Source of the DNA: Deltaproteobacteria bacterium TL4
Lineage (GTDB): Bacteria > SAR324 > NAC60-12
Assembly (NCBI GenBank): GCA_051382335.1
Contig: JBBCAX010000129.1
Span: forward strand, 1-52,168
DNA length: 52,168 nt
Direction of reading: 5' to 3'
Shown here: positions 1-52,168 of the stretch, in pieces
How the letters are laid out: each line of letters opens with the position of its first letter
How positions within the stretch are numbered: the first letter of the stretch is position 1
Program-made: the position numbers and the translations under genes
The notes under the pieces: model-generated
What the model was told of the DNA's origin: nothing
The model's database searches: none
What the model saw: only the letters and a program-made list of their open reading frames with translations

Positions 1-56
1 ATAATAACCCATGGCGCTAGGTTGGTTTAAATGTAAACCTATTGAAATTAAATAGT

Positions 57-133
57 AAAATGGTAGCCGGGGACTACGTGCCCCGGAAAAAACAGGAAAA
101 TGGTAGCCAGGGACTACGTGTCTCGGAAAAAAC
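57..133 (+). repeat. Two tandem ~40-bp REP-like units (AAAATGGTAGCC.GGGACTACGTG.C.CGGAAAAAAC); inverted relative at ~634-660
   Basis: Visible direct repeat. GTAG motif precedes an imperfect hairpin. A related reverse-complement copy (GGCGGGCACGTAGTCCCGCCCTACCAT) lies at 634-660. Confidence 0.8.
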
Positions 134-215
134 GGGGTTGGGTCTAACTTCGGCCAGGGGTAGCCTCGGGTTTCGCCCCGAGGAACAATGTGCGCAGTAT
201 CCCTGGGGTGATGAA
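134..215 (-). mobile_element. Partial inverted copy of the MITE at 17257-17379
   Basis: TTCGGCCAGGGGTAGCCTCGGGTTTCGCCCCGAGGAACAATGTGCGC is the reverse complement of sequence within 17257-17379. It begins with the TIR-like GGGGTTGG. Confidence 0.8.
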
Positions 216-284
216 AAGAAATGTCAACTAGCATTCCTAAGTTGTTCCCGTTTTACTCCATCAATACCATATCCTCTTCAAATT

Positions 285-389
285 TATAGCTGTCCAGGAA
301 AGTTTTTTCCCTGGGAGTGCGGGCATCTTGCCCGCAAAAGCGGGCGGGACGTCCGCACTCCCAGGACAAAACTTATTTTGAACACTATA
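285..389 (+). mobile_element. ~105-bp TATA-bounded MITE with internal CTGGGAG...CTCCCAG palindrome (copy 1)
   Basis: Imperfect terminal inverted repeats TATAG...CTATA. Homologous copies at 49461-49565 and 50525-50626. Confidence 0.75.
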
Positions 390-414
390 CTGGTAAATTT
401 CAAAAAATTTTTGT

Positions 415-587
415 CCCAAATGGTAGGGAGAACGTTCCGCTCTCCAACAAGGGCGAGACGCCCTTGCTACTACCCAAATGGTAGGGAGAGCGTCCCGCTC
501 TCCAACAAGGGCGAGACGCCCTTGCTACTACCCAAATGGTAGGGAGAACGTTCCGCTCTCCAACAAGGGCGAGACGCCCTTGCTACC
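415..587 (+). repeat. Three tandem 58-bp REP-doublet units (GGTAG...CTAC, two hairpins each)
   Basis: Units start at 415, 473 and 531 and are nearly identical. There are no unique spacers. Confidence 0.9.
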
Positions 588-763
588 AGGAAATATAGAG
601 AGGATATGAAATACCCTTATTTTGCGCGTTTTTGGCGGGCACGTAGTCCCGCCCTACCATTTTTTATCCTTTAATTTCAACTGTTTGCAATATTGTGACA
701 AAATACCAAACTAGCACCACTAGTTAATAGTGAATTTTTATGAAAGCATGTCTGCCCGGGATC

Positions 764-819
764 AGGGCGAACACACAGGTTCGCCCCTACAATTTGTAGC
801 CGAAAATATGACCAACTCC
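764..819 (-). repeat. MITE terminal repeat (GGAGTTGGTCATATTTTCGGC) plus GTAGGGGCGAACC-type REP hairpin
   Basis: GCCGAAAATATGACCAAC at 799-816 is identical to 17359-17376. A hairpin lies at 764-791. Confidence 0.7.
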
Positions 820-955
820 GCGGACCAGCTCTGGCAGGAGACGCGAACATCAGCAGAAAACCGACGAAATAGAGCGGAACGGAAATTTTTCTTAAATTAA
901 AAGAGAGGCTTGAAGCAAAGGCGCGAAATGATTGGTCAGAATGATAGAATAGCGG

Positions 956-1075
956 GTGCGGTGCGGTGCGGTGCGGTGCGGTGCGGTGCGGTGCGGTGCG
1001 GTGCGGTGCGGTGCGGTGCGGTGCGGTGCGGTGCGGTGCGGTGCGGTGCGGTGCGGTGCGGTGCGGTGCGGTGCG
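956..1075. repeat. Pentanucleotide microsatellite (GTGCG)24
   Basis: Perfect tandem repeat of 120 bp. Confidence 0.98.
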
Positions 1076-1231
1076 GAAAATGTGCCAGCCGCCCAAAAGA
1101 AAATCAAACATTTTAAAGCTCCTTTGTAAAAAGTGTAAGGATTCCAGCAATCAATTTTCCAACAGGCTGAAAAGTCAAAAAAGACGGTATTGAACGGGTG
1201 TAGTTGCCAATTGGGAGAGTCGGACAAGATT

Positions 1232-1368
1232 GAGATTCAAACGAATTCGCGGTAGAAGGAGCGTCCCGCTCCTTAAAAAAGGCGAGACGCCTTTTCTACC
1301 GAGATTCAAACCAATTCGCGGTAGAAGGAGTGTCCCACTCCTTAAAAAAGGCGGGACGCCTTTTCTAC
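1232..1368 (+). repeat. Two tandem 69-bp REP-doublet units related to the 58-bp family
   Basis: Units start at 1232 and 1301 with GGTAG...GCGTCCCGCTC...GGCGAGACGCC...CTAC. Confidence 0.88.
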
Positions 1369-1569
1369 TATTTCGTTAAATTTCCCAAACTCTAGAGGCT
1401 AAATTAGGAAACCCCCTTAGGTATCTCAAGACACTCCCCCATCGGTTGGACTCGCCCCCTGTTAAATTTTTCAATAGCATTACAAAAACGCTATGCCAAA
1501 CGATAACGGCCTTCTTCAAATTTTAATTTTTCGGAACAGTTGGTTTTTGGACGCTGTCCATTTACCTCA

Positions 1570-3495
1570 TTAAGCGGGTTCAAGGTCTTCTAAACGATTT
1601 TTAAGGTATTGAAGACACGTTTGCGCATCAGAAGCGTAGAAGCCCTCTTCATTACTTGGCAGCAAATGGAGTAACGCCAGCATCACTTTGAAGATTTCAT
1701 AGTGGTGAGCCTTGCTAATGGGCACCGCGTGGATCTCAAAGGTTTTATCTTCAACCGTTACCTTGCGATTTTTAATTTCGTTAACTTGCGAGAGATCCTC
1801 ATAGCCCTTAAGCTTCAGGATGTAGGGATCAAGGTAGAGGTCATTCCCACTGATGTCATACAGTTTGTGGAAATTTTCGCGACCTGTGACTTTGGTTAAG
1901 CCTATGGTGTAAAAGGTTTCTTTGCCACTTCCAATTTTTGCCTGAAACTCAGGAAAATGGAAAGTGGAGTGGTAGGGCTTTTCATCAAGGAGTAAGCTAT
2001 AAGAGAGCAGTTTTTCATCAAATAAAAATCGGAAACAGTGTTTGAGACTTCTGATAAAGCTTTCATTTTCGTCTCCGCCCAGCGCTAAATGGATTTCACG
2101 GTAAAGTCGGATAGGGGTATCGCGCTCTCCTTTGTAATCGACTTGATCTGTTTCAATAAAACGGATCTGGTTTGCCATATTTTCGAATTCCGGTTCTTTA
2201 TTAACCGTCAGTGAGGCCTCTTCAATTTCCTCAAATACCTCGGATTCTTCCGCTCGTTTTTTCTCTTCATGATAATTTCGAAACTTTTCCTCCAAGTTTT
2301 CCAGCATCTCTACAAAAGTATTCAGCAATTGAATTCCCCGAACTTTAAGTCGCTGAACACCTTCTGAAAACTGATTACTGATCTCATCTATGGTCACTCC
2401 CAGTTTTTCAAACTTTGATAACACCCTGACTTCCTCTAAAACGTCGTAGGACCGAGGATAGGAAGCTGTGATTTTAGTAAGCACAAACAGCAGGGTTTTA
2501 GCTAAATCATCAATTTGTGCGGGATTGAGCTGGTTTAAATACGATTGTAAGTGTGTGCTGACATTTCCTGATGAATATAAATCGTAATCGGTAAGTACCT
2601 TAGTCAGTTCACCTGTCATGCCTAAAGAATAGTCGACAAGGTCAGGATCCATTTGCTCAATCACCATAATCAACCCTGCGACAATTCGGGCAAGATCAAA
2701 AGGATCAATCCCTTCAAACATTTTTTGCGTCACGACATCCAGGATAAACAGTTTCAATTTTAAATTCCGCGCCTGAGCAAAATCAGCAACCGCTTCATGA
2801 GTATTCAGGAGTGTCATGAAATCGACCAAAGCATCAATCATGACCGAATCTTCAGTAAGGGCCTCAAGGATTTCGTACTCTTTATGGCGCTGGACATAAT
2901 TGTAGATAATGAGCGATGGATCTGTTTTTTGAGTCTCTGAATCTTCATCCAGTTCCAGTTCAATGATACGGTAGTTCAGAATTTTTGCGGCAAGTCGAGC
3001 GAGTAGTTGTTCCGTTCGGTCCAAGGAGAAAGAAGCGTTCTCTGTAAATATCCGTTCATCTGCTTTTAAACTTTTAACGACTTCATACGTAGCTTTGAAT
3101 TTGAAAAAGAAACTTTGATAGGCGATCTGTTTGCGGCCAAAGGGCGAGGTTTGGATGATTTTCTGCGCACATTCATAAAGAGAGTTGCGGCTTGCTACGG
3201 TGATTTGCATCCAAAATCGTGTTTCAGGAGGCAGCGCCTGAATGGTGGCCGCACCTCTAGAGCAAATACCACGCACATGTTCCAGAGTAACGACACTGAC
3301 ATTATTCTGTTTTTCAAAGGCACTGAACTGTTCTTCCACCTCATGCGCTTCAGGAAATTTACGTTCCGCAACCAATTGAGACAGTGATTTATTTTGATAG
3401 CGTGGGATGTTTCTTCTTTGATATGTTACAAATTTATCAATATCCGATTCGGATTCGAAAATCCGGTCACGCACGATCGTCGAGACAAGGACCAT
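1570..3495 (-). CDS. Hypothetical 641-aa, predominantly helical protein
   Basis: Long ORF; its start overlaps the fliN stop (TAATG). No motif recognised. Confidence 0.85.
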   Translation of the reverse strand: MVLVSTIVRDRIFESESDIDKFVTYQRRNIPRYQNKSLSQLVAERKFPEAHEVEEQFSAFEKQNNVSVVTLEHVRGICSRGAATIQALPPETRFWMQITVASRNSLYECAQKIIQTSPFGRKQIAYQSFFFKFKATYEVVKSLKADERIFTENASFSLDRTEQLLARLAAKILNYRIIELELDEDSETQKTDPSLIIYNYVQRHKEYEILEALTEDSVMIDALVDFMTLLNTHEAVADFAQARNLKLKLFILDVVTQKMFEGIDPFDLARIVAGLIMVIEQMDPDLVDYSLGMTGELTKVLTDYDLYSSGNVSTHLQSYLNQLNPAQIDDLAKTLLFVLTKITASYPRSYDVLEEVRVLSKFEKLGVTIDEISNQFSEGVQRLKVRGIQLLNTFVEMLENLEEKFRNYHEEKKRAEESEVFEEIEEASLTVNKEPEFENMANQIRFIETDQVDYKGERDTPIRLYREIHLALGGDENESFIRSLKHCFRFLFDEKLLSYSLLLDEKPYHSTFHFPEFQAKIGSGKETFYTIGLTKVTGRENFHKLYDISGNDLYLDPYILKLKGYEDLSQVNEIKNRKVTVEDKTFEIHAVPISKAHHYEIFKVMLALLHLLPSNEEGFYASDAQTCLQYLKNRLEDLEPA

Positions 3496-3839
3496 TATTC
3501 TCTACGATCTCCAATTTTTTCGTCAGGACGAGTCACTTCGCTAATACGCACACCATAACGTTCATTTACCACCACAACTTCTCCTCGGGCCATGAGACGT
3601 TCCGCCACTAGAACGTCCACCGGTTCACCTACAATTTTATTAAATTCCACAACGGAACCTTTCTTGAGATTAAGCACATCGCGAATGCGCATATCCGTTC
3701 GGCCAATCTCCACGTTCATGATCATGGGAACATCTTCTAAAAATTTAATGGTATGATAAACCTCGTCATCATCTAATAATTTAGAAATCGAATCTCCGCC
3801 TAACATTGCGGCACGTCCCAATGCCCGAGTCTCAGCCAT
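3495..3839 (-). CDS. fliN: Flagellar motor switch protein FliN (SpoA domain)
   Basis: Motifs DVPM..VEIGRT, GSVVEFNK..GEPVDVLV and ARGEVVVVNERYGVRI. AGGAG RBS upstream. Confidence 0.93.
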   Translation of the reverse strand: MAETRALGRAAMLGGDSISKLLDDDEVYHTIKFLEDVPMIMNVEIGRTDMRIRDVLNLKKGSVVEFNKIVGEPVDVLVAERLMARGEVVVVNERYGVRISEVTRPDEKIGDRRE

Positions 3840-3974
3840 AGCCTCTCCTTTTTATGGATTTAAGGTTTATCCCAAGGAACAAAAAACATAACTTTTCCAA
3901 ATTCTCTCATGCCCAAGGAGTTCTAAACAGACGAATGCAGGATTTATACAAAACCCATTTTTCCCTGCTCTGTA

Positions 3975-4328
3975 TTAAAGAACCGTTACCGTCAGGGGGG
4001 TACTATCGGTACTGCGTTTGCCTCCATACCCTTGAGGTTCAACCTTAACGTCGATTCTAAATTCATAACTCCCTGCCGTTGGCATCAAAAGACGGCAAAT
4101 ATAGGTGTCATCGCATTCGGTCAAGCGGGCCCCATTGATGAACCACTTGATATCATCATAGGTTGAATCGCTTGCGTCCAAAATGATGGACTCTCCGGCA
4201 TTTATGGTTGCCGACGGCGAAACGCTTAAATCTGCTTTTGCTTCAATATCGAGAGTGCTGCAGGCAAACAGCAAGAGTGCGCTCACTCCGATTAAAATAA
4301 GAATCTGAAAAACAATCGTATCTTTCAT
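3975..4328 (-). CDS. Small lipoprotein with PKD/Ig-like domain
   Basis: Lipobox LFAC; PKD-like GESIILDASDS...W...GSY. Confidence 0.75.
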   Translation of the reverse strand: MKDTIVFQILILIGVSALLLFACSTLDIEAKADLSVSPSATINAGESIILDASDSTYDDIKWFINGARLTECDDTYICRLLMPTAGSYEFRIDVKVEPQGYGGKRSTDSTPLTVTVL

Positions 4329-4645
4329 AGTCTACCCTAACTTTTGGATTACCTCTCCCTTAAGCCCATTTTCGGAGCAAATGCACCAAATCGCGATGCT
4401 CATTTTTAAGTACGAGCAAAGGGAATACAATTTCTTGTCCAAAATTGTGGTTAACGGTGCACTCTGAAAAAAAATATCACAGATTTCTAACATGTTAGAG
4501 ACAAGGGCCTCTCATACAGTGGCAGCATCCGACCACATACCGATCCCGTGGTATGAGCGGACAAGAGAGATTTATTTGGAAATTTGTGAGGATCCGGAGA
4601 GAAATTGGAGATAGTGCGCTTGTTGAGTTGAAGCGCACTCAAGCT

Positions 4646-5143
4646 TTACTTCATATGCAGATCATCCATGTAAGGATCATCATAATCTTCACCAATATAG
4701 TCATACAAGTCATCACCCTCTACACATTTTAGCAGCAATTCCTCTTTGGCCATTAAACGTTCTACTTCGATCAGGATGTATTGAAAAAAATCACGAGATG
4801 AAATAATTCCAATAACCTTGCCCTTATGATTGGTGACAGGAAGGTGTCGGAATCCATGTTTTCTTAAAAGTTGAACGCATTCTTTAACCGGGGTATTTTC
4901 ACTGACGGTAATGGGATTAGAAGTGTAAACTTCCTTAAGCAAAGTCGTCTCTGGATTTTTATGCTGCACCATGACACGCATTAATAAGTCTCTTTCAGAA
5001 AAAATACCTAAAAGTTTTCCATCTTCCACGATCAGAACCGTTCCAATTTTTTGCTCACCCATTTTCTGAATCGCCTCCATCACTGTGGAGTCAGGTTCAG
5101 AAATCACCAGATTTTTCTTCATAATTGACTTAACTAAGGCCAT
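4646..5143 (-). CDS. CBS-domain pair protein
   Basis: Motifs GIFSERDL, FRHLPV and GIISSRD. Confidence 0.92.
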   Translation of the reverse strand: MALVKSIMKKNLVISEPDSTVMEAIQKMGEQKIGTVLIVEDGKLLGIFSERDLLMRVMVQHKNPETTLLKEVYTSNPITVSENTPVKECVQLLRKHGFRHLPVTNHKGKVIGIISSRDFFQYILIEVERLMAKEELLLKCVEGDDLYDYIGEDYDDPYMDDLHMK

Positions 5144-5216
5144 TTTTACCTCTCTTCAAGAAGGATCCCGCCTGTGTTGAGATCGTAGTGATTAAAGTCC
5201 ATGGTTTCTAAACTGT

Positions 5217-5396
5217 TTAATTCTTGTGTTCGTTGTGGGCACAGCTTTCACAAGGAGAGCCTCCTCTGAAAAATTTTTTCAACCGTTTCATTCCTCCGCA
5301 AGACCCCTCAATACAACCCTTCCCCATAATCACACCAATCGACATCGCGGTAATACATAGTCCAAAAATGATGAACGTTGCGATAAATACTTGCAT
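5217..5396 (-). CDS. nqrM: Na+-NQR maturation factor NqrM (DUF539), 59 aa, not in the ORF track
   Basis: Manual translation MQVFIATFIIFGLCITAMSIGVIMGKGCIEGSCGGMKRLKKFFRGGSPCESCAHNEHKN: TM helix, GSCGG and CxxC. Lies downstream of apbE. Confidence 0.85.
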   Translation of the reverse strand: MQVFIATFIIFGLCITAMSIGVIMGKGCIEGSCGGMKRLKKFFRGGSPCESCAHNEHKN

Positions 5397-5408
5397 AGCT
5401 ATTCTCTT

Positions 5409-5569
5409 TATAATGGTTCCGGCTTTTATTTCAAGTAAAACCCTTCAGTTGCGGATTTTTTAAGGAAATCCTGCCTGTTAGCCGCAGATTTTCTCAGATA
5501 GACGCGGATTTTTTGAAACAGTTTTTAAATCGGGTGTTCACGCTTAAAAACAGAGACCGAACCGTTCTA
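5409..5569. mobile_element. Putative ~160-bp MITE between apbE and nqrM
   Basis: Imperfect ~35-bp terminal inverted repeats: TATAATGGTTCCGGCTTTTATTTCAAG versus reverse complement TAGAACGGTTCGGTCTCTGTTTTTAAG. Confidence 0.55.
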
Positions 5570-5572
5570 AAA

Positions 5573-6607
5573 TTAGAGGCTTGGCGGGTTCAGCTTCTCA
5601 AACGCAGGTGTTGATTTTTCAACAAACTGATCTCCGTCTCTGATAATCATAAAAAGGGCGATGTTTTCTCGAACGGCTAACTCATAAGCCTTTTCTTGGC
5701 CCAAAACCATGAATGCCGTCGCCAACGCATCCGCATGCATACACTGAACATCTATCACTGAAACACTCGCCAAACTATGAGTGATCGGCTTTCCTGTTGT
5801 GGGATCAATGGTATGTGAATAACGCCGTCCTTCTTTTTCAAAGTAATTACGATAATCGCCCGAAGTTGCTACAGACAGATTTTCAAGACTAATGACTTTT
5901 TGAATTTTGCGCTGTTCCGCCACAGGACTTTCAATAGCAATACGCCAAAACTGCCCATCGATTTTTTTGCCTTTGGTACGTATCTCACCACCAATCTCCA
6001 CCATATAGGAATCGATGCCTTGAGATTCAATATACGCTGAAACCTTATCGACGGCAAAGCCTTTTGCAATCGCGGACAAGTCCACATAAAGCGACGGCTT
6101 TTTTTTGCGAATGGAGAGGTTTTGTACTTCCAGATTTTGATAGCCAATCACCTCTAATAAACTGCGGATACGCTCATCCGAAGGAATTTGTTCATGCTCC
6201 TGTCCAGGGCCAAACCCCCACAGGTTGACCAAGGCTCCTACCGTCACGTCAAAGGCTCCTTGACTCAGTTGACTGACCATTAGTGCGTCTTTAATGACCA
6301 GCATGGTGTCTGCGGAAACTTCAAACCAAGCGGTTGATTGGTGTTGATTGAATCGGGATAATTCAGATTCAGCATCGTATGTCGACATTTGATGGGTCAC
6401 CGTTTCCAGTACCCGATCAATCCCTGTTTGAAGTGAAGCTTTAGTAATTTTAGCCGAGGCCGGAAAAACTTTGATGGTATAGCGAGTGCCCAGCGAAGGG
6501 CTAGAAAAGAGCCACTCCTTTTCCTTGACACGATCGCATCCATTCGTTCCGTAAAGCAAAAACACAAGCAAGAAAAAGGAGTTTATTTGTAGAAGTCTTC
6601 GAAGCAT
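5573..6607 (-). CDS. apbE: FAD:protein FMN transferase ApbE (lipoprotein)
   Basis: Motifs DLSAIAKG, EIGGE, ATSGDYRNYF, SHTIDP and ADALAT. Start taken at MLRRLL, which follows a GGAGG RBS. Confidence 0.95.
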   Translation of the reverse strand: MLRRLLQINSFFLLVFLLYGTNGCDRVKEKEWLFSSPSLGTRYTIKVFPASAKITKASLQTGIDRVLETVTHQMSTYDAESELSRFNQHQSTAWFEVSADTMLVIKDALMVSQLSQGAFDVTVGALVNLWGFGPGQEHEQIPSDERIRSLLEVIGYQNLEVQNLSIRKKKPSLYVDLSAIAKGFAVDKVSAYIESQGIDSYMVEIGGEIRTKGKKIDGQFWRIAIESPVAEQRKIQKVISLENLSVATSGDYRNYFEKEGRRYSHTIDPTTGKPITHSLASVSVIDVQCMHADALATAFMVLGQEKAYELAVRENIALFMIIRDGDQFVEKSTPAFEKLNPPSL

Positions 6608-6611
6608 TATA

Positions 6612-7835
6612 TCATCCTCCAAAATCGTCCAAGAAAATATTTTCTTCCTCAACGCCGAGATCGGCCAATAACTTCAAAACAGCAGAGTTCATCATGGGCG
6701 GTCCACACATGTAATACTCACAATCTTCAGGAGCTGAATGATTCTTTAAATAGTTCTCATATAAAATATTATGAATAAACCCCGTATATCCTGTCCACTT
6801 ATCTTCAGGTAAAGGCTCTGACAAACCAACATGCCATCTGAAGTTTTCATTATCGGTCTGGAGCTGGTTAAAGTCCTCAACATAAAACATTTCTCTCAAA
6901 CTTCGCGCACCATACCAGTAGGTCATTTTCCGTTTGGTTTTAAGACGTTTCAATTGATCAAAAATATGAGAACGCATCGGCGCCATACCCGCCCCCCCCC
7001 CGATAAAAACCATTTCCGCGTCCGTCTCTTTGGCAAAGAACTCTCCATAAGGTCCTGAAATGGTGACTTTATCTCCGGGTTTTAAGCTAAAGATATAACT
7101 CGACATAATCCCGGGAGGCACCTCTGGCATTCGTGGCGGTGGTGAAGCAATCCGCACATTGAGCATGATGAGGCCTTCTTCCTCAGGATAATTAGCCATG
7201 GAGTAAGCTCGAGTGACAGGCGCTTTGTTAAGAGAGCGGAATTGCCAAATATTGAATTTATCCCAATCTTCATGGTACTTCTTCTCAATATCGAAATCCT
7301 TATAAGAGAGATCATAAGGAGGACACTCAATTTGAATATATCCCCCCGCACGAAAATCAACCTTTTCTCCTGCGGGAAGCTCAAGCACCAGCTCCTTAAT
7401 AAAAGTAGCTACATTATGATTTGAACGAACTGTACACTCCCACTTCTTCACTCCGAAAAACTCAGGTTCCACCTCAATGCACATATCCTGCTTGACTCCA
7501 ACCTGACAGGCGAGTCGTAAGCCTGTTTTAGCGTCTTTCTTGCTGATTTTCGTGAGTTCCGTAGGCAGAATATCACCACCACCTGACATCACATGACAGG
7601 TACATTGTCCACAAGTTCCTCCGCCTCCACACGCGGAGGAAAGAAAAACCTGATGGTCCGCCAGCACATTCAATAACTTGCCGCCAGGCGAAACGGTCAA
7701 AGACTTTTCCGGATCATTATTGATCATAATCTGAATGTCCCCGGTGGGAATCAAGTGGGACTGAGCAAAAAGGATAACCACCACCAATAACAGGACGATG
7801 GCTGTAAACATCGTAACACCCAAAACAATTTCCAT
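6612..7835 (-). CDS. nqrF: Na+-translocating NADH:quinone reductase subunit F
   Basis: [12 protein letters not shown] 2Fe-2S motif, [14 protein letters not shown] and C-terminal DDFGG. Confidence 0.98.
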
Positions 7836-7884
7836 AAAAACCTCTATCGTTTATTAAGATTTGAGTTGTTTCACCTCAGTTTGG

Positions 7885-8505
7885 CTATAACTGAATTCCC
7901 GAAAAAGACATAAACGCGAGTGCCATCAACCCTGCGGTAATGAACGTAATGCCCAAGCCTTTGAGCCCATCAGGAACATCGCTATATTTCAATTTTTCAC
8001 GGATTCCCGCAAGAACCACAATCGCAAAACCCCAACCAAAACCAGAACCGATCCCATAAACGATACTTTCGGCAAAGTTATAACTCCGCTCTACCATAAA
8101 CAAGGACCCTCCCAGGATGGCACAGTTTACCGTGATCAATGGTAAAAAGATGCCTAAGGCGTTGTAGAGAGGAGGAAAATGACGATCAAGAATCATCTCC
8201 AAAATTTGTACCATTGCGGCAATTACCCCGATGTAGGTGATATATCCCAGAAACCCTAAATCAACGTCAGGCAAGCCCGCCCAGGCAAGAGCGCCTTCCT
8301 GCAAAACAAATTGATAAATCAAGTTATTCGCAGGAACGGTGATTGCCTGCACAACAGTGACCGCAATTCCAAGGCCTAAGGCGGTTTCTATTTTTTTGGA
8401 AACCGCAAGGAAGGTACACATCCCCAAGAAAAAGGCGAGTGCCATATTTTCCATAAAAACGGATTTGATAAATAAGCTTAAGTAATGTTCCAACATATCA
8501 TCCAT
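7885..8505 (-). CDS. nqrE: Na+-NQR subunit E
   Basis: Motifs [11 protein letters not shown] and [10 protein letters not shown]; operon position. Confidence 0.97.
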
Positions 8506-9121
8506 CCTTTTCTACTTGATCGGTTTTCCAAGTCCTCAAGGCCCAGATCAAGAGTCCAATGAGAAAAAAAGCACTTGGAGGTAAATTCAGCAACCCATTG
8601 GGGACATACCATCCGCCATCCGTATTCAGCTTCAAAATTTCAAAGCCAAACAGCTTTCCTGCACCCAAAAGTTCCCGAACCACACCCACAACTATCAGAA
8701 TCGCGCTATAGCCAATCCCGTTTCCGAGCCCATCGAGAAAACTCATCCACACGCCATTTTTCATGGCATACGCTTCAGCACGTCCCATCACGATACAGTT
8801 GGTAATGATTAAGCCCACAAACACAGACAACTGCTTACTGACCTGGAAGGCATAGGCCTTTAAAATCTGATCGACAACAATCACCAGCGAGGCAATAATG
8901 GTCATCTGGACAATGATTCGAATATTACTGGGAATGTGTTGACGTATCAAACTCACTCCAGCATTGGAAAACGCGGTAACCAACGTAACCGCCAACCCCA
9001 TGATAAAAGCGGTTTCCAACTTACTGGTTACAGCCAGCGCGGAGCAAACGCCCAAAACCTGTAAGGCAATAGGGTTGTTTTCGAAAACCGGATCCAACAA
9101 GGTTTCCTGAGTACTAGCCAT
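8498..9121 (-). CDS. nqrD: Na+-NQR subunit D
   Basis: Motifs [10 protein letters not shown] and [14 protein letters not shown]. Confidence 0.97.
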
Positions 9122-9887
9122 TGTGACCTCCTTCCTGCTTCATTCTTTCCAAGTAAGGCCCAAAACCTTTTTTCCCGAGCCAAAACTTCATCATCTTGCT
9201 GACGCCTCTTGAAGTGAGCGTTGCGCCAGAAAGACCATCAACCTGATGAATCGCCTTTTCACTCTGGGGATCCACTCTGCCTTTGATCAAGGTAACCGCG
9301 ACTTCTCCCGAAGAGTCATAGGCTTTTTTGCCAGGCCAAAGGGCTCGCCAGCGGGGATTATCAACTTCACCGCCAAGACCAGGGGTCTCGGCATGTTCAT
9401 AGTAAACCATGCCCTTGATGGTGTTCGTGTCTTTGGCCAAGGCCACAAAACCATACATGGTTCCCCAAAGACCCTTCCCATAAACAGGGAGAATGATTTG
9501 CTGTACGCTGCCTTGTTCTTCAACAAGATAGACCGGAACAGACTTTGCTCGCTGCTTGATATCTCCAAAGTCCTCTTCAGGCGGAATGATCCAATTTTGA
9601 GCCGTATCTTTGGCTGCTTTTTTTTGATCATAGGTCGCTGGATTAAGGGATGCGTTATATTCACCTGAAGAGAGATCCACGACTTTGGCGTGGATATTTG
9701 TGAAGGCGGCGTCAATATCGACTCCCTCATGGTACAACCCTGCTGCCATTAAAATATTCTTCTTCTTGTCAAGGGCTTTATTTCTTTCCTGTATGGGTTT
9801 TAATCCAATAGTGGCCGTAGAGACCAGGATGGAGCAAACCAAACACAGCAAGAAGGCCACTAAAAATGTTTTACCTGTATCAGACAT
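9114..9887 (-). CDS. nqrC: Na+-NQR subunit C
   Basis: ETPGLGG and the [12 protein letters not shown] site. Start taken at MSDTGK. Confidence 0.96.
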
Positions 9888-11085
9888 GACGTAACTTCCT
9901 CCTCTTAATGTTGGCTCGCACGATGAGATAATCAAAGGTGGGCGCAAAGACGTTTCCAAACAGGATGGCTAACATCATGCCTTCCGGGAAAGCGGGATTG
10001 ATTGTTCGTATGAGAATCACCATAAATCCAATTAAACCGCCATACATCCATCTTCCCTTGTTCGTACTGGCCGCTGAAACCGGATCGGTTGCCATAAACA
10101 CGAGTCCAAACGCAAAACCTCCCATGACCAAATGCCAAAGTGGATTGACACCAAACATCGGATTGGTCTCACTACCGATCATGAACAGCAAGGTTGAGGT
10201 GACTAACGCTCCTGCCAACACCCCAGCCATAACTCTCCAGGAACCAACCCCTGTCACAATCAGCAACACCGCCCCCAGAATACAGAAAAGTGTGGACGTT
10301 TCACCCATGGATCCGGGGGTTATTCCCAGGAACAGTTGATTCCAGGTGATCCCTGCCTGAGTAATCGCGGCAACCCCACCCTCTGCGGCAAGGCCCAAAG
10401 CCGTAGCGCCACTATAACCGTCAACGGCGACCCAGACTTGATTTCCCGAGATTTGCGCAGGATACGCAAAAAACAAAAACGCTCGTGCCACTAAGGCGGG
10501 GTTTAAGAAATTCTTCCCTGTTCCGCCAAAAACTTCTTTTCCAATCACCACACCAAACGAAATTCCGAGCGCAACCTGCCACAAAGGAATGGTTGGGGGT
10601 AAAATCAGAGGAAACAACATGCCTGTTACCAGGAAGCCTTCATTCACTTCATGTCCACGAACCATGGCAAAAAGCGCTTCCCAAAAGGCGCCGACAAGAT
10701 TACAAACAAGAAAAACCGGCAAGAAATATAGAGCTCCGTGAACCAATATGGACAGGAAACTCTGGGGATCATAGCCCAGCATATCCATCAGGAACCCCCG
10801 CCATCCCGCAGTGGTTTCCAACCCCATCTGCTTCATAGCGAGATTCGCCTGATAGCCTGTGTTAAGCATCGCGATGAGCATAATGGGTGTCAACGCAATA
10901 GCGACCATAATCATCATACGTTTAAAATCCGCGGCATCACGCACATGGGATCCGGAACGAGTCACATCACTGGGGGTAAAAAGAAAAGTATCCGCCATCT
11001 CATAGAGAGCAAAATACTTTTCATACTTTCCACCTTTTGCAAAAGACGGGTGGGCTCGATCAAAAGCAGCTCTGATAAATTTCAT
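9880..11085 (-). CDS. nqrB: Na+-NQR subunit B
   Basis: [10 protein letters not shown], the DGYSGAT FMN site and FMATDPVS. Confidence 0.97.
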
Positions 11086-11088
11086 TAA

Positions 11089-12435
11089 TTAACCCTCCTT
11101 CTCAATTTTTGTAAGATTTCTTCTTAAAATGGGCCCATACTCTATTTTACCCGGGCAAACAAAGGTACACAGGGATAAATCTTCTTCATCCAATTCCAAA
11201 CACCCCAGATCCTGCGCCAAATCAGTATCCTCCATAACCAGGGCTTTGACCAGGTGGGTGGGGAGGATATCCAGAGGCATCACTTGCTCATAGCAGCCAA
11301 ACGGAACAATGGCACGGGGACTTCCCATCACATTGGTGTTGAGGGCATACTTTTTAGAGCGATTGAGTGCTGAAAAATAAATGTTTTTAATGGAAAATCG
11401 CTCAAAGCCCAATCCCAGCCAAGCCAGGAAATAACGCTCTCGTCCTTCACGCAAGACAGAGACCTGTGAATGATAACGCCCCAAGTACGCTAAGGTTGTC
11501 GAGGCCGTTCTTCCAGAAAGAACAGAACCGGAAATGATACGGTTTTCGCCGTCTTCCAAATTGCCTTCAGTCAACGCATCGGTAGATGCGCCCAGTCGAG
11601 TTCGCACGACCTTCGGTAAACGAACGACGGGTCCCGCGACAGAAATAATCCGTTCCGTATTTAATTTCCCAGAGACAAAAAGTCGTCCAATCGCGATTAC
11701 ATCCTGATAGTCCACAGACCATACCGTTTTTCCATGAGAGACGGGATCCAGAAAATGGATATGAGTTCCGGCAAGTCCTGCGGGATGAGGCCCTTGAAAT
11801 ACCACAGGGGTGACATAATCCAATTTTTCACTGGGAAGGAACTCATGAGGTGCCTGGCAAACGTATAATTTGCCCTCTGTCAATTTTGAGAGCATCAAAA
11901 GCCCGTTATTGAAATCACTGGCACTGGCCTTGATCACCATCGCCGCATTCACACAGAGGGGGTTGGTGTCCATAGCGGTGACAAAAAGGGAATGAGGGGT
12001 TGAGTCAATGGCAGGGACTTTACTGAAAGGCCGGGTTCTCAACGCAGACCATAACCCGGAATCAATCAGGTTGGTTTTGACTTGTTCAGCGGTTACCGAT
12101 TTTAAATCCTTTTCAGGGTAAGACGCAAAAGTTTCCTCAGCCGTCCCTTCCAACTCAATCACAACCGAAAGCAAAACGCGCTTTTCTCCCCGGTTAATCT
12201 CAATAATTTTTCCTGCTCCCGGTGCTGTATACTTGACACCGGGATTTTTTTTATCCGTAAACAACAACTGTCCCAATTTAACGGGGTCTCCTACGTTCAC
12301 TACCATCGTTGGCTTTAATCCGACATAGTCGGCACCAATAACAGCAACCCGTTTTACAGGCGGACCGTCCTGAATGGTTTGATCAGGCTCTCCAGTGAGG
12401 GGAACATCCAAACCTTTTTTGATGACTATATGCAT
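11089..12435 (-). CDS. nqrA: Na+-NQR subunit A
   Basis: Motifs [14 protein letters not shown] and CTFVCPGK. Start taken at MHIVIKK. Confidence 0.96.
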
Positions 12436-12623
12436 ACTTATTCTTGCGATAGAGGATTGGTATTTAAACATTACAGGCCTTCGGGGCAAAGAAGACCACA
12501 TCACGATTGCAAAAGTGTGATTTGATATCTAAAGAAAGACGTCCTTCGTCTCAATATCTTACGGGCAAAGGAGATCCCCCCTTTATAGTACCCTGAGTCA
12601 AAAATCAACAGATATCTCATGCC

Positions 12624-13697
12624 TTAAAAGAAATTGGTCAGTTTTTTTAAGCCCATTTCAAAGCTTGTTTTCAAAATCTTGCCTAAAAGCACGGCGCTAT
12701 AAGGGATTTTGGAATCAAAACTCACCGTCCATACGACTTCACATTGAGCCCCCTTTGGGGTAATCTCAACCTTTCCCTGATAATCGCGAAAAGGTGAGCC
12801 TTTTGAGATTGTGTACTCACTCCGTAAGGGCGGATCATAAACCGTAACGGTTTCCTCAAAGGTTATAGGACCAACGGACACCAAACGGACTGAGCCGACA
12901 TCGTTCGGATGGGTATTTGCCTTGGGACTGTCAACAATCCGAGTGAGTTTAACGCCAAGCCACTCACTCATCAATTCCGGTTCAGTCACATAATCAAAAA
13001 TGTTTTCAGCAGGAGCATGGATCCTTGCTCGAAGTTTGAAACGATAAGTGCCGGAAACAAGACGATGGCTCATTTTCGCAAACACGGCAGGGTAAGTGAG
13101 GTAGTGGATCCAGTTGGCCTTGGAACCCTGTTTCAGCAGATTTTGTGCCAACTGATAGAGTTCATCATAAGAAGGGATTACAGAAATCAAATTTTCGCCC
13201 TCTTGCTGGGCGTTAGGATCCTTTTGTAGTGTTTCAAGAAAGTCTAAGACTTCTGAAAAATTGACACGTTTGACGGTTTTTTCCAGAGACCGGTAACGGA
13301 TAATCCCTTCAGCATCAATGATCAACACCGCAGGATAGGCAATCCCTTGTTGCTCATGGTGATTGTAAAGATCATAAAGCTGAATCACTTGTTTTTCTTC
13401 ATCACATAACAAATCAAAGGGCAACTGCATACTGTCGCGCATTGCCTGGGACTGCTCTGGAGAATCAACCGAAAGCGCATAAACACGGGTGTTGTAATGT
13501 TCGATGATTGAATGATTGTTTTTCAATTCCGTCAACTGACTCACACAGAAAAGGCACCAATGCCCTCGGTAAAAGACGAGTAAAATATGATTGCCTTGGG
13601 CCAGGGCGTGCTTGAGTTGAAATTCACTTCGATCCGACATGACTGAAACAAAATCAAGAGCCGCCTGACCAACTTTCGGGGTATTAGAATAAGCCAT
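12624..13697 (-). CDS. Peroxiredoxin-like (AhpC/TSA) domain fused to an SRPBCC/START domain
   Basis: N-terminal FYRGHWCLFC, LSVDS and YPAVLIID; C-terminal IHAPAENIFDYVTEPE.MSEW and GSVR. Confidence 0.85.
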   Translation of the reverse strand: MAYSNTPKVGQAALDFVSVMSDRSEFQLKHALAQGNHILLVFYRGHWCLFCVSQLTELKNNHSIIEHYNTRVYALSVDSPEQSQAMRDSMQLPFDLLCDEEKQVIQLYDLYNHHEQQGIAYPAVLIIDAEGIIRYRSLEKTVKRVNFSEVLDFLETLQKDPNAQQEGENLISVIPSYDELYQLAQNLLKQGSKANWIHYLTYPAVFAKMSHRLVSGTYRFKLRARIHAPAENIFDYVTEPELMSEWLGVKLTRIVDSPKANTHPNDVGSVRLVSVGPITFEETVTVYDPPLRSEYTISKGSPFRDYQGKVEITPKGAQCEVVWTVSFDSKIPYSAVLLGKILKTSFEMGLKKLTNFF

Positions 13698-14030
13698 TTT
13701 TTCTCCTACATATCAATGAACAGTTTTAATGTTCAAAACGCTTACAGAAAAAATTGCTAAGAATCTAGTCAAATATGTGATATCTTGCCTTGCTCTAAGC
13801 CCACGCAATAGGGTATCGCTTGATGATCATTCATACCGATTATCCTGCCAAAGAAAATCAAGAGTTCATGTTACACAGTACTTCTCGTGATCAAGATCCA
13901 CTTTGCGAACGTAGATGCGGACCTTTGTGGGGAAACGAGGTGCGAAAGATGTTCCGCTGAATTGGAACCATACCCATTTATTTAATGGATCAAAGAATGT
14001 CCATAAAACCTATATTTGGAAAAGGAAAAC

Positions 14031-14843
14031 ATGAAAATTGGTTATATTCAATTTGCTCCAGAATTAAATGATTTACAGGGAACGCTTAATAAACTTGACC
14101 CCTTGCTGGAAGAGGCCTCGGAAGCGGATTTGTTAGTGCTGCCAGAGCTTTGCAACTCAGGCTATAATTTTAAAACAAAAGAAAGTGCTTTCCATTCTTC
14201 TGAAACTACAGAACGCAGTGAATTTATTACGTTTCTAACGGAAAAGTGTCAAAAGCATCATTTTCTCATTGCCTCAGGCTTTAATGAAAGAGAGGGGGAT
14301 AAACTATACAACTCAGCGATCCTTGTTGGCAGGGAGGGGTTCATCGGTAAGTACAGAAAATTACATCTTTTTATGAATGAAAAAGATTTTTTTGAACCTG
14401 GCAATTGGGGGCTCCCCGTCTTTGACGTTGGTCTGTGTAAAATAGGTATTTTAATTTGTTTTGATTGGTTTTTTCCTGAAGTGTGGAGAATCTTGGCTCT
14501 TAAAAATGTGGACCTTATCTGTCACCCTTCAAATCTGGTTTTACCAGGATTTGCGCAACGTGCGATTCCTATCCATGCGCTTACGAATCGCCTATTCATC
14601 ATCACCGCAAACAGAATAGGTACCGAAGATAATTTATCGTTTACGGGAATGTCCACAATAGCGAATCCCAAAGGGGAGGTTATCGCACAAGCTTCCCCAA
14701 AAAATGAAGAAATTAAAATAGTGGAGATAGATCTCTCGCTGGCACAAGACAAAATGATAACCCCAAGAAATCATGCCTTTAGCGATCGAATTCCAGGAGC
14801 ATATACTTTATTGAGTCAAGTGATTGAAGACTTTTCGCATTAA
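14031..14843 (+). CDS. Carbon-nitrogen hydrolase (nitrilase family)
   Basis: Catalytic triad motifs LPEL, YRKLHL and ICFDW. Confidence 0.93.
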   Translation: MKIGYIQFAPELNDLQGTLNKLDPLLEEASEADLLVLPELCNSGYNFKTKESAFHSSETTERSEFITFLTEKCQKHHFLIASGFNEREGDKLYNSAILVGREGFIGKYRKLHLFMNEKDFFEPGNWGLPVFDVGLCKIGILICFDWFFPEVWRILALKNVDLICHPSNLVLPGFAQRAIPIHALTNRLFIITANRIGTEDNLSFTGMSTIANPKGEVIAQASPKNEEIKIVEIDLSLAQDKMITPRNHAFSDRIPGAYTLLSQVIEDFSH

Positions 14844-15003
14844 CACTTTTTGAAACAGACAGAAATTGTTTCCTATGCAATCAACAGGCGAAGAAATCAA
14901 CTTTATATTCAGTAGTGGTTTTTGCGGGCTTCGTGGCAAAAAGCAAGAGTGGTACATGGGGAAGAGACTTATCGGGATGACGACTATCCTGATTTAAAAG
15001 GAA

Positions 15004-15087
15004 TACCGAAGAGGTGACTCGAACACCCACATCCTTGCGAATACTAGAACCTGAATCTAGCGCGTCTACCAATTCCGCCACTTCGGC
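15004..15087 (-). tRNA. tRNA-Leu(CAG)
   Basis: Cloverleaf GCCGAAG/CTTCGGT-A, anticodon arm CTAGA-TTCAGGT-TCTAG, long variable arm and TTCGA loop. CCA is not encoded. Confidence 0.96.
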
Positions 15088-15388
15088 AAAGCCAAGGGCT
15101 GACTTCTACCTGAGTGCTTCTTAAAAATCAATCTAAAATATCAAGAGTCTTGCTGTGAGACTAAATGCTGTGTTTAATGGAGGAATTGACTGGATAAATA
15201 TAATTATTCCTTTTACCTTTCTCGTCAGTGACTGGTTAAAAAAGGGTTCACGGAAGATTTTATACTATAAAAACCGTGTCCTCCGTGAACCCTTAGAACA
15301 GAAAACTCATCACGGATGAGTACCTTTTGACTTTTAATTTAAATAACCTCTCCCCCTTCGTAATTTACCATAGCTTCCGCAGTTTTTA

Positions 15389-16198
15389 ATGCAAAAATAT
15401 GCTTCAGAAAATGAGACCATTTACTTCGGGAATGCACTAGACGTGTTGGAACATCACATCCCTGATGAGTCTATTGATCTGATTTTTGCGGACCCACCTT
15501 ATAATCTCGGAAAGAATTTTTCTAATTTTAATGACCATTGGCCGAGTGATGAGGCGTATGCCCAATGGTGCTATCAATGGATTGATTTGTGTGTTTCCAA
15601 ATTGAAGGCTTCGGGCTCCATGTACTTAATGACCAGCACTCAGGCGATGCCTTATTTGGATCTTTATATACGGAAAAAGTTAACGATTTTATCACGGATT
15701 GTCTGGTCCTATGACAGTTCGGGGGTTCAAGCCAAACACTATTACGGCTCGCTTTGGGAACCCATCCTGTTTGGTGTGAAACAGGTAAAACACTATACGT
15801 TTAACGCACAGGATATTCTGGTCGAAGCCAAAACGGGGGCAAAAAGGAAATTGATGGACTATCGGGGTTCCGAGCCTAAACCTTATAATACTCAAAAAGT
15901 TCCCGGGAATGTATGGACGATCCCCAGAGTCAGATATCGAATGCAAGAGTATAAGCCTCATCCCTCTCAAAAGCCGGAAAAGTTAATGCAACGGATCATC
16001 AAAGCCAGTTCTAATGAAGGGGATTTGATCCTGGATCCGTTTGCTGGTACGTTCTCGACTTGTGCTGTGGCAAAAAAATTAAACAGGAAAAGTATCGGGA
16101 TAGAATTTCAGGAGGAATATATCAAGATCGGCCTCAAACGATTGGGAATCACAGAGAAGGAAGCGGTATGGAAAAATCGAAACCAACACAACGATTAA
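15389..16198 (+). CDS. yhdJ: Beta-class DNA adenine methyltransferase, YhdJ-like, with no cognate endonuclease nearby
   Basis: DPPY precedes DPFAG. SSGVQAK, KVPGNVW..PRVRY and HPSQKP resemble E. coli YhdJ. Confidence 0.85.
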   Translation: MQKYASENETIYFGNALDVLEHHIPDESIDLIFADPPYNLGKNFSNFNDHWPSDEAYAQWCYQWIDLCVSKLKASGSMYLMTSTQAMPYLDLYIRKKLTILSRIVWSYDSSGVQAKHYYGSLWEPILFGVKQVKHYTFNAQDILVEAKTGAKRKLMDYRGSEPKPYNTQKVPGNVWTIPRVRYRMQEYKPHPSQKPEKLMQRIIKASSNEGDLILDPFAGTFSTCAVAKKLNRKSIGIEFQEEYIKIGLKRLGITEKEAVWKNRNQHND

Positions 16199-16998
16199 GA
16201 ATCGCGTCAAAGGGAAAACGATTATTTGGTTTAATTTTCGATTTTGTTTTCTGCTTACTTTGTGTGAACTCTTTCAAAGAACTCACCAAAAAAGAACACT
16301 GGGATTTAGAAAGAACTACTGAATCCTGGGAAGGCTTGCTGATTTTTTATGGTTCCCTTGTGCTCTTGCTGATTGTTAAAGATATCTTCAACGGATGCAG
16401 TTTGGGCAAATATCTGACAGGGATCATCATTCGTCCTTTAAACAATATAAAGGAACCTCCTTCTGTCAAAACTGTAATTTTAAGGAATCTTACCCTTTTG
16501 ATCATTCCAGTTGAAGGCCTCCTTCTGTTGGTGGACAAATACGCAAGGCGGCTTGGTGATCGTTGGTTGGGAACGGTGGTGATTGAAAATCCCAAAGCCC
16601 TTCGTCTGATGTTACGTCTCTTATTAGCGAATATGGTGTTCTTTGTTTTTTTCTTTGGCGCCATGTTTTTTCAATCTCATCTCATTCAACGGACAGCCGC
16701 CTATCAAACAGCGATTCACGCTATAAATAATCATGAACCTTTGCTTCGTTTGCTAGGCCACATTGATGAGATTGAAGCACCTGAAATGCATTTGGATTTG
16801 AGCAATAGGAACACCCCTTCCCTGTTACAAGTTAAGTTAACTCACAAAGAGCAAGCCTTAACGGTTCAAGTCTTCCTCCAACTTCAACAGTACCCGGAAC
16901 GACATTGGCAAGTAAAAGAGATTCACTATGAAAATCCTGAATCCACGCCAGAAGCCGAAGCTCTAATTCAAACGCCCGCAACTCCTGTTTCTCAGTGA
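16168..16998 (+). CDS. RDD-family membrane protein with C-terminal extension
   Basis: Motifs KRLFGLIFD, SLGKYLTG, LRN and RRLGDRWLGTVV. Confidence 0.85.
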   Translation: MEKSKPTQRLRIASKGKRLFGLIFDFVFCLLCVNSFKELTKKEHWDLERTTESWEGLLIFYGSLVLLLIVKDIFNGCSLGKYLTGIIIRPLNNIKEPPSVKTVILRNLTLLIIPVEGLLLLVDKYARRLGDRWLGTVVIENPKALRLMLRLLLANMVFFVFFFGAMFFQSHLIQRTAAYQTAIHAINNHEPLLRLLGHIDEIEAPEMHLDLSNRNTPSLLQVKLTHKEQALTVQVFLQLQQYPERHWQVKEIHYENPESTPEAEALIQTPATPVSQ

Positions 16999-17118
16999 TT
17001 TATTAGCATTTTTTTTTGAGCGTAGCCCGTAAATTTGTAGAGCCTAGATCTTGACTAAAAAATAAAATCCCCTTATCTTTAAACATACGAAAGTTCATCC
17101 TCAACTTATGGAGATCAA

Positions 17119-17743
17119 ATGGAGACACAGTCGAGGCGATTGAGAGTGATATTGATTGGTGTCGTGTTTTGTCTGGTTGGAGGAGGCCTTTATGTCCAAC
17201 TGAGTTCTGAATCGAAGGAAAACGAAGCGCAAACTCTTGATTCTCAGTCATTCGATGAGCTTGGTCGTAAGTTCGGCCATTTTGATGGTAGCCCTGGGTT
17301 TCGTCCCAGGGGATACCGCGCACATTGTTCCTCGGGGCGAAACCCGAGGCTACCCCTGGCCGAAAATATGACCAACCCCCATTCGATCGATGCGGTGGAT
17401 GAGAAATTCTCATGAAAATTTACTGAAGAGTGCGCACTGGACGAATCTAGCGGCAGAGCAATTATCGGAGAAGCCCTCTGCTATCACACAAAAACAACTC
17501 GCCTTTTTGATACGAGACGGGATACTGAGGATTAGTGATTCTCCGATTATTCCTGACTACACTTTAAAACGCGAAGGTCCGTTGCATGATGAGTTTCGCT
17601 TTTTGAGACAGGTTGGAAAAATAAGAGAGGGGGTTAGATGGGAGTCTGTCCAAAAAAGCTTTGACCGTGAATTAATTGCTGAAATTCTGTCTAAACCACA
17701 GGCTTACCAATTAAATGAGTTTAATTACGCAATGAGTGAGTAA
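17119..17743 (+). pseudogene. Disrupted membrane-anchored/periplasmic protein gene (two ORF fragments separated by a MITE)
   Basis: GGAG RBS and TM helix in 17119-17256, MITE at 17257-17379, second fragment in another frame at 17390-17743. Confidence 0.55.
17257..17379 (+). mobile_element. 123-bp MITE with 8-bp target-site duplication CATTCGAT
   Basis: TIRs GAGCTTGGTCGTAAGTTCGGCC / GGCCGAAAATATGACCAACCCC. Direct repeats at 17249-17256 and 17380-17387. Internal GTAG...CTAC REP doublet. Confidence 0.88.
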
Positions 17744-17786
17744 AAAAGACTCCCGTCCCACTTAACACATCACACAACCGGGTACC

Positions 17787-20576
17787 ATGTTTTTTTCCAG
17801 TATTCGCACTAGAACCTTATCCTATTTGGGGTTGTTTTATTTAGTGCTGGTTTTCATTACCATCTCAGCCTACGTCTATGGCATTCCGTTGACACAAATC
17901 AGGGGGGCCTATGAACAATACCAAGCCGAGAGTCTGAACGATCTTAACCTGATCGCGAATTTAAAAAGAAGAACACTGCAAACCTGGATTGATGAACGTC
18001 AAAGTGATGCCCGTTTGCTGGCAACCTCTTTAGAACAATTCCCGCTGGGCTCTCTGTACGAAGCAATTCAGCAAAACCGCAATGCTGATGGGTCGGAGGA
18101 CAGACTTTCCGACGATCTCAGCCATCATCCCGCATACCAACAATTAGCAAAGTATCTTCAACGGATTCATTCACAGCATCGAAACTTCATTAAAACAGAA
18201 ATAATCGATGCTGCTTCCCGGAGACTTATCCTGTCTATCACTTCGGGTAAAGACCAGCCCCAACTGTTTGCTTCTATAATTTCTCAATTAGATCTGAAAT
18301 CCAACCTTCATGAACAAGTATTTTTTGTTGATGATGAAAAGAACGACTATAGCGCGCTGCACCTTTCCATTCCATTGGCTGTTCCGGGCTATGAACATTC
18401 TTTGTTATTATTGGCCCACATTGATATGGAACCTATTCTCAGTTCGATTACGGAAAATCAGGCCTTGTGGCAATTTCATGAACTACTGATCGTGGATATG
18501 AACCAACGGATCATTGCGCCTAAAGCTCATGAGCCTGACCGCCGTATGATCACACATGCTGATGATCAACTGGTGCGTTTGGCAATCGGCGGGAATGAAG
18601 GAACTCTGGTAACCAGGGATTTCCGTAATATCCCCGTTTTGGCGGCATACCGATACATTCATGTCAATGTTGAAACGGGTTTAGGCATGGTTGTTAAGAG
18701 AGATCTCTCCTCAATCATGATTCCAGTCACCAACACCATCTATGAAATTATCATTTTAGGAATTTTCAGCTTGTTGCTGGGGTTCATAATCATGGCCCTT
18801 ATTTTTAATTATCAGCTACGTCCTCTGGTATTGCTCAGTGAAAAAGCTCAAGAGGTTGAGCGGGGTAATTGGAATATCCAGGTCACACCCGTGTTCCAAA
18901 AAGATGAAATAGGTCAACTGACCCACGCGTTCAACTCCATGCTGGTCCGGATTCGTCAAGGCTATGAAACTTTGGAAAAACAGGTGGAAACCCGCACCTT
19001 TGATTTGAAATGCATCAATGAAGAGTTGGAGGAGGAGATTGAAGAAAGGAAATCCGTAGAAAATCAACTTCTGGCCTCAGAAGGACGTTTTCGCACGCTG
19101 TTTGATGGAATTTCTGACGGGATTATTTTTGTGGATAGTGAAAGGCGTTTCCATCATGTCAATCCCGCCATCTGTCACATGACGGGTTATACCGCAAGTG
19201 AGTTGAAAAATATTAGTGTTGACGAAATTTATCTGCATCAGGATCCTGCTTACATTCAGAAACAATTTGACTTAATGGAAAATGGAACGTTGTCGATGCT
19301 TGAAAATGTCCCTGTCAAAAGGAAGAACGGTTCTACCTTCAAAGCGGATGTTTCCATCATTTTACTGAATCTGGAACAACCGTATCTTGTCGGAATATTC
19401 AGGGATATTACGCAACGGCAGCTCTTAGAAGAAGAAATACGACAAGCTCATAAAATGGAAGCGCTGGGAACCATGGCCGGAGGAATTGCGCATGACTTCA
19501 ATAACATTCTTCAGGGAATTATTGTATCGGTGGAACTGGTCAAAAGAAAACTTGGCAGTGGCGCGGACAAATTAAACGAAATTTTAAATGAAACCCTTTT
19601 AATTACAAATCGGGGTGCAGACATTGTAAGGCAGCTTCTTACCTTTAGCCGTCAAGATGAACCGGAATTTCAAATCATACAACTCATTCCCATCATCAAG
19701 GAAGCTCTGAAAATGATGCGTTCGGCCTTACCCAGCACCATTGAGATCAAAGAGGATATCGATTATACCTGCCATCCCATCCTGGGGAACGTCACACAAA
19801 TTCATCAAGTCCTCATCAATCTCTGCAATAACGCGGGACATGCCATGCGGGAGCGAGGTGGATTCTTGAGGGTGGGTCTCTCCGAAAAAACTTTTCATGA
19901 AGATTCTTTGAAATTGATGAATCTTTCCGCCGGTCATTGCTATTTGCAACTGAAGGTTACCGATACAGGGACGGGGATCCCCAAGGATGCGTTATCTCGT
20001 ATTTTTGATCCTTTTTTTACAACCAAAGAAGTTGGAGAGGGCACCGGACTGGGTTTGGCGGTGGTTTACAGTATTGTGAAAAATCATAATGGCGGGATTA
20101 CCGTGGAAAGCAAGGAAGGCGTAGGGACCTGTTTTTGCGTTTATTTCCCCATTGTGGAAGAAAAAGTTTTTGAGGAAATGAAAAAGGAGGTGGCGATTCA
20201 AGGGGGATCCGAACATCTTTTGGTTGTTGATGACGAAGATATGGTGCTGACGATGGTGACCATGATTCTGGAGGAATACGGCTATAAAGTCACCACAGCG
20301 CGTAATGGCCAAGAGGCCTTAAATTGTTTCCGCTCGCAAGCGGATCAAATTGAGTTGGTGATTACAGATTTGACCATGCCTGAAATGACAGGCACAGAAT
20401 TGAGTGTCGCGCTTTTAAAGATCCGTCCCGGTCTTCCTATTATTTTAACAACAGGTTATGGACATACCATTTCCGAGGATCTCATCAGCGAGATAGGAAT
20501 TCGCAAGTATCTTCAAAAACCCTTCGAGTTGAATGATTTGATGCCCATCCTTCGAGAGATCCTGGATCATCCATGA
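17787..20576 (+). CDS. Hybrid sensor histidine kinase (periplasmic/Cache-like, HAMP, PAS, HisKA, HATPase, receiver)
   Basis: Motifs DEIGQL..AFN, GGIAHDFNNIL, NLCNNA, DPFFTTK, GTGLGL, VVDDE, DLTMP and QKP. Confidence 0.96.
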   Translation: MFFSSIRTRTLSYLGLFYLVLVFITISAYVYGIPLTQIRGAYEQYQAESLNDLNLIANLKRRTLQTWIDERQSDARLLATSLEQFPLGSLYEAIQQNRNADGSEDRLSDDLSHHPAYQQLAKYLQRIHSQHRNFIKTEIIDAASRRLILSITSGKDQPQLFASIISQLDLKSNLHEQVFFVDDEKNDYSALHLSIPLAVPGYEHSLLLLAHIDMEPILSSITENQALWQFHELLIVDMNQRIIAPKAHEPDRRMITHADDQLVRLAIGGNEGTLVTRDFRNIPVLAAYRYIHVNVETGLGMVVKRDLSSIMIPVTNTIYEIIILGIFSLLLGFIIMALIFNYQLRPLVLLSEKAQEVERGNWNIQVTPVFQKDEIGQLTHAFNSMLVRIRQGYETLEKQVETRTFDLKCINEELEEEIEERKSVENQLLASEGRFRTLFDGISDGIIFVDSERRFHHVNPAICHMTGYTASELKNISVDEIYLHQDPAYIQKQFDLMENGTLSMLENVPVKRKNGSTFKADVSIILLNLEQPYLVGIFRDITQRQLLEEEIRQAHKMEALGTMAGGIAHDFNNILQGIIVSVELVKRKLGSGADKLNEILNETLLITNRGADIVRQLLTFSRQDEPEFQIIQLIPIIKEALKMMRSALPSTIEIKEDIDYTCHPILGNVTQIHQVLINLCNNAGHAMRERGGFLRVGLSEKTFHEDSLKLMNLSAGHCYLQLKVTDTGTGIPKDALSRIFDPFFTTKEVGEGTGLGLAVVYSIVKNHNGGITVESKEGVGTCFCVYFPIVEEKVFEEMKKEVAIQGGSEHLLVVDDEDMVLTMVTMILEEYGYKVTTARNGQEALNCFRSQADQIELVITDLTMPEMTGTELSVALLKIRPGLPIILTTGYGHTISEDLISEIGIRKYLQKPFELNDLMPILREILDHP

Positions 20577-20596
20577 AGTGCACACTGACACTTCCG

Positions 20597-21919
20597 TTAT
20601 AACTCTGAAACAAGATCTTCAATCCCCAGCGCTAAGACGGAAGCATCACTCTGATTCCTGGCCAGGAAGGCGGGGGTCAGGAAGAAAAAATCATCATCCC
20701 CCTCTTCGTAAGAATCTTTTTTTACCGACAATGACTCAAACGGGAAACGTTCCAGAGACGAAGACGCTTTCATTGATAGCTTGTGAAGCGCTTCTAACGA
20801 GGAGGTTTTATGCGTGAGTGGGTTTGCTTCAACGCTGTCTTCCTCTAATAAGGCTTTGAGTTCCTGACTTAAGGCCGGAATATTTTGCATTGAAGATTCA
20901 AGTTCATTCACTTTCTCAAGGATGGTTGGTTCTCTCTTTCCTGCTGTAACTTCAGGAAGGTCATGAATCAGACTGTGGATTCCAATAACCTGGTTTGCCT
21001 CAATATTGAGGAGCAATGATTCCGTCTGTAATACACGATCCAAGCCTTCAAGCATTAAACGTAAAGGGGCTTCAAAGGAAGTCAAGTGTTGAAAAACATG
21101 TCGGTCTGAAAATCTCCAGCGAAGCGATTGTTTCCCCTCAAAGCGTAATTTTCCCATCATTTCAGGTGAAATAAAACCAGTGTCCAGGTTTGATTTTTGG
21201 AGCTGAGAGAGGATAGGATCCAGCACCAGCTTCATCCGCATCAAACCATTAAAAATTCGTGAACGTTCCACTTCATAAAAAACAATTCTTTTGTTTTCCT
21301 GGACTCGTAAGGTTTGTTGTTCAATTTCTGTTAATACACGCCACAGGTGCCCCCTTGTTTCTTCCAGTGATTCAATATTGGTGAGATGCTCTCTTTTTTG
21401 AGGATCACTTTCACTCTTCACCACGGCAAGTGCCGCTTGACGGATACTGCGTTGCAGTTCTTCAAAATGTTGTTTAAGACGACTTTGAATTCGACTCCAT
21501 TTTGACTCATTTTCAAGAAGTTTTTTCAATCGTTCGTGTGCTTCATAAACTCTCCCCCACCGCCAGTATTGCTTCCAAGGGGGTTGTTCCTCAAGCATTT
21601 CCTGAAAATAATCAATTCTACTCGCGTTCAGATTAATCTTGTACTGTGTCCGCTCTAAAGCCAATTGCACAATAAACACAATATCCTTCAAACTTGAAGG
21701 ATCAATCGTAACCACTTCCGAATGAATGACGGACAGACAACTGGTTACCATTTCACTGATTTTCTTATAGTTAATATAACTAATGGTGGTGATATCAATC
21801 TCATCTGGGGGAGGCAAAGGCCGATTATCCTGAAAACGAAACAAGCTGTGAAGGGTCGCTCTTAAATGCGTTGTGTGGGAAATCTGAGCTTTTTGTGTGG
21901 GAGATAGCTGACGTATCAT
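20597..21919 (-). CDS. Hypothetical coiled-coil protein, 440 aa
   Basis: Long helical ORF; no recognisable domain. Confidence 0.8.
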   Translation of the reverse strand: MIRQLSPTQKAQISHTTHLRATLHSLFRFQDNRPLPPPDEIDITTISYINYKKISEMVTSCLSVIHSEVVTIDPSSLKDIVFIVQLALERTQYKINLNASRIDYFQEMLEEQPPWKQYWRWGRVYEAHERLKKLLENESKWSRIQSRLKQHFEELQRSIRQAALAVVKSESDPQKREHLTNIESLEETRGHLWRVLTEIEQQTLRVQENKRIVFYEVERSRIFNGLMRMKLVLDPILSQLQKSNLDTGFISPEMMGKLRFEGKQSLRWRFSDRHVFQHLTSFEAPLRLMLEGLDRVLQTESLLLNIEANQVIGIHSLIHDLPEVTAGKREPTILEKVNELESSMQNIPALSQELKALLEEDSVEANPLTHKTSSLEALHKLSMKASSSLERFPFESLSVKKDSYEEGDDDFFFLTPAFLARNQSDASVLALGIEDLVSEL

Positions 21920-21973
21920 AGGAGTATCATTGCGCTAAAGGGTGACTACAAATTGAAACGGAACGGCCTTTAA

Positions 21974-22096
21974 GGCTACCCACTCAACCCGGAACACCTC
22001 AATGGTAGGCCGGAACTACGTGTCCGGCAACCTCAACGATCAGAAAAGCGGGGCATGTAATCCCCGCCTACCAATGTCCCGCTTAAGTGGGTAGCC
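21974..22096 (+). mobile_element. 123-bp ISL3-like MITE with 8-bp TSD GCCTTTAA
   Basis: TIRs GGCTACCCACT / AGTGGGTAGCC. TSD at 21966-21973 and 22097-22104. Second copy at 44394-44517. Confidence 0.9.
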
Positions 22097-22261
22097 GCCT
22101 TTAACCCAAGGAATTATGGTTATGTCACTGAAAAAGCAACCAACTTTTTTTCAAGACGCTTGGATAAAGACCATGAGAAAATAAATCGACATCCGACTAC
22201 AGGGATGTTGTTTTGTATTGGAAGCAATACTGAGACCATTTACAAAATCATCTCTGATTTT

Positions 22262-22352
22262 TAAACTCAGTATTTGCGGCAGAGACGCCGAGACACAGAG
22301 CGTGGATATTTATAACCTCTCCGTCTCTGTGCCTCTGGGTCTGAACGGTTAC
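22262..22352. repeat. Degenerate palindromic element (CAGAG..ACAGAG type) ending CTGAACGGTTAC
   Basis: Imperfect inverted repeat. A similar end (CTGAGTCGTTAC) lies at ~35482-35493 and a similar core at 50399-50484. Confidence 0.5.
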
Positions 22353-22414
22353 ATGACTTCTACAGTGAGGTCGATCTTTCGCGCATCAAGTTGAGATCAA
22401 TCCAAAAATCAAAA

Positions 22415-23878
22415 TTACTCTATGTTGAGAGGTGTTGGAAGTTCATTGAGTAGTGTCACGAGAGGCTCGGCTCTGTAGGTGAAGGGAACCATTTTATTTC
22501 CGATTCGGGTAAAGAGGCTTAACTCTTCTGTCCGTCCACTGAATACAATATGGTGATTTCTTATTTTTCCGGCATTGAGCCAAACGGATTTGTCCTGTGA
22601 AAGAGGGTTGTGGGAGACAATGAAAGGGATTTCGGGGGAGAGGTCTAAGGCTTTTCTGAAGTTTTTGACGTTTGTTTGGGTATAACCTGTGACAACATTA
22701 TTTCTCATGAGACGGTTTAGAATTAATTCTCTTTTTAGCTTGGGATTTTGATGAATATTGATCAACCGGTCCCTGGTTACTTTGCGGAACGGAGGGCTAG
22801 CATGACATGCGAAAAAATCTTTGGAAATGGCAACATAGGCCAGTTGTCGGTAGAAACGTTTCATTTCTTTGCAATAGGACTCACCTCGACGTTCAGTAAC
22901 TTCTTTAACCCATAGAGCGCCCTGATGCACTCCCGATTTATAGTTATCGCGCAACAAGCTATCATGATTTCCGCGCAGGATGAATACGTTTTGCGGGAAA
23001 CGGACTTTGAGCTTAAACAGTAAATCCATCATGAGCAAAGAAGTTTCCATCTCTTCCAGTTGACCATCCACTTCTGAATGAACCAGATCGCCTAAAAACA
23101 GCATATACGCTTTTTTCTGTTCTAAACACGCCAGAAAAGAATTTTCAGAAAGAATTTTTAGCAGATTATCAACTTGCGCATGCAGATCACCGATAATAAT
23201 AGGGTGTAAGTTTTCAGGAAATTCAAGCATTCCTCCTGGATGATTGTCGGTATTTAGAGGACGAAAAACTTCAACGGCCATGATCTGGTTGACCTCTTTC
23301 AGGAGTCTAAAAGCAGGTTCAGGCGGAAGGATTTCCAAGGTTCCTCCATATATTTTCTTTACAAGGGATAATCGTTTTCTTCGTCGGTTTTCCATGTTCT
23401 CAATGATTTTTTGTTCCAGGACGGGACTGAGATAAGTGCCCGTAGGACTATGCAAGTCCTGAAACACCAAACCTTCTTTTTTGTAGGAAAGGCGAACATG
23501 CTGATGTGTGTACACAATAGACGTATTGAAAACCGATATCGGGTCTTCAGGTTTTCCCAATAAAACACTTTCTCCAGGAACCATGCGGAAAAAATTACAG
23601 ATTCCCGTAGAAGGCGCTTTAGACTCTATAATGAGGTAGGTGAACGGAGGATCCACAGGACAGCCAGACAAAGGTTTTTCTGGACAGATATGAAATTCTT
23701 GTCCATTTTTGCCCAACTGGAGGCAAATCGGAAGCTCATTATGAAGGATACCAACTTTCTGTCCTTTAAGAAAAATTTCATTCTTCAGTTCTACAAAAGG
23801 ATCCTCCAAGAGCTGATGGCAAAAGTGTTTGAACCGATTTATGAACGCTGCTCCTTTGGAAACAGACTGACTGGACAT
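22415..23878 (-). CDS. FHA-like domain plus calcineurin-like (PPP) metallophosphoesterase
   Basis: GDLHA, GDLVH and RGNHD; FHA-like LLGK...THQH...QDLHSPTGTYL. Confidence 0.88.
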   Translation of the reverse strand: MSSQSVSKGAAFINRFKHFCHQLLEDPFVELKNEIFLKGQKVGILHNELPICLQLGKNGQEFHICPEKPLSGCPVDPPFTYLIIESKAPSTGICNFFRMVPGESVLLGKPEDPISVFNTSIVYTHQHVRLSYKKEGLVFQDLHSPTGTYLSPVLEQKIIENMENRRRKRLSLVKKIYGGTLEILPPEPAFRLLKEVNQIMAVEVFRPLNTDNHPGGMLEFPENLHPIIIGDLHAQVDNLLKILSENSFLACLEQKKAYMLFLGDLVHSEVDGQLEEMETSLLMMDLLFKLKVRFPQNVFILRGNHDSLLRDNYKSGVHQGALWVKEVTERRGESYCKEMKRFYRQLAYVAISKDFFACHASPPFRKVTRDRLINIHQNPKLKRELILNRLMRNNVVTGYTQTNVKNFRKALDLSPEIPFIVSHNPLSQDKSVWLNAGKIRNHHIVFSGRTEELSLFTRIGNKMVPFTYRAEPLVTLLNELPTPLNIE

Positions 23879-23881
23879 AAA

Positions 23882-24484
23882 CTACTCTATTGGGGTGAGA
23901 ATGTGTTTGGGAATACTGTTAAAGTCATCACGAATGTAAACGTTTAAACCACTCGCATGAAAATGGGAAGCGATTTGTGAATAAATCGCAACCTGTTTTT
24001 GTACCATTTCCAAGGTCAAATTATGATCAATGTGGTGAGTTTGCTTTTTCGCTCGCGTTTGACGCAACTCCAATATCTTTTCCGGCTCCAGAAGTAGGAA
24101 TTCAAAGACATACCGTTGGTACCAGTTGCTGGCTAAAAAAAAATGTTTTTGAGGGGGAAGTTTAATTCTGGACAAATCCAACGGTATGGAGGCGATGTCT
24201 CTCCATAAATCTTCATGGACGGCCATTGGCTTTTTTATGCCCTGGAAGGGTAAAACCAAGTGAATTTCACGAGGACGAAGTGTCAGCGTGTGTAGATTCC
24301 ACCAATGATAGGTAAGATCGATACAGCCCTCTTCATACCATCCCCCTATTTTTTGAATGGTTGTACTTTTTCCTGAACAGGGAGGTCCCGTAACAATCAG
24401 TTGCCTGAACTTCATCCGTGCGGGAAAAAGCATGCCTTTGATGGTTTGTAACTCCTTGATTTCTTCTGTCTCTAACACAAACAT
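23882..24484 (-). CDS. Small P-loop NTPase/kinase-like protein
   Basis: Walker A motif GPPCSGKST after a hydrophobic strand; 3 bp from the phosphatase gene. Confidence 0.8.
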   Translation of the reverse strand: MFVLETEEIKELQTIKGMLFPARMKFRQLIVTGPPCSGKSTTIQKIGGWYEEGCIDLTYHWWNLHTLTLRPREIHLVLPFQGIKKPMAVHEDLWRDIASIPLDLSRIKLPPQKHFFLASNWYQRYVFEFLLLEPEKILELRQTRAKKQTHHIDHNLTLEMVQKQVAIYSQIASHFHASGLNVYIRDDFNSIPKHILTPIE

Positions 24485-24677
24485 TGACGGATCCCTTTAC
24501 TTTCCAGATAACTAAGACTACGGGAAAATTGCAGCAAGTCTCATTCCAACACAGACATGAAGACGTTTGTTTTTAAAGCGGTATTTGACAGACAGCGTCT
24601 TTGGCAAATGAATGAGCCTTGCTGAATTAATCGGAAAATATATTTTTGCCGGTGTCTCTTTATATCACAAAATAGTT

Positions 24678-25943
24678 TTAGAAGCCAAACATCCCTTTGA
24701 AGAAATAAAAGAAGAAAATGGAGAGGAGTCCTCCAACAGGTAAGGTAATGATCCAAGACATAAAGATCCCTCCGATGACTCGTAAATCCAAAGCGCCAAT
24801 CCCTCGTGCCATGCCAACCCCCATGACCGCACCCACCGCAATGTGAGTGGTTGAGACAGGAAGACCGGTTCGAGAGGCAATCACAACCGTCGTGGCTGCG
24901 GCAAGGGTTGCGGCAAAACCGCGAGTTGGAACTAATTCTGTAATTTTGGTTCCGATGGTCTGCATCACTTTATAGCCCAACGTCGCCAACCCGACGACAA
25001 TACCAACCCCTCCCGTCAAAAGAATCCAAAGCGGTAATGAGGCTTTCTGCGCGACTTCACCACCACTTTGCACGATACTGACAATGGCGGCCATAGGCCC
25101 AACACCGTTGGCAACGTCATTCGATCCATGAGCAAAGGCCATGGCACAGGCGGTGAAAATCATCATGATTCCAAAAATATTTTCAATAATCGTGAACTCA
25201 TCCTCTTTGGTTTTTGCGGTGTTTGTCCCAAATTTATCCCTAATCACAAAGCGAGCAACAACCGCGGCAATCAGACCTATTGAGGTTGCGGCGATAAAGC
25301 TTTGCCCTACGGATAGATCTATGTTTAAATGGGTTAAGCCTTTGAACAAAGTGACGAGGGCAATCATAAATCCCGCAAAAAAGATATACACAGGACCAAA
25401 CTTGAAGGCGTTTTCCAAAGGAGTTGTTGTGTCTAAAATCAACCGTTGAATACTCTTCATCAGGACAAAACCCAAAGCCCCTCCGACCAGAGGGGAAACA
25501 ACCCAGCTCATCACAATATTGGTAATCTTGTCCCACTGCACAGCTTCCATACCAATGCCAACTATCGCAAATCCGACAATGGCTCCTACGATCGTATGCG
25601 TCGTTGAAACCGGCCATCCCATATAACTCGCGATCATGAGCCAAATAGCCGAGGCCAATAAGGAGGCAAGCATCCCCCAAATCAAGACTTCAGGGGTATT
25701 GATCAAAGAACTCGGATCAATAATTCCTTTGCGAATGGTTTCTGTGACATGTCCTCCAGCGATAAACGCTCCGGAAAACTCAAAAATGGCGGCTATGAAA
25801 ATTGCCTGTTTAACGTTAATGGCTCCAGAACCTACGGAGGTTCCCATCGCATTGGCGACATCATTCGCGCCAATGCCCCACGTCATATACAATCCAAGAA
25901 TTACAGCTAAAGCCAGATAAATTGTTCCAAATTCAGCAATCAT
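24678..25943 (-). CDS. pit: PiT-family inorganic phosphate transporter
   Basis: Motifs GANDVANA, HGSNDVAN and PVSTTH (twice). Confidence 0.96.
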   Translation of the reverse strand: MIAEFGTIYLALAVILGLYMTWGIGANDVANAMGTSVGSGAINVKQAIFIAAIFEFSGAFIAGGHVTETIRKGIIDPSSLINTPEVLIWGMLASLLASAIWLMIASYMGWPVSTTHTIVGAIVGFAIVGIGMEAVQWDKITNIVMSWVVSPLVGGALGFVLMKSIQRLILDTTTPLENAFKFGPVYIFFAGFMIALVTLFKGLTHLNIDLSVGQSFIAATSIGLIAAVVARFVIRDKFGTNTAKTKEDEFTIIENIFGIMMIFTACAMAFAHGSNDVANGVGPMAAIVSIVQSGGEVAQKASLPLWILLTGGVGIVVGLATLGYKVMQTIGTKITELVPTRGFAATLAAATTVVIASRTGLPVSTTHIAVGAVMGVGMARGIGALDLRVIGGIFMSWIITLPVGGLLSIFFFYFFKGMFGF

Positions 25944-25987
25944 TTGTTCCTCATTAAATTAAATTAGATTAGATTTAAGGTTACTTA

Positions 25988-26662
25988 CTAGCTTCGAGCA
26001 ATGGTTAATCTCAGACGGTTCCCCATTTTCTCCGCGTGATCCGCCAAGTCTCCAATCATTTCAAAGATCTGGTACCAAAAAATGACATCCACCGGTTTGA
26101 GTTGATCTTCATACTCAAAAAGTTTACGTGTTAACGCGATCCCGCTGTCATCTGTTTTCGTTTCAGAGACTGATAATTTTTCAATCATGTCCGTGATTTT
26201 CTCAATTTCAATATTGCCAAAACCTGACTCCATCAAGTTTCCGACACCAGTGGAGATATTCAGTGCGATGACACAGGTATCCTCAACTTCCTGGAGGTAA
26301 CGGTATAAATCATCCCGCATTGATTCAGGAAGTGTCATTCTTCTCAATTCCAGTAAACTGACGATATCTTGGGCTGTATCCGCAATGTTGTCTTGTTCCT
26401 CAAGAATTTCTAACAAATCCTTGCGATCAATGGGCATAAAAAGGGAACGGGGGAGACGACTCCGCAGTGCGTTTTTGATTTTATCCGCGGCTTCCTCAGC
26501 TTCAAAGACCTGGTTTCGCAACCTTTTCAGTTCTGCGTCATTATTGTTGAATAACGCTTCGAAAAAGGCTTTTAGCGGTTTAACCGTTTCGAGCGATTGC
26601 TTCATGTGTTCGCGCAAGGGAACAAAGGGAGACTTTCCAAAAATTGAGTTTAAATTGATCAT
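25988..26662 (-). CDS. DUF47/TIGR00153 PhoU-like phosphate transport regulator
   Basis: Motifs EEAADKIK, PIDRKD, QDNIAD and IGDLADHAE; lies upstream of pit. Confidence 0.93.
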   Translation of the reverse strand: MINLNSIFGKSPFVPLREHMKQSLETVKPLKAFFEALFNNNDAELKRLRNQVFEAEEAADKIKNALRSRLPRSLFMPIDRKDLLEILEEQDNIADTAQDIVSLLELRRMTLPESMRDDLYRYLQEVEDTCVIALNISTGVGNLMESGFGNIEIEKITDMIEKLSVSETKTDDSGIALTRKLFEYEDQLKPVDVIFWYQIFEMIGDLADHAEKMGNRLRLTIARS

Positions 26663-26772
26663 TGGCCTCTCCTATTAGGCTAGAGTTTTTAAGTAAGTTT
26701 GAACCTGCGTCTTTTCGTCACTCGACGCAGATCAAGAACGCTCCATGAGAACTTAGCGCATTTCGTGCGGAC

Positions 26773-26975
26773 TTTTCAGACTTGTTCCCAAGCTCCAGCT
26801 CAATACCCGTGAGTGAAATCAGGTTTGTAGTCCCGCCTTTAGGCGGAAAATCCTGCTGAAAAGCCGCCTGAAGGCGGAACTACGAACGTTTCACCATAAG
26901 TTCAGGATAACCTGTTTTCAGACTCGTTCCCAAGCTTGGGAACCAGAGGCGCACTGGCACTTAGGAACCAGAGGT
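26773..26975. repeat. Nested repeat cluster: GTAGTCCCGCCTTTAGGCGG REP doublet inside duplicated GTTCCCAAGCT-type palindromes
   Basis: Inverted core at 26823-26887. Direct repeat TTTTCAGACT.GTTCCCAAGCT at 26773 and ~26915. Confidence 0.7.
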
Positions 26976-27005
26976 GCGTAACATGCGTTATTAATAGAAG
27001 ATTCA

Positions 27006-27045
27006 TGTTAGGGCCATATTAAGGAAATGTTAAGATTGTGTTAAG
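27006..27045 (-). promoter_or_regulatory. PHO-box-like operator: four CTTAACA-like repeats at 11-bp period
   Basis: On the + strand: TGTTAGG (27006), TATTAAG (27017), TGTTAAG (27028), TGTTAAG (27039). Upstream of DUF47-pit. Confidence 0.72.
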
Positions 27046-27297
27046 ATTGTTCGGGAGTCTCTGAGAATTAATGGAGGTGAGGCCCTTTTGGAATAGGGCT
27101 GTGATAATGAGTTGAAAAAGGGAAAGAAAGGGCGCATAGTAGAATGAGTTTGTCCTCCCGCAAAATTAGCGGGAAGGCAAACGATCGTTTATCATTTATT
27201 TGCTCTCATAGACCGAAGTTTAGATGCAACCCCGAGATTTTTATTCAAGGTATCATTCAACACCTTCGCCCCATTTAAAACTGACACAGGAAAAATC

Positions 27298-28695
27298 ATG
27301 CCCAAAACTAAAATAATCTGTACCGTTGGTCCTGCGACAAATACCTACGACAAACTGAAGGACTTGTATCATGCAGGAATGAACATTGTCCGACTGAACA
27401 TGTCTCACGGAGATCAGACTTCCCACTCCAGGATGTTGGAGTTGATTCAAAAACTGAATCAGGAAATGCCGTTTCCGGTCGGGGTAATGTTGGATACCCG
27501 AGGTCCTGAAATTCGAACAGGCGATTTATCACAGGATCTCTTTCTTGAGGAAGGCATGTCCGTTCTGGTAACCGTCACGTCGGAATTAGTGTCGGATCTG
27601 CCTGTGATTTTTGTCAATTACCCTGGGTTGATCCAGAGTCTGAAACTGGGGGATACGGTCATTCTGGATAGTGGATTGATCACGCTGCAAGTACTCGAAC
27701 GCTCCGAAGCCTTTCTGCGCTGTCGGGTGATGGATGGCGGCCTTCTTAAAAGCAGAAGGCACGTCAACTTGCCAGGAATACGGGTCAACCTGCCCTCACT
27801 GACAGAACAGGACAAGGAGGACATTCTGATGGGGGTCTCCTGCGGTGTGGATTTCATTGCCATGTCTTTTGTCAGGAGCGTTGAGGATGTTTTGGAACTG
27901 AAGGCGTTTCTGAAAAACCACGGAAAAATGGCAAGGATCATCGCCAAAATCGAGGATCAGGAGGGGGTGAAAAATCTCGAAAAAATTGCGGAAGAAGCGG
28001 ATGGCATCATGGTGGCTCGTGGCGATCTGGGGATTGAAATTCCGATTGAAGACATTCCGGTGATACAGCGTCGCATTGTGGAAACCTGTGCCCGTCTCGG
28101 GAAATTTGTAATCATTGCCACCCAGTTGCTGGAAACCATGATTGAAAATCCCATCCCCACCCGCGCGGAAGTGACCGATGTCTTTCATGCCATCATGCAG
28201 GAAGTCAATGCGGTGATGCTGTCTGGAGAAACCAGTGTGGGGCGTTATCCTGTCAAGGCCGTTCGCCAACTAGTCAAAATTGCCCAAAACACCGAGAAAC
28301 TGCAACGCTTGCGTCTGTGGGAACAGTACGAGCGCTCAGAACTTCGGGAGCACCTTGCCGCCGCCGCTGTCCAATTGGCAGATGATCTGAAAATTCGGGC
28401 GATCATCATCCTGACGGAAACGGGGTTGAGCGCTGAGAGCATTTCGAACTGCCGCCCTCTTTCCGCAAGAGTGTATGCCTTCACGCAGAATCCATCCACC
28501 TATCGAGCCCTAACGTTGTATTGGGGTGTGATTCCGTTCCTCATTCCTCCCTATCAGGATCGGGATGAGGCGTTTCAAAGCTCAATGGAACTGCTCAAAA
28601 CAAGAGAAAAATTCAAGACCGGGGATTCTGTGATTCTGTTTTCGGTCATCAGCGCTAAATCCACAGGAACCATTCATGTGTGTAATTTGCTGTAA
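27298..28695 (+). CDS. pyk: Pyruvate kinase
   Basis: Motifs KTKIICTVGPA, RLNMSHG, DTRGPEIR, IAKIE, MVARGDLG and MLSGET. Confidence 0.97.
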   Translation: MPKTKIICTVGPATNTYDKLKDLYHAGMNIVRLNMSHGDQTSHSRMLELIQKLNQEMPFPVGVMLDTRGPEIRTGDLSQDLFLEEGMSVLVTVTSELVSDLPVIFVNYPGLIQSLKLGDTVILDSGLITLQVLERSEAFLRCRVMDGGLLKSRRHVNLPGIRVNLPSLTEQDKEDILMGVSCGVDFIAMSFVRSVEDVLELKAFLKNHGKMARIIAKIEDQEGVKNLEKIAEEADGIMVARGDLGIEIPIEDIPVIQRRIVETCARLGKFVIIATQLLETMIENPIPTRAEVTDVFHAIMQEVNAVMLSGETSVGRYPVKAVRQLVKIAQNTEKLQRLRLWEQYERSELREHLAAAAVQLADDLKIRAIIILTETGLSAESISNCRPLSARVYAFTQNPSTYRALTLYWGVIPFLIPPYQDRDEAFQSSMELLKTREKFKTGDSVILFSVISAKSTGTIHVCNLL

Positions 28696-28764
28696 CCTGA
28701 TCGCAGTGTAGGAGCAGACTGTAGAATTCGGCTACCTTAGAGCCGATGAGCTTCCTACCATTTT

Positions 28765-30771
28765 TTGCCCAATGTTTTTAGTCACGGAAGGAGAAGGAGT
28801 TCGTTGAAGGCCTTTAGTTCACTCCATTTTTGTTCAAAAATCTTTTCTGTTCTCCACGCTCGAAATTGGATTGTCTGCTTATTCATACTCCTTCCTGTGC
28901 CTAACAGCTCTGCACAAACACCGGCGACTCTCGCTGAACTTTGGACACAGGTGGAACAGAAACAATTGTTTCATCACCCCTATTGGTTACGGTTATTACA
29001 TTATCGTCAACCTTTCGAAACACCGGGCCGTTGGTCCTTGGAAAGTGACCTTCAAAATACCTCCTTCTTTCTTTCAAAAGAAGGGAAGACTGACGCCAAG
29101 GCCGAATTAAAGGCCACGCTTGAGGCCTTATTTTCGGACCTCAGGGAACCACCTGAGACTCATGCGCAATGCCGATATATTGCGCGTTTCCACTGGCTCA
29201 AAACACAATTGGATTTTTCGAACACAAAATTACCGGCGATTCCTTGTACGCTGTTTCATCGGTGGCTTGACTTGAACCAAATCCGTTCCATCAGTCTGGT
29301 TTTTGTCTCTGCCTATATGGACAATCCCGCCTCAATTTTTGGACACCCGTTGTTGAAGATTAATCTGAGTGACCGTTTTTTTGGACACCCGTTGTTGAGT
29401 CCTACCCTAAATTTTGGCGCCCTTATTGATCCTTCAGAGAACCCTTTGACTTATGCCATAAAAGGGCTTTTTGGAGGGTATCAGGGACGTTTTTCGGATG
29501 AGCGTTTCTACAATTTTAACCACCTTTATGGAGAAACCGAATTAAGAGATATCTGGGAATATGAGCTCCAGCTGGAGGAGCAACAACAACAACGCATTAT
29601 TTATCACACTTGGGAACTCTTACAGGGCGACACTTTTGCCTACTACTTTCTTTTAGACAACTGCGCTTCTCGCTTGACGGAGTTACTGGAAATGGCGTGG
29701 GATGAGCCGAAATTAACACCTTCATTTGCCCTGTGGAGAATGCCCATCAGTCCCTTTTATCGCCTCATCCACATGAAAAATGGAAACGAGCCTTTGGTCA
29801 AAAGCATCCGCCTCATCCCTTCCCGGCAAAGGCGCTTACAGAACAAAGTCGCCCAACTCTCCAACAGGCAACAGGCATTGGTAACAGAGATCATCCAAAA
29901 TATTGCTAAACTGCAAGCTTCAGAATTTTTGTCATTATCCCCTGTAGCACAGGCCCAAATTTTAGATGTCCTGATTGATTATTATCAGTTTCTCCTAACT
30001 GAAGAAGAATCCACCGAAATTAGAAATTATAAACAACAAGTCCTCCTCTTACGAAGTCAACGTCCTGTTTTAGAAAATGAAGAGAGTGAGGCGATTCCTT
30101 TAAAACCCCCTACTGAAGCGACCGCACCCACTCGTTTTCGTCTCGGTGCCGTGTCTAACCCCGATTTCGGATCGGCATTGCAATTGGGAGCCTGGACCTC
30201 TTATCATGATCTCATTGGCAGAACCGAAGGACACCTCCCTAACATGCAATTGGTTACAGCAGATCTTTTACTTCGGGTCACAGAAGATCAGATAAACGTG
30301 GAACAATTTACTTTTGTGGATATCCAAGCTTTGAATCCAAATCCCACAGGACTTCCCGGAGAAACAGGCTGGTCCTGGGGGGTACATGCCAGTTTGGAAA
30401 GACAAGATCTTAGTTGTTTCCCCTGCAGGGAATTCAAACTCCTGGGCGGGATTGGAAAAGCTTATTCTTTGAAAAGTACGGATATTTTGTTTTTATTTCT
30501 GGACCCCTTCTTGATTGCGAAAACCGCGAGCCTTTCTCAAATATCCATTGGATTAAGCCCACGAATTGGAATGGCTTATGAGTTTTCCTCTTTCTGGAAA
30601 TTTTCATTGGAGGGAAGGTATTTACGCAGCGGGTATGGCCCGGAATACAAAGGAACTGAAGTAAAGATGCAGCACCGTTTTGGCAATTCGAAAAGTTTTG
30701 ACGTTCGATTGGAAGGTAAATATAACCATGGTTACGAGTTGGTTGCCGCTTTGCATTACTATTGGCATTAG
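28765..30771 (+). CDS. DUF4105 (Lnb-like) protein with beta-barrel-like C-terminus; true start uncertain
   Basis: YWLRLLHY, QCRYIARF, PASIFGH, RDIWEYEL, YYFLLDNC; aromatic C-terminus. Confidence 0.85.
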   Translation: MPNVFSHGRRRSSLKAFSSLHFCSKIFSVLHARNWIVCLFILLPVPNSSAQTPATLAELWTQVEQKQLFHHPYWLRLLHYRQPFETPGRWSLESDLQNTSFFLSKEGKTDAKAELKATLEALFSDLREPPETHAQCRYIARFHWLKTQLDFSNTKLPAIPCTLFHRWLDLNQIRSISLVFVSAYMDNPASIFGHPLLKINLSDRFFGHPLLSPTLNFGALIDPSENPLTYAIKGLFGGYQGRFSDERFYNFNHLYGETELRDIWEYELQLEEQQQQRIIYHTWELLQGDTFAYYFLLDNCASRLTELLEMAWDEPKLTPSFALWRMPISPFYRLIHMKNGNEPLVKSIRLIPSRQRRLQNKVAQLSNRQQALVTEIIQNIAKLQASEFLSLSPVAQAQILDVLIDYYQFLLTEEESTEIRNYKQQVLLLRSQRPVLENEESEAIPLKPPTEATAPTRFRLGAVSNPDFGSALQLGAWTSYHDLIGRTEGHLPNMQLVTADLLLRVTEDQINVEQFTFVDIQALNPNPTGLPGETGWSWGVHASLERQDLSCFPCREFKLLGGIGKAYSLKSTDILFLFLDPFLIAKTASLSQISIGLSPRIGMAYEFSSFWKFSLEGRYLRSGYGPEYKGTEVKMQHRFGNSKSFDVRLEGKYNHGYELVAALHYYWH

Positions 30772-30947
30772 AAAAAGAATAAAGACTCAGCCCAAAAAGG
30801 AAAGTCCGCTAAAAACACAAAAAAACACAAAAAATATTTTTAAAAAAAGTGAAATTTTGAGTAATATACTTTAGTACTCAAAAAAAGTTATGCGAGCCTT
30901 CCTGTGTGTTTTGAGGTTTATTAACTTGGATAAATAATCAGGTTGAT

Positions 30948-31487
30948 ATGATGAAAAAAAGAAGACACAATCGCCCTCTGATCTTATTGATTTTGCTGGT
31001 TTTTTCCTGCTGTTTGGGAAGGCCTCAATCCGTTCGTGCCAGTCACAAATGTCCCAAACCCCCTAAACCGCCTATGATTTCTTCCAGTTCCTTTGCAACG
31101 ACTTTCCTACCGGCGGCAACCATTTCCGCGACAATCCGATCCTCGGGGACCTCAGGTTGTGAGTTAGGTCACCCTTCAAAAAATTTCTATACACCCCAAA
31201 AACGGATGATCGGAAATTACTTAAACAAGAGTCTGGAAAATGTTGCCGAAGAAAGTGCTCAAGGCAAGGGCGCGCATCTGCAAGTTCTGGCCAAGCTCAT
31301 TGGCTGTCGTCCGGAAGTTTATCCCCTCTTTACTCAAACTTTACAAAAAAATTACGCGCACCTCTTTCCCTTAGGGGCACCCATTCCCTCTGAATCACAG
31401 GCTTATGTGGTTACTGAAGAAGTCACGCTCCTGGTAGAAGACCAGCCTCAATTGAAGCAAAACTGTAATTATACTTCAAACGGGTGA
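30948..31487 (+). CDS. DUF3015-like exported protein
   Basis: SGTSGC, AQGKGAHL..LA.LIGC and LQKNY; adjacent to the DUF4105 gene. Confidence 0.75.
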   Translation: MMKKRRHNRPLILLILLVFSCCLGRPQSVRASHKCPKPPKPPMISSSSFATTFLPAATISATIRSSGTSGCELGHPSKNFYTPQKRMIGNYLNKSLENVAEESAQGKGAHLQVLAKLIGCRPEVYPLFTQTLQKNYAHLFPLGAPIPSESQAYVVTEEVTLLVEDQPQLKQNCNYTSNG

Positions 31488-31647
31488 TATCTTCACTTTT
31501 CAATTAAAGAACCAGGACGCAGATTTAACGGATAACCGTTGACCGTTGACCGCGTTCGGATAATGAAGAACAGTCAACGGAGAACGGTCAACGGGAAACG
31601 AAGAAATGAACTTTTTACCCATTCACAGTATACCCCATCCCTCCTTC

Positions 31648-32613
31648 TTAATAAACACCTGCTCTTAGAATGTGGTATATTTGAACGATACCGATCGGAT
31701 TTTGTTTTTCATTCACAACCACCAGGCAGGTAATGGAGCGTGTTTCCATAAGATGCAGCGCTTTCGCCGCCAAGACATCCTTCGTGATGACCTTGGGGTT
31801 TTGAATCATGAAGTTCGCAATCGGGAGCGTGAAAAAATCGGTTTGCCTGTTGATCAAGCGCAGGTAATCGCCCATGGAGAAGACGCCTTTTAGACGCTGT
31901 TCTGAATCAACAATAATCAATATGCCCAAATGTTTGTCCAGCATAAACTGAAGCGCCGCTTGCATTGACGTTTCTTCCTGAAGGAGGGGTAAGGCTTCGC
32001 CTGTGATCATAACGTCATTAACATTGATCGAAAGTTTCTTGCCTAAACTTCCGCCGGGATGAAACAGCCCAAAATCTTCCGCATTAAAATTTCTCTTTTC
32101 CAAAAGGCACATGGCCAAGGCATCGCCTAAAGCCAGGGTGACGGTGCTGCTGGTGGTAGGCGCCAGGCCCAGGGGACAGGCTTCTTTATCAACGGCAATA
32201 TTCAGGTGGACGGTGGAGTTACGTGCCAGAGAGGATTTGGGATTTCCAGAAATGCCGATTAAGGGAATGCCTATCGCCTGGATATGCCCGAGAATGGAAA
32301 TGACCTCTGCGGTTTCTCCACTGTTTGAAATAGCGATCACCACATCCCGGGCTTCAAGAATTCCCAAGTCTCCATGCGCACTGTCCGCCGCATGCATAAA
32401 GAGCGAGGGCGTGCCTGTACTGGTCAGGGTTGCGGCAATTTTCTTTCCAATGATACCGCTTTTTCCAACCCCGGTAATGATCACTTTGCCTTTACACGCC
32501 AGCAGGTGTTCCACGGCATCTTCAAAGGAAGAATCTAAATTGTTAATCAGGTTTTGAATCCCTTCGATTTCCAGGGATAAGGTTTGTTTGGCTCGTTCGA
32601 GTACTGTTGTCAT
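31648..32613 (-). CDS. kdsD: Arabinose-5-phosphate isomerase KdsD/KpsF (SIS plus CBS)
   Basis: Motifs GVGKSG, HGDLG, SNSGET, EACPLGLAPTTS and HPGGSLG. Confidence 0.95.
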   Translation of the reverse strand: MTTVLERAKQTLSLEIEGIQNLINNLDSSFEDAVEHLLACKGKVIITGVGKSGIIGKKIAATLTSTGTPSLFMHAADSAHGDLGILEARDVVIAISNSGETAEVISILGHIQAIGIPLIGISGNPKSSLARNSTVHLNIAVDKEACPLGLAPTTSSTVTLALGDALAMCLLEKRNFNAEDFGLFHPGGSLGKKLSINVNDVMITGEALPLLQEETSMQAALQFMLDKHLGILIIVDSEQRLKGVFSMGDYLRLINRQTDFFTLPIANFMIQNPKVITKDVLAAKALHLMETRSITCLVVVNEKQNPIGIVQIYHILRAGVY

Positions 32614-32891
32614 AGCTGATGCACCGTTAAATTTATAGAAGTTGCAACCTTCGCTGTTAGGGGAATGTCAGTTTTTGAATTGAAGAGTATCTCAGGTCCA
32701 GGTAAAAATAAAGAAGGAAAGTTATGAGCTGGAATGTCTTCAATTTTTGGGAGGAGAACTCCTTTCGTTACGCCTGTTTTTTGAAAACCTTCAGAAAATA
32801 AATAACCCCTTTAAAGAACACTTTATTCTTTGTAAAAAAGCAGCTATAACCTGCCAGAATGAATTGGAAACCTCAATCAAATAGGAGAAAC

Positions 32892-34136
32892 ATGACAGCG
32901 TTGGAAGCTCTTGAGCAACTTTCAAAAAAATATGGTTCCCGTGCAAATGTCGCAGTAACACTGGGAAAAACACGGAAAACCAGTTTGGTTAAAGCAGGAA
33001 AAGTCGCTTCGCAAGTTTTGGAAACGGAAATCCTTGCCTTGTATGAAAAAGATTTTTCTGGAAGCTCCTCCGGAAAAAAAGTGGCGTTACCGCCAACTCC
33101 CAAAGTGACACCCATACCGACCGTAAAAGAATCCGTTTTAAAGACCGCTCCTCAAAAAGGGACAACCGTAAAAAAGGCAACAGGCGAGCCTCTCTCCGAA
33201 AAGGTGACAGCGTCTTCAAAAAACAAAACCTCCAAAACCAGTTCACCTGTGAAAAAGACAACGACAACGCAAGGCAATCGGCCAGAGCTGACTCAAAGTA
33301 AAGTAACGGAAGACTCCCATTATTTCAAAGAGCGTTGGACAGGACTTCGGTTGTTTTATCGGAGTTATTTAGTGGAAGACGCTGAAAAAGTGTTGATTGT
33401 TTCACATGGACTGGGCGAGCATTCTGAACGCTATTTGAATTTGGTCAATTATTTTGCTCCCAGAAAAACCAACCTTTATCTCATAGACCATCGTGGACAT
33501 GGTCGAAGCCAGGGGCAACGAGGGCATGTTGATTCATTCAACCAATACCTGGATGATTTTCATGAATTTGTAGAAATGATTCGGGACAAAGAGCCAAACC
33601 GCAAATTATTCCTGCTTGGCCACTCTATGGGGGGCTCCATTGCTGCCAATTATCTGATTCATAGAGAGCAAAATTTTGCTGGCGCTGTTTTATCCTCTCC
33701 AGCCTTCGCACCGGGTTTTCCTGTGCCTAAACTGAAACAAATTGCTGGAGCCTTGACTAGCCGATCGGTGCCAACGCTCAGTCTGCCCACAGGCCTGGAT
33801 TCCAATCTCATTTCTCATGATCCGGCTGTTGTCAAAGCTTATGACGAAGACCCTTTTGTGCATGGTGTGGTTTCTTCACGATGGTTCAGTGAATACATGA
33901 CGTATGGCGAACGTGCCGTAAATAATGCCGATTTGATTCGTTGTCCTGTTTTGATCATTCAGGGAAGTTCGGACACCATGGTGAGTGTCGAAAAAGTTCA
34001 GCAATTTTACCGGAACCTGACCACGGTAGATCAGCAAATGGAATGGTTTGAGGGATACATGCATGAGTGTTTCAACGAAATCGGTAAAGAAAAGGTCTTT
34101 GAGGCTTTGGAACGATGGTTGACCAAACACATCTAA
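32892..34136 (+). CDS. Lysophospholipase/monoglyceride lipase-type alpha/beta hydrolase with long N-terminal extension
   Basis: HGLGEH, DHRGHGRS, GHSMGG and MHE. AGGAG RBS precedes the ATG at 32892. Confidence 0.9.
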   Translation: MTALEALEQLSKKYGSRANVAVTLGKTRKTSLVKAGKVASQVLETEILALYEKDFSGSSSGKKVALPPTPKVTPIPTVKESVLKTAPQKGTTVKKATGEPLSEKVTASSKNKTSKTSSPVKKTTTTQGNRPELTQSKVTEDSHYFKERWTGLRLFYRSYLVEDAEKVLIVSHGLGEHSERYLNLVNYFAPRKTNLYLIDHRGHGRSQGQRGHVDSFNQYLDDFHEFVEMIRDKEPNRKLFLLGHSMGGSIAANYLIHREQNFAGAVLSSPAFAPGFPVPKLKQIAGALTSRSVPTLSLPTGLDSNLISHDPAVVKAYDEDPFVHGVVSSRWFSEYMTYGERAVNNADLIRCPVLIIQGSSDTMVSVEKVQQFYRNLTTVDQQMEWFEGYMHECFNEIGKEKVFEALERWLTKHI

Positions 34137-35452
34137 CAGACAAAGAACCGTGTTTTTCATTTGACAGCAAATATTTGAGACAGTCCCAGGTATGTACGGA
34201 ACTCGTGAGTCATGCTTGGGATGTCTGCAAAAAAGGTAAAGCTGTGGATCAGGAACTTACCCACATTTTACGGACCCGTAGAGAACTGGGATCCCGTGAT
34301 CGCCGACTGATTCAAAATGTTGTTTTTGCAAGTTTCCGATGGTGGGGATGGACTCGCGCCTTGGGCTCGCCCACCACAAGAATGCTGCTTTCCTACCTGT
34401 TGGACGGAAATCCATGGGTTCCTGTCTGTGAGCTGTGGGCTTCTCAGGCAAAATTGGCGACGTTAGCTGAAGGCTCTCAACTGGAAGGTAGCTTAGAGGA
34501 AAAGCGATTGTGGCTTCAGTCTTACCTTAACCTCTCCTCTGTGGATTTGTCTTTTAAAAGCCTGTTGCCCGATTGGAGTGTCGCTGAATTTTCAGAACTG
34601 TTGACTTCAGCTCCTCAGGAAGCTTTATTTCCTTTCATCGAATCCTTACAAACCAAACCTGCGTTGTGGATCCGCCTACAATCCAAAAACAAAGCGAAAG
34701 TCCTGGAAGAATTTCAGCAAAAAAAAATAGGCTACAGCTTTCATGACTCGTTATCGCAGGCTTTAAGACTGCATCAAAAAACCAATTTTCATGAATTACA
34801 GTCCTTTGAAAAAGGACAGTTTGAAATTCAGGATTTAGCCTCCCAGTGTGTCAGCCTCATTTGCGATCCAAAACCTGAAGAGCAGTGGTGGGATGTTTGT
34901 GCCGGAGCAGGAGGCAAATCCCTGCATTTGGCCGCATTGATGCGAAATCAAGGCAAAGTTCTGGCCACAGATATTCGAACACATTCACTTGAAGAACTGC
35001 ACAAAAGAGCAAAACGTGGAAACTTGAAAGAGTTTCGATCCTACGCCTGGGATGGTGAAAAACTTCCCTTTGAAAAGAACCTTTTGTTTGAGGGGGTTCT
35101 CGTGGATGCCCCTTGCAGTGGTACCGGAACCTGGAAAAGGAATCCTGATCAACGCTGGAGAACCTCCTTGCAGGATGTCCTGGAATACACCAAACTGCAG
35201 ACAAAAATTCTCCAGATTGCGTCCCAACAAGTGAAACCGGAAGGAAAACTGGTTTACGCGACATGCTCTTTGATGAAGAAGGAAAATAACGAGATCATTC
35301 ATACTTTTTTGAAGCATCATTCCAACTTTCAACCACTGGCCTGCGCCCATCCCTTATCAGGAACGCTGATTGAAGAGGGCCTCTTGACCCTTTGGCCTCA
35401 GCAACACAATTCGGATGGGATGTTCATCGCTTCTCTGCAGCGGATTTCATAA
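34115..35452 (+). CDS. RsmB/NOL1/NOP2 RNA m5C methyltransferase
   Basis: Motifs QDLASQ, DVCAGAGGKS, VDAPCSGTG and YATCS. Confidence 0.93.
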   Translation: MVDQTHLTDKEPCFSFDSKYLRQSQVCTELVSHAWDVCKKGKAVDQELTHILRTRRELGSRDRRLIQNVVFASFRWWGWTRALGSPTTRMLLSYLLDGNPWVPVCELWASQAKLATLAEGSQLEGSLEEKRLWLQSYLNLSSVDLSFKSLLPDWSVAEFSELLTSAPQEALFPFIESLQTKPALWIRLQSKNKAKVLEEFQQKKIGYSFHDSLSQALRLHQKTNFHELQSFEKGQFEIQDLASQCVSLICDPKPEEQWWDVCAGAGGKSLHLAALMRNQGKVLATDIRTHSLEELHKRAKRGNLKEFRSYAWDGEKLPFEKNLLFEGVLVDAPCSGTGTWKRNPDQRWRTSLQDVLEYTKLQTKILQIASQQVKPEGKLVYATCSLMKKENNEIIHTFLKHHSNFQPLACAHPLSGTLIEEGLLTLWPQQHNSDGMFIASLQRIS

Positions 35453-35785
35453 CCTTTGAGTGTTTTTCTTGTGTTTCGTGAACTGAGTCGTTACCAGCAA
35501 CTTTATGATTTTGTGGCTTGGAGCAAACAAGTTACCGTTTTTAAAATTATAAAGTTGCTTCGTCTAATGCTCTGTGATAGAAGAACCGGTTTATCGTAGG
35601 ATAAATATTTCATAAATAGCTATTTAATGTGATCCTCAGCTTATGATGAAAAGAACCAGCAAGCCTATTGGTTTACCATGGAGACCTGTCTTAAACTTCC
35701 TTCCGTTAATTATTTCAATAATGCTTATGATTCGAGCTTGATGACTAAGTATATGAAAAACCTGTGTTTACAGGACTGAGTTAGT

Positions 35786-35864
35786 GTTCTTCCTACTGCT
35801 ATCTGCAGTATCAGCAAGTAGGAAAGAACGGGTACAGTTAATGTTAACCTCCTTAGTTTAAGGA
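35786..35864 (+). promoter_or_regulatory. Structured rpoB leader: long hairpin plus small hairpin covering the SD
   Basis: GTTCTTCCTACTGCT...AGCAAGTAGGAAAGAAC at 35786-35829; TCCTTA-gtt-TAAGGA at 35850-35864. Confidence 0.5.
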
Positions 35865-35872
35865 AACATCTT

Positions 35873-38800
35873 ATGTCTATCACCCTGAAAAATCGACACC
35901 GAATACGACGTTCCTTTGCTAAACTTTCATCACCAATTGAAGTTCCTCACTTGGTGAAGGTGCAATTAGATTCATATGAACGATTATTACAGCAAAACAT
36001 TCCCCCGGATCAGCGCAAAGATGAAGGCCTAGAGAGTGTTTTCCGCTCTGTGTTTCCTATCTCGGACTTTAGTGGATCATCAACACTGGAGTATGTTCAT
36101 TATCGCTTGGGAGAACCCAAGTACTCGGTAGATGAATGCCGAACACGAGGAGTGACTTACGCGTGTCCATTGCGGGTAGCTTTAAGATTAATTGTGTGGG
36201 AAAAAGAAGCGGATTCTGAAACAAAACACATTCGTGATATCCGGGAGCAGGATATTTATTTGGGAGAGATTCCGTTAATGACCCCTACAGGCTCGTTTAT
36301 TGTCAATGGGACAGAGCGCGTAATCGTCAGTCAAATGCACAAAAGCCCGGGTGTTTTTTTCTCTCATGATAAGGGAAAAGGGCACTCCAGTGGTAAATTG
36401 CTCTATTCCGCGCGGATTATTCCTCAGCGGGGCTCATGGTTGGATTTTGAGTTTGATGCCAAAGACATTCTCTCTTGTCGGATTGATCGACGGCGTAAAT
36501 TCCCCGCGACTATTTTATTACGTGCGTTGGGATATACCGAAGAACAACTCCTGGATACTTTTTATAAATCAGAAGCCATTGATTTAAGTGAGGTGAATTT
36601 AGGCGACGATCCCGACCAGCGGCTATTTTACAAATTTGTGGATGCCGAAACCACCCTGAACCAGAGACCGAGTGCTAATATTGAGGATCCTGCCACTAAT
36701 GAAGCCATCGTGAAAAGCGGGCAGCGAATCAATAAGCGGTTACTGAGTAAACTCATCAAGGCCAAAATCAAACGCATTCCCGTCTCACTTCAGATGATCA
36801 AAGAGTGTTATTTAGCGCATGACGTTGTCATCAGTGGCAAGTGTGAAGCGAAATGTAACACCCCGTTGACTCCAGAATTAATCGAATTGCTGGTTGACCA
36901 GCAAATCAAAAAAATTGAGGTTCTCTATCTGGGAGAGAATAGTGTCGGTCCAAGCTTCAGAAATACGCTCGAAATTGATAAAATGAGTTCAATAGAACAG
37001 TCCCTCATTGAGCTTTACAAAAAGATGAAACCTGGGGATCCCCCCACATTGGAAGCGGCTCAAAACTTATTGAACAACTTCTTTTTCAATGAAGAGCGAT
37101 ACAGCCTCTCAAAAGTAGGGCGACTGAAAATCAATAAGAAGCTCAGTATGGATTATCCGCTCTCACTAACGGTTCTGACTCATGATGACATTTTGAAATC
37201 CGTCAGATATTTGTTGGGCTTAAAGGAAGGAAACGGCATCATCGACGATATTGACCACTTGGGAAATCGCCGTATTCGCAGTGTTGGGGAGTTACTCGAG
37301 ACTCAGTTCCGGATCGGTTTGGTCCGCATGGAACGCACGATTAAAGAGCGAATGAGTCTTCAGGATACCGAAACCATGATGCTCCATGACATTGTTAACG
37401 CCAAACCGGTTGCCGCTGCGATTCACGAGTTTTTCGGAAGCAGTCAGCTTTCACAGTTTATGGACCAGACCAACCCTCTTTCTGAAATCACACACAAGCG
37501 TCGTTTGAGTGCCTTGGGCCCTGGTGGGTTAACACGGGAACGTGCAGGTTTTGATGTACGGGACGTACACTCTTCACACTATGGAAGAATCTGTCCTATT
37601 GAAACTCCGGAAGGACCTAATATCGGATTGATTGCCTCCTTGGCAACTTACGGAAGGGTGAATGATTTTGGGTTCATTGAAACACCTTACCGCAAAGTAA
37701 AAGAGGGGAAAGTTACGGATGACATTGAGTATTTATCAGCTATTGAGGAGGATCAATACAGGATTGCTCAAGCCAACGCGGTGATTGATGAACACGGCTT
37801 TTTAGCCTCGGAATTCGTCTCCGCCCGGATTGGCGGCGAATTCAGCATGGTTCTTCGTGGCGATATCGATTATATTGACGTTTCTCCCTGTCAGTTAGTT
37901 TCTGTTGCGGCCTCGCTCATTCCTTTCTTGGAGCATGATGACGCCAACCGGGCGTTGATGGGTTCCAACATGCAGCGACAAGGGGTTCCCCTGGTTCGAC
38001 CTCAGGCGCCTCTTATTGGAACAGGCATGGAGTATCAAGCCGCCTTGAACTCAGGAACCTGTACGGTGGCAAAGCGTTCAGGAACAGTAGTCAGTGCTGA
38101 CGCGAGCCGAATTGTGATTCATGCGGATGTGGATATTTTCGAAGAAGAGTCTGTCATTCCGGCAAATGTGGATATTTATCACTTAACCAAATATCGCCGA
38201 TCCAATCAAAATACGTGTATCAACCAAAGACCTTTGGTTTTCACAGGAGATTACGTCAATTCGGGAGATATTATTGCGGATGGTGGAAGTACAGAGAATG
38301 GGGAGTTAGCGCTTGGACAAAACATCTTCATCGCGTTTATGCCCTGGAATGGTTATAACTTTGAGGATTCCATCTTGATTTCCAAAAAGTTGCTGCATGA
38401 TGATCGGTTCACCTCGATCCATATCGATGTTCTGGATACGGTTGCCAGAGACACCAAACTTGGAAAAGAAGAAATCACACGGGATCTCCCGAATGTGAGC
38501 GAAGAAGCTTTGAAAAATCTGGATGATAGTGGCATTGTCCGAGTCGGAAGTTATGTCCGTCCAGGAGATATCCTGGTGGGTAAAGTCACGCCCAAAGGGG
38601 AAACCCAACTGAATCCTGAAGAAAAACTGTTGCGCGCGATTTTTGGTGAAAAGGCAGGCGATGTGCGGGATACGTCTCTTCGTGTTTCTCAAGGAATGGA
38701 AGGCATTGTTACCGATGTTGTGGTTTTCAATCGGGAAGGCGTTGAACGTGATGAACGAACACGAGAAATTGAACATCAAGCGTTGCAAAAGTTTGAAAAG

Positions 38801-40084
38801 GATCATAATGATGAGATGCGGATTGTTCACGGGAACCTGGTCAAGCGCGTTCTTTCATTGATTGATGGACAGGTCCTTTCGAACGCAGTCATAAACCTGC
38901 AAGGAGAAATCCTTTTTCCTGAAGGCACGGTTGTGAGTGAAGACGTTTTGAGACGAATCCCCCTCAAGAGCTGGGAAGGTGTGCAGGTTGACCGTGAAAC
39001 CCCCAACACCGCACTGGCAAAAGTGGTCAATAATGCGCTTCAACAAATGTTTTTGCTTGAAAATATTTATCAGGATAAATGCGAAAAAATCTCCAAAGGT
39101 GATGATTTACCTCCCGGCGTTATTCGGATGGTTAAAGTTTACATCGCCATTAAGCGTAAGCTTTCTGTAGGTGATAAAATGGCAGGGCGGCACGGAAACA
39201 AAGGGGTGGTGTCTACCATCCAGCCCATAGAAAACATGCCTTATATGGAGGATGGAAAAACCATCGATATCGTGCTGAATCCTTTAGGGGTTCCGTCTCG
39301 GATGAATATTGGTCAGGTCTTGGAAACGCATTTGGGCCGTATGGCCAAAGGGCTGGGCGATAAGATTCAACAGATGGTGGAAGCGAATAATCCTATCCCT
39401 GAAATGAAAACTTTTGTTAAATCTATCTATGAATCTCCCTTGATTGACAAGCATATTGACGAGATGGATGAGGAGACCTTTCTTACCTTCGCCAAAAAAT
39501 ACAAGATGGGTGTTCATATGGCAACCTCCGTTTTTGATGGCGCAAATGAAAAGGATATCAGCCATATGGGCGATTTGGCCGGACTGTCAAAATCAGGTCA
39601 GGTTTGGCTCTATGATGGATTAACCGGTGAGCGTTTCAGTCAAAAAGTTACGGTGGGGTATGCCTATATTATGAAATTGCACCATTTGGTGGATGAGAAA
39701 ATTCATGCCCGTTCTATTGGTCCCTATTCTTTGGTAACGCAGCAGCCTCTCGGTGGAAAAGCACAGTTTGGAGGACAGCGTTTCGGGGAAATGGAAGTCT
39801 GGGCTCTTGAGGCTTATGGTGCTGCTTATACCTTGCAGGAACTTCTAACAGTGAAATCTGATGATGTTTACGGTCGTAACAAAATTTACGAATCCATTGT
39901 CAAAGGCAAACATAAGTTGGAAACAGGCCTTCCGGAATCTTTCAAGGTTCTGATCAGTGAACTCAAAAGTCTTTGTCTCAATATTGAACTCTTGCAGGAG
40001 GTTGATGACGATCACGTTTCTGAGGATGAGGAATACTATTTCACCGAAGAGGAATCGCAAGAGTCATCAATTGACGGTACTTGA
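35873..40084 (+). CDS. rpoB: RNA polymerase beta subunit
   Basis: [31 protein letters not shown] and [11 protein letters not shown]. Confidence 0.99.
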
Positions 40085-40171
40085 GATACCCTTTTTGCAG
40101 TGTGTTGTCCTGGAGGACATTCAGGACATAAAAGCTAAAAAATTTTTAACAAAACACGAGGGGTAGTAAAA

Positions 40172-43100
40172 ATGTCTTATAAGCATTTATTTGAAATTGC
40201 AGAAGATCCCAAAAATTACACAGCAATCCGTATTACGTTAGCAACCTCAGAAGACGTGTTGTCCTGGACTCATGGCGAGGTAAAAACATCTGAAACAATC
40301 AATTATCGTACCTTCAAGCCTGAGCGAGATGGTTTATTTTGCGGAAAGATCTTTGGTCCGGTTCATGACTACGAATGTATTTGTGGAAAATATAAGCGGA
40401 TGAAGCACCGGGGCATCACCTGTGAGAAATGTGGTGTTGAGGTGATTGAGTCCAAAGTTCGTCGTGAGCGGATGGGCAATATCCGTTTGGCCTCACCCGT
40501 TTCACACGTCTGGTTCCTGAAAGGCGTCCCCAGTCGCATTGGAACCCTGTTGGATATGACGTTACGTGATTTGGAGCGAGTGCTCTATTTTGACGCTTAT
40601 CTCGTGATTGACCCCGCGGATTCTAACCTGGAACCCAAAACATTGATTGAAGAAGATGCCTACTATGACCTGATCGATCAATTCCCGGAGATCGAACTGG
40701 GAATGGGAGCGGAAGTCATTCAAGACTTGTTGCGTAAAGTTGACTTGGAAGCCTTGGATGTCTCTCTTCGTGAAGAGATGCGGACGGTTAAATCGGAAAC
40801 CCGGCGCAAGAAAATTGCCAAGCGTTTGAGTGTGGTGAGTGCGTTACTCAACTCAGGAAATTCACCTGATTCGATGATTATTGATACACTGCCGGTTTTG
40901 CCTCCGGAATTACGTCCCTTGGTTCCCTTGGAAGGGGGGCGTTTTGCAACCAGTGATTTAAATGATTTATATCGTCGCGTGATCCATCGAAATAATCGGT
41001 TGCGCCGCTTGATTGAATTACGAGCCCCCAACATCATTGTCAAAAATGAGAAAAGGATGCTTCAGGAATCCGTTGACGCCCTTTTTGACAACGGTCGACG
41101 TGGACGTCCGATGGTAGGCTCCAACAAGCGCCCGCTAAAGTCCATGAGCGATATGTTGAAAGGAAAACAGGGCCGTTTTCGACAGAATCTTTTAGGAAAA
41201 CGCGTTGATTATTCAGGCCGAACGGTCATTGTCGTGGGACCTGACTTGAAACTACAGCAGTGTGGTTTGCCTAAAAAAATGGCCTTGGAACTCTACAAAC
41301 CGTTCATCTATCATAAGCTGATTGATCACAAAGATATTCATACGATCAAGATGGCCAAGAAAAAACTGGAGCAGGATTTGCCTGAAGTTTGGGCCATTTT
41401 GGAAGAAGTTGTGAGGGAACATCCTGTGATGTTGAACCGGGCACCAACACTCCACCGGCTTGGAATTCAAGCGTTTGAACCTGTTTTGATTGAAGGCAAG
41501 GCTGTTCAGTTGCACCCTTTGGTTTGTACAGCGTTTAATGCGGATTTCGATGGTGACCAGATGGCGGTTCATCTTCCGCTTTCGGTTGAAGCTCAATTGG
41601 AAGCCAAAATTCTGATGATGTCCACCAACAATGTGCTCTCCCCTGCCAATGGGAAACCGATCATGATTCCAACTCAGGATATGGTCCTTGGTTTATATTG
41701 GATTACCCGCGCTCGAGAAGGGGCACAGGGTGAAGGTAAGGTGTTTTCAAATCGGGAAGAAGTCCTGGTTGCGTTTGACCATAAAAAGGTTGATTTGCAG
41801 GCCAAGATTAAAGTTAGAATGGATAAAGCGATTATCGATTCAACAGTGGGTCGTGTCATGCTCTCTTTCGTTATTCCCGAAGAAGTGACCTTCGATCTCT
41901 ACAACCGACATTTGAAGAAAAAACAACTCGGAGAATTGGTAGATCTTACCTTCCGTCGTGCAGGTAATATCAAAACAGTCAAGATGTTGGATGCGCTGAA
42001 AAAGTTAGGGTACACTTATGCGACAAAAGCTGGTTTTTCCATCTGTATGGATGACATGGTGGTTCCTAAGGAAAAAGGTGTCCTTTTGGCGGATGCACAA
42101 GAAAAAGTGAATCGAATCAACAGTCAGCATCAAGATGGTCTGATCACGGATGGAGAGCGTTATAACCAGGTAATTGATATTTGGGCACGAACTACGGAAA
42201 AAATCGCTGATGAAATGTTGGGGAGCATCGCTCAGGAAATCGAAGAAGAGGATGGACACCGACGAGTCAACTCGATCTTCATGATGGCAGATTCAGGCGC
42301 AAGGGGAAGTAGCCAACAAATGAAACAGCTTGCGGGGATGCGCGGCTTGATGGCAAAACCTTCAGGCGAAATCATTGAACGTCCGATCATGTCGAACTTC
42401 CGTGAAGGCTTGAGTGTACAAGAGTATTTTATTTCAACACACGGTGCTCGTAAAGGTCTGGCGGACACCGCGTTGAAAACTGCGAATTCCGGTTATTTGA
42501 CACGGCGATTGGTTGACGTAGCGCAAGACGGTGTGGTCTCCGAACATGACTGTGGATCTATCGATGGGATCGAAATGACCGCCTTGATTGAATCTGGAGA
42601 AGTCATTGAATCCCTCGGCGATCGTGTTTTGGGACGTGTGGCCTTGGAAAACATTGTCAACCCTGAAAATGAGAACGATTACATTATCCGGGTTGGCGAA
42701 GAAATCACCGAAACGACCGTTGCGAAAATAGAAGAACATGGTATCGAACGTGTAAAAATACGCTCAGTCTTGACTTGTATGACCAGCCGGGGCGTTTGTC
42801 AGCTTTGTTATGGTCGAGATCTGGCGAGAGGAACCATGGTCGCGATGGGCGAGGCGATCGGAGTGATCGCGGCTCAAAGTATTGGCGAGCCTGGAACTCA
42901 GTTGACCATGCGGACCTTTCATATTGGAGGTACAGCGAGTCGACGCGCAGAGCAAAATACCTGGGAAGCCAAGTTCAGCGGCGTTCTTAAATTCTTTGAC
43001 CTGAAAGAAGTAAAAAACCGCGAAGGGGATTTAGTGGTGTTAGGACGTCGAGGTGAGGCGATTATTATCGATGATAACGGACGAGAAAAAGAACGACGTC

Positions 43101-44278
43101 CCCTGCCTATTGGCGCCTTGATCAAATACCAAGAAGGAGCGCAAATAAAACAGGGCGATCAGGTTGCGGAATGGGATCCCTTCTCTGTCCCGATCTTGAC
43201 AGACGTAACAGGGGTCGTCCGTTTTAAGGACATCATTGAAGGTGAAACGTGTAAGGAACAGGTTGATGAGGTTTCCGGAGTTTCCAGGAAGGTCATTCAG
43301 GAGTCTCCAAATCCTGAAAAACGACCTCAGGTTACCATTCGTGATAACAATGGAAAGATCATTAAACGAAAGAATAATACAACTACCGAATTTGCGCTTC
43401 CAGTAAAAGCCGAATTAGTGGTTGAAGATGGTCAGGAAATCCACGCTGGAGATATTCTGGCGAAGATTCCACGAGAGCTCGCGAAAAACAAGGATATCAC
43501 GGGAGGGTTACCCAGGGTTGCGGAGTTGTTTGAAGCTCGACAACCTAAAGATCAAGCGATCATTTCTGAAATTGATGGTATCGTTGAGTTTGGTTCCGAT
43601 GTGAAGAAAAAACAAAGGATCATTGTACGTCCTGAAGATGAAAAGGGAGAACCTAAAGAATATCTGGTTCCACGTGGACGGCACGTTACCGTACATAGTG
43701 GAGAATATGTTCGTGCTGGAGACCCCTTGATTGATGGTTCTCCCAATCCCCATGATATTTTAGCGGTCAAAGGGGGTAAAGAGTTACAGAAATACTTGGT
43801 TGATGAAGTTCAGCAGGTTTATCGGTTGCAAGGGGTTGGGATCAATGACAAGCATATTGAAGCCATTGTGCGGCAGATGCTTCGTCAGGTCTATGTCGCG
43901 GATCCTGGCGACTCAACATTCCTCGTGGGTGAAGTCGTTTCCAAGAGTAGGTTTAATAAACAAAACCAAAAACTCATCGAGAAAGATCTCAAACCCGCAC
44001 GTTCTAAACCCGTATTGTTGGGAATTACCAAAGCGGCCTTGAGTACCGACTCCTTCATTTCCGCAGCCTCTTTCCAGGAAACCACCAAGGTTTTAACGGA
44101 TGCGGCGCTTGCGGGAAAATATGATACGTTCCGAGGATTAAAAGAAAATGTAATTCTTGGACGCCTGATTCCTGCAGGAACCGGTTATAGTGACTTCCGC
44201 AACATCGGCTATAAAATGACTAGCTTTGATGACGATGAGGAAGAGACTGAAGAAGCCGAAACTGAAGGGGCTTTATAA
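40172..44278 (+). CDS. rpoC: RNA polymerase beta' subunit
   Basis: [11 protein letters not shown]-terminal Zn finger and TQLTMRTFH. Confidence 0.99.
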
Positions 44279-44292
44279 TTCCTTAACTACCT

Positions 44293-44341
44293 GAGGATGC
44301 AACGAATAAATTACGCTTGCATCCTCCCCCTTTCCCCTTTT
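44293..44341 (+). terminator. Probable intrinsic terminator after rpoC
   Basis: GAGGATGCAA...TTGCATCCTC stem followed by a pyrimidine-rich tract. Confidence 0.55.
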
Positions 44342-44393
44342 CCAACCTCCAGATCCTCTAACGTTTTGCCTATTCCTGTGCCACGGGCTGGAT

Positions 44394-44517
44394 GGCTACC
44401 CACTTACGCCGGAACATTGGTAGGCGGGGATTACATGCCCCGCTTTTCTGATCGTTGAGGTTGCCGGACACGTAGTTCCGGCCTACCATCGAGGTATCCC
44501 GGCTTAAGTGAGTAGCC
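44394..44517 (-). mobile_element. 124-bp ISL3-like MITE with 8-bp TSD GGCTGGAT (inverted copy of 21974-22096)
   Basis: Same TIRs and near-identical core. TSD at 44386-44393 and 44518-44525. Confidence 0.9.
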
Positions 44518-44727
44518 GGCTGGATCGTAGACACTTTTTTGTAACCAATTGATTTTATTAACTGCAAATTTGCACAAAAACATGGGTTTTGGGTACGAGC
44601 CAGTGAAGAACGGTCGCGATATCAATTGGGCGTTTTTTCAAAAAATATGCTTGACAAAAATACAAAAATAAGAGAGTTCTTGTAAAGAAAAGACAATTGC
44701 TTTTACAATTCATGTAAGGGGAAAATT

Positions 44728-44835
44728 ATGCTTGAATATTTTATTCAGATGATGAAAAATTTTAACAAGCCAAGCCAAGCCAAGCCAAGCCAAGCCAAGC
44801 CAAGCCAAGCCAAGCCAAGCCAAGCCACTAGGTAA
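44728..44835 (+). CDS. Putative 35-aa leader ORF containing the (CAAGC)12 tract
   Basis: AAGGGG SD, ATG at 44728, MLEYFIQMMKNFN(KPSQA)4TR*. TTGACA at 44651. Confidence 0.4.
   Translation: MLEYFIQMMKNFNKPSQAKPSQAKPSQAKPSQATR
44766..44825. repeat. Pentanucleotide microsatellite (CAAGC)12
   Basis: Perfect tandem repeat of 60 bp. Confidence 0.98.
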
Positions 44836-45023
44836 TTTTTTACGTCTATTTCTCTTTAAGAATCCTCTTCAAGTTCCTCATCTTTTGCAGCGAATTATTC
44901 ACAACAAAGAACCTCCCTTAAGAACCGCGAAAGTTCTTCTCCAAATCCCCCTTAGGAAAGGGGGAAAAGGGGGTTGTGTTTATCCAAATTTCTTAACAAA
45001 TCATTTCAAAATGAGGAGTAACT

Positions 45024-48000
45024 ATGAAATTGAAGATTTCTTTCATTATGCTGAGTTTTTTGATAGTCACCGTTTTATTCGGATGGGGATGTGAGCCCAA
45101 TACCGATAGCACATCTAACAACAGTACCCCCGCTGTGGCACCGGCATCGGAACAACTGGCTTCTTTGGCCATTTCCATTCAAATTCCCAATTCCGCTTTG
45201 AGTCGAAGCAAAGGCGTGGCTGCGGATGTTTCCCAAATAACCATCATGTCACGCGAGGCTCAATGAGTTACATCACGGCTCAAGCCTTGACGAAAACAAA
45301 CGAAGCCTGGTCGGGAACGTTGAATAATCTTCCGGTGGGAAATTCGCTCAATTTTGTGGGACACGCCACTAACGCTTCCAATGTGGAAATATTTACGGGT
45401 ATGGTGACCTATACGCTCACCGGCACGAATGACACACTCAGTCTTTCCTTGAATCCCGTGGATGATGGAGTGGTATTACTCCTTCCCAAGATCACGATCA
45501 CGGCTCTGAATGCTGTGAACACCGAAGCCTCCAGCACGATTCAAGTTGCGGTGGAAGGCAATAGCGGAGAAACGCTGGCTTATTTGATTACCCCTGCCGT
45601 GGGCGGAGGTACGTTCAATCCCTCTTCTGGGAATCTGACATTGAGTGGCACGAGCGGAAGTTTTACTTCGCTCTATACCGCTCCTTCCACAACCGGCACC
45701 TTCACCCACACCCTCAACGTAACCAATGCTCAGGGCAACAGCACCGAAGTGGAGTTTGGAATCGCTTTGAATGATCCCCGTTCCACTGCCGAAGTGACGA
45801 TCAATTTTGCTCCGGTGTTGACGGCGCTGAAAGCTAAACGTTCCGGATCGAACATTCTCTGGACTGCGGTTGTGAACGATGATGGAGATTCCAGTGCGTT
45901 ACGCTATCTTTGGAGTTTTGATGGAGGTACCCTCATTGATACAACCGCCAATCCCAGCACTCTGACCAACTATACCACCTCCACCACCGGAACCATGGTG
46001 CTCAAAATCACCGACCAAAACGGCTCCGGCGCTTCCAGCACAGTCTCTTATTGGCTCCCAGCTAACCAGTTTGCCATTTCAACCAACGCTGAAATAAACA
46101 TTGGCAACGGAAGTGATGGTTCCCTAATTGTAAATGGAGACGTGAACCTAAATACCAACGGCCATGCTCCCAAATTTTCTGTGTCTAGTATTAGCACTAA
46201 TAGCGTAATACTTTCAGAGTCAATTGCTGGGATTGCTTCAGAAGATGAAATTTTATTAATTAATTTACAGGGAAGCGCTACCGCTTATAATAATGTAGGA
46301 AATTATGAATTTTTACAGGTACAGTCCATAACAGGAAACAGTGTCACATTCACCACTAATGTGTCCAAAATTTATGGAGCTACTACCAATAATTCGGTCT
46401 TAACAGATCAAAAGATCATGCTCCAACGAGTGCCACATTATACTGACTTGACGGTGTTGTCTGGGTATTCTCTGAGTGTGTCAGCTTGGGATGGCAACAG
46501 TGGCGGTGTATTAGCATTAAGAGTTTCAGGAACGCTACAGATCCAATCAGGGGGCAAAATCGATGTCAACGGATTAGGATATCGTGGAGGTGGAGGTATA
46601 GAATGGGGATCCTATTCAGACAGTGCTTGGCAAGGAGAGAGCTACGCAGGTCTTGGTGTACGCGATTATCATAACAATTTCGGTGGCGGTGGCGGTGGTC
46701 ATGGCGGAAATGGGAATTGGATTGGAGCCGGAGGCAGTTATGGTAGCAAAGGGATAGAAGATGTTAATTATGATGCGAGGGCAGGTGCAGTATATGGAGA
46801 TTCCAGTTTGAGTCAATTATTCTTAGGATCTGGTGCAGGAGGACGGCAATCTAACTGGGATTGGTGTCAATCTTCGGGTGGAAACGGAGGTGGAATTGCA
46901 ATGGTTTTTTCCAATACAATCAGCGTAAATGGAACCATTCAATCTAATGGAACCATTGCTTTTGGACGTTGTGGAACGCCCAATGACACATCCTCAGCAA
47001 GTGGCTCCGGAGGCAGTATATTGATTCAGGCTGGCAATTTTACTACTGATAAATTAGGTGTGACAGCTACCGGTTTCGCAGGACCTTTTACAACGGCTGG
47101 ATGGTGGACAGGAGGCGCTGGCAGGATAAGTATATATTCTGGTTTATATACTCCACTTTCAGGATCTAATAGCTATTATTTTGTAAAAACTACGGATGAT
47201 GGCTTCAAAGCGGTCACCATTCTCTCTTATGAAAGCGGAGTTCAATATCAGGTCAGTACCAAAGGTTCAGGGTTGGTAACTTCGGGTTCGTTGAATGAGG
47301 GGCAACATTTTGAGATAAAGGACTATAACCTGCCTTTTAACGAATTGATTAAGATTGAAGTAAAAGGAAATGGGATCGTTTATCATACGGACTCATTATA
47401 CACCTATGCTGATGATGGTGAGATCGTTTTGGCAAAAGGGAAAAATAGTTTTGTTGATACAGAGTTTTACATCCGAAGTCCTATTACAGGTTACTCCCCA
47501 CGGCTAGTCGTTGTAGGGATCGAAAACGGGACTACTCTAAATATTGACGATATTTCTGACAATGATGACGATGTGAATGGAATCTCCCTGAACAAAGGAG
47601 GAACCTATGTGAAGGTCTTGAATGGGGTCTCTACTCTGCATTTAACCTCAACGGGGAAAATATATGCCTATTGGGGAATCATAGGTAACTATAGCATGGA
47701 AGTGATTCCTACAGTAACAGGTAACTTAGTAGGGAACGAATTCTATGCGGCCACTCCAAGTTTTATCGGTGTTATGCCTTTGGAAAATGGAAATATGACC
47801 ATCACCAGAATCAGAGATGGTGCTGTAGTTTATAATGGAGCTATTAACAAAGGCTCTGCTATTTACACTAACAATAATGCGGGGTTTAACAGCAATGGTT
47901 GGGCAGGAGTCGAAGTTTTGCATGTAACTTCAGACGTACCTGTTTACAGTTGGATATCCAATTATAATGATAATAACAAAATGTATGGATCCATGCCCAT

Positions 48001-48289
48001 ACCTCCGGTAAATGATTCCTATAAGGAATTTTACGCATACGCTCAAGGTCACTCTAGTTGGCGCTATTTTCTCAACATTCATGCCTACGACAATAACACC
48101 ACTGTTGTTATCACAGATCTTACAGATGGAAGTGCTTCAGCTACAACCACTCTAAATGCAGGAGAATTCTTCAAGTCCCCCGGATTCAACGGACATAATC
48201 TGCACATTGAAACGAGTAAAAGAGCAACAGTCGTCTTGTTTAGTGAGACAGCAATGAGTGCGGGGGCAATGTTGTCAGCAGGGCCATAA
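45024..48289 (+). pseudogene. Large surface lipoprotein (Ig-like, Gly-rich and beta-rich C-terminal repeats) split by an apparent 1-bp frameshift near 45247
   Basis: Lipoprotein signal (GWGC) in ORF 45024-45266. ORF 45263-48289 lacks a signal peptide. Adding one base gives continuous QITIDVTRGSMSYITAQ. Confidence 0.75.
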
Positions 48290-48338
48290 GTGGATCAAAA
48301 CCGAAAAGTCTACTCCGCGCGGTCATAAATTTGGATTT

Positions 48339-48398
48339 TGTCATTCCGAACGCATGTGAGGAATCTTTAAGATTTCTCGCCTTCGGCTCGAAATGACA
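48339..48398. repeat. TGTCATT...AATGACA REP-like palindrome
   Basis: Terminal inverted TGTCATT.CG / CGAAATGACA with internal hairpins. Confidence 0.75.
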
Positions 48399-48614
48399 CA
48401 TCACCTAAAACTGGCCTTGCTGGAGCAACGCACGATTGAAGTGGCCTATCAAGAAGCTATGGAAGAAAAGCAAGCCCTTTTGAAACAATTTGCGGAAATG
48501 CAACGCCGAGAGGAAGAAGCACAACGTCAAAAAGAGGAAGCGCTCCGCCAAAAGGAGGAAGCTTTAAATGAACTTCAACGACTGAAACAACAACTCGCCA
48601 GAGCACGTCCCTGA
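48393..48614 (+). pseudogene. Coiled-coil C-terminal gene remnant (QKEEA repeats), possibly from a PD-(D/E)XK/Rpn-like gene
   Basis: Heptad EEAQRQK/EEALRQK repeats; the ATG is supplied by the REP. Confidence 0.4.
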
Positions 48615-48659
48615 GAAATAACTTTATCGCACAGTATCAATTTTTTATGAGAAAGCCGT

Positions 48660-48710
48660 GCATGCAGGGTGGTGTGGGAGGGGGAAGCGAAAAGCTTCCC
48701 TCTATCCGAT
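48660..48710 (+). mobile_element. 3' end of a group IIC intron (3' half of domain V, domain VI)
   Basis: GCATGCAGGGTGGTGTGGGAGGGGGAAGCGAAAAGCTTCCCTCTATCCGAT: DVI hairpin with bulged A, ending in AT. Confidence 0.85.
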
Positions 48711-48735
48711 TCTGCTTGCCGCAGAGTAATTTCAT

Positions 48736-48909
48736 TCAGCGACTTGCTACCGTTCCGAGGGATACAGGTTGTCTGGAAATAACTCTGGATTGATATTGGA
48801 TCTCTAACTTCTTGGCACGTTCCAAAAGTTTAGTCATATCAAACCCGCATTCCTCTTCAATTTTATGACGTACTTGACGCACTTCATTCACTATCGGATC
48901 TTCCCACAT
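48736..48909 (-). CDS. 57-aa partner (putative antitoxin) of the PIN protein, not in the ORF track
   Basis: MWEDPIVNEVRQVRHKIEEECGFDMTKLLERAKKLEIQYQSRVISRQPVSLGTVASR; TAATG overlap with the PIN gene stop. Confidence 0.8.
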   Translation of the reverse strand: MWEDPIVNEVRQVRHKIEEECGFDMTKLLERAKKLEIQYQSRVISRQPVSLGTVASR

Positions 48910-49382
48910 TATTCCTCCATAAGTTCTTCTGGTGTACAGATAACAGGGGTACGGATCCCCAATTCGTTATTGATGCTTTCGATTAAAAGGCGAACACGAC
49001 CACTGGCAATATGTTTACAATTCCAACTCACCAGGTAGTCAATTCCTTGTCCTGTGGCGATGGCCAAGTGCAAAGCATCCAATTCCGATTTCTGCGGGAT
49101 ATTGAGTGCTTGATTATAACGTTCAGCTAACTCTACGACTTGTGTAGAGGATTGCAGGATAGAAAATCCCTGGACAACTTGGATGCGTTTATTTGCGGCT
49201 ACTCTATCCCCTTGAAAAATTTCATCCAGGACAAAGGTGGATATAAATGCCTCGAATTTGGGCAATTCATTTTCCCACCAATCTTGGGTAATTTGCTGAT
49301 GTCCTGCCACAATTAGGTCACGGCTTGGCCTCGACGTTAAATAACTGATAACTGTTGTTTCAATATAAACCGTTGGTTTCAT
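48909..49382 (-). CDS. PIN-domain (VapC-like) toxin
   Basis: VYIETTVISYL, E in helix, DALHLAIA, YLVSWNCKH and ICTPEEL. GAGG RBS precedes the ATG at 49382. Confidence 0.92.
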   Translation of the reverse strand: MKPTVYIETTVISYLTSRPSRDLIVAGHQQITQDWWENELPKFEAFISTFVLDEIFQGDRVAANKRIQVVQGFSILQSSTQVVELAERYNQALNIPQKSELDALHLAIATGQGIDYLVSWNCKHIASGRVRLLIESINNELGIRTPVICTPEELMEE

Positions 49383-49460
49383 GCCTCTTTCGATTTTGAA
49401 GTTCAAATTTGCTCAACTAAACCATGCTTGTACGGGTTGTCCATTATCTATATTCATATC

Positions 49461-49565
49461 TATAGACTTTCAGATAAGTCTTTCCTGGGAGCGCGGGTAT
49501 CCTGCCCGCAAAAGCAGGCGGGACGCCTGCACTCCCAGCCCAAAATACTTTTCTGAAACACTATA
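49461..49565 (+). mobile_element. TATA-bounded MITE (copy 2), inside the cassette 5' region
   Basis: Homologous to 285-389 and the same 105-bp length. Confidence 0.78.
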
Positions 49566-49605
49566 TCAATACCTTATCAACTTCACAACTAATAATTTTG
49601 AGCAA

Positions 49606-49731
49606 GCAGAACGCTTGAGCTAAGCGGCGGCAACCAAGGGACACGGAACGTCACCGAAGCCGAACCCTGAAAAATGGACTGTGAAATTTGTGAAGGGTAC
49701 GCCTTGGTTGCCGTCAGCTTCAGCGCCTTGT
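49606..49731 (-). other. Integron attC site (top strand = minus), interrupted at its R'' box by a group IIC intron
   Basis: Minus strand reads ACAAGGCGCTGAAGCTGACGGCAACC...GGTTGCCGCCGCTTAGCTCAAGCG|TTCTGC, giving R''/L''/L'/R' boxes and a long imperfect palindrome. Confidence 0.88.
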
Positions 49732-50337
49732 GTACGCCCAGCATGGGCGTGAATTAATGGGGTGAAAGTTCCTTGGAGAGTAGCCAATGGCTACGTTCTC
49801 ATGGAAGTAATAAGGTGGCACTGCCGAGAAATTAGGCAGCTAACGGAGAAAACAAACCACTTCCTAAAAGAAAATATGTCATAAACTCCTAGCCGATGGC
49901 AAGGGCAAACTTGTGAGGGAATGTCTGAAGGCTTGTCCTGAACGCAGTCGAAGGGAAGCCTGGGCAAAACGACGAGTCGACGTACAGAAACCTCAGGTTA
50001 GGCCAACTTCCCCAAGGTGAGTGAGCACAAGATCATGAAACCTTGTGGCTAACGGGATCGGGTCAATGAGGCGGTTGTGTCGTGAAAGTTCACGTTCTTA
50101 TCTGGGAAGATCTGTCCCCCTGTGGGATTCTCCGAAAGGCTTGGCCTCAAGAAAGAGGAGAGAGGACTGAGTTTAAGTCTTTCTCTTTTCTTGCGGTAGA
50201 GGGCTTCTGAGGCAGGAGAAACCGGTCATGTCAGTAACGGTTTGATCTGGGAACAGAAGTCAGATGATCAACAGTTCCAAGGGCTACTGGCGTTTATCCA
50301 AAATGCTGGCGACTCAATCGGGCATGACCAATCGCTG
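49732..50337 (+). mobile_element. 5' part of a group IIC-attC intron (DI-DIII) joined by internal deletion to the C-terminal tip of the RT/maturase
   Basis: Starts after TTGT with GTACGCCCAGCATGGGCG...GGGTGAAAGT. Contains GCAAGGG, CTGAAG/GAAGCC, GAAAGTTCACGTTCTTATCTGGGAAGATCTG and CAGAAGTCAG. 50270-50335 encodes NSSKGYWRLSKMLATQSGMTNR. Confidence 0.88.
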
Positions 50338-50398
50338 AATACTTTTCTGAAACACTATAGAAGCCACCTTGGGAACAAGAATTAAATAACTTCCCCTT

Positions 50399-50484
50399 TT
50401 AACGCAGAGGGCGCAGAGGACACAGAGAAACGCAGAGGAAATTATATAATTTTATTTCTCTGCGTTCTTTGCGTCTCTGCGTTA
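50399..50484. repeat. Palindromic CGCAGAG-type repeat
   Basis: TTAACGCAGAG...CTCTGCGTTAA inverted repeat. Confidence 0.75.
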
Positions 50485-50524
50485 AAAGGGGCTGAGCTGA
50501 AGACCGCCTCAGTTTGAAAATTAA

Positions 50525-50626
50525 TATACTTCTCCAGAAAAGTTTTGTCCTGGGAGTGTGGCATCTTGCCCGCAAAAGCAGGAAGGACGCCTGTGCTCCC
50601 AGCAGAAATTTATCTAGACATCTATA
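50525..50626 (+). mobile_element. TATA-bounded MITE (copy 3); a lone right end also at ~50339-50359
   Basis: Homologous to 285-389 and 49461-49565. Confidence 0.72.
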
Positions 50627-50776
50627 GAAAATTAATGTGTAAGGAATCATTGCCAAAATTATTTATTAACGGTATATGCATCTATAGTAGACTTTTTGTG
50701 TCTGCGTAGAAAAAACGCCTTGTCATGCAACGGCTTTAAGCAAAGGCCTTACCTTAAATTTTCTGAGAACAATATC

Positions 50777-52041
50777 ATGAATGCAGAATCAAAATCTCAA
50801 ATATTAAAATTTTTACAGGAGACCAAATACTTCAGTGATCTGGAGCCAGAAACCTTGATCCAATTTGCGGATTTTGCGGAATACAAGAGATTTGAGGACG
50901 GAGATACCGTTCTACGACAAGGCCAACGAAGTGATTGCATTTATTTCATCATGTCAGGATATGTCTCAGTGCATGTGAATGGAGAACATATTTGTGATTT
51001 AAAAAAGCAAGGTGATATTTTTGGAGAAATGAGCGTCATCACAGGAAATGCGGTCAGTGCAACCATCCACGCTTATGATCATTTGGAAGTACTCACCCTT
51101 TCTTCACAATTTCTTGATGATCTCAATCACCATCAATTCCGTGAACTTCAATATGTTTTTTACCGGTGGTTCGCTTTGATTCTCTCTGAAAAACTGTTTT
51201 TAACTTCATTGAAACCAAAGGTTTACGCAGAACGAAATCAAGAATTGGAGCAGGAAAAAACCAAGCTTTTGGTTAGTTTGAAAAAGATTGAAGAGTTATG
51301 GGGAGAGCATCAGTTTCTAATGGAAAAAATTGAAAAAATTACCGAAAACGACTTAAAAGATCTAGCCCAGAGCCTGAGAAGGGTATCGGAGAACATCACT
51401 TCACAGGAAAAAAAGTCGTTAATTCAAGGCATGAAAACCGTCGATAAGGTGCAAGAGGCATGGAACTCCGCAACCAAGTTGTCCAAATTCAGAAAGGAAG
51501 TTCAAAGGAAAAAAGTTCTGTTGGCAGAGAACAATAAGAAGCAACAAATTATTACGAAAATGGCCTTAGGCGGGACAGGCATTGAGTTGGATATCGTAGA
51601 AAATTTAGAAGCGGGCTACAAGATATTAGCAGAAAAGCATTATGATATTTTATGCTCCAATATTGAATTGATTGAACTGACGGCGTTTGCGCATCAACAA
51701 TATCCTAAAACGCAATCTGTGTTTATGACTTCTGATGATGTCCAAAGTTATTTACCCGTTTTAAAACGCTATCCTCATATTTCAAATATCATCTCAAGAC
51801 ATGAAGAAGATCGGACTTTTACGGTAAAAAATATTTTAATCACTATCGGGAAATTGATCAATCAAGAGCTATTTGGCTTGGAAAAATACCTCAGTTGGGG
51901 GATTGAAATCCAAGAAAAAGTCGTCACCGACAGTACCCAAAGAAGTGAGCTGATTGATCAAATGATGGACTATTTTGCGCAAATGGGGGTAAGGCGTCCC
52001 ATTCTCAATAAAAGCGTCATGATTGCGGAAGAGTTGTTAAT
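50777..52041 (+). pseudogene. cNMP-binding domain, coiled coil and receiver-like domain protein; not in the ORF track (frame open to window end); probably interrupted near 52042
   Basis: Manual translation MNAESKSQILKFLQETKYFSDL...LRQGQRSDCIYFIMSG...GDIFGEMS...KVLLAENN...AEELL. Confidence 0.75.
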
Positions 52042-52168
52042 CAATACCTTCGCCAATTATGATGCTTTTCGGGTTACCAATTTTAGACAATTTGCTACTA
52101 AACTCAAAGATTTTTTTGCAATCTTAGCAAATTCGATAACCGCTGTGCCTTTTTTTTCAGTTTCAATA
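52042..52168 (-). mobile_element. Possible end of an IS4-like element with the C-terminus of a convergent ORF
   Basis: CAATACCTT terminus. A minus-strand open frame (...KKSLSLVANCLKLVTRKAS*) stops at 52057, inside the putative IR. Confidence 0.4.

Follow-up and report, generated by a model that had tools for sequence, protein, structure and literature searches.

Organization of the locus and its cassette

The locus occupies positions 48,660–50,337 of contig C129, the whole of which (52,168 nt, called here the window) was analyzed, and belongs to the TL4 assembly (G000; 6.6 Mb in 445 contigs). Along the plus strand it carries, in this order, the 3′ tail of a group II intron (48661–48710), a two-gene cassette with a PIN gene, an attC site and the 5′ part of an intron (49732–50337). 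This is the layout proposed in the initial annotation (3′ tail, small ORF and PIN gene on the minus strand, attC, TTGT, intron 5′ end), and each element was found where it had been placed. The 3′ tail comprises the 3′ strand of domain V and a domain VI with a bulged A, predicted to fold at about 48676–48707, and terminates in CCGAT at 48710; domain V lacks its 5′ strand. The stretch 48647–48660 was considered as the start of domain V and rejected, because it belongs to an IS terminal repeat and shows no domain V fold. On the other side of the cassette, TTGT (49728–49731) is directly followed by the first base of the intron at 49732, and domains I–III extend on the plus strand to 50262 (the boundaries of domains I–IV are those that we presume for this class). 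A search with Rfam profiles placed a match to RF02001 at 49907–50096 (91 bits against a gathering score of 32), and the core of group II domain I is present. Near 49930–49952 this domain contains an insertion of 23 nt; an insertion at the same spot is seen in an intron of a different lineage on C114 (near 4340), and it is apparently a piece of a host palindromic repeat. Domain III is joined, through an internal deletion in which roughly 1.2–1.4 kb of the RT gene has gone, to a remnant of the RT/maturase C-terminal region (about 24 codons; 50263–50337, plus strand). The reconstructed intron measures about 741 nt, against 1957–2124 nt in three full-length TL4 introns.

Insertion at TTGT/T on the bottom strand of attC, in antisense orientation relative to the cassette genes, has been reported for IIC-attC introns (PMC3001079; PMC7923331). 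Site, strand, attC fold and the RF02001 match agree in assigning the intron to this class, as the initial annotation had done, and like introns of the S.ma.I2 type in arrays and CALINs it lies at TTGT/T of the bottom strand and antisense to the ORFs. It differs from them in that the RT gene is missing, domain V is broken, two pieces surround one cassette with one attC body, and the breaks coincide with an ISAs1 end on one side and a host repeat on the other. The profile for domains V–VI (RF00029) has no match in the window and matches at 51 places genome-wide, including none at the locus, whereas the intact relatives of this intron in genome G009 do match it. The catalytic strand of domain V being absent, the pieces are incapable of splicing in cis, and the missing RF00029 match together with a gap of 85 nt between the pieces identifies the locus intron, as judged from its sequence, as a relic and not a working member of the IIC-attC type.

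The cassette is composed of two minus-strand ORFs. The larger (48909–49406) codes for a PIN-like protein of 165 aa, a putative VapC-type toxin, with a weak match to PF01850 (E 0.0015; 19.6 bits, under the cut-off of 23.6) and no sequence match in PDB. The smaller (48736–48909) codes for 57 aa, has no Pfam or NCBIfam match, and is a putative antitoxin by virtue of its conserved pairing: a homologue lies just downstream of the PIN relative in 9/18 loci at E ≤ 0.005, and in a tenth at 0.07. The cassette is probably a PIN toxin-antitoxin pair, an assignment drawn from sequence comparisons, and as an addiction module this pair may have favored its own retention. Both toxin-antitoxin cassettes in arrays and a truncated IIC-attC intron (UHB.F1) have been reported (PMC7923331). 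A promoter scan of the locus gave three sites, where 2.5 are expected by chance. Two lone relics on other long TL4 contigs carry genes of a similar sort, namely a TA-like cassette (Phd/YefM and PIN, over the Pfam cut-off) at C43:27900–30200 (L072) and a possible TA pair (0 Pfam matches) at C51:14200–15300 (L073). Upstream of the PIN gene, and within the cassette, a whole host repeat of about 103 bp has been inserted (49461–49566, plus strand).

Both ends of the cassette are exact. When the exons are rejoined, they give the reverse complement of 49602–49612 at 11/11 bases, as originally claimed; this segment (minus strand) is the R′ core site and tail with which the cassette starts, and its counterpart is the R″ box remnant at 48711–48719 (minus strand), split by the intron at TTGT/T. 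Following the geometry outlined in PMC7923331, in array order the remainder of the attC split at 48711 would have lain leftward, and it is now gone; no stub of it survives at the locus. The attC body that is present (49613–49731, minus strand) is of a host-type family, and array order assigns it to the preceding cassette. Its bottom strand (49600–49733) folds at −30.2 kcal/mol (z −3.5), a stability equaled by 0/200 shuffles, and the body matches 12 other TL4 sites at 80–89% (the best on C161, 89%) and one G009 site at 82%. It is the single attC-like site on the contig, as determined by similarity to 32 intron-invaded sites, and so does not form the cluster by which a CALIN is defined. Comparisons of the attC family and of the R′ and R″ tails offered no means of tying this attC to the PIN cassette. 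In the 2/2 other cases in which a site of this attC family comes after the same R′ tail (C196 and L019), it is part of the neighboring cassette, but 1/7 uninvaded sites of the family has the R″ tail type of the PIN cassette. In the control pair C196/C362 the cassettes are just 73% alike, and the 86% identity of their "own" attC sites is the family background. A hairpin scan for attC downstream of PIN relatives found none at 18 loci and candidates upstream in seven, with a sensitivity checked solely on the site of the locus itself.

Both breakpoints lie at other repeated elements

The left end of the intron piece abuts the terminal inverted repeat of an ISAs1-family IS (48641–48660), whose last base is 48660, flush with the intron. 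Its 20 bp are identical to most other such ends in TL4, and the identity extends to 22 bp with an end on C198. The genome contains 46 ISAs1 ends including this one (22 of type A, 20 of type B and four others); for 14/22 type A ends, target duplications of 10–11 bp identify a type B partner, and on C56 the ORF that extends into the type B end matches NF033564, the ISAs1-family transposase (E 1e-44). Two of the 46 ends lie on an intron 3′ tail, one at the locus and the other on C114. Among the TL4 ends listed, no second end with a partner target duplication was seen for the locus. Outward from the terminal repeat, 38 nt (48603–48640) are possibly the interior of a related IS end; they show no significant similarity to six known end interiors (25–283 of 300 shuffles score equally), and were not found in 44 other genomes of the family. 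They are preceded by a small coiled-coil-like ORF of 73 aa whose end is cut (48393–48614, plus strand), the similarity of which to a paralogue on C392 ends at 48602, the position of the paralogue's stop codon.

On the right, the intron is fused at 50338 to the last 22 bp (50338–50359, plus strand) of the same type of repeat that is found whole inside the cassette, about 80 bp of the repeat being missing. This 103-bp element has imperfect terminal repeats and an internal hairpin, and we take it to be MITE- or REP-like; its end motif has 41 matches in TL4, about 38 of them with the repeat body upstream. At C311:136 the 3′ end of a group II intron of another type is apparently joined inside a copy of the same repeat. 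The left breakpoint is thus an ISAs1 end and the right one a host repeat, and since both flanking elements are truncated, a deletion must have occurred on each side. The central proposal of the initial annotation, in which the two pieces are one circularly permuted intron from a reintegrated circle, is not supported; each of the breaks falls at the end of a different mobile or repeat element.

Intron lineage and cassette arrays in TL4

Relatives of the locus intron were found in G009, a genome of the same family and another genus: two ORF-less introns, intact and 771 and 777 nt long, are similar to both pieces. The genome comparisons covered sets of 41 and 45 genomes, with TL4 as the sole representative of its genus. 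The left piece matches them at 94–96% and the right piece at 82–92% (82–84% in the ribozyme part, and 92% over 65 nt in the RT tail, with the intron on G009 C38), which bears out the suggestion that both pieces come from one parent lineage. The rest of the TL4 assembly yielded no further copy of this lineage: the dominant TL4 lineage matches the ribozyme part of the right piece at 71% and the next 13 best TL4 matches reach 71–79%. The search for a full-length intron of the lineage therefore failed in TL4 and succeeded in G009, with ORF-less copies. ORF-less introns are rare in bacteria and usually occur alongside related introns with an IEP, according to passages in PMC4424553 (further literature for comparison: PMC3053210; PMC8876359). 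TL4 itself contains several intron lineages, in which full-length copies coexist with ORF-less derivatives (639, 707, and 927 nt; C152, C362, and C43). More distantly, a 100-nt segment of domain I of the locus matches plasmid-borne sequences at 74–76%, and the RT of the full-length C6 intron, a paralogue in TL4, matches plasmid ltrA proteins at 66%; one of these ltrA relatives is found in a class 1 integron, in antisense orientation between aadA1 and qacEdelta1.

The pieces had been described as collinear and non-overlapping, the right one ending in the last RT codons and the left one starting within domain V. Both properties hold, but the pieces do not abut: the intact intron on G009 C38 has a further 85 nt between the corresponding positions, comprising the RT tail and domain V's 5′ strand. 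The missing segment, searched for with the G009 sequence as query, has no match in the TL4 assembly, and metagenome scans for the left junction and for domains V–VI of the lineage gave no exact match. With uniform breakpoints and 50 nt remaining on the left, two independent truncations would leave non-overlapping pieces with a probability of 0.93, and a gap of 85 nt or less with a probability of about 0.115; a circle trimmed on the right gives approximately the same figure for the gap. The match of 11 bp is likewise a property of cassettes and not evidence of a circle, since cassettes in arrays also show such matches (C362 11/11, C321 10/11; the other 11 units, several of them multi-cassette, have best values of 7–9/11). 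Non-overlap and the 11-bp match, which had been offered as signs of a circle, consequently do not discriminate between the models.

The locus had also been called integrase-less, which is true of its contig and not of the genome. TIGR02249 has 14 matches in TL4, none of them on C129, and the two that pass the cut-off are full intI genes on C186 and C413. The recommended search for other attC sites found at least 48 attC-like sites genome-wide, of which 33 carry an intron 5′ end. Of 37 strict matches to the 5′ end, those on C10 and C25, being devoid of attC, were dropped by eye. Using a looser 5′ motif (53 matches, false ones included) and a 3′ pattern that missed the end of the locus itself, 17 adjacencies were recorded, four of which are direct tandem joins and 13 of which are units with the order intron 3′ end, 0.8–5.5 kb, attC, intron 5′ end. 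Invasion of attC sites by introns is hence the normal architecture in TL4. The same lineage lies on both sides in 13/13 of these other units, which gives weak support given that one lineage dominates the genome. The left junctions of six further intron 3′ fragments lie inside contigs, and an attC stub is visible at the one on C43. The four direct joins of a 3′ to a 5′ end are tandem stacks (C152:165, C177:102, C217:475, and C400:1514), two of them offset by one base, and among 35 5′ junctions some deviate from TTGT (TTGG 4, CTTG 3, GATT 2, CGAT 2, TTTG 1). These shifted junctions suggest repeated homing at displaced positions of one attC.

A near twin of the locus lies at C114:1–4554, within a demonstrably linear array. 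There, an ISAs1 end directly abuts the 3′ tail of an intron. Two cassettes follow: between them lies an attC stub to which a 3′ fragment of an intron is fused, and after the second come an attC and a 5′ fragment of an intron, which is joined to the 103-bp repeat type. The C114 intron pieces (intron positions 1785–1985 and 1–268) are also collinear and non-overlapping. As a two-cassette decayed array, C114:1–6500 (L057) includes a Na+/H+ exchanger gene and a gene with DUF3892/Tlde1 domains. Another example is C287, where a further intron 5′ fragment ends adjoining a variant of the 103-bp repeat. Finally, in G009 the lineage of the locus itself occupies two successive attC sites (L019, positions 4394 and 6509).

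Probable relic of a linear array and competing explanations

The locus is best explained, with a probability of roughly three in four, as the dead remains of a linear cassette array, with one copy of a single IIC-attC lineage at each of two neighboring attC sites. This reading, two invaded attC sites later truncated, had been put forward as the alternative to the permuted intron. In a plausible order of events, the intron would have homed into both attC sites at TTGT/T and split their R″ boxes; from the attC structure described in PMC7923331, IntI should therefore no longer excise the cassette. The right copy would then have lost most of its RT gene, or would have come as a short non-autonomous derivative, and an ISAs1-family end would have been joined into domain V of the left copy. 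One deletion would have taken nearly the whole IS along with the left intron's 5′ part and its attC, and a second would have fused the right copy to the tail of the host repeat. This explanation is favored by the 13 other units, the successive sites in G009, the twin on C114, the junction on C287, the deletions on both sides, and the high chance probability of non-overlap. It is weakened by the restriction of the lineage to this locus within TL4, the low probability of so small a gap, the loss of any left attC stub, and the presence of a single attC-like site on the contig. Since the lineage was found nowhere else in TL4, the array needs two copies of a rare intron, where one suffices for a circle. 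An older wave of the lineage, or an array fragment imported from a G009-like donor, would also account for this rarity. Most likely, then, the locus is an ordinary leftover of an intron-studded array and not a new route of gene movement, and as such it matters little beyond showing an array laden with introns that decays under attack by IS and repeats.

A broader proposal, which we regard as doubtful, is that introns replace IntI as the route of excision where near-identical IIC-attC introns block most attC sites. Recombination between the flanking copies would free a circle of cassette and intron, which would have been stranded here in the chromosome, either through capture by ISAs1 transposing into domain V or through recombination with a lone intron. 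If this were true, cassettes could be scattered independently of integrase, and the lone attC and intron relics on other long TL4 contigs could be explained in the same manner.

The first of these two ways, taken as a separate explanation of the locus, is unlikely. It provides the permuted single intron of the initial annotation with a mechanism, and supposes that a circle of cassette and intron was opened in domain V by ISAs1 transposition and integrated, and that a later deletion on the right took the 85 nt together with the second IS copy. A one-intron circle fits a lineage that was found at no other place in the assembly, with two collinear pieces separated by a small gap, and the ISAs1 end flush with the left break would have provided the means of opening it. 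Because of the right-hand deletion, the size of the gap is equally likely in the circle and in the array. Against the circle, the right break belongs to a different element and no partner end with a target duplication is among the ISAs1 ends listed. Moreover, it requires both a circle and a cointegration event, for which no precedent was found, whereas TL4 offers parallels for every step of the linear model; a literature search conducted largely outside subscription journals found nothing on IIC-attC cassette circles, permuted attC introns, or integrase-independent movement. If the circle were nevertheless real, the locus would be a natural example of cassette movement without an integrase.

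Alternatively, and with quite a low probability, introns of the same lineage could have recombined homologously to free the circle. Its re-entry at a solitary intron of the lineage would have yielded two whole copies that were trimmed later. This route is also IntI-independent and involves no break within the intron. It would explain why a single cassette lies between two copies of a rare lineage, and substrates for it abound in TL4, where units are bracketed by near-identical pieces (94–100% like one reference intron) and the invaded attC sites are numerous. Recombination at group II introns has been reported for relaxase genes (PMC7947834), and recombination was proposed for cassette formation by Leon and Roy in 2009, as related in PMC3053210 and PMC7923331. 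The locus resembles the latter model, as related there, in that intron copies beside a gene and an attC could serve as recombination substrates. That model, however, builds new cassettes, whereas in the PIN cassette the R′ and R″ ends match already, so that this cassette predates the intron. Nothing in the sequence demands such a relocation, and at the locus its outcome is indistinguishable from the relic of an array.

A chimera at one junction, produced in assembly or binning, is very unlikely. The assembly is rich in repeats and fragmented into 445 contigs, and both junctions touch repeats; however, 94/890 contig ends share exactly 127 bases with another end and none shares 128, a sign that the last word length used was 127. 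Within 48300–50800, exact repeats reach at most 74 bp, well under this word length, and those at the junctions are of 22 and 27 bp.

The locus also invites comparison with the CP (circularly permuted) group II ribozymes of Roth et al. (2021; PMC8637638), which it resembles in that domain VI, with the 3′ splice site, lies upstream of domains I–III and their 5′ splice site. The CP RNAs, in the description given there, have an intact domain V, a linker of 15–86 nt, and P1/P2 stems and pseudoknots of their own, and they are active as well as conserved; the arrangement at the locus is a one-off, and by its cut domain V and linker length it is not a member of that class. That a working permuted ribozyme back-splices the antisense cassette into an RNA circle is implausible in the extreme, given that its inward-facing splice sites, which recall those of the CP RNAs, flank a linker of 1021 nt, that the catalytic 5′ strand of domain V and the whole of domain IV are gone, and that both of its ends are accidental joins.

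With a majority of its attC-like sites invaded, its ORF-less derivatives and its four tandem stacks, TL4 is a good place for testing whether IIC-attC introns freeze cassettes or reshuffle them. The intergenic region around the locus is a cluster of repeats, with host palindromic repeats at 48339–48400, 50367–50491, and 50523–50615; matches to microRNA families at 50393–50491 were rejected, as their scores are under the gathering values and they fall on a host palindrome. Further upstream, at 45024–48289 and downstream of rpoC, an ORF of 80 aa overlaps one of 1008 aa that is glycine-rich and resembles a surface protein with PKD domains; the two are possibly one gene split at 45263.
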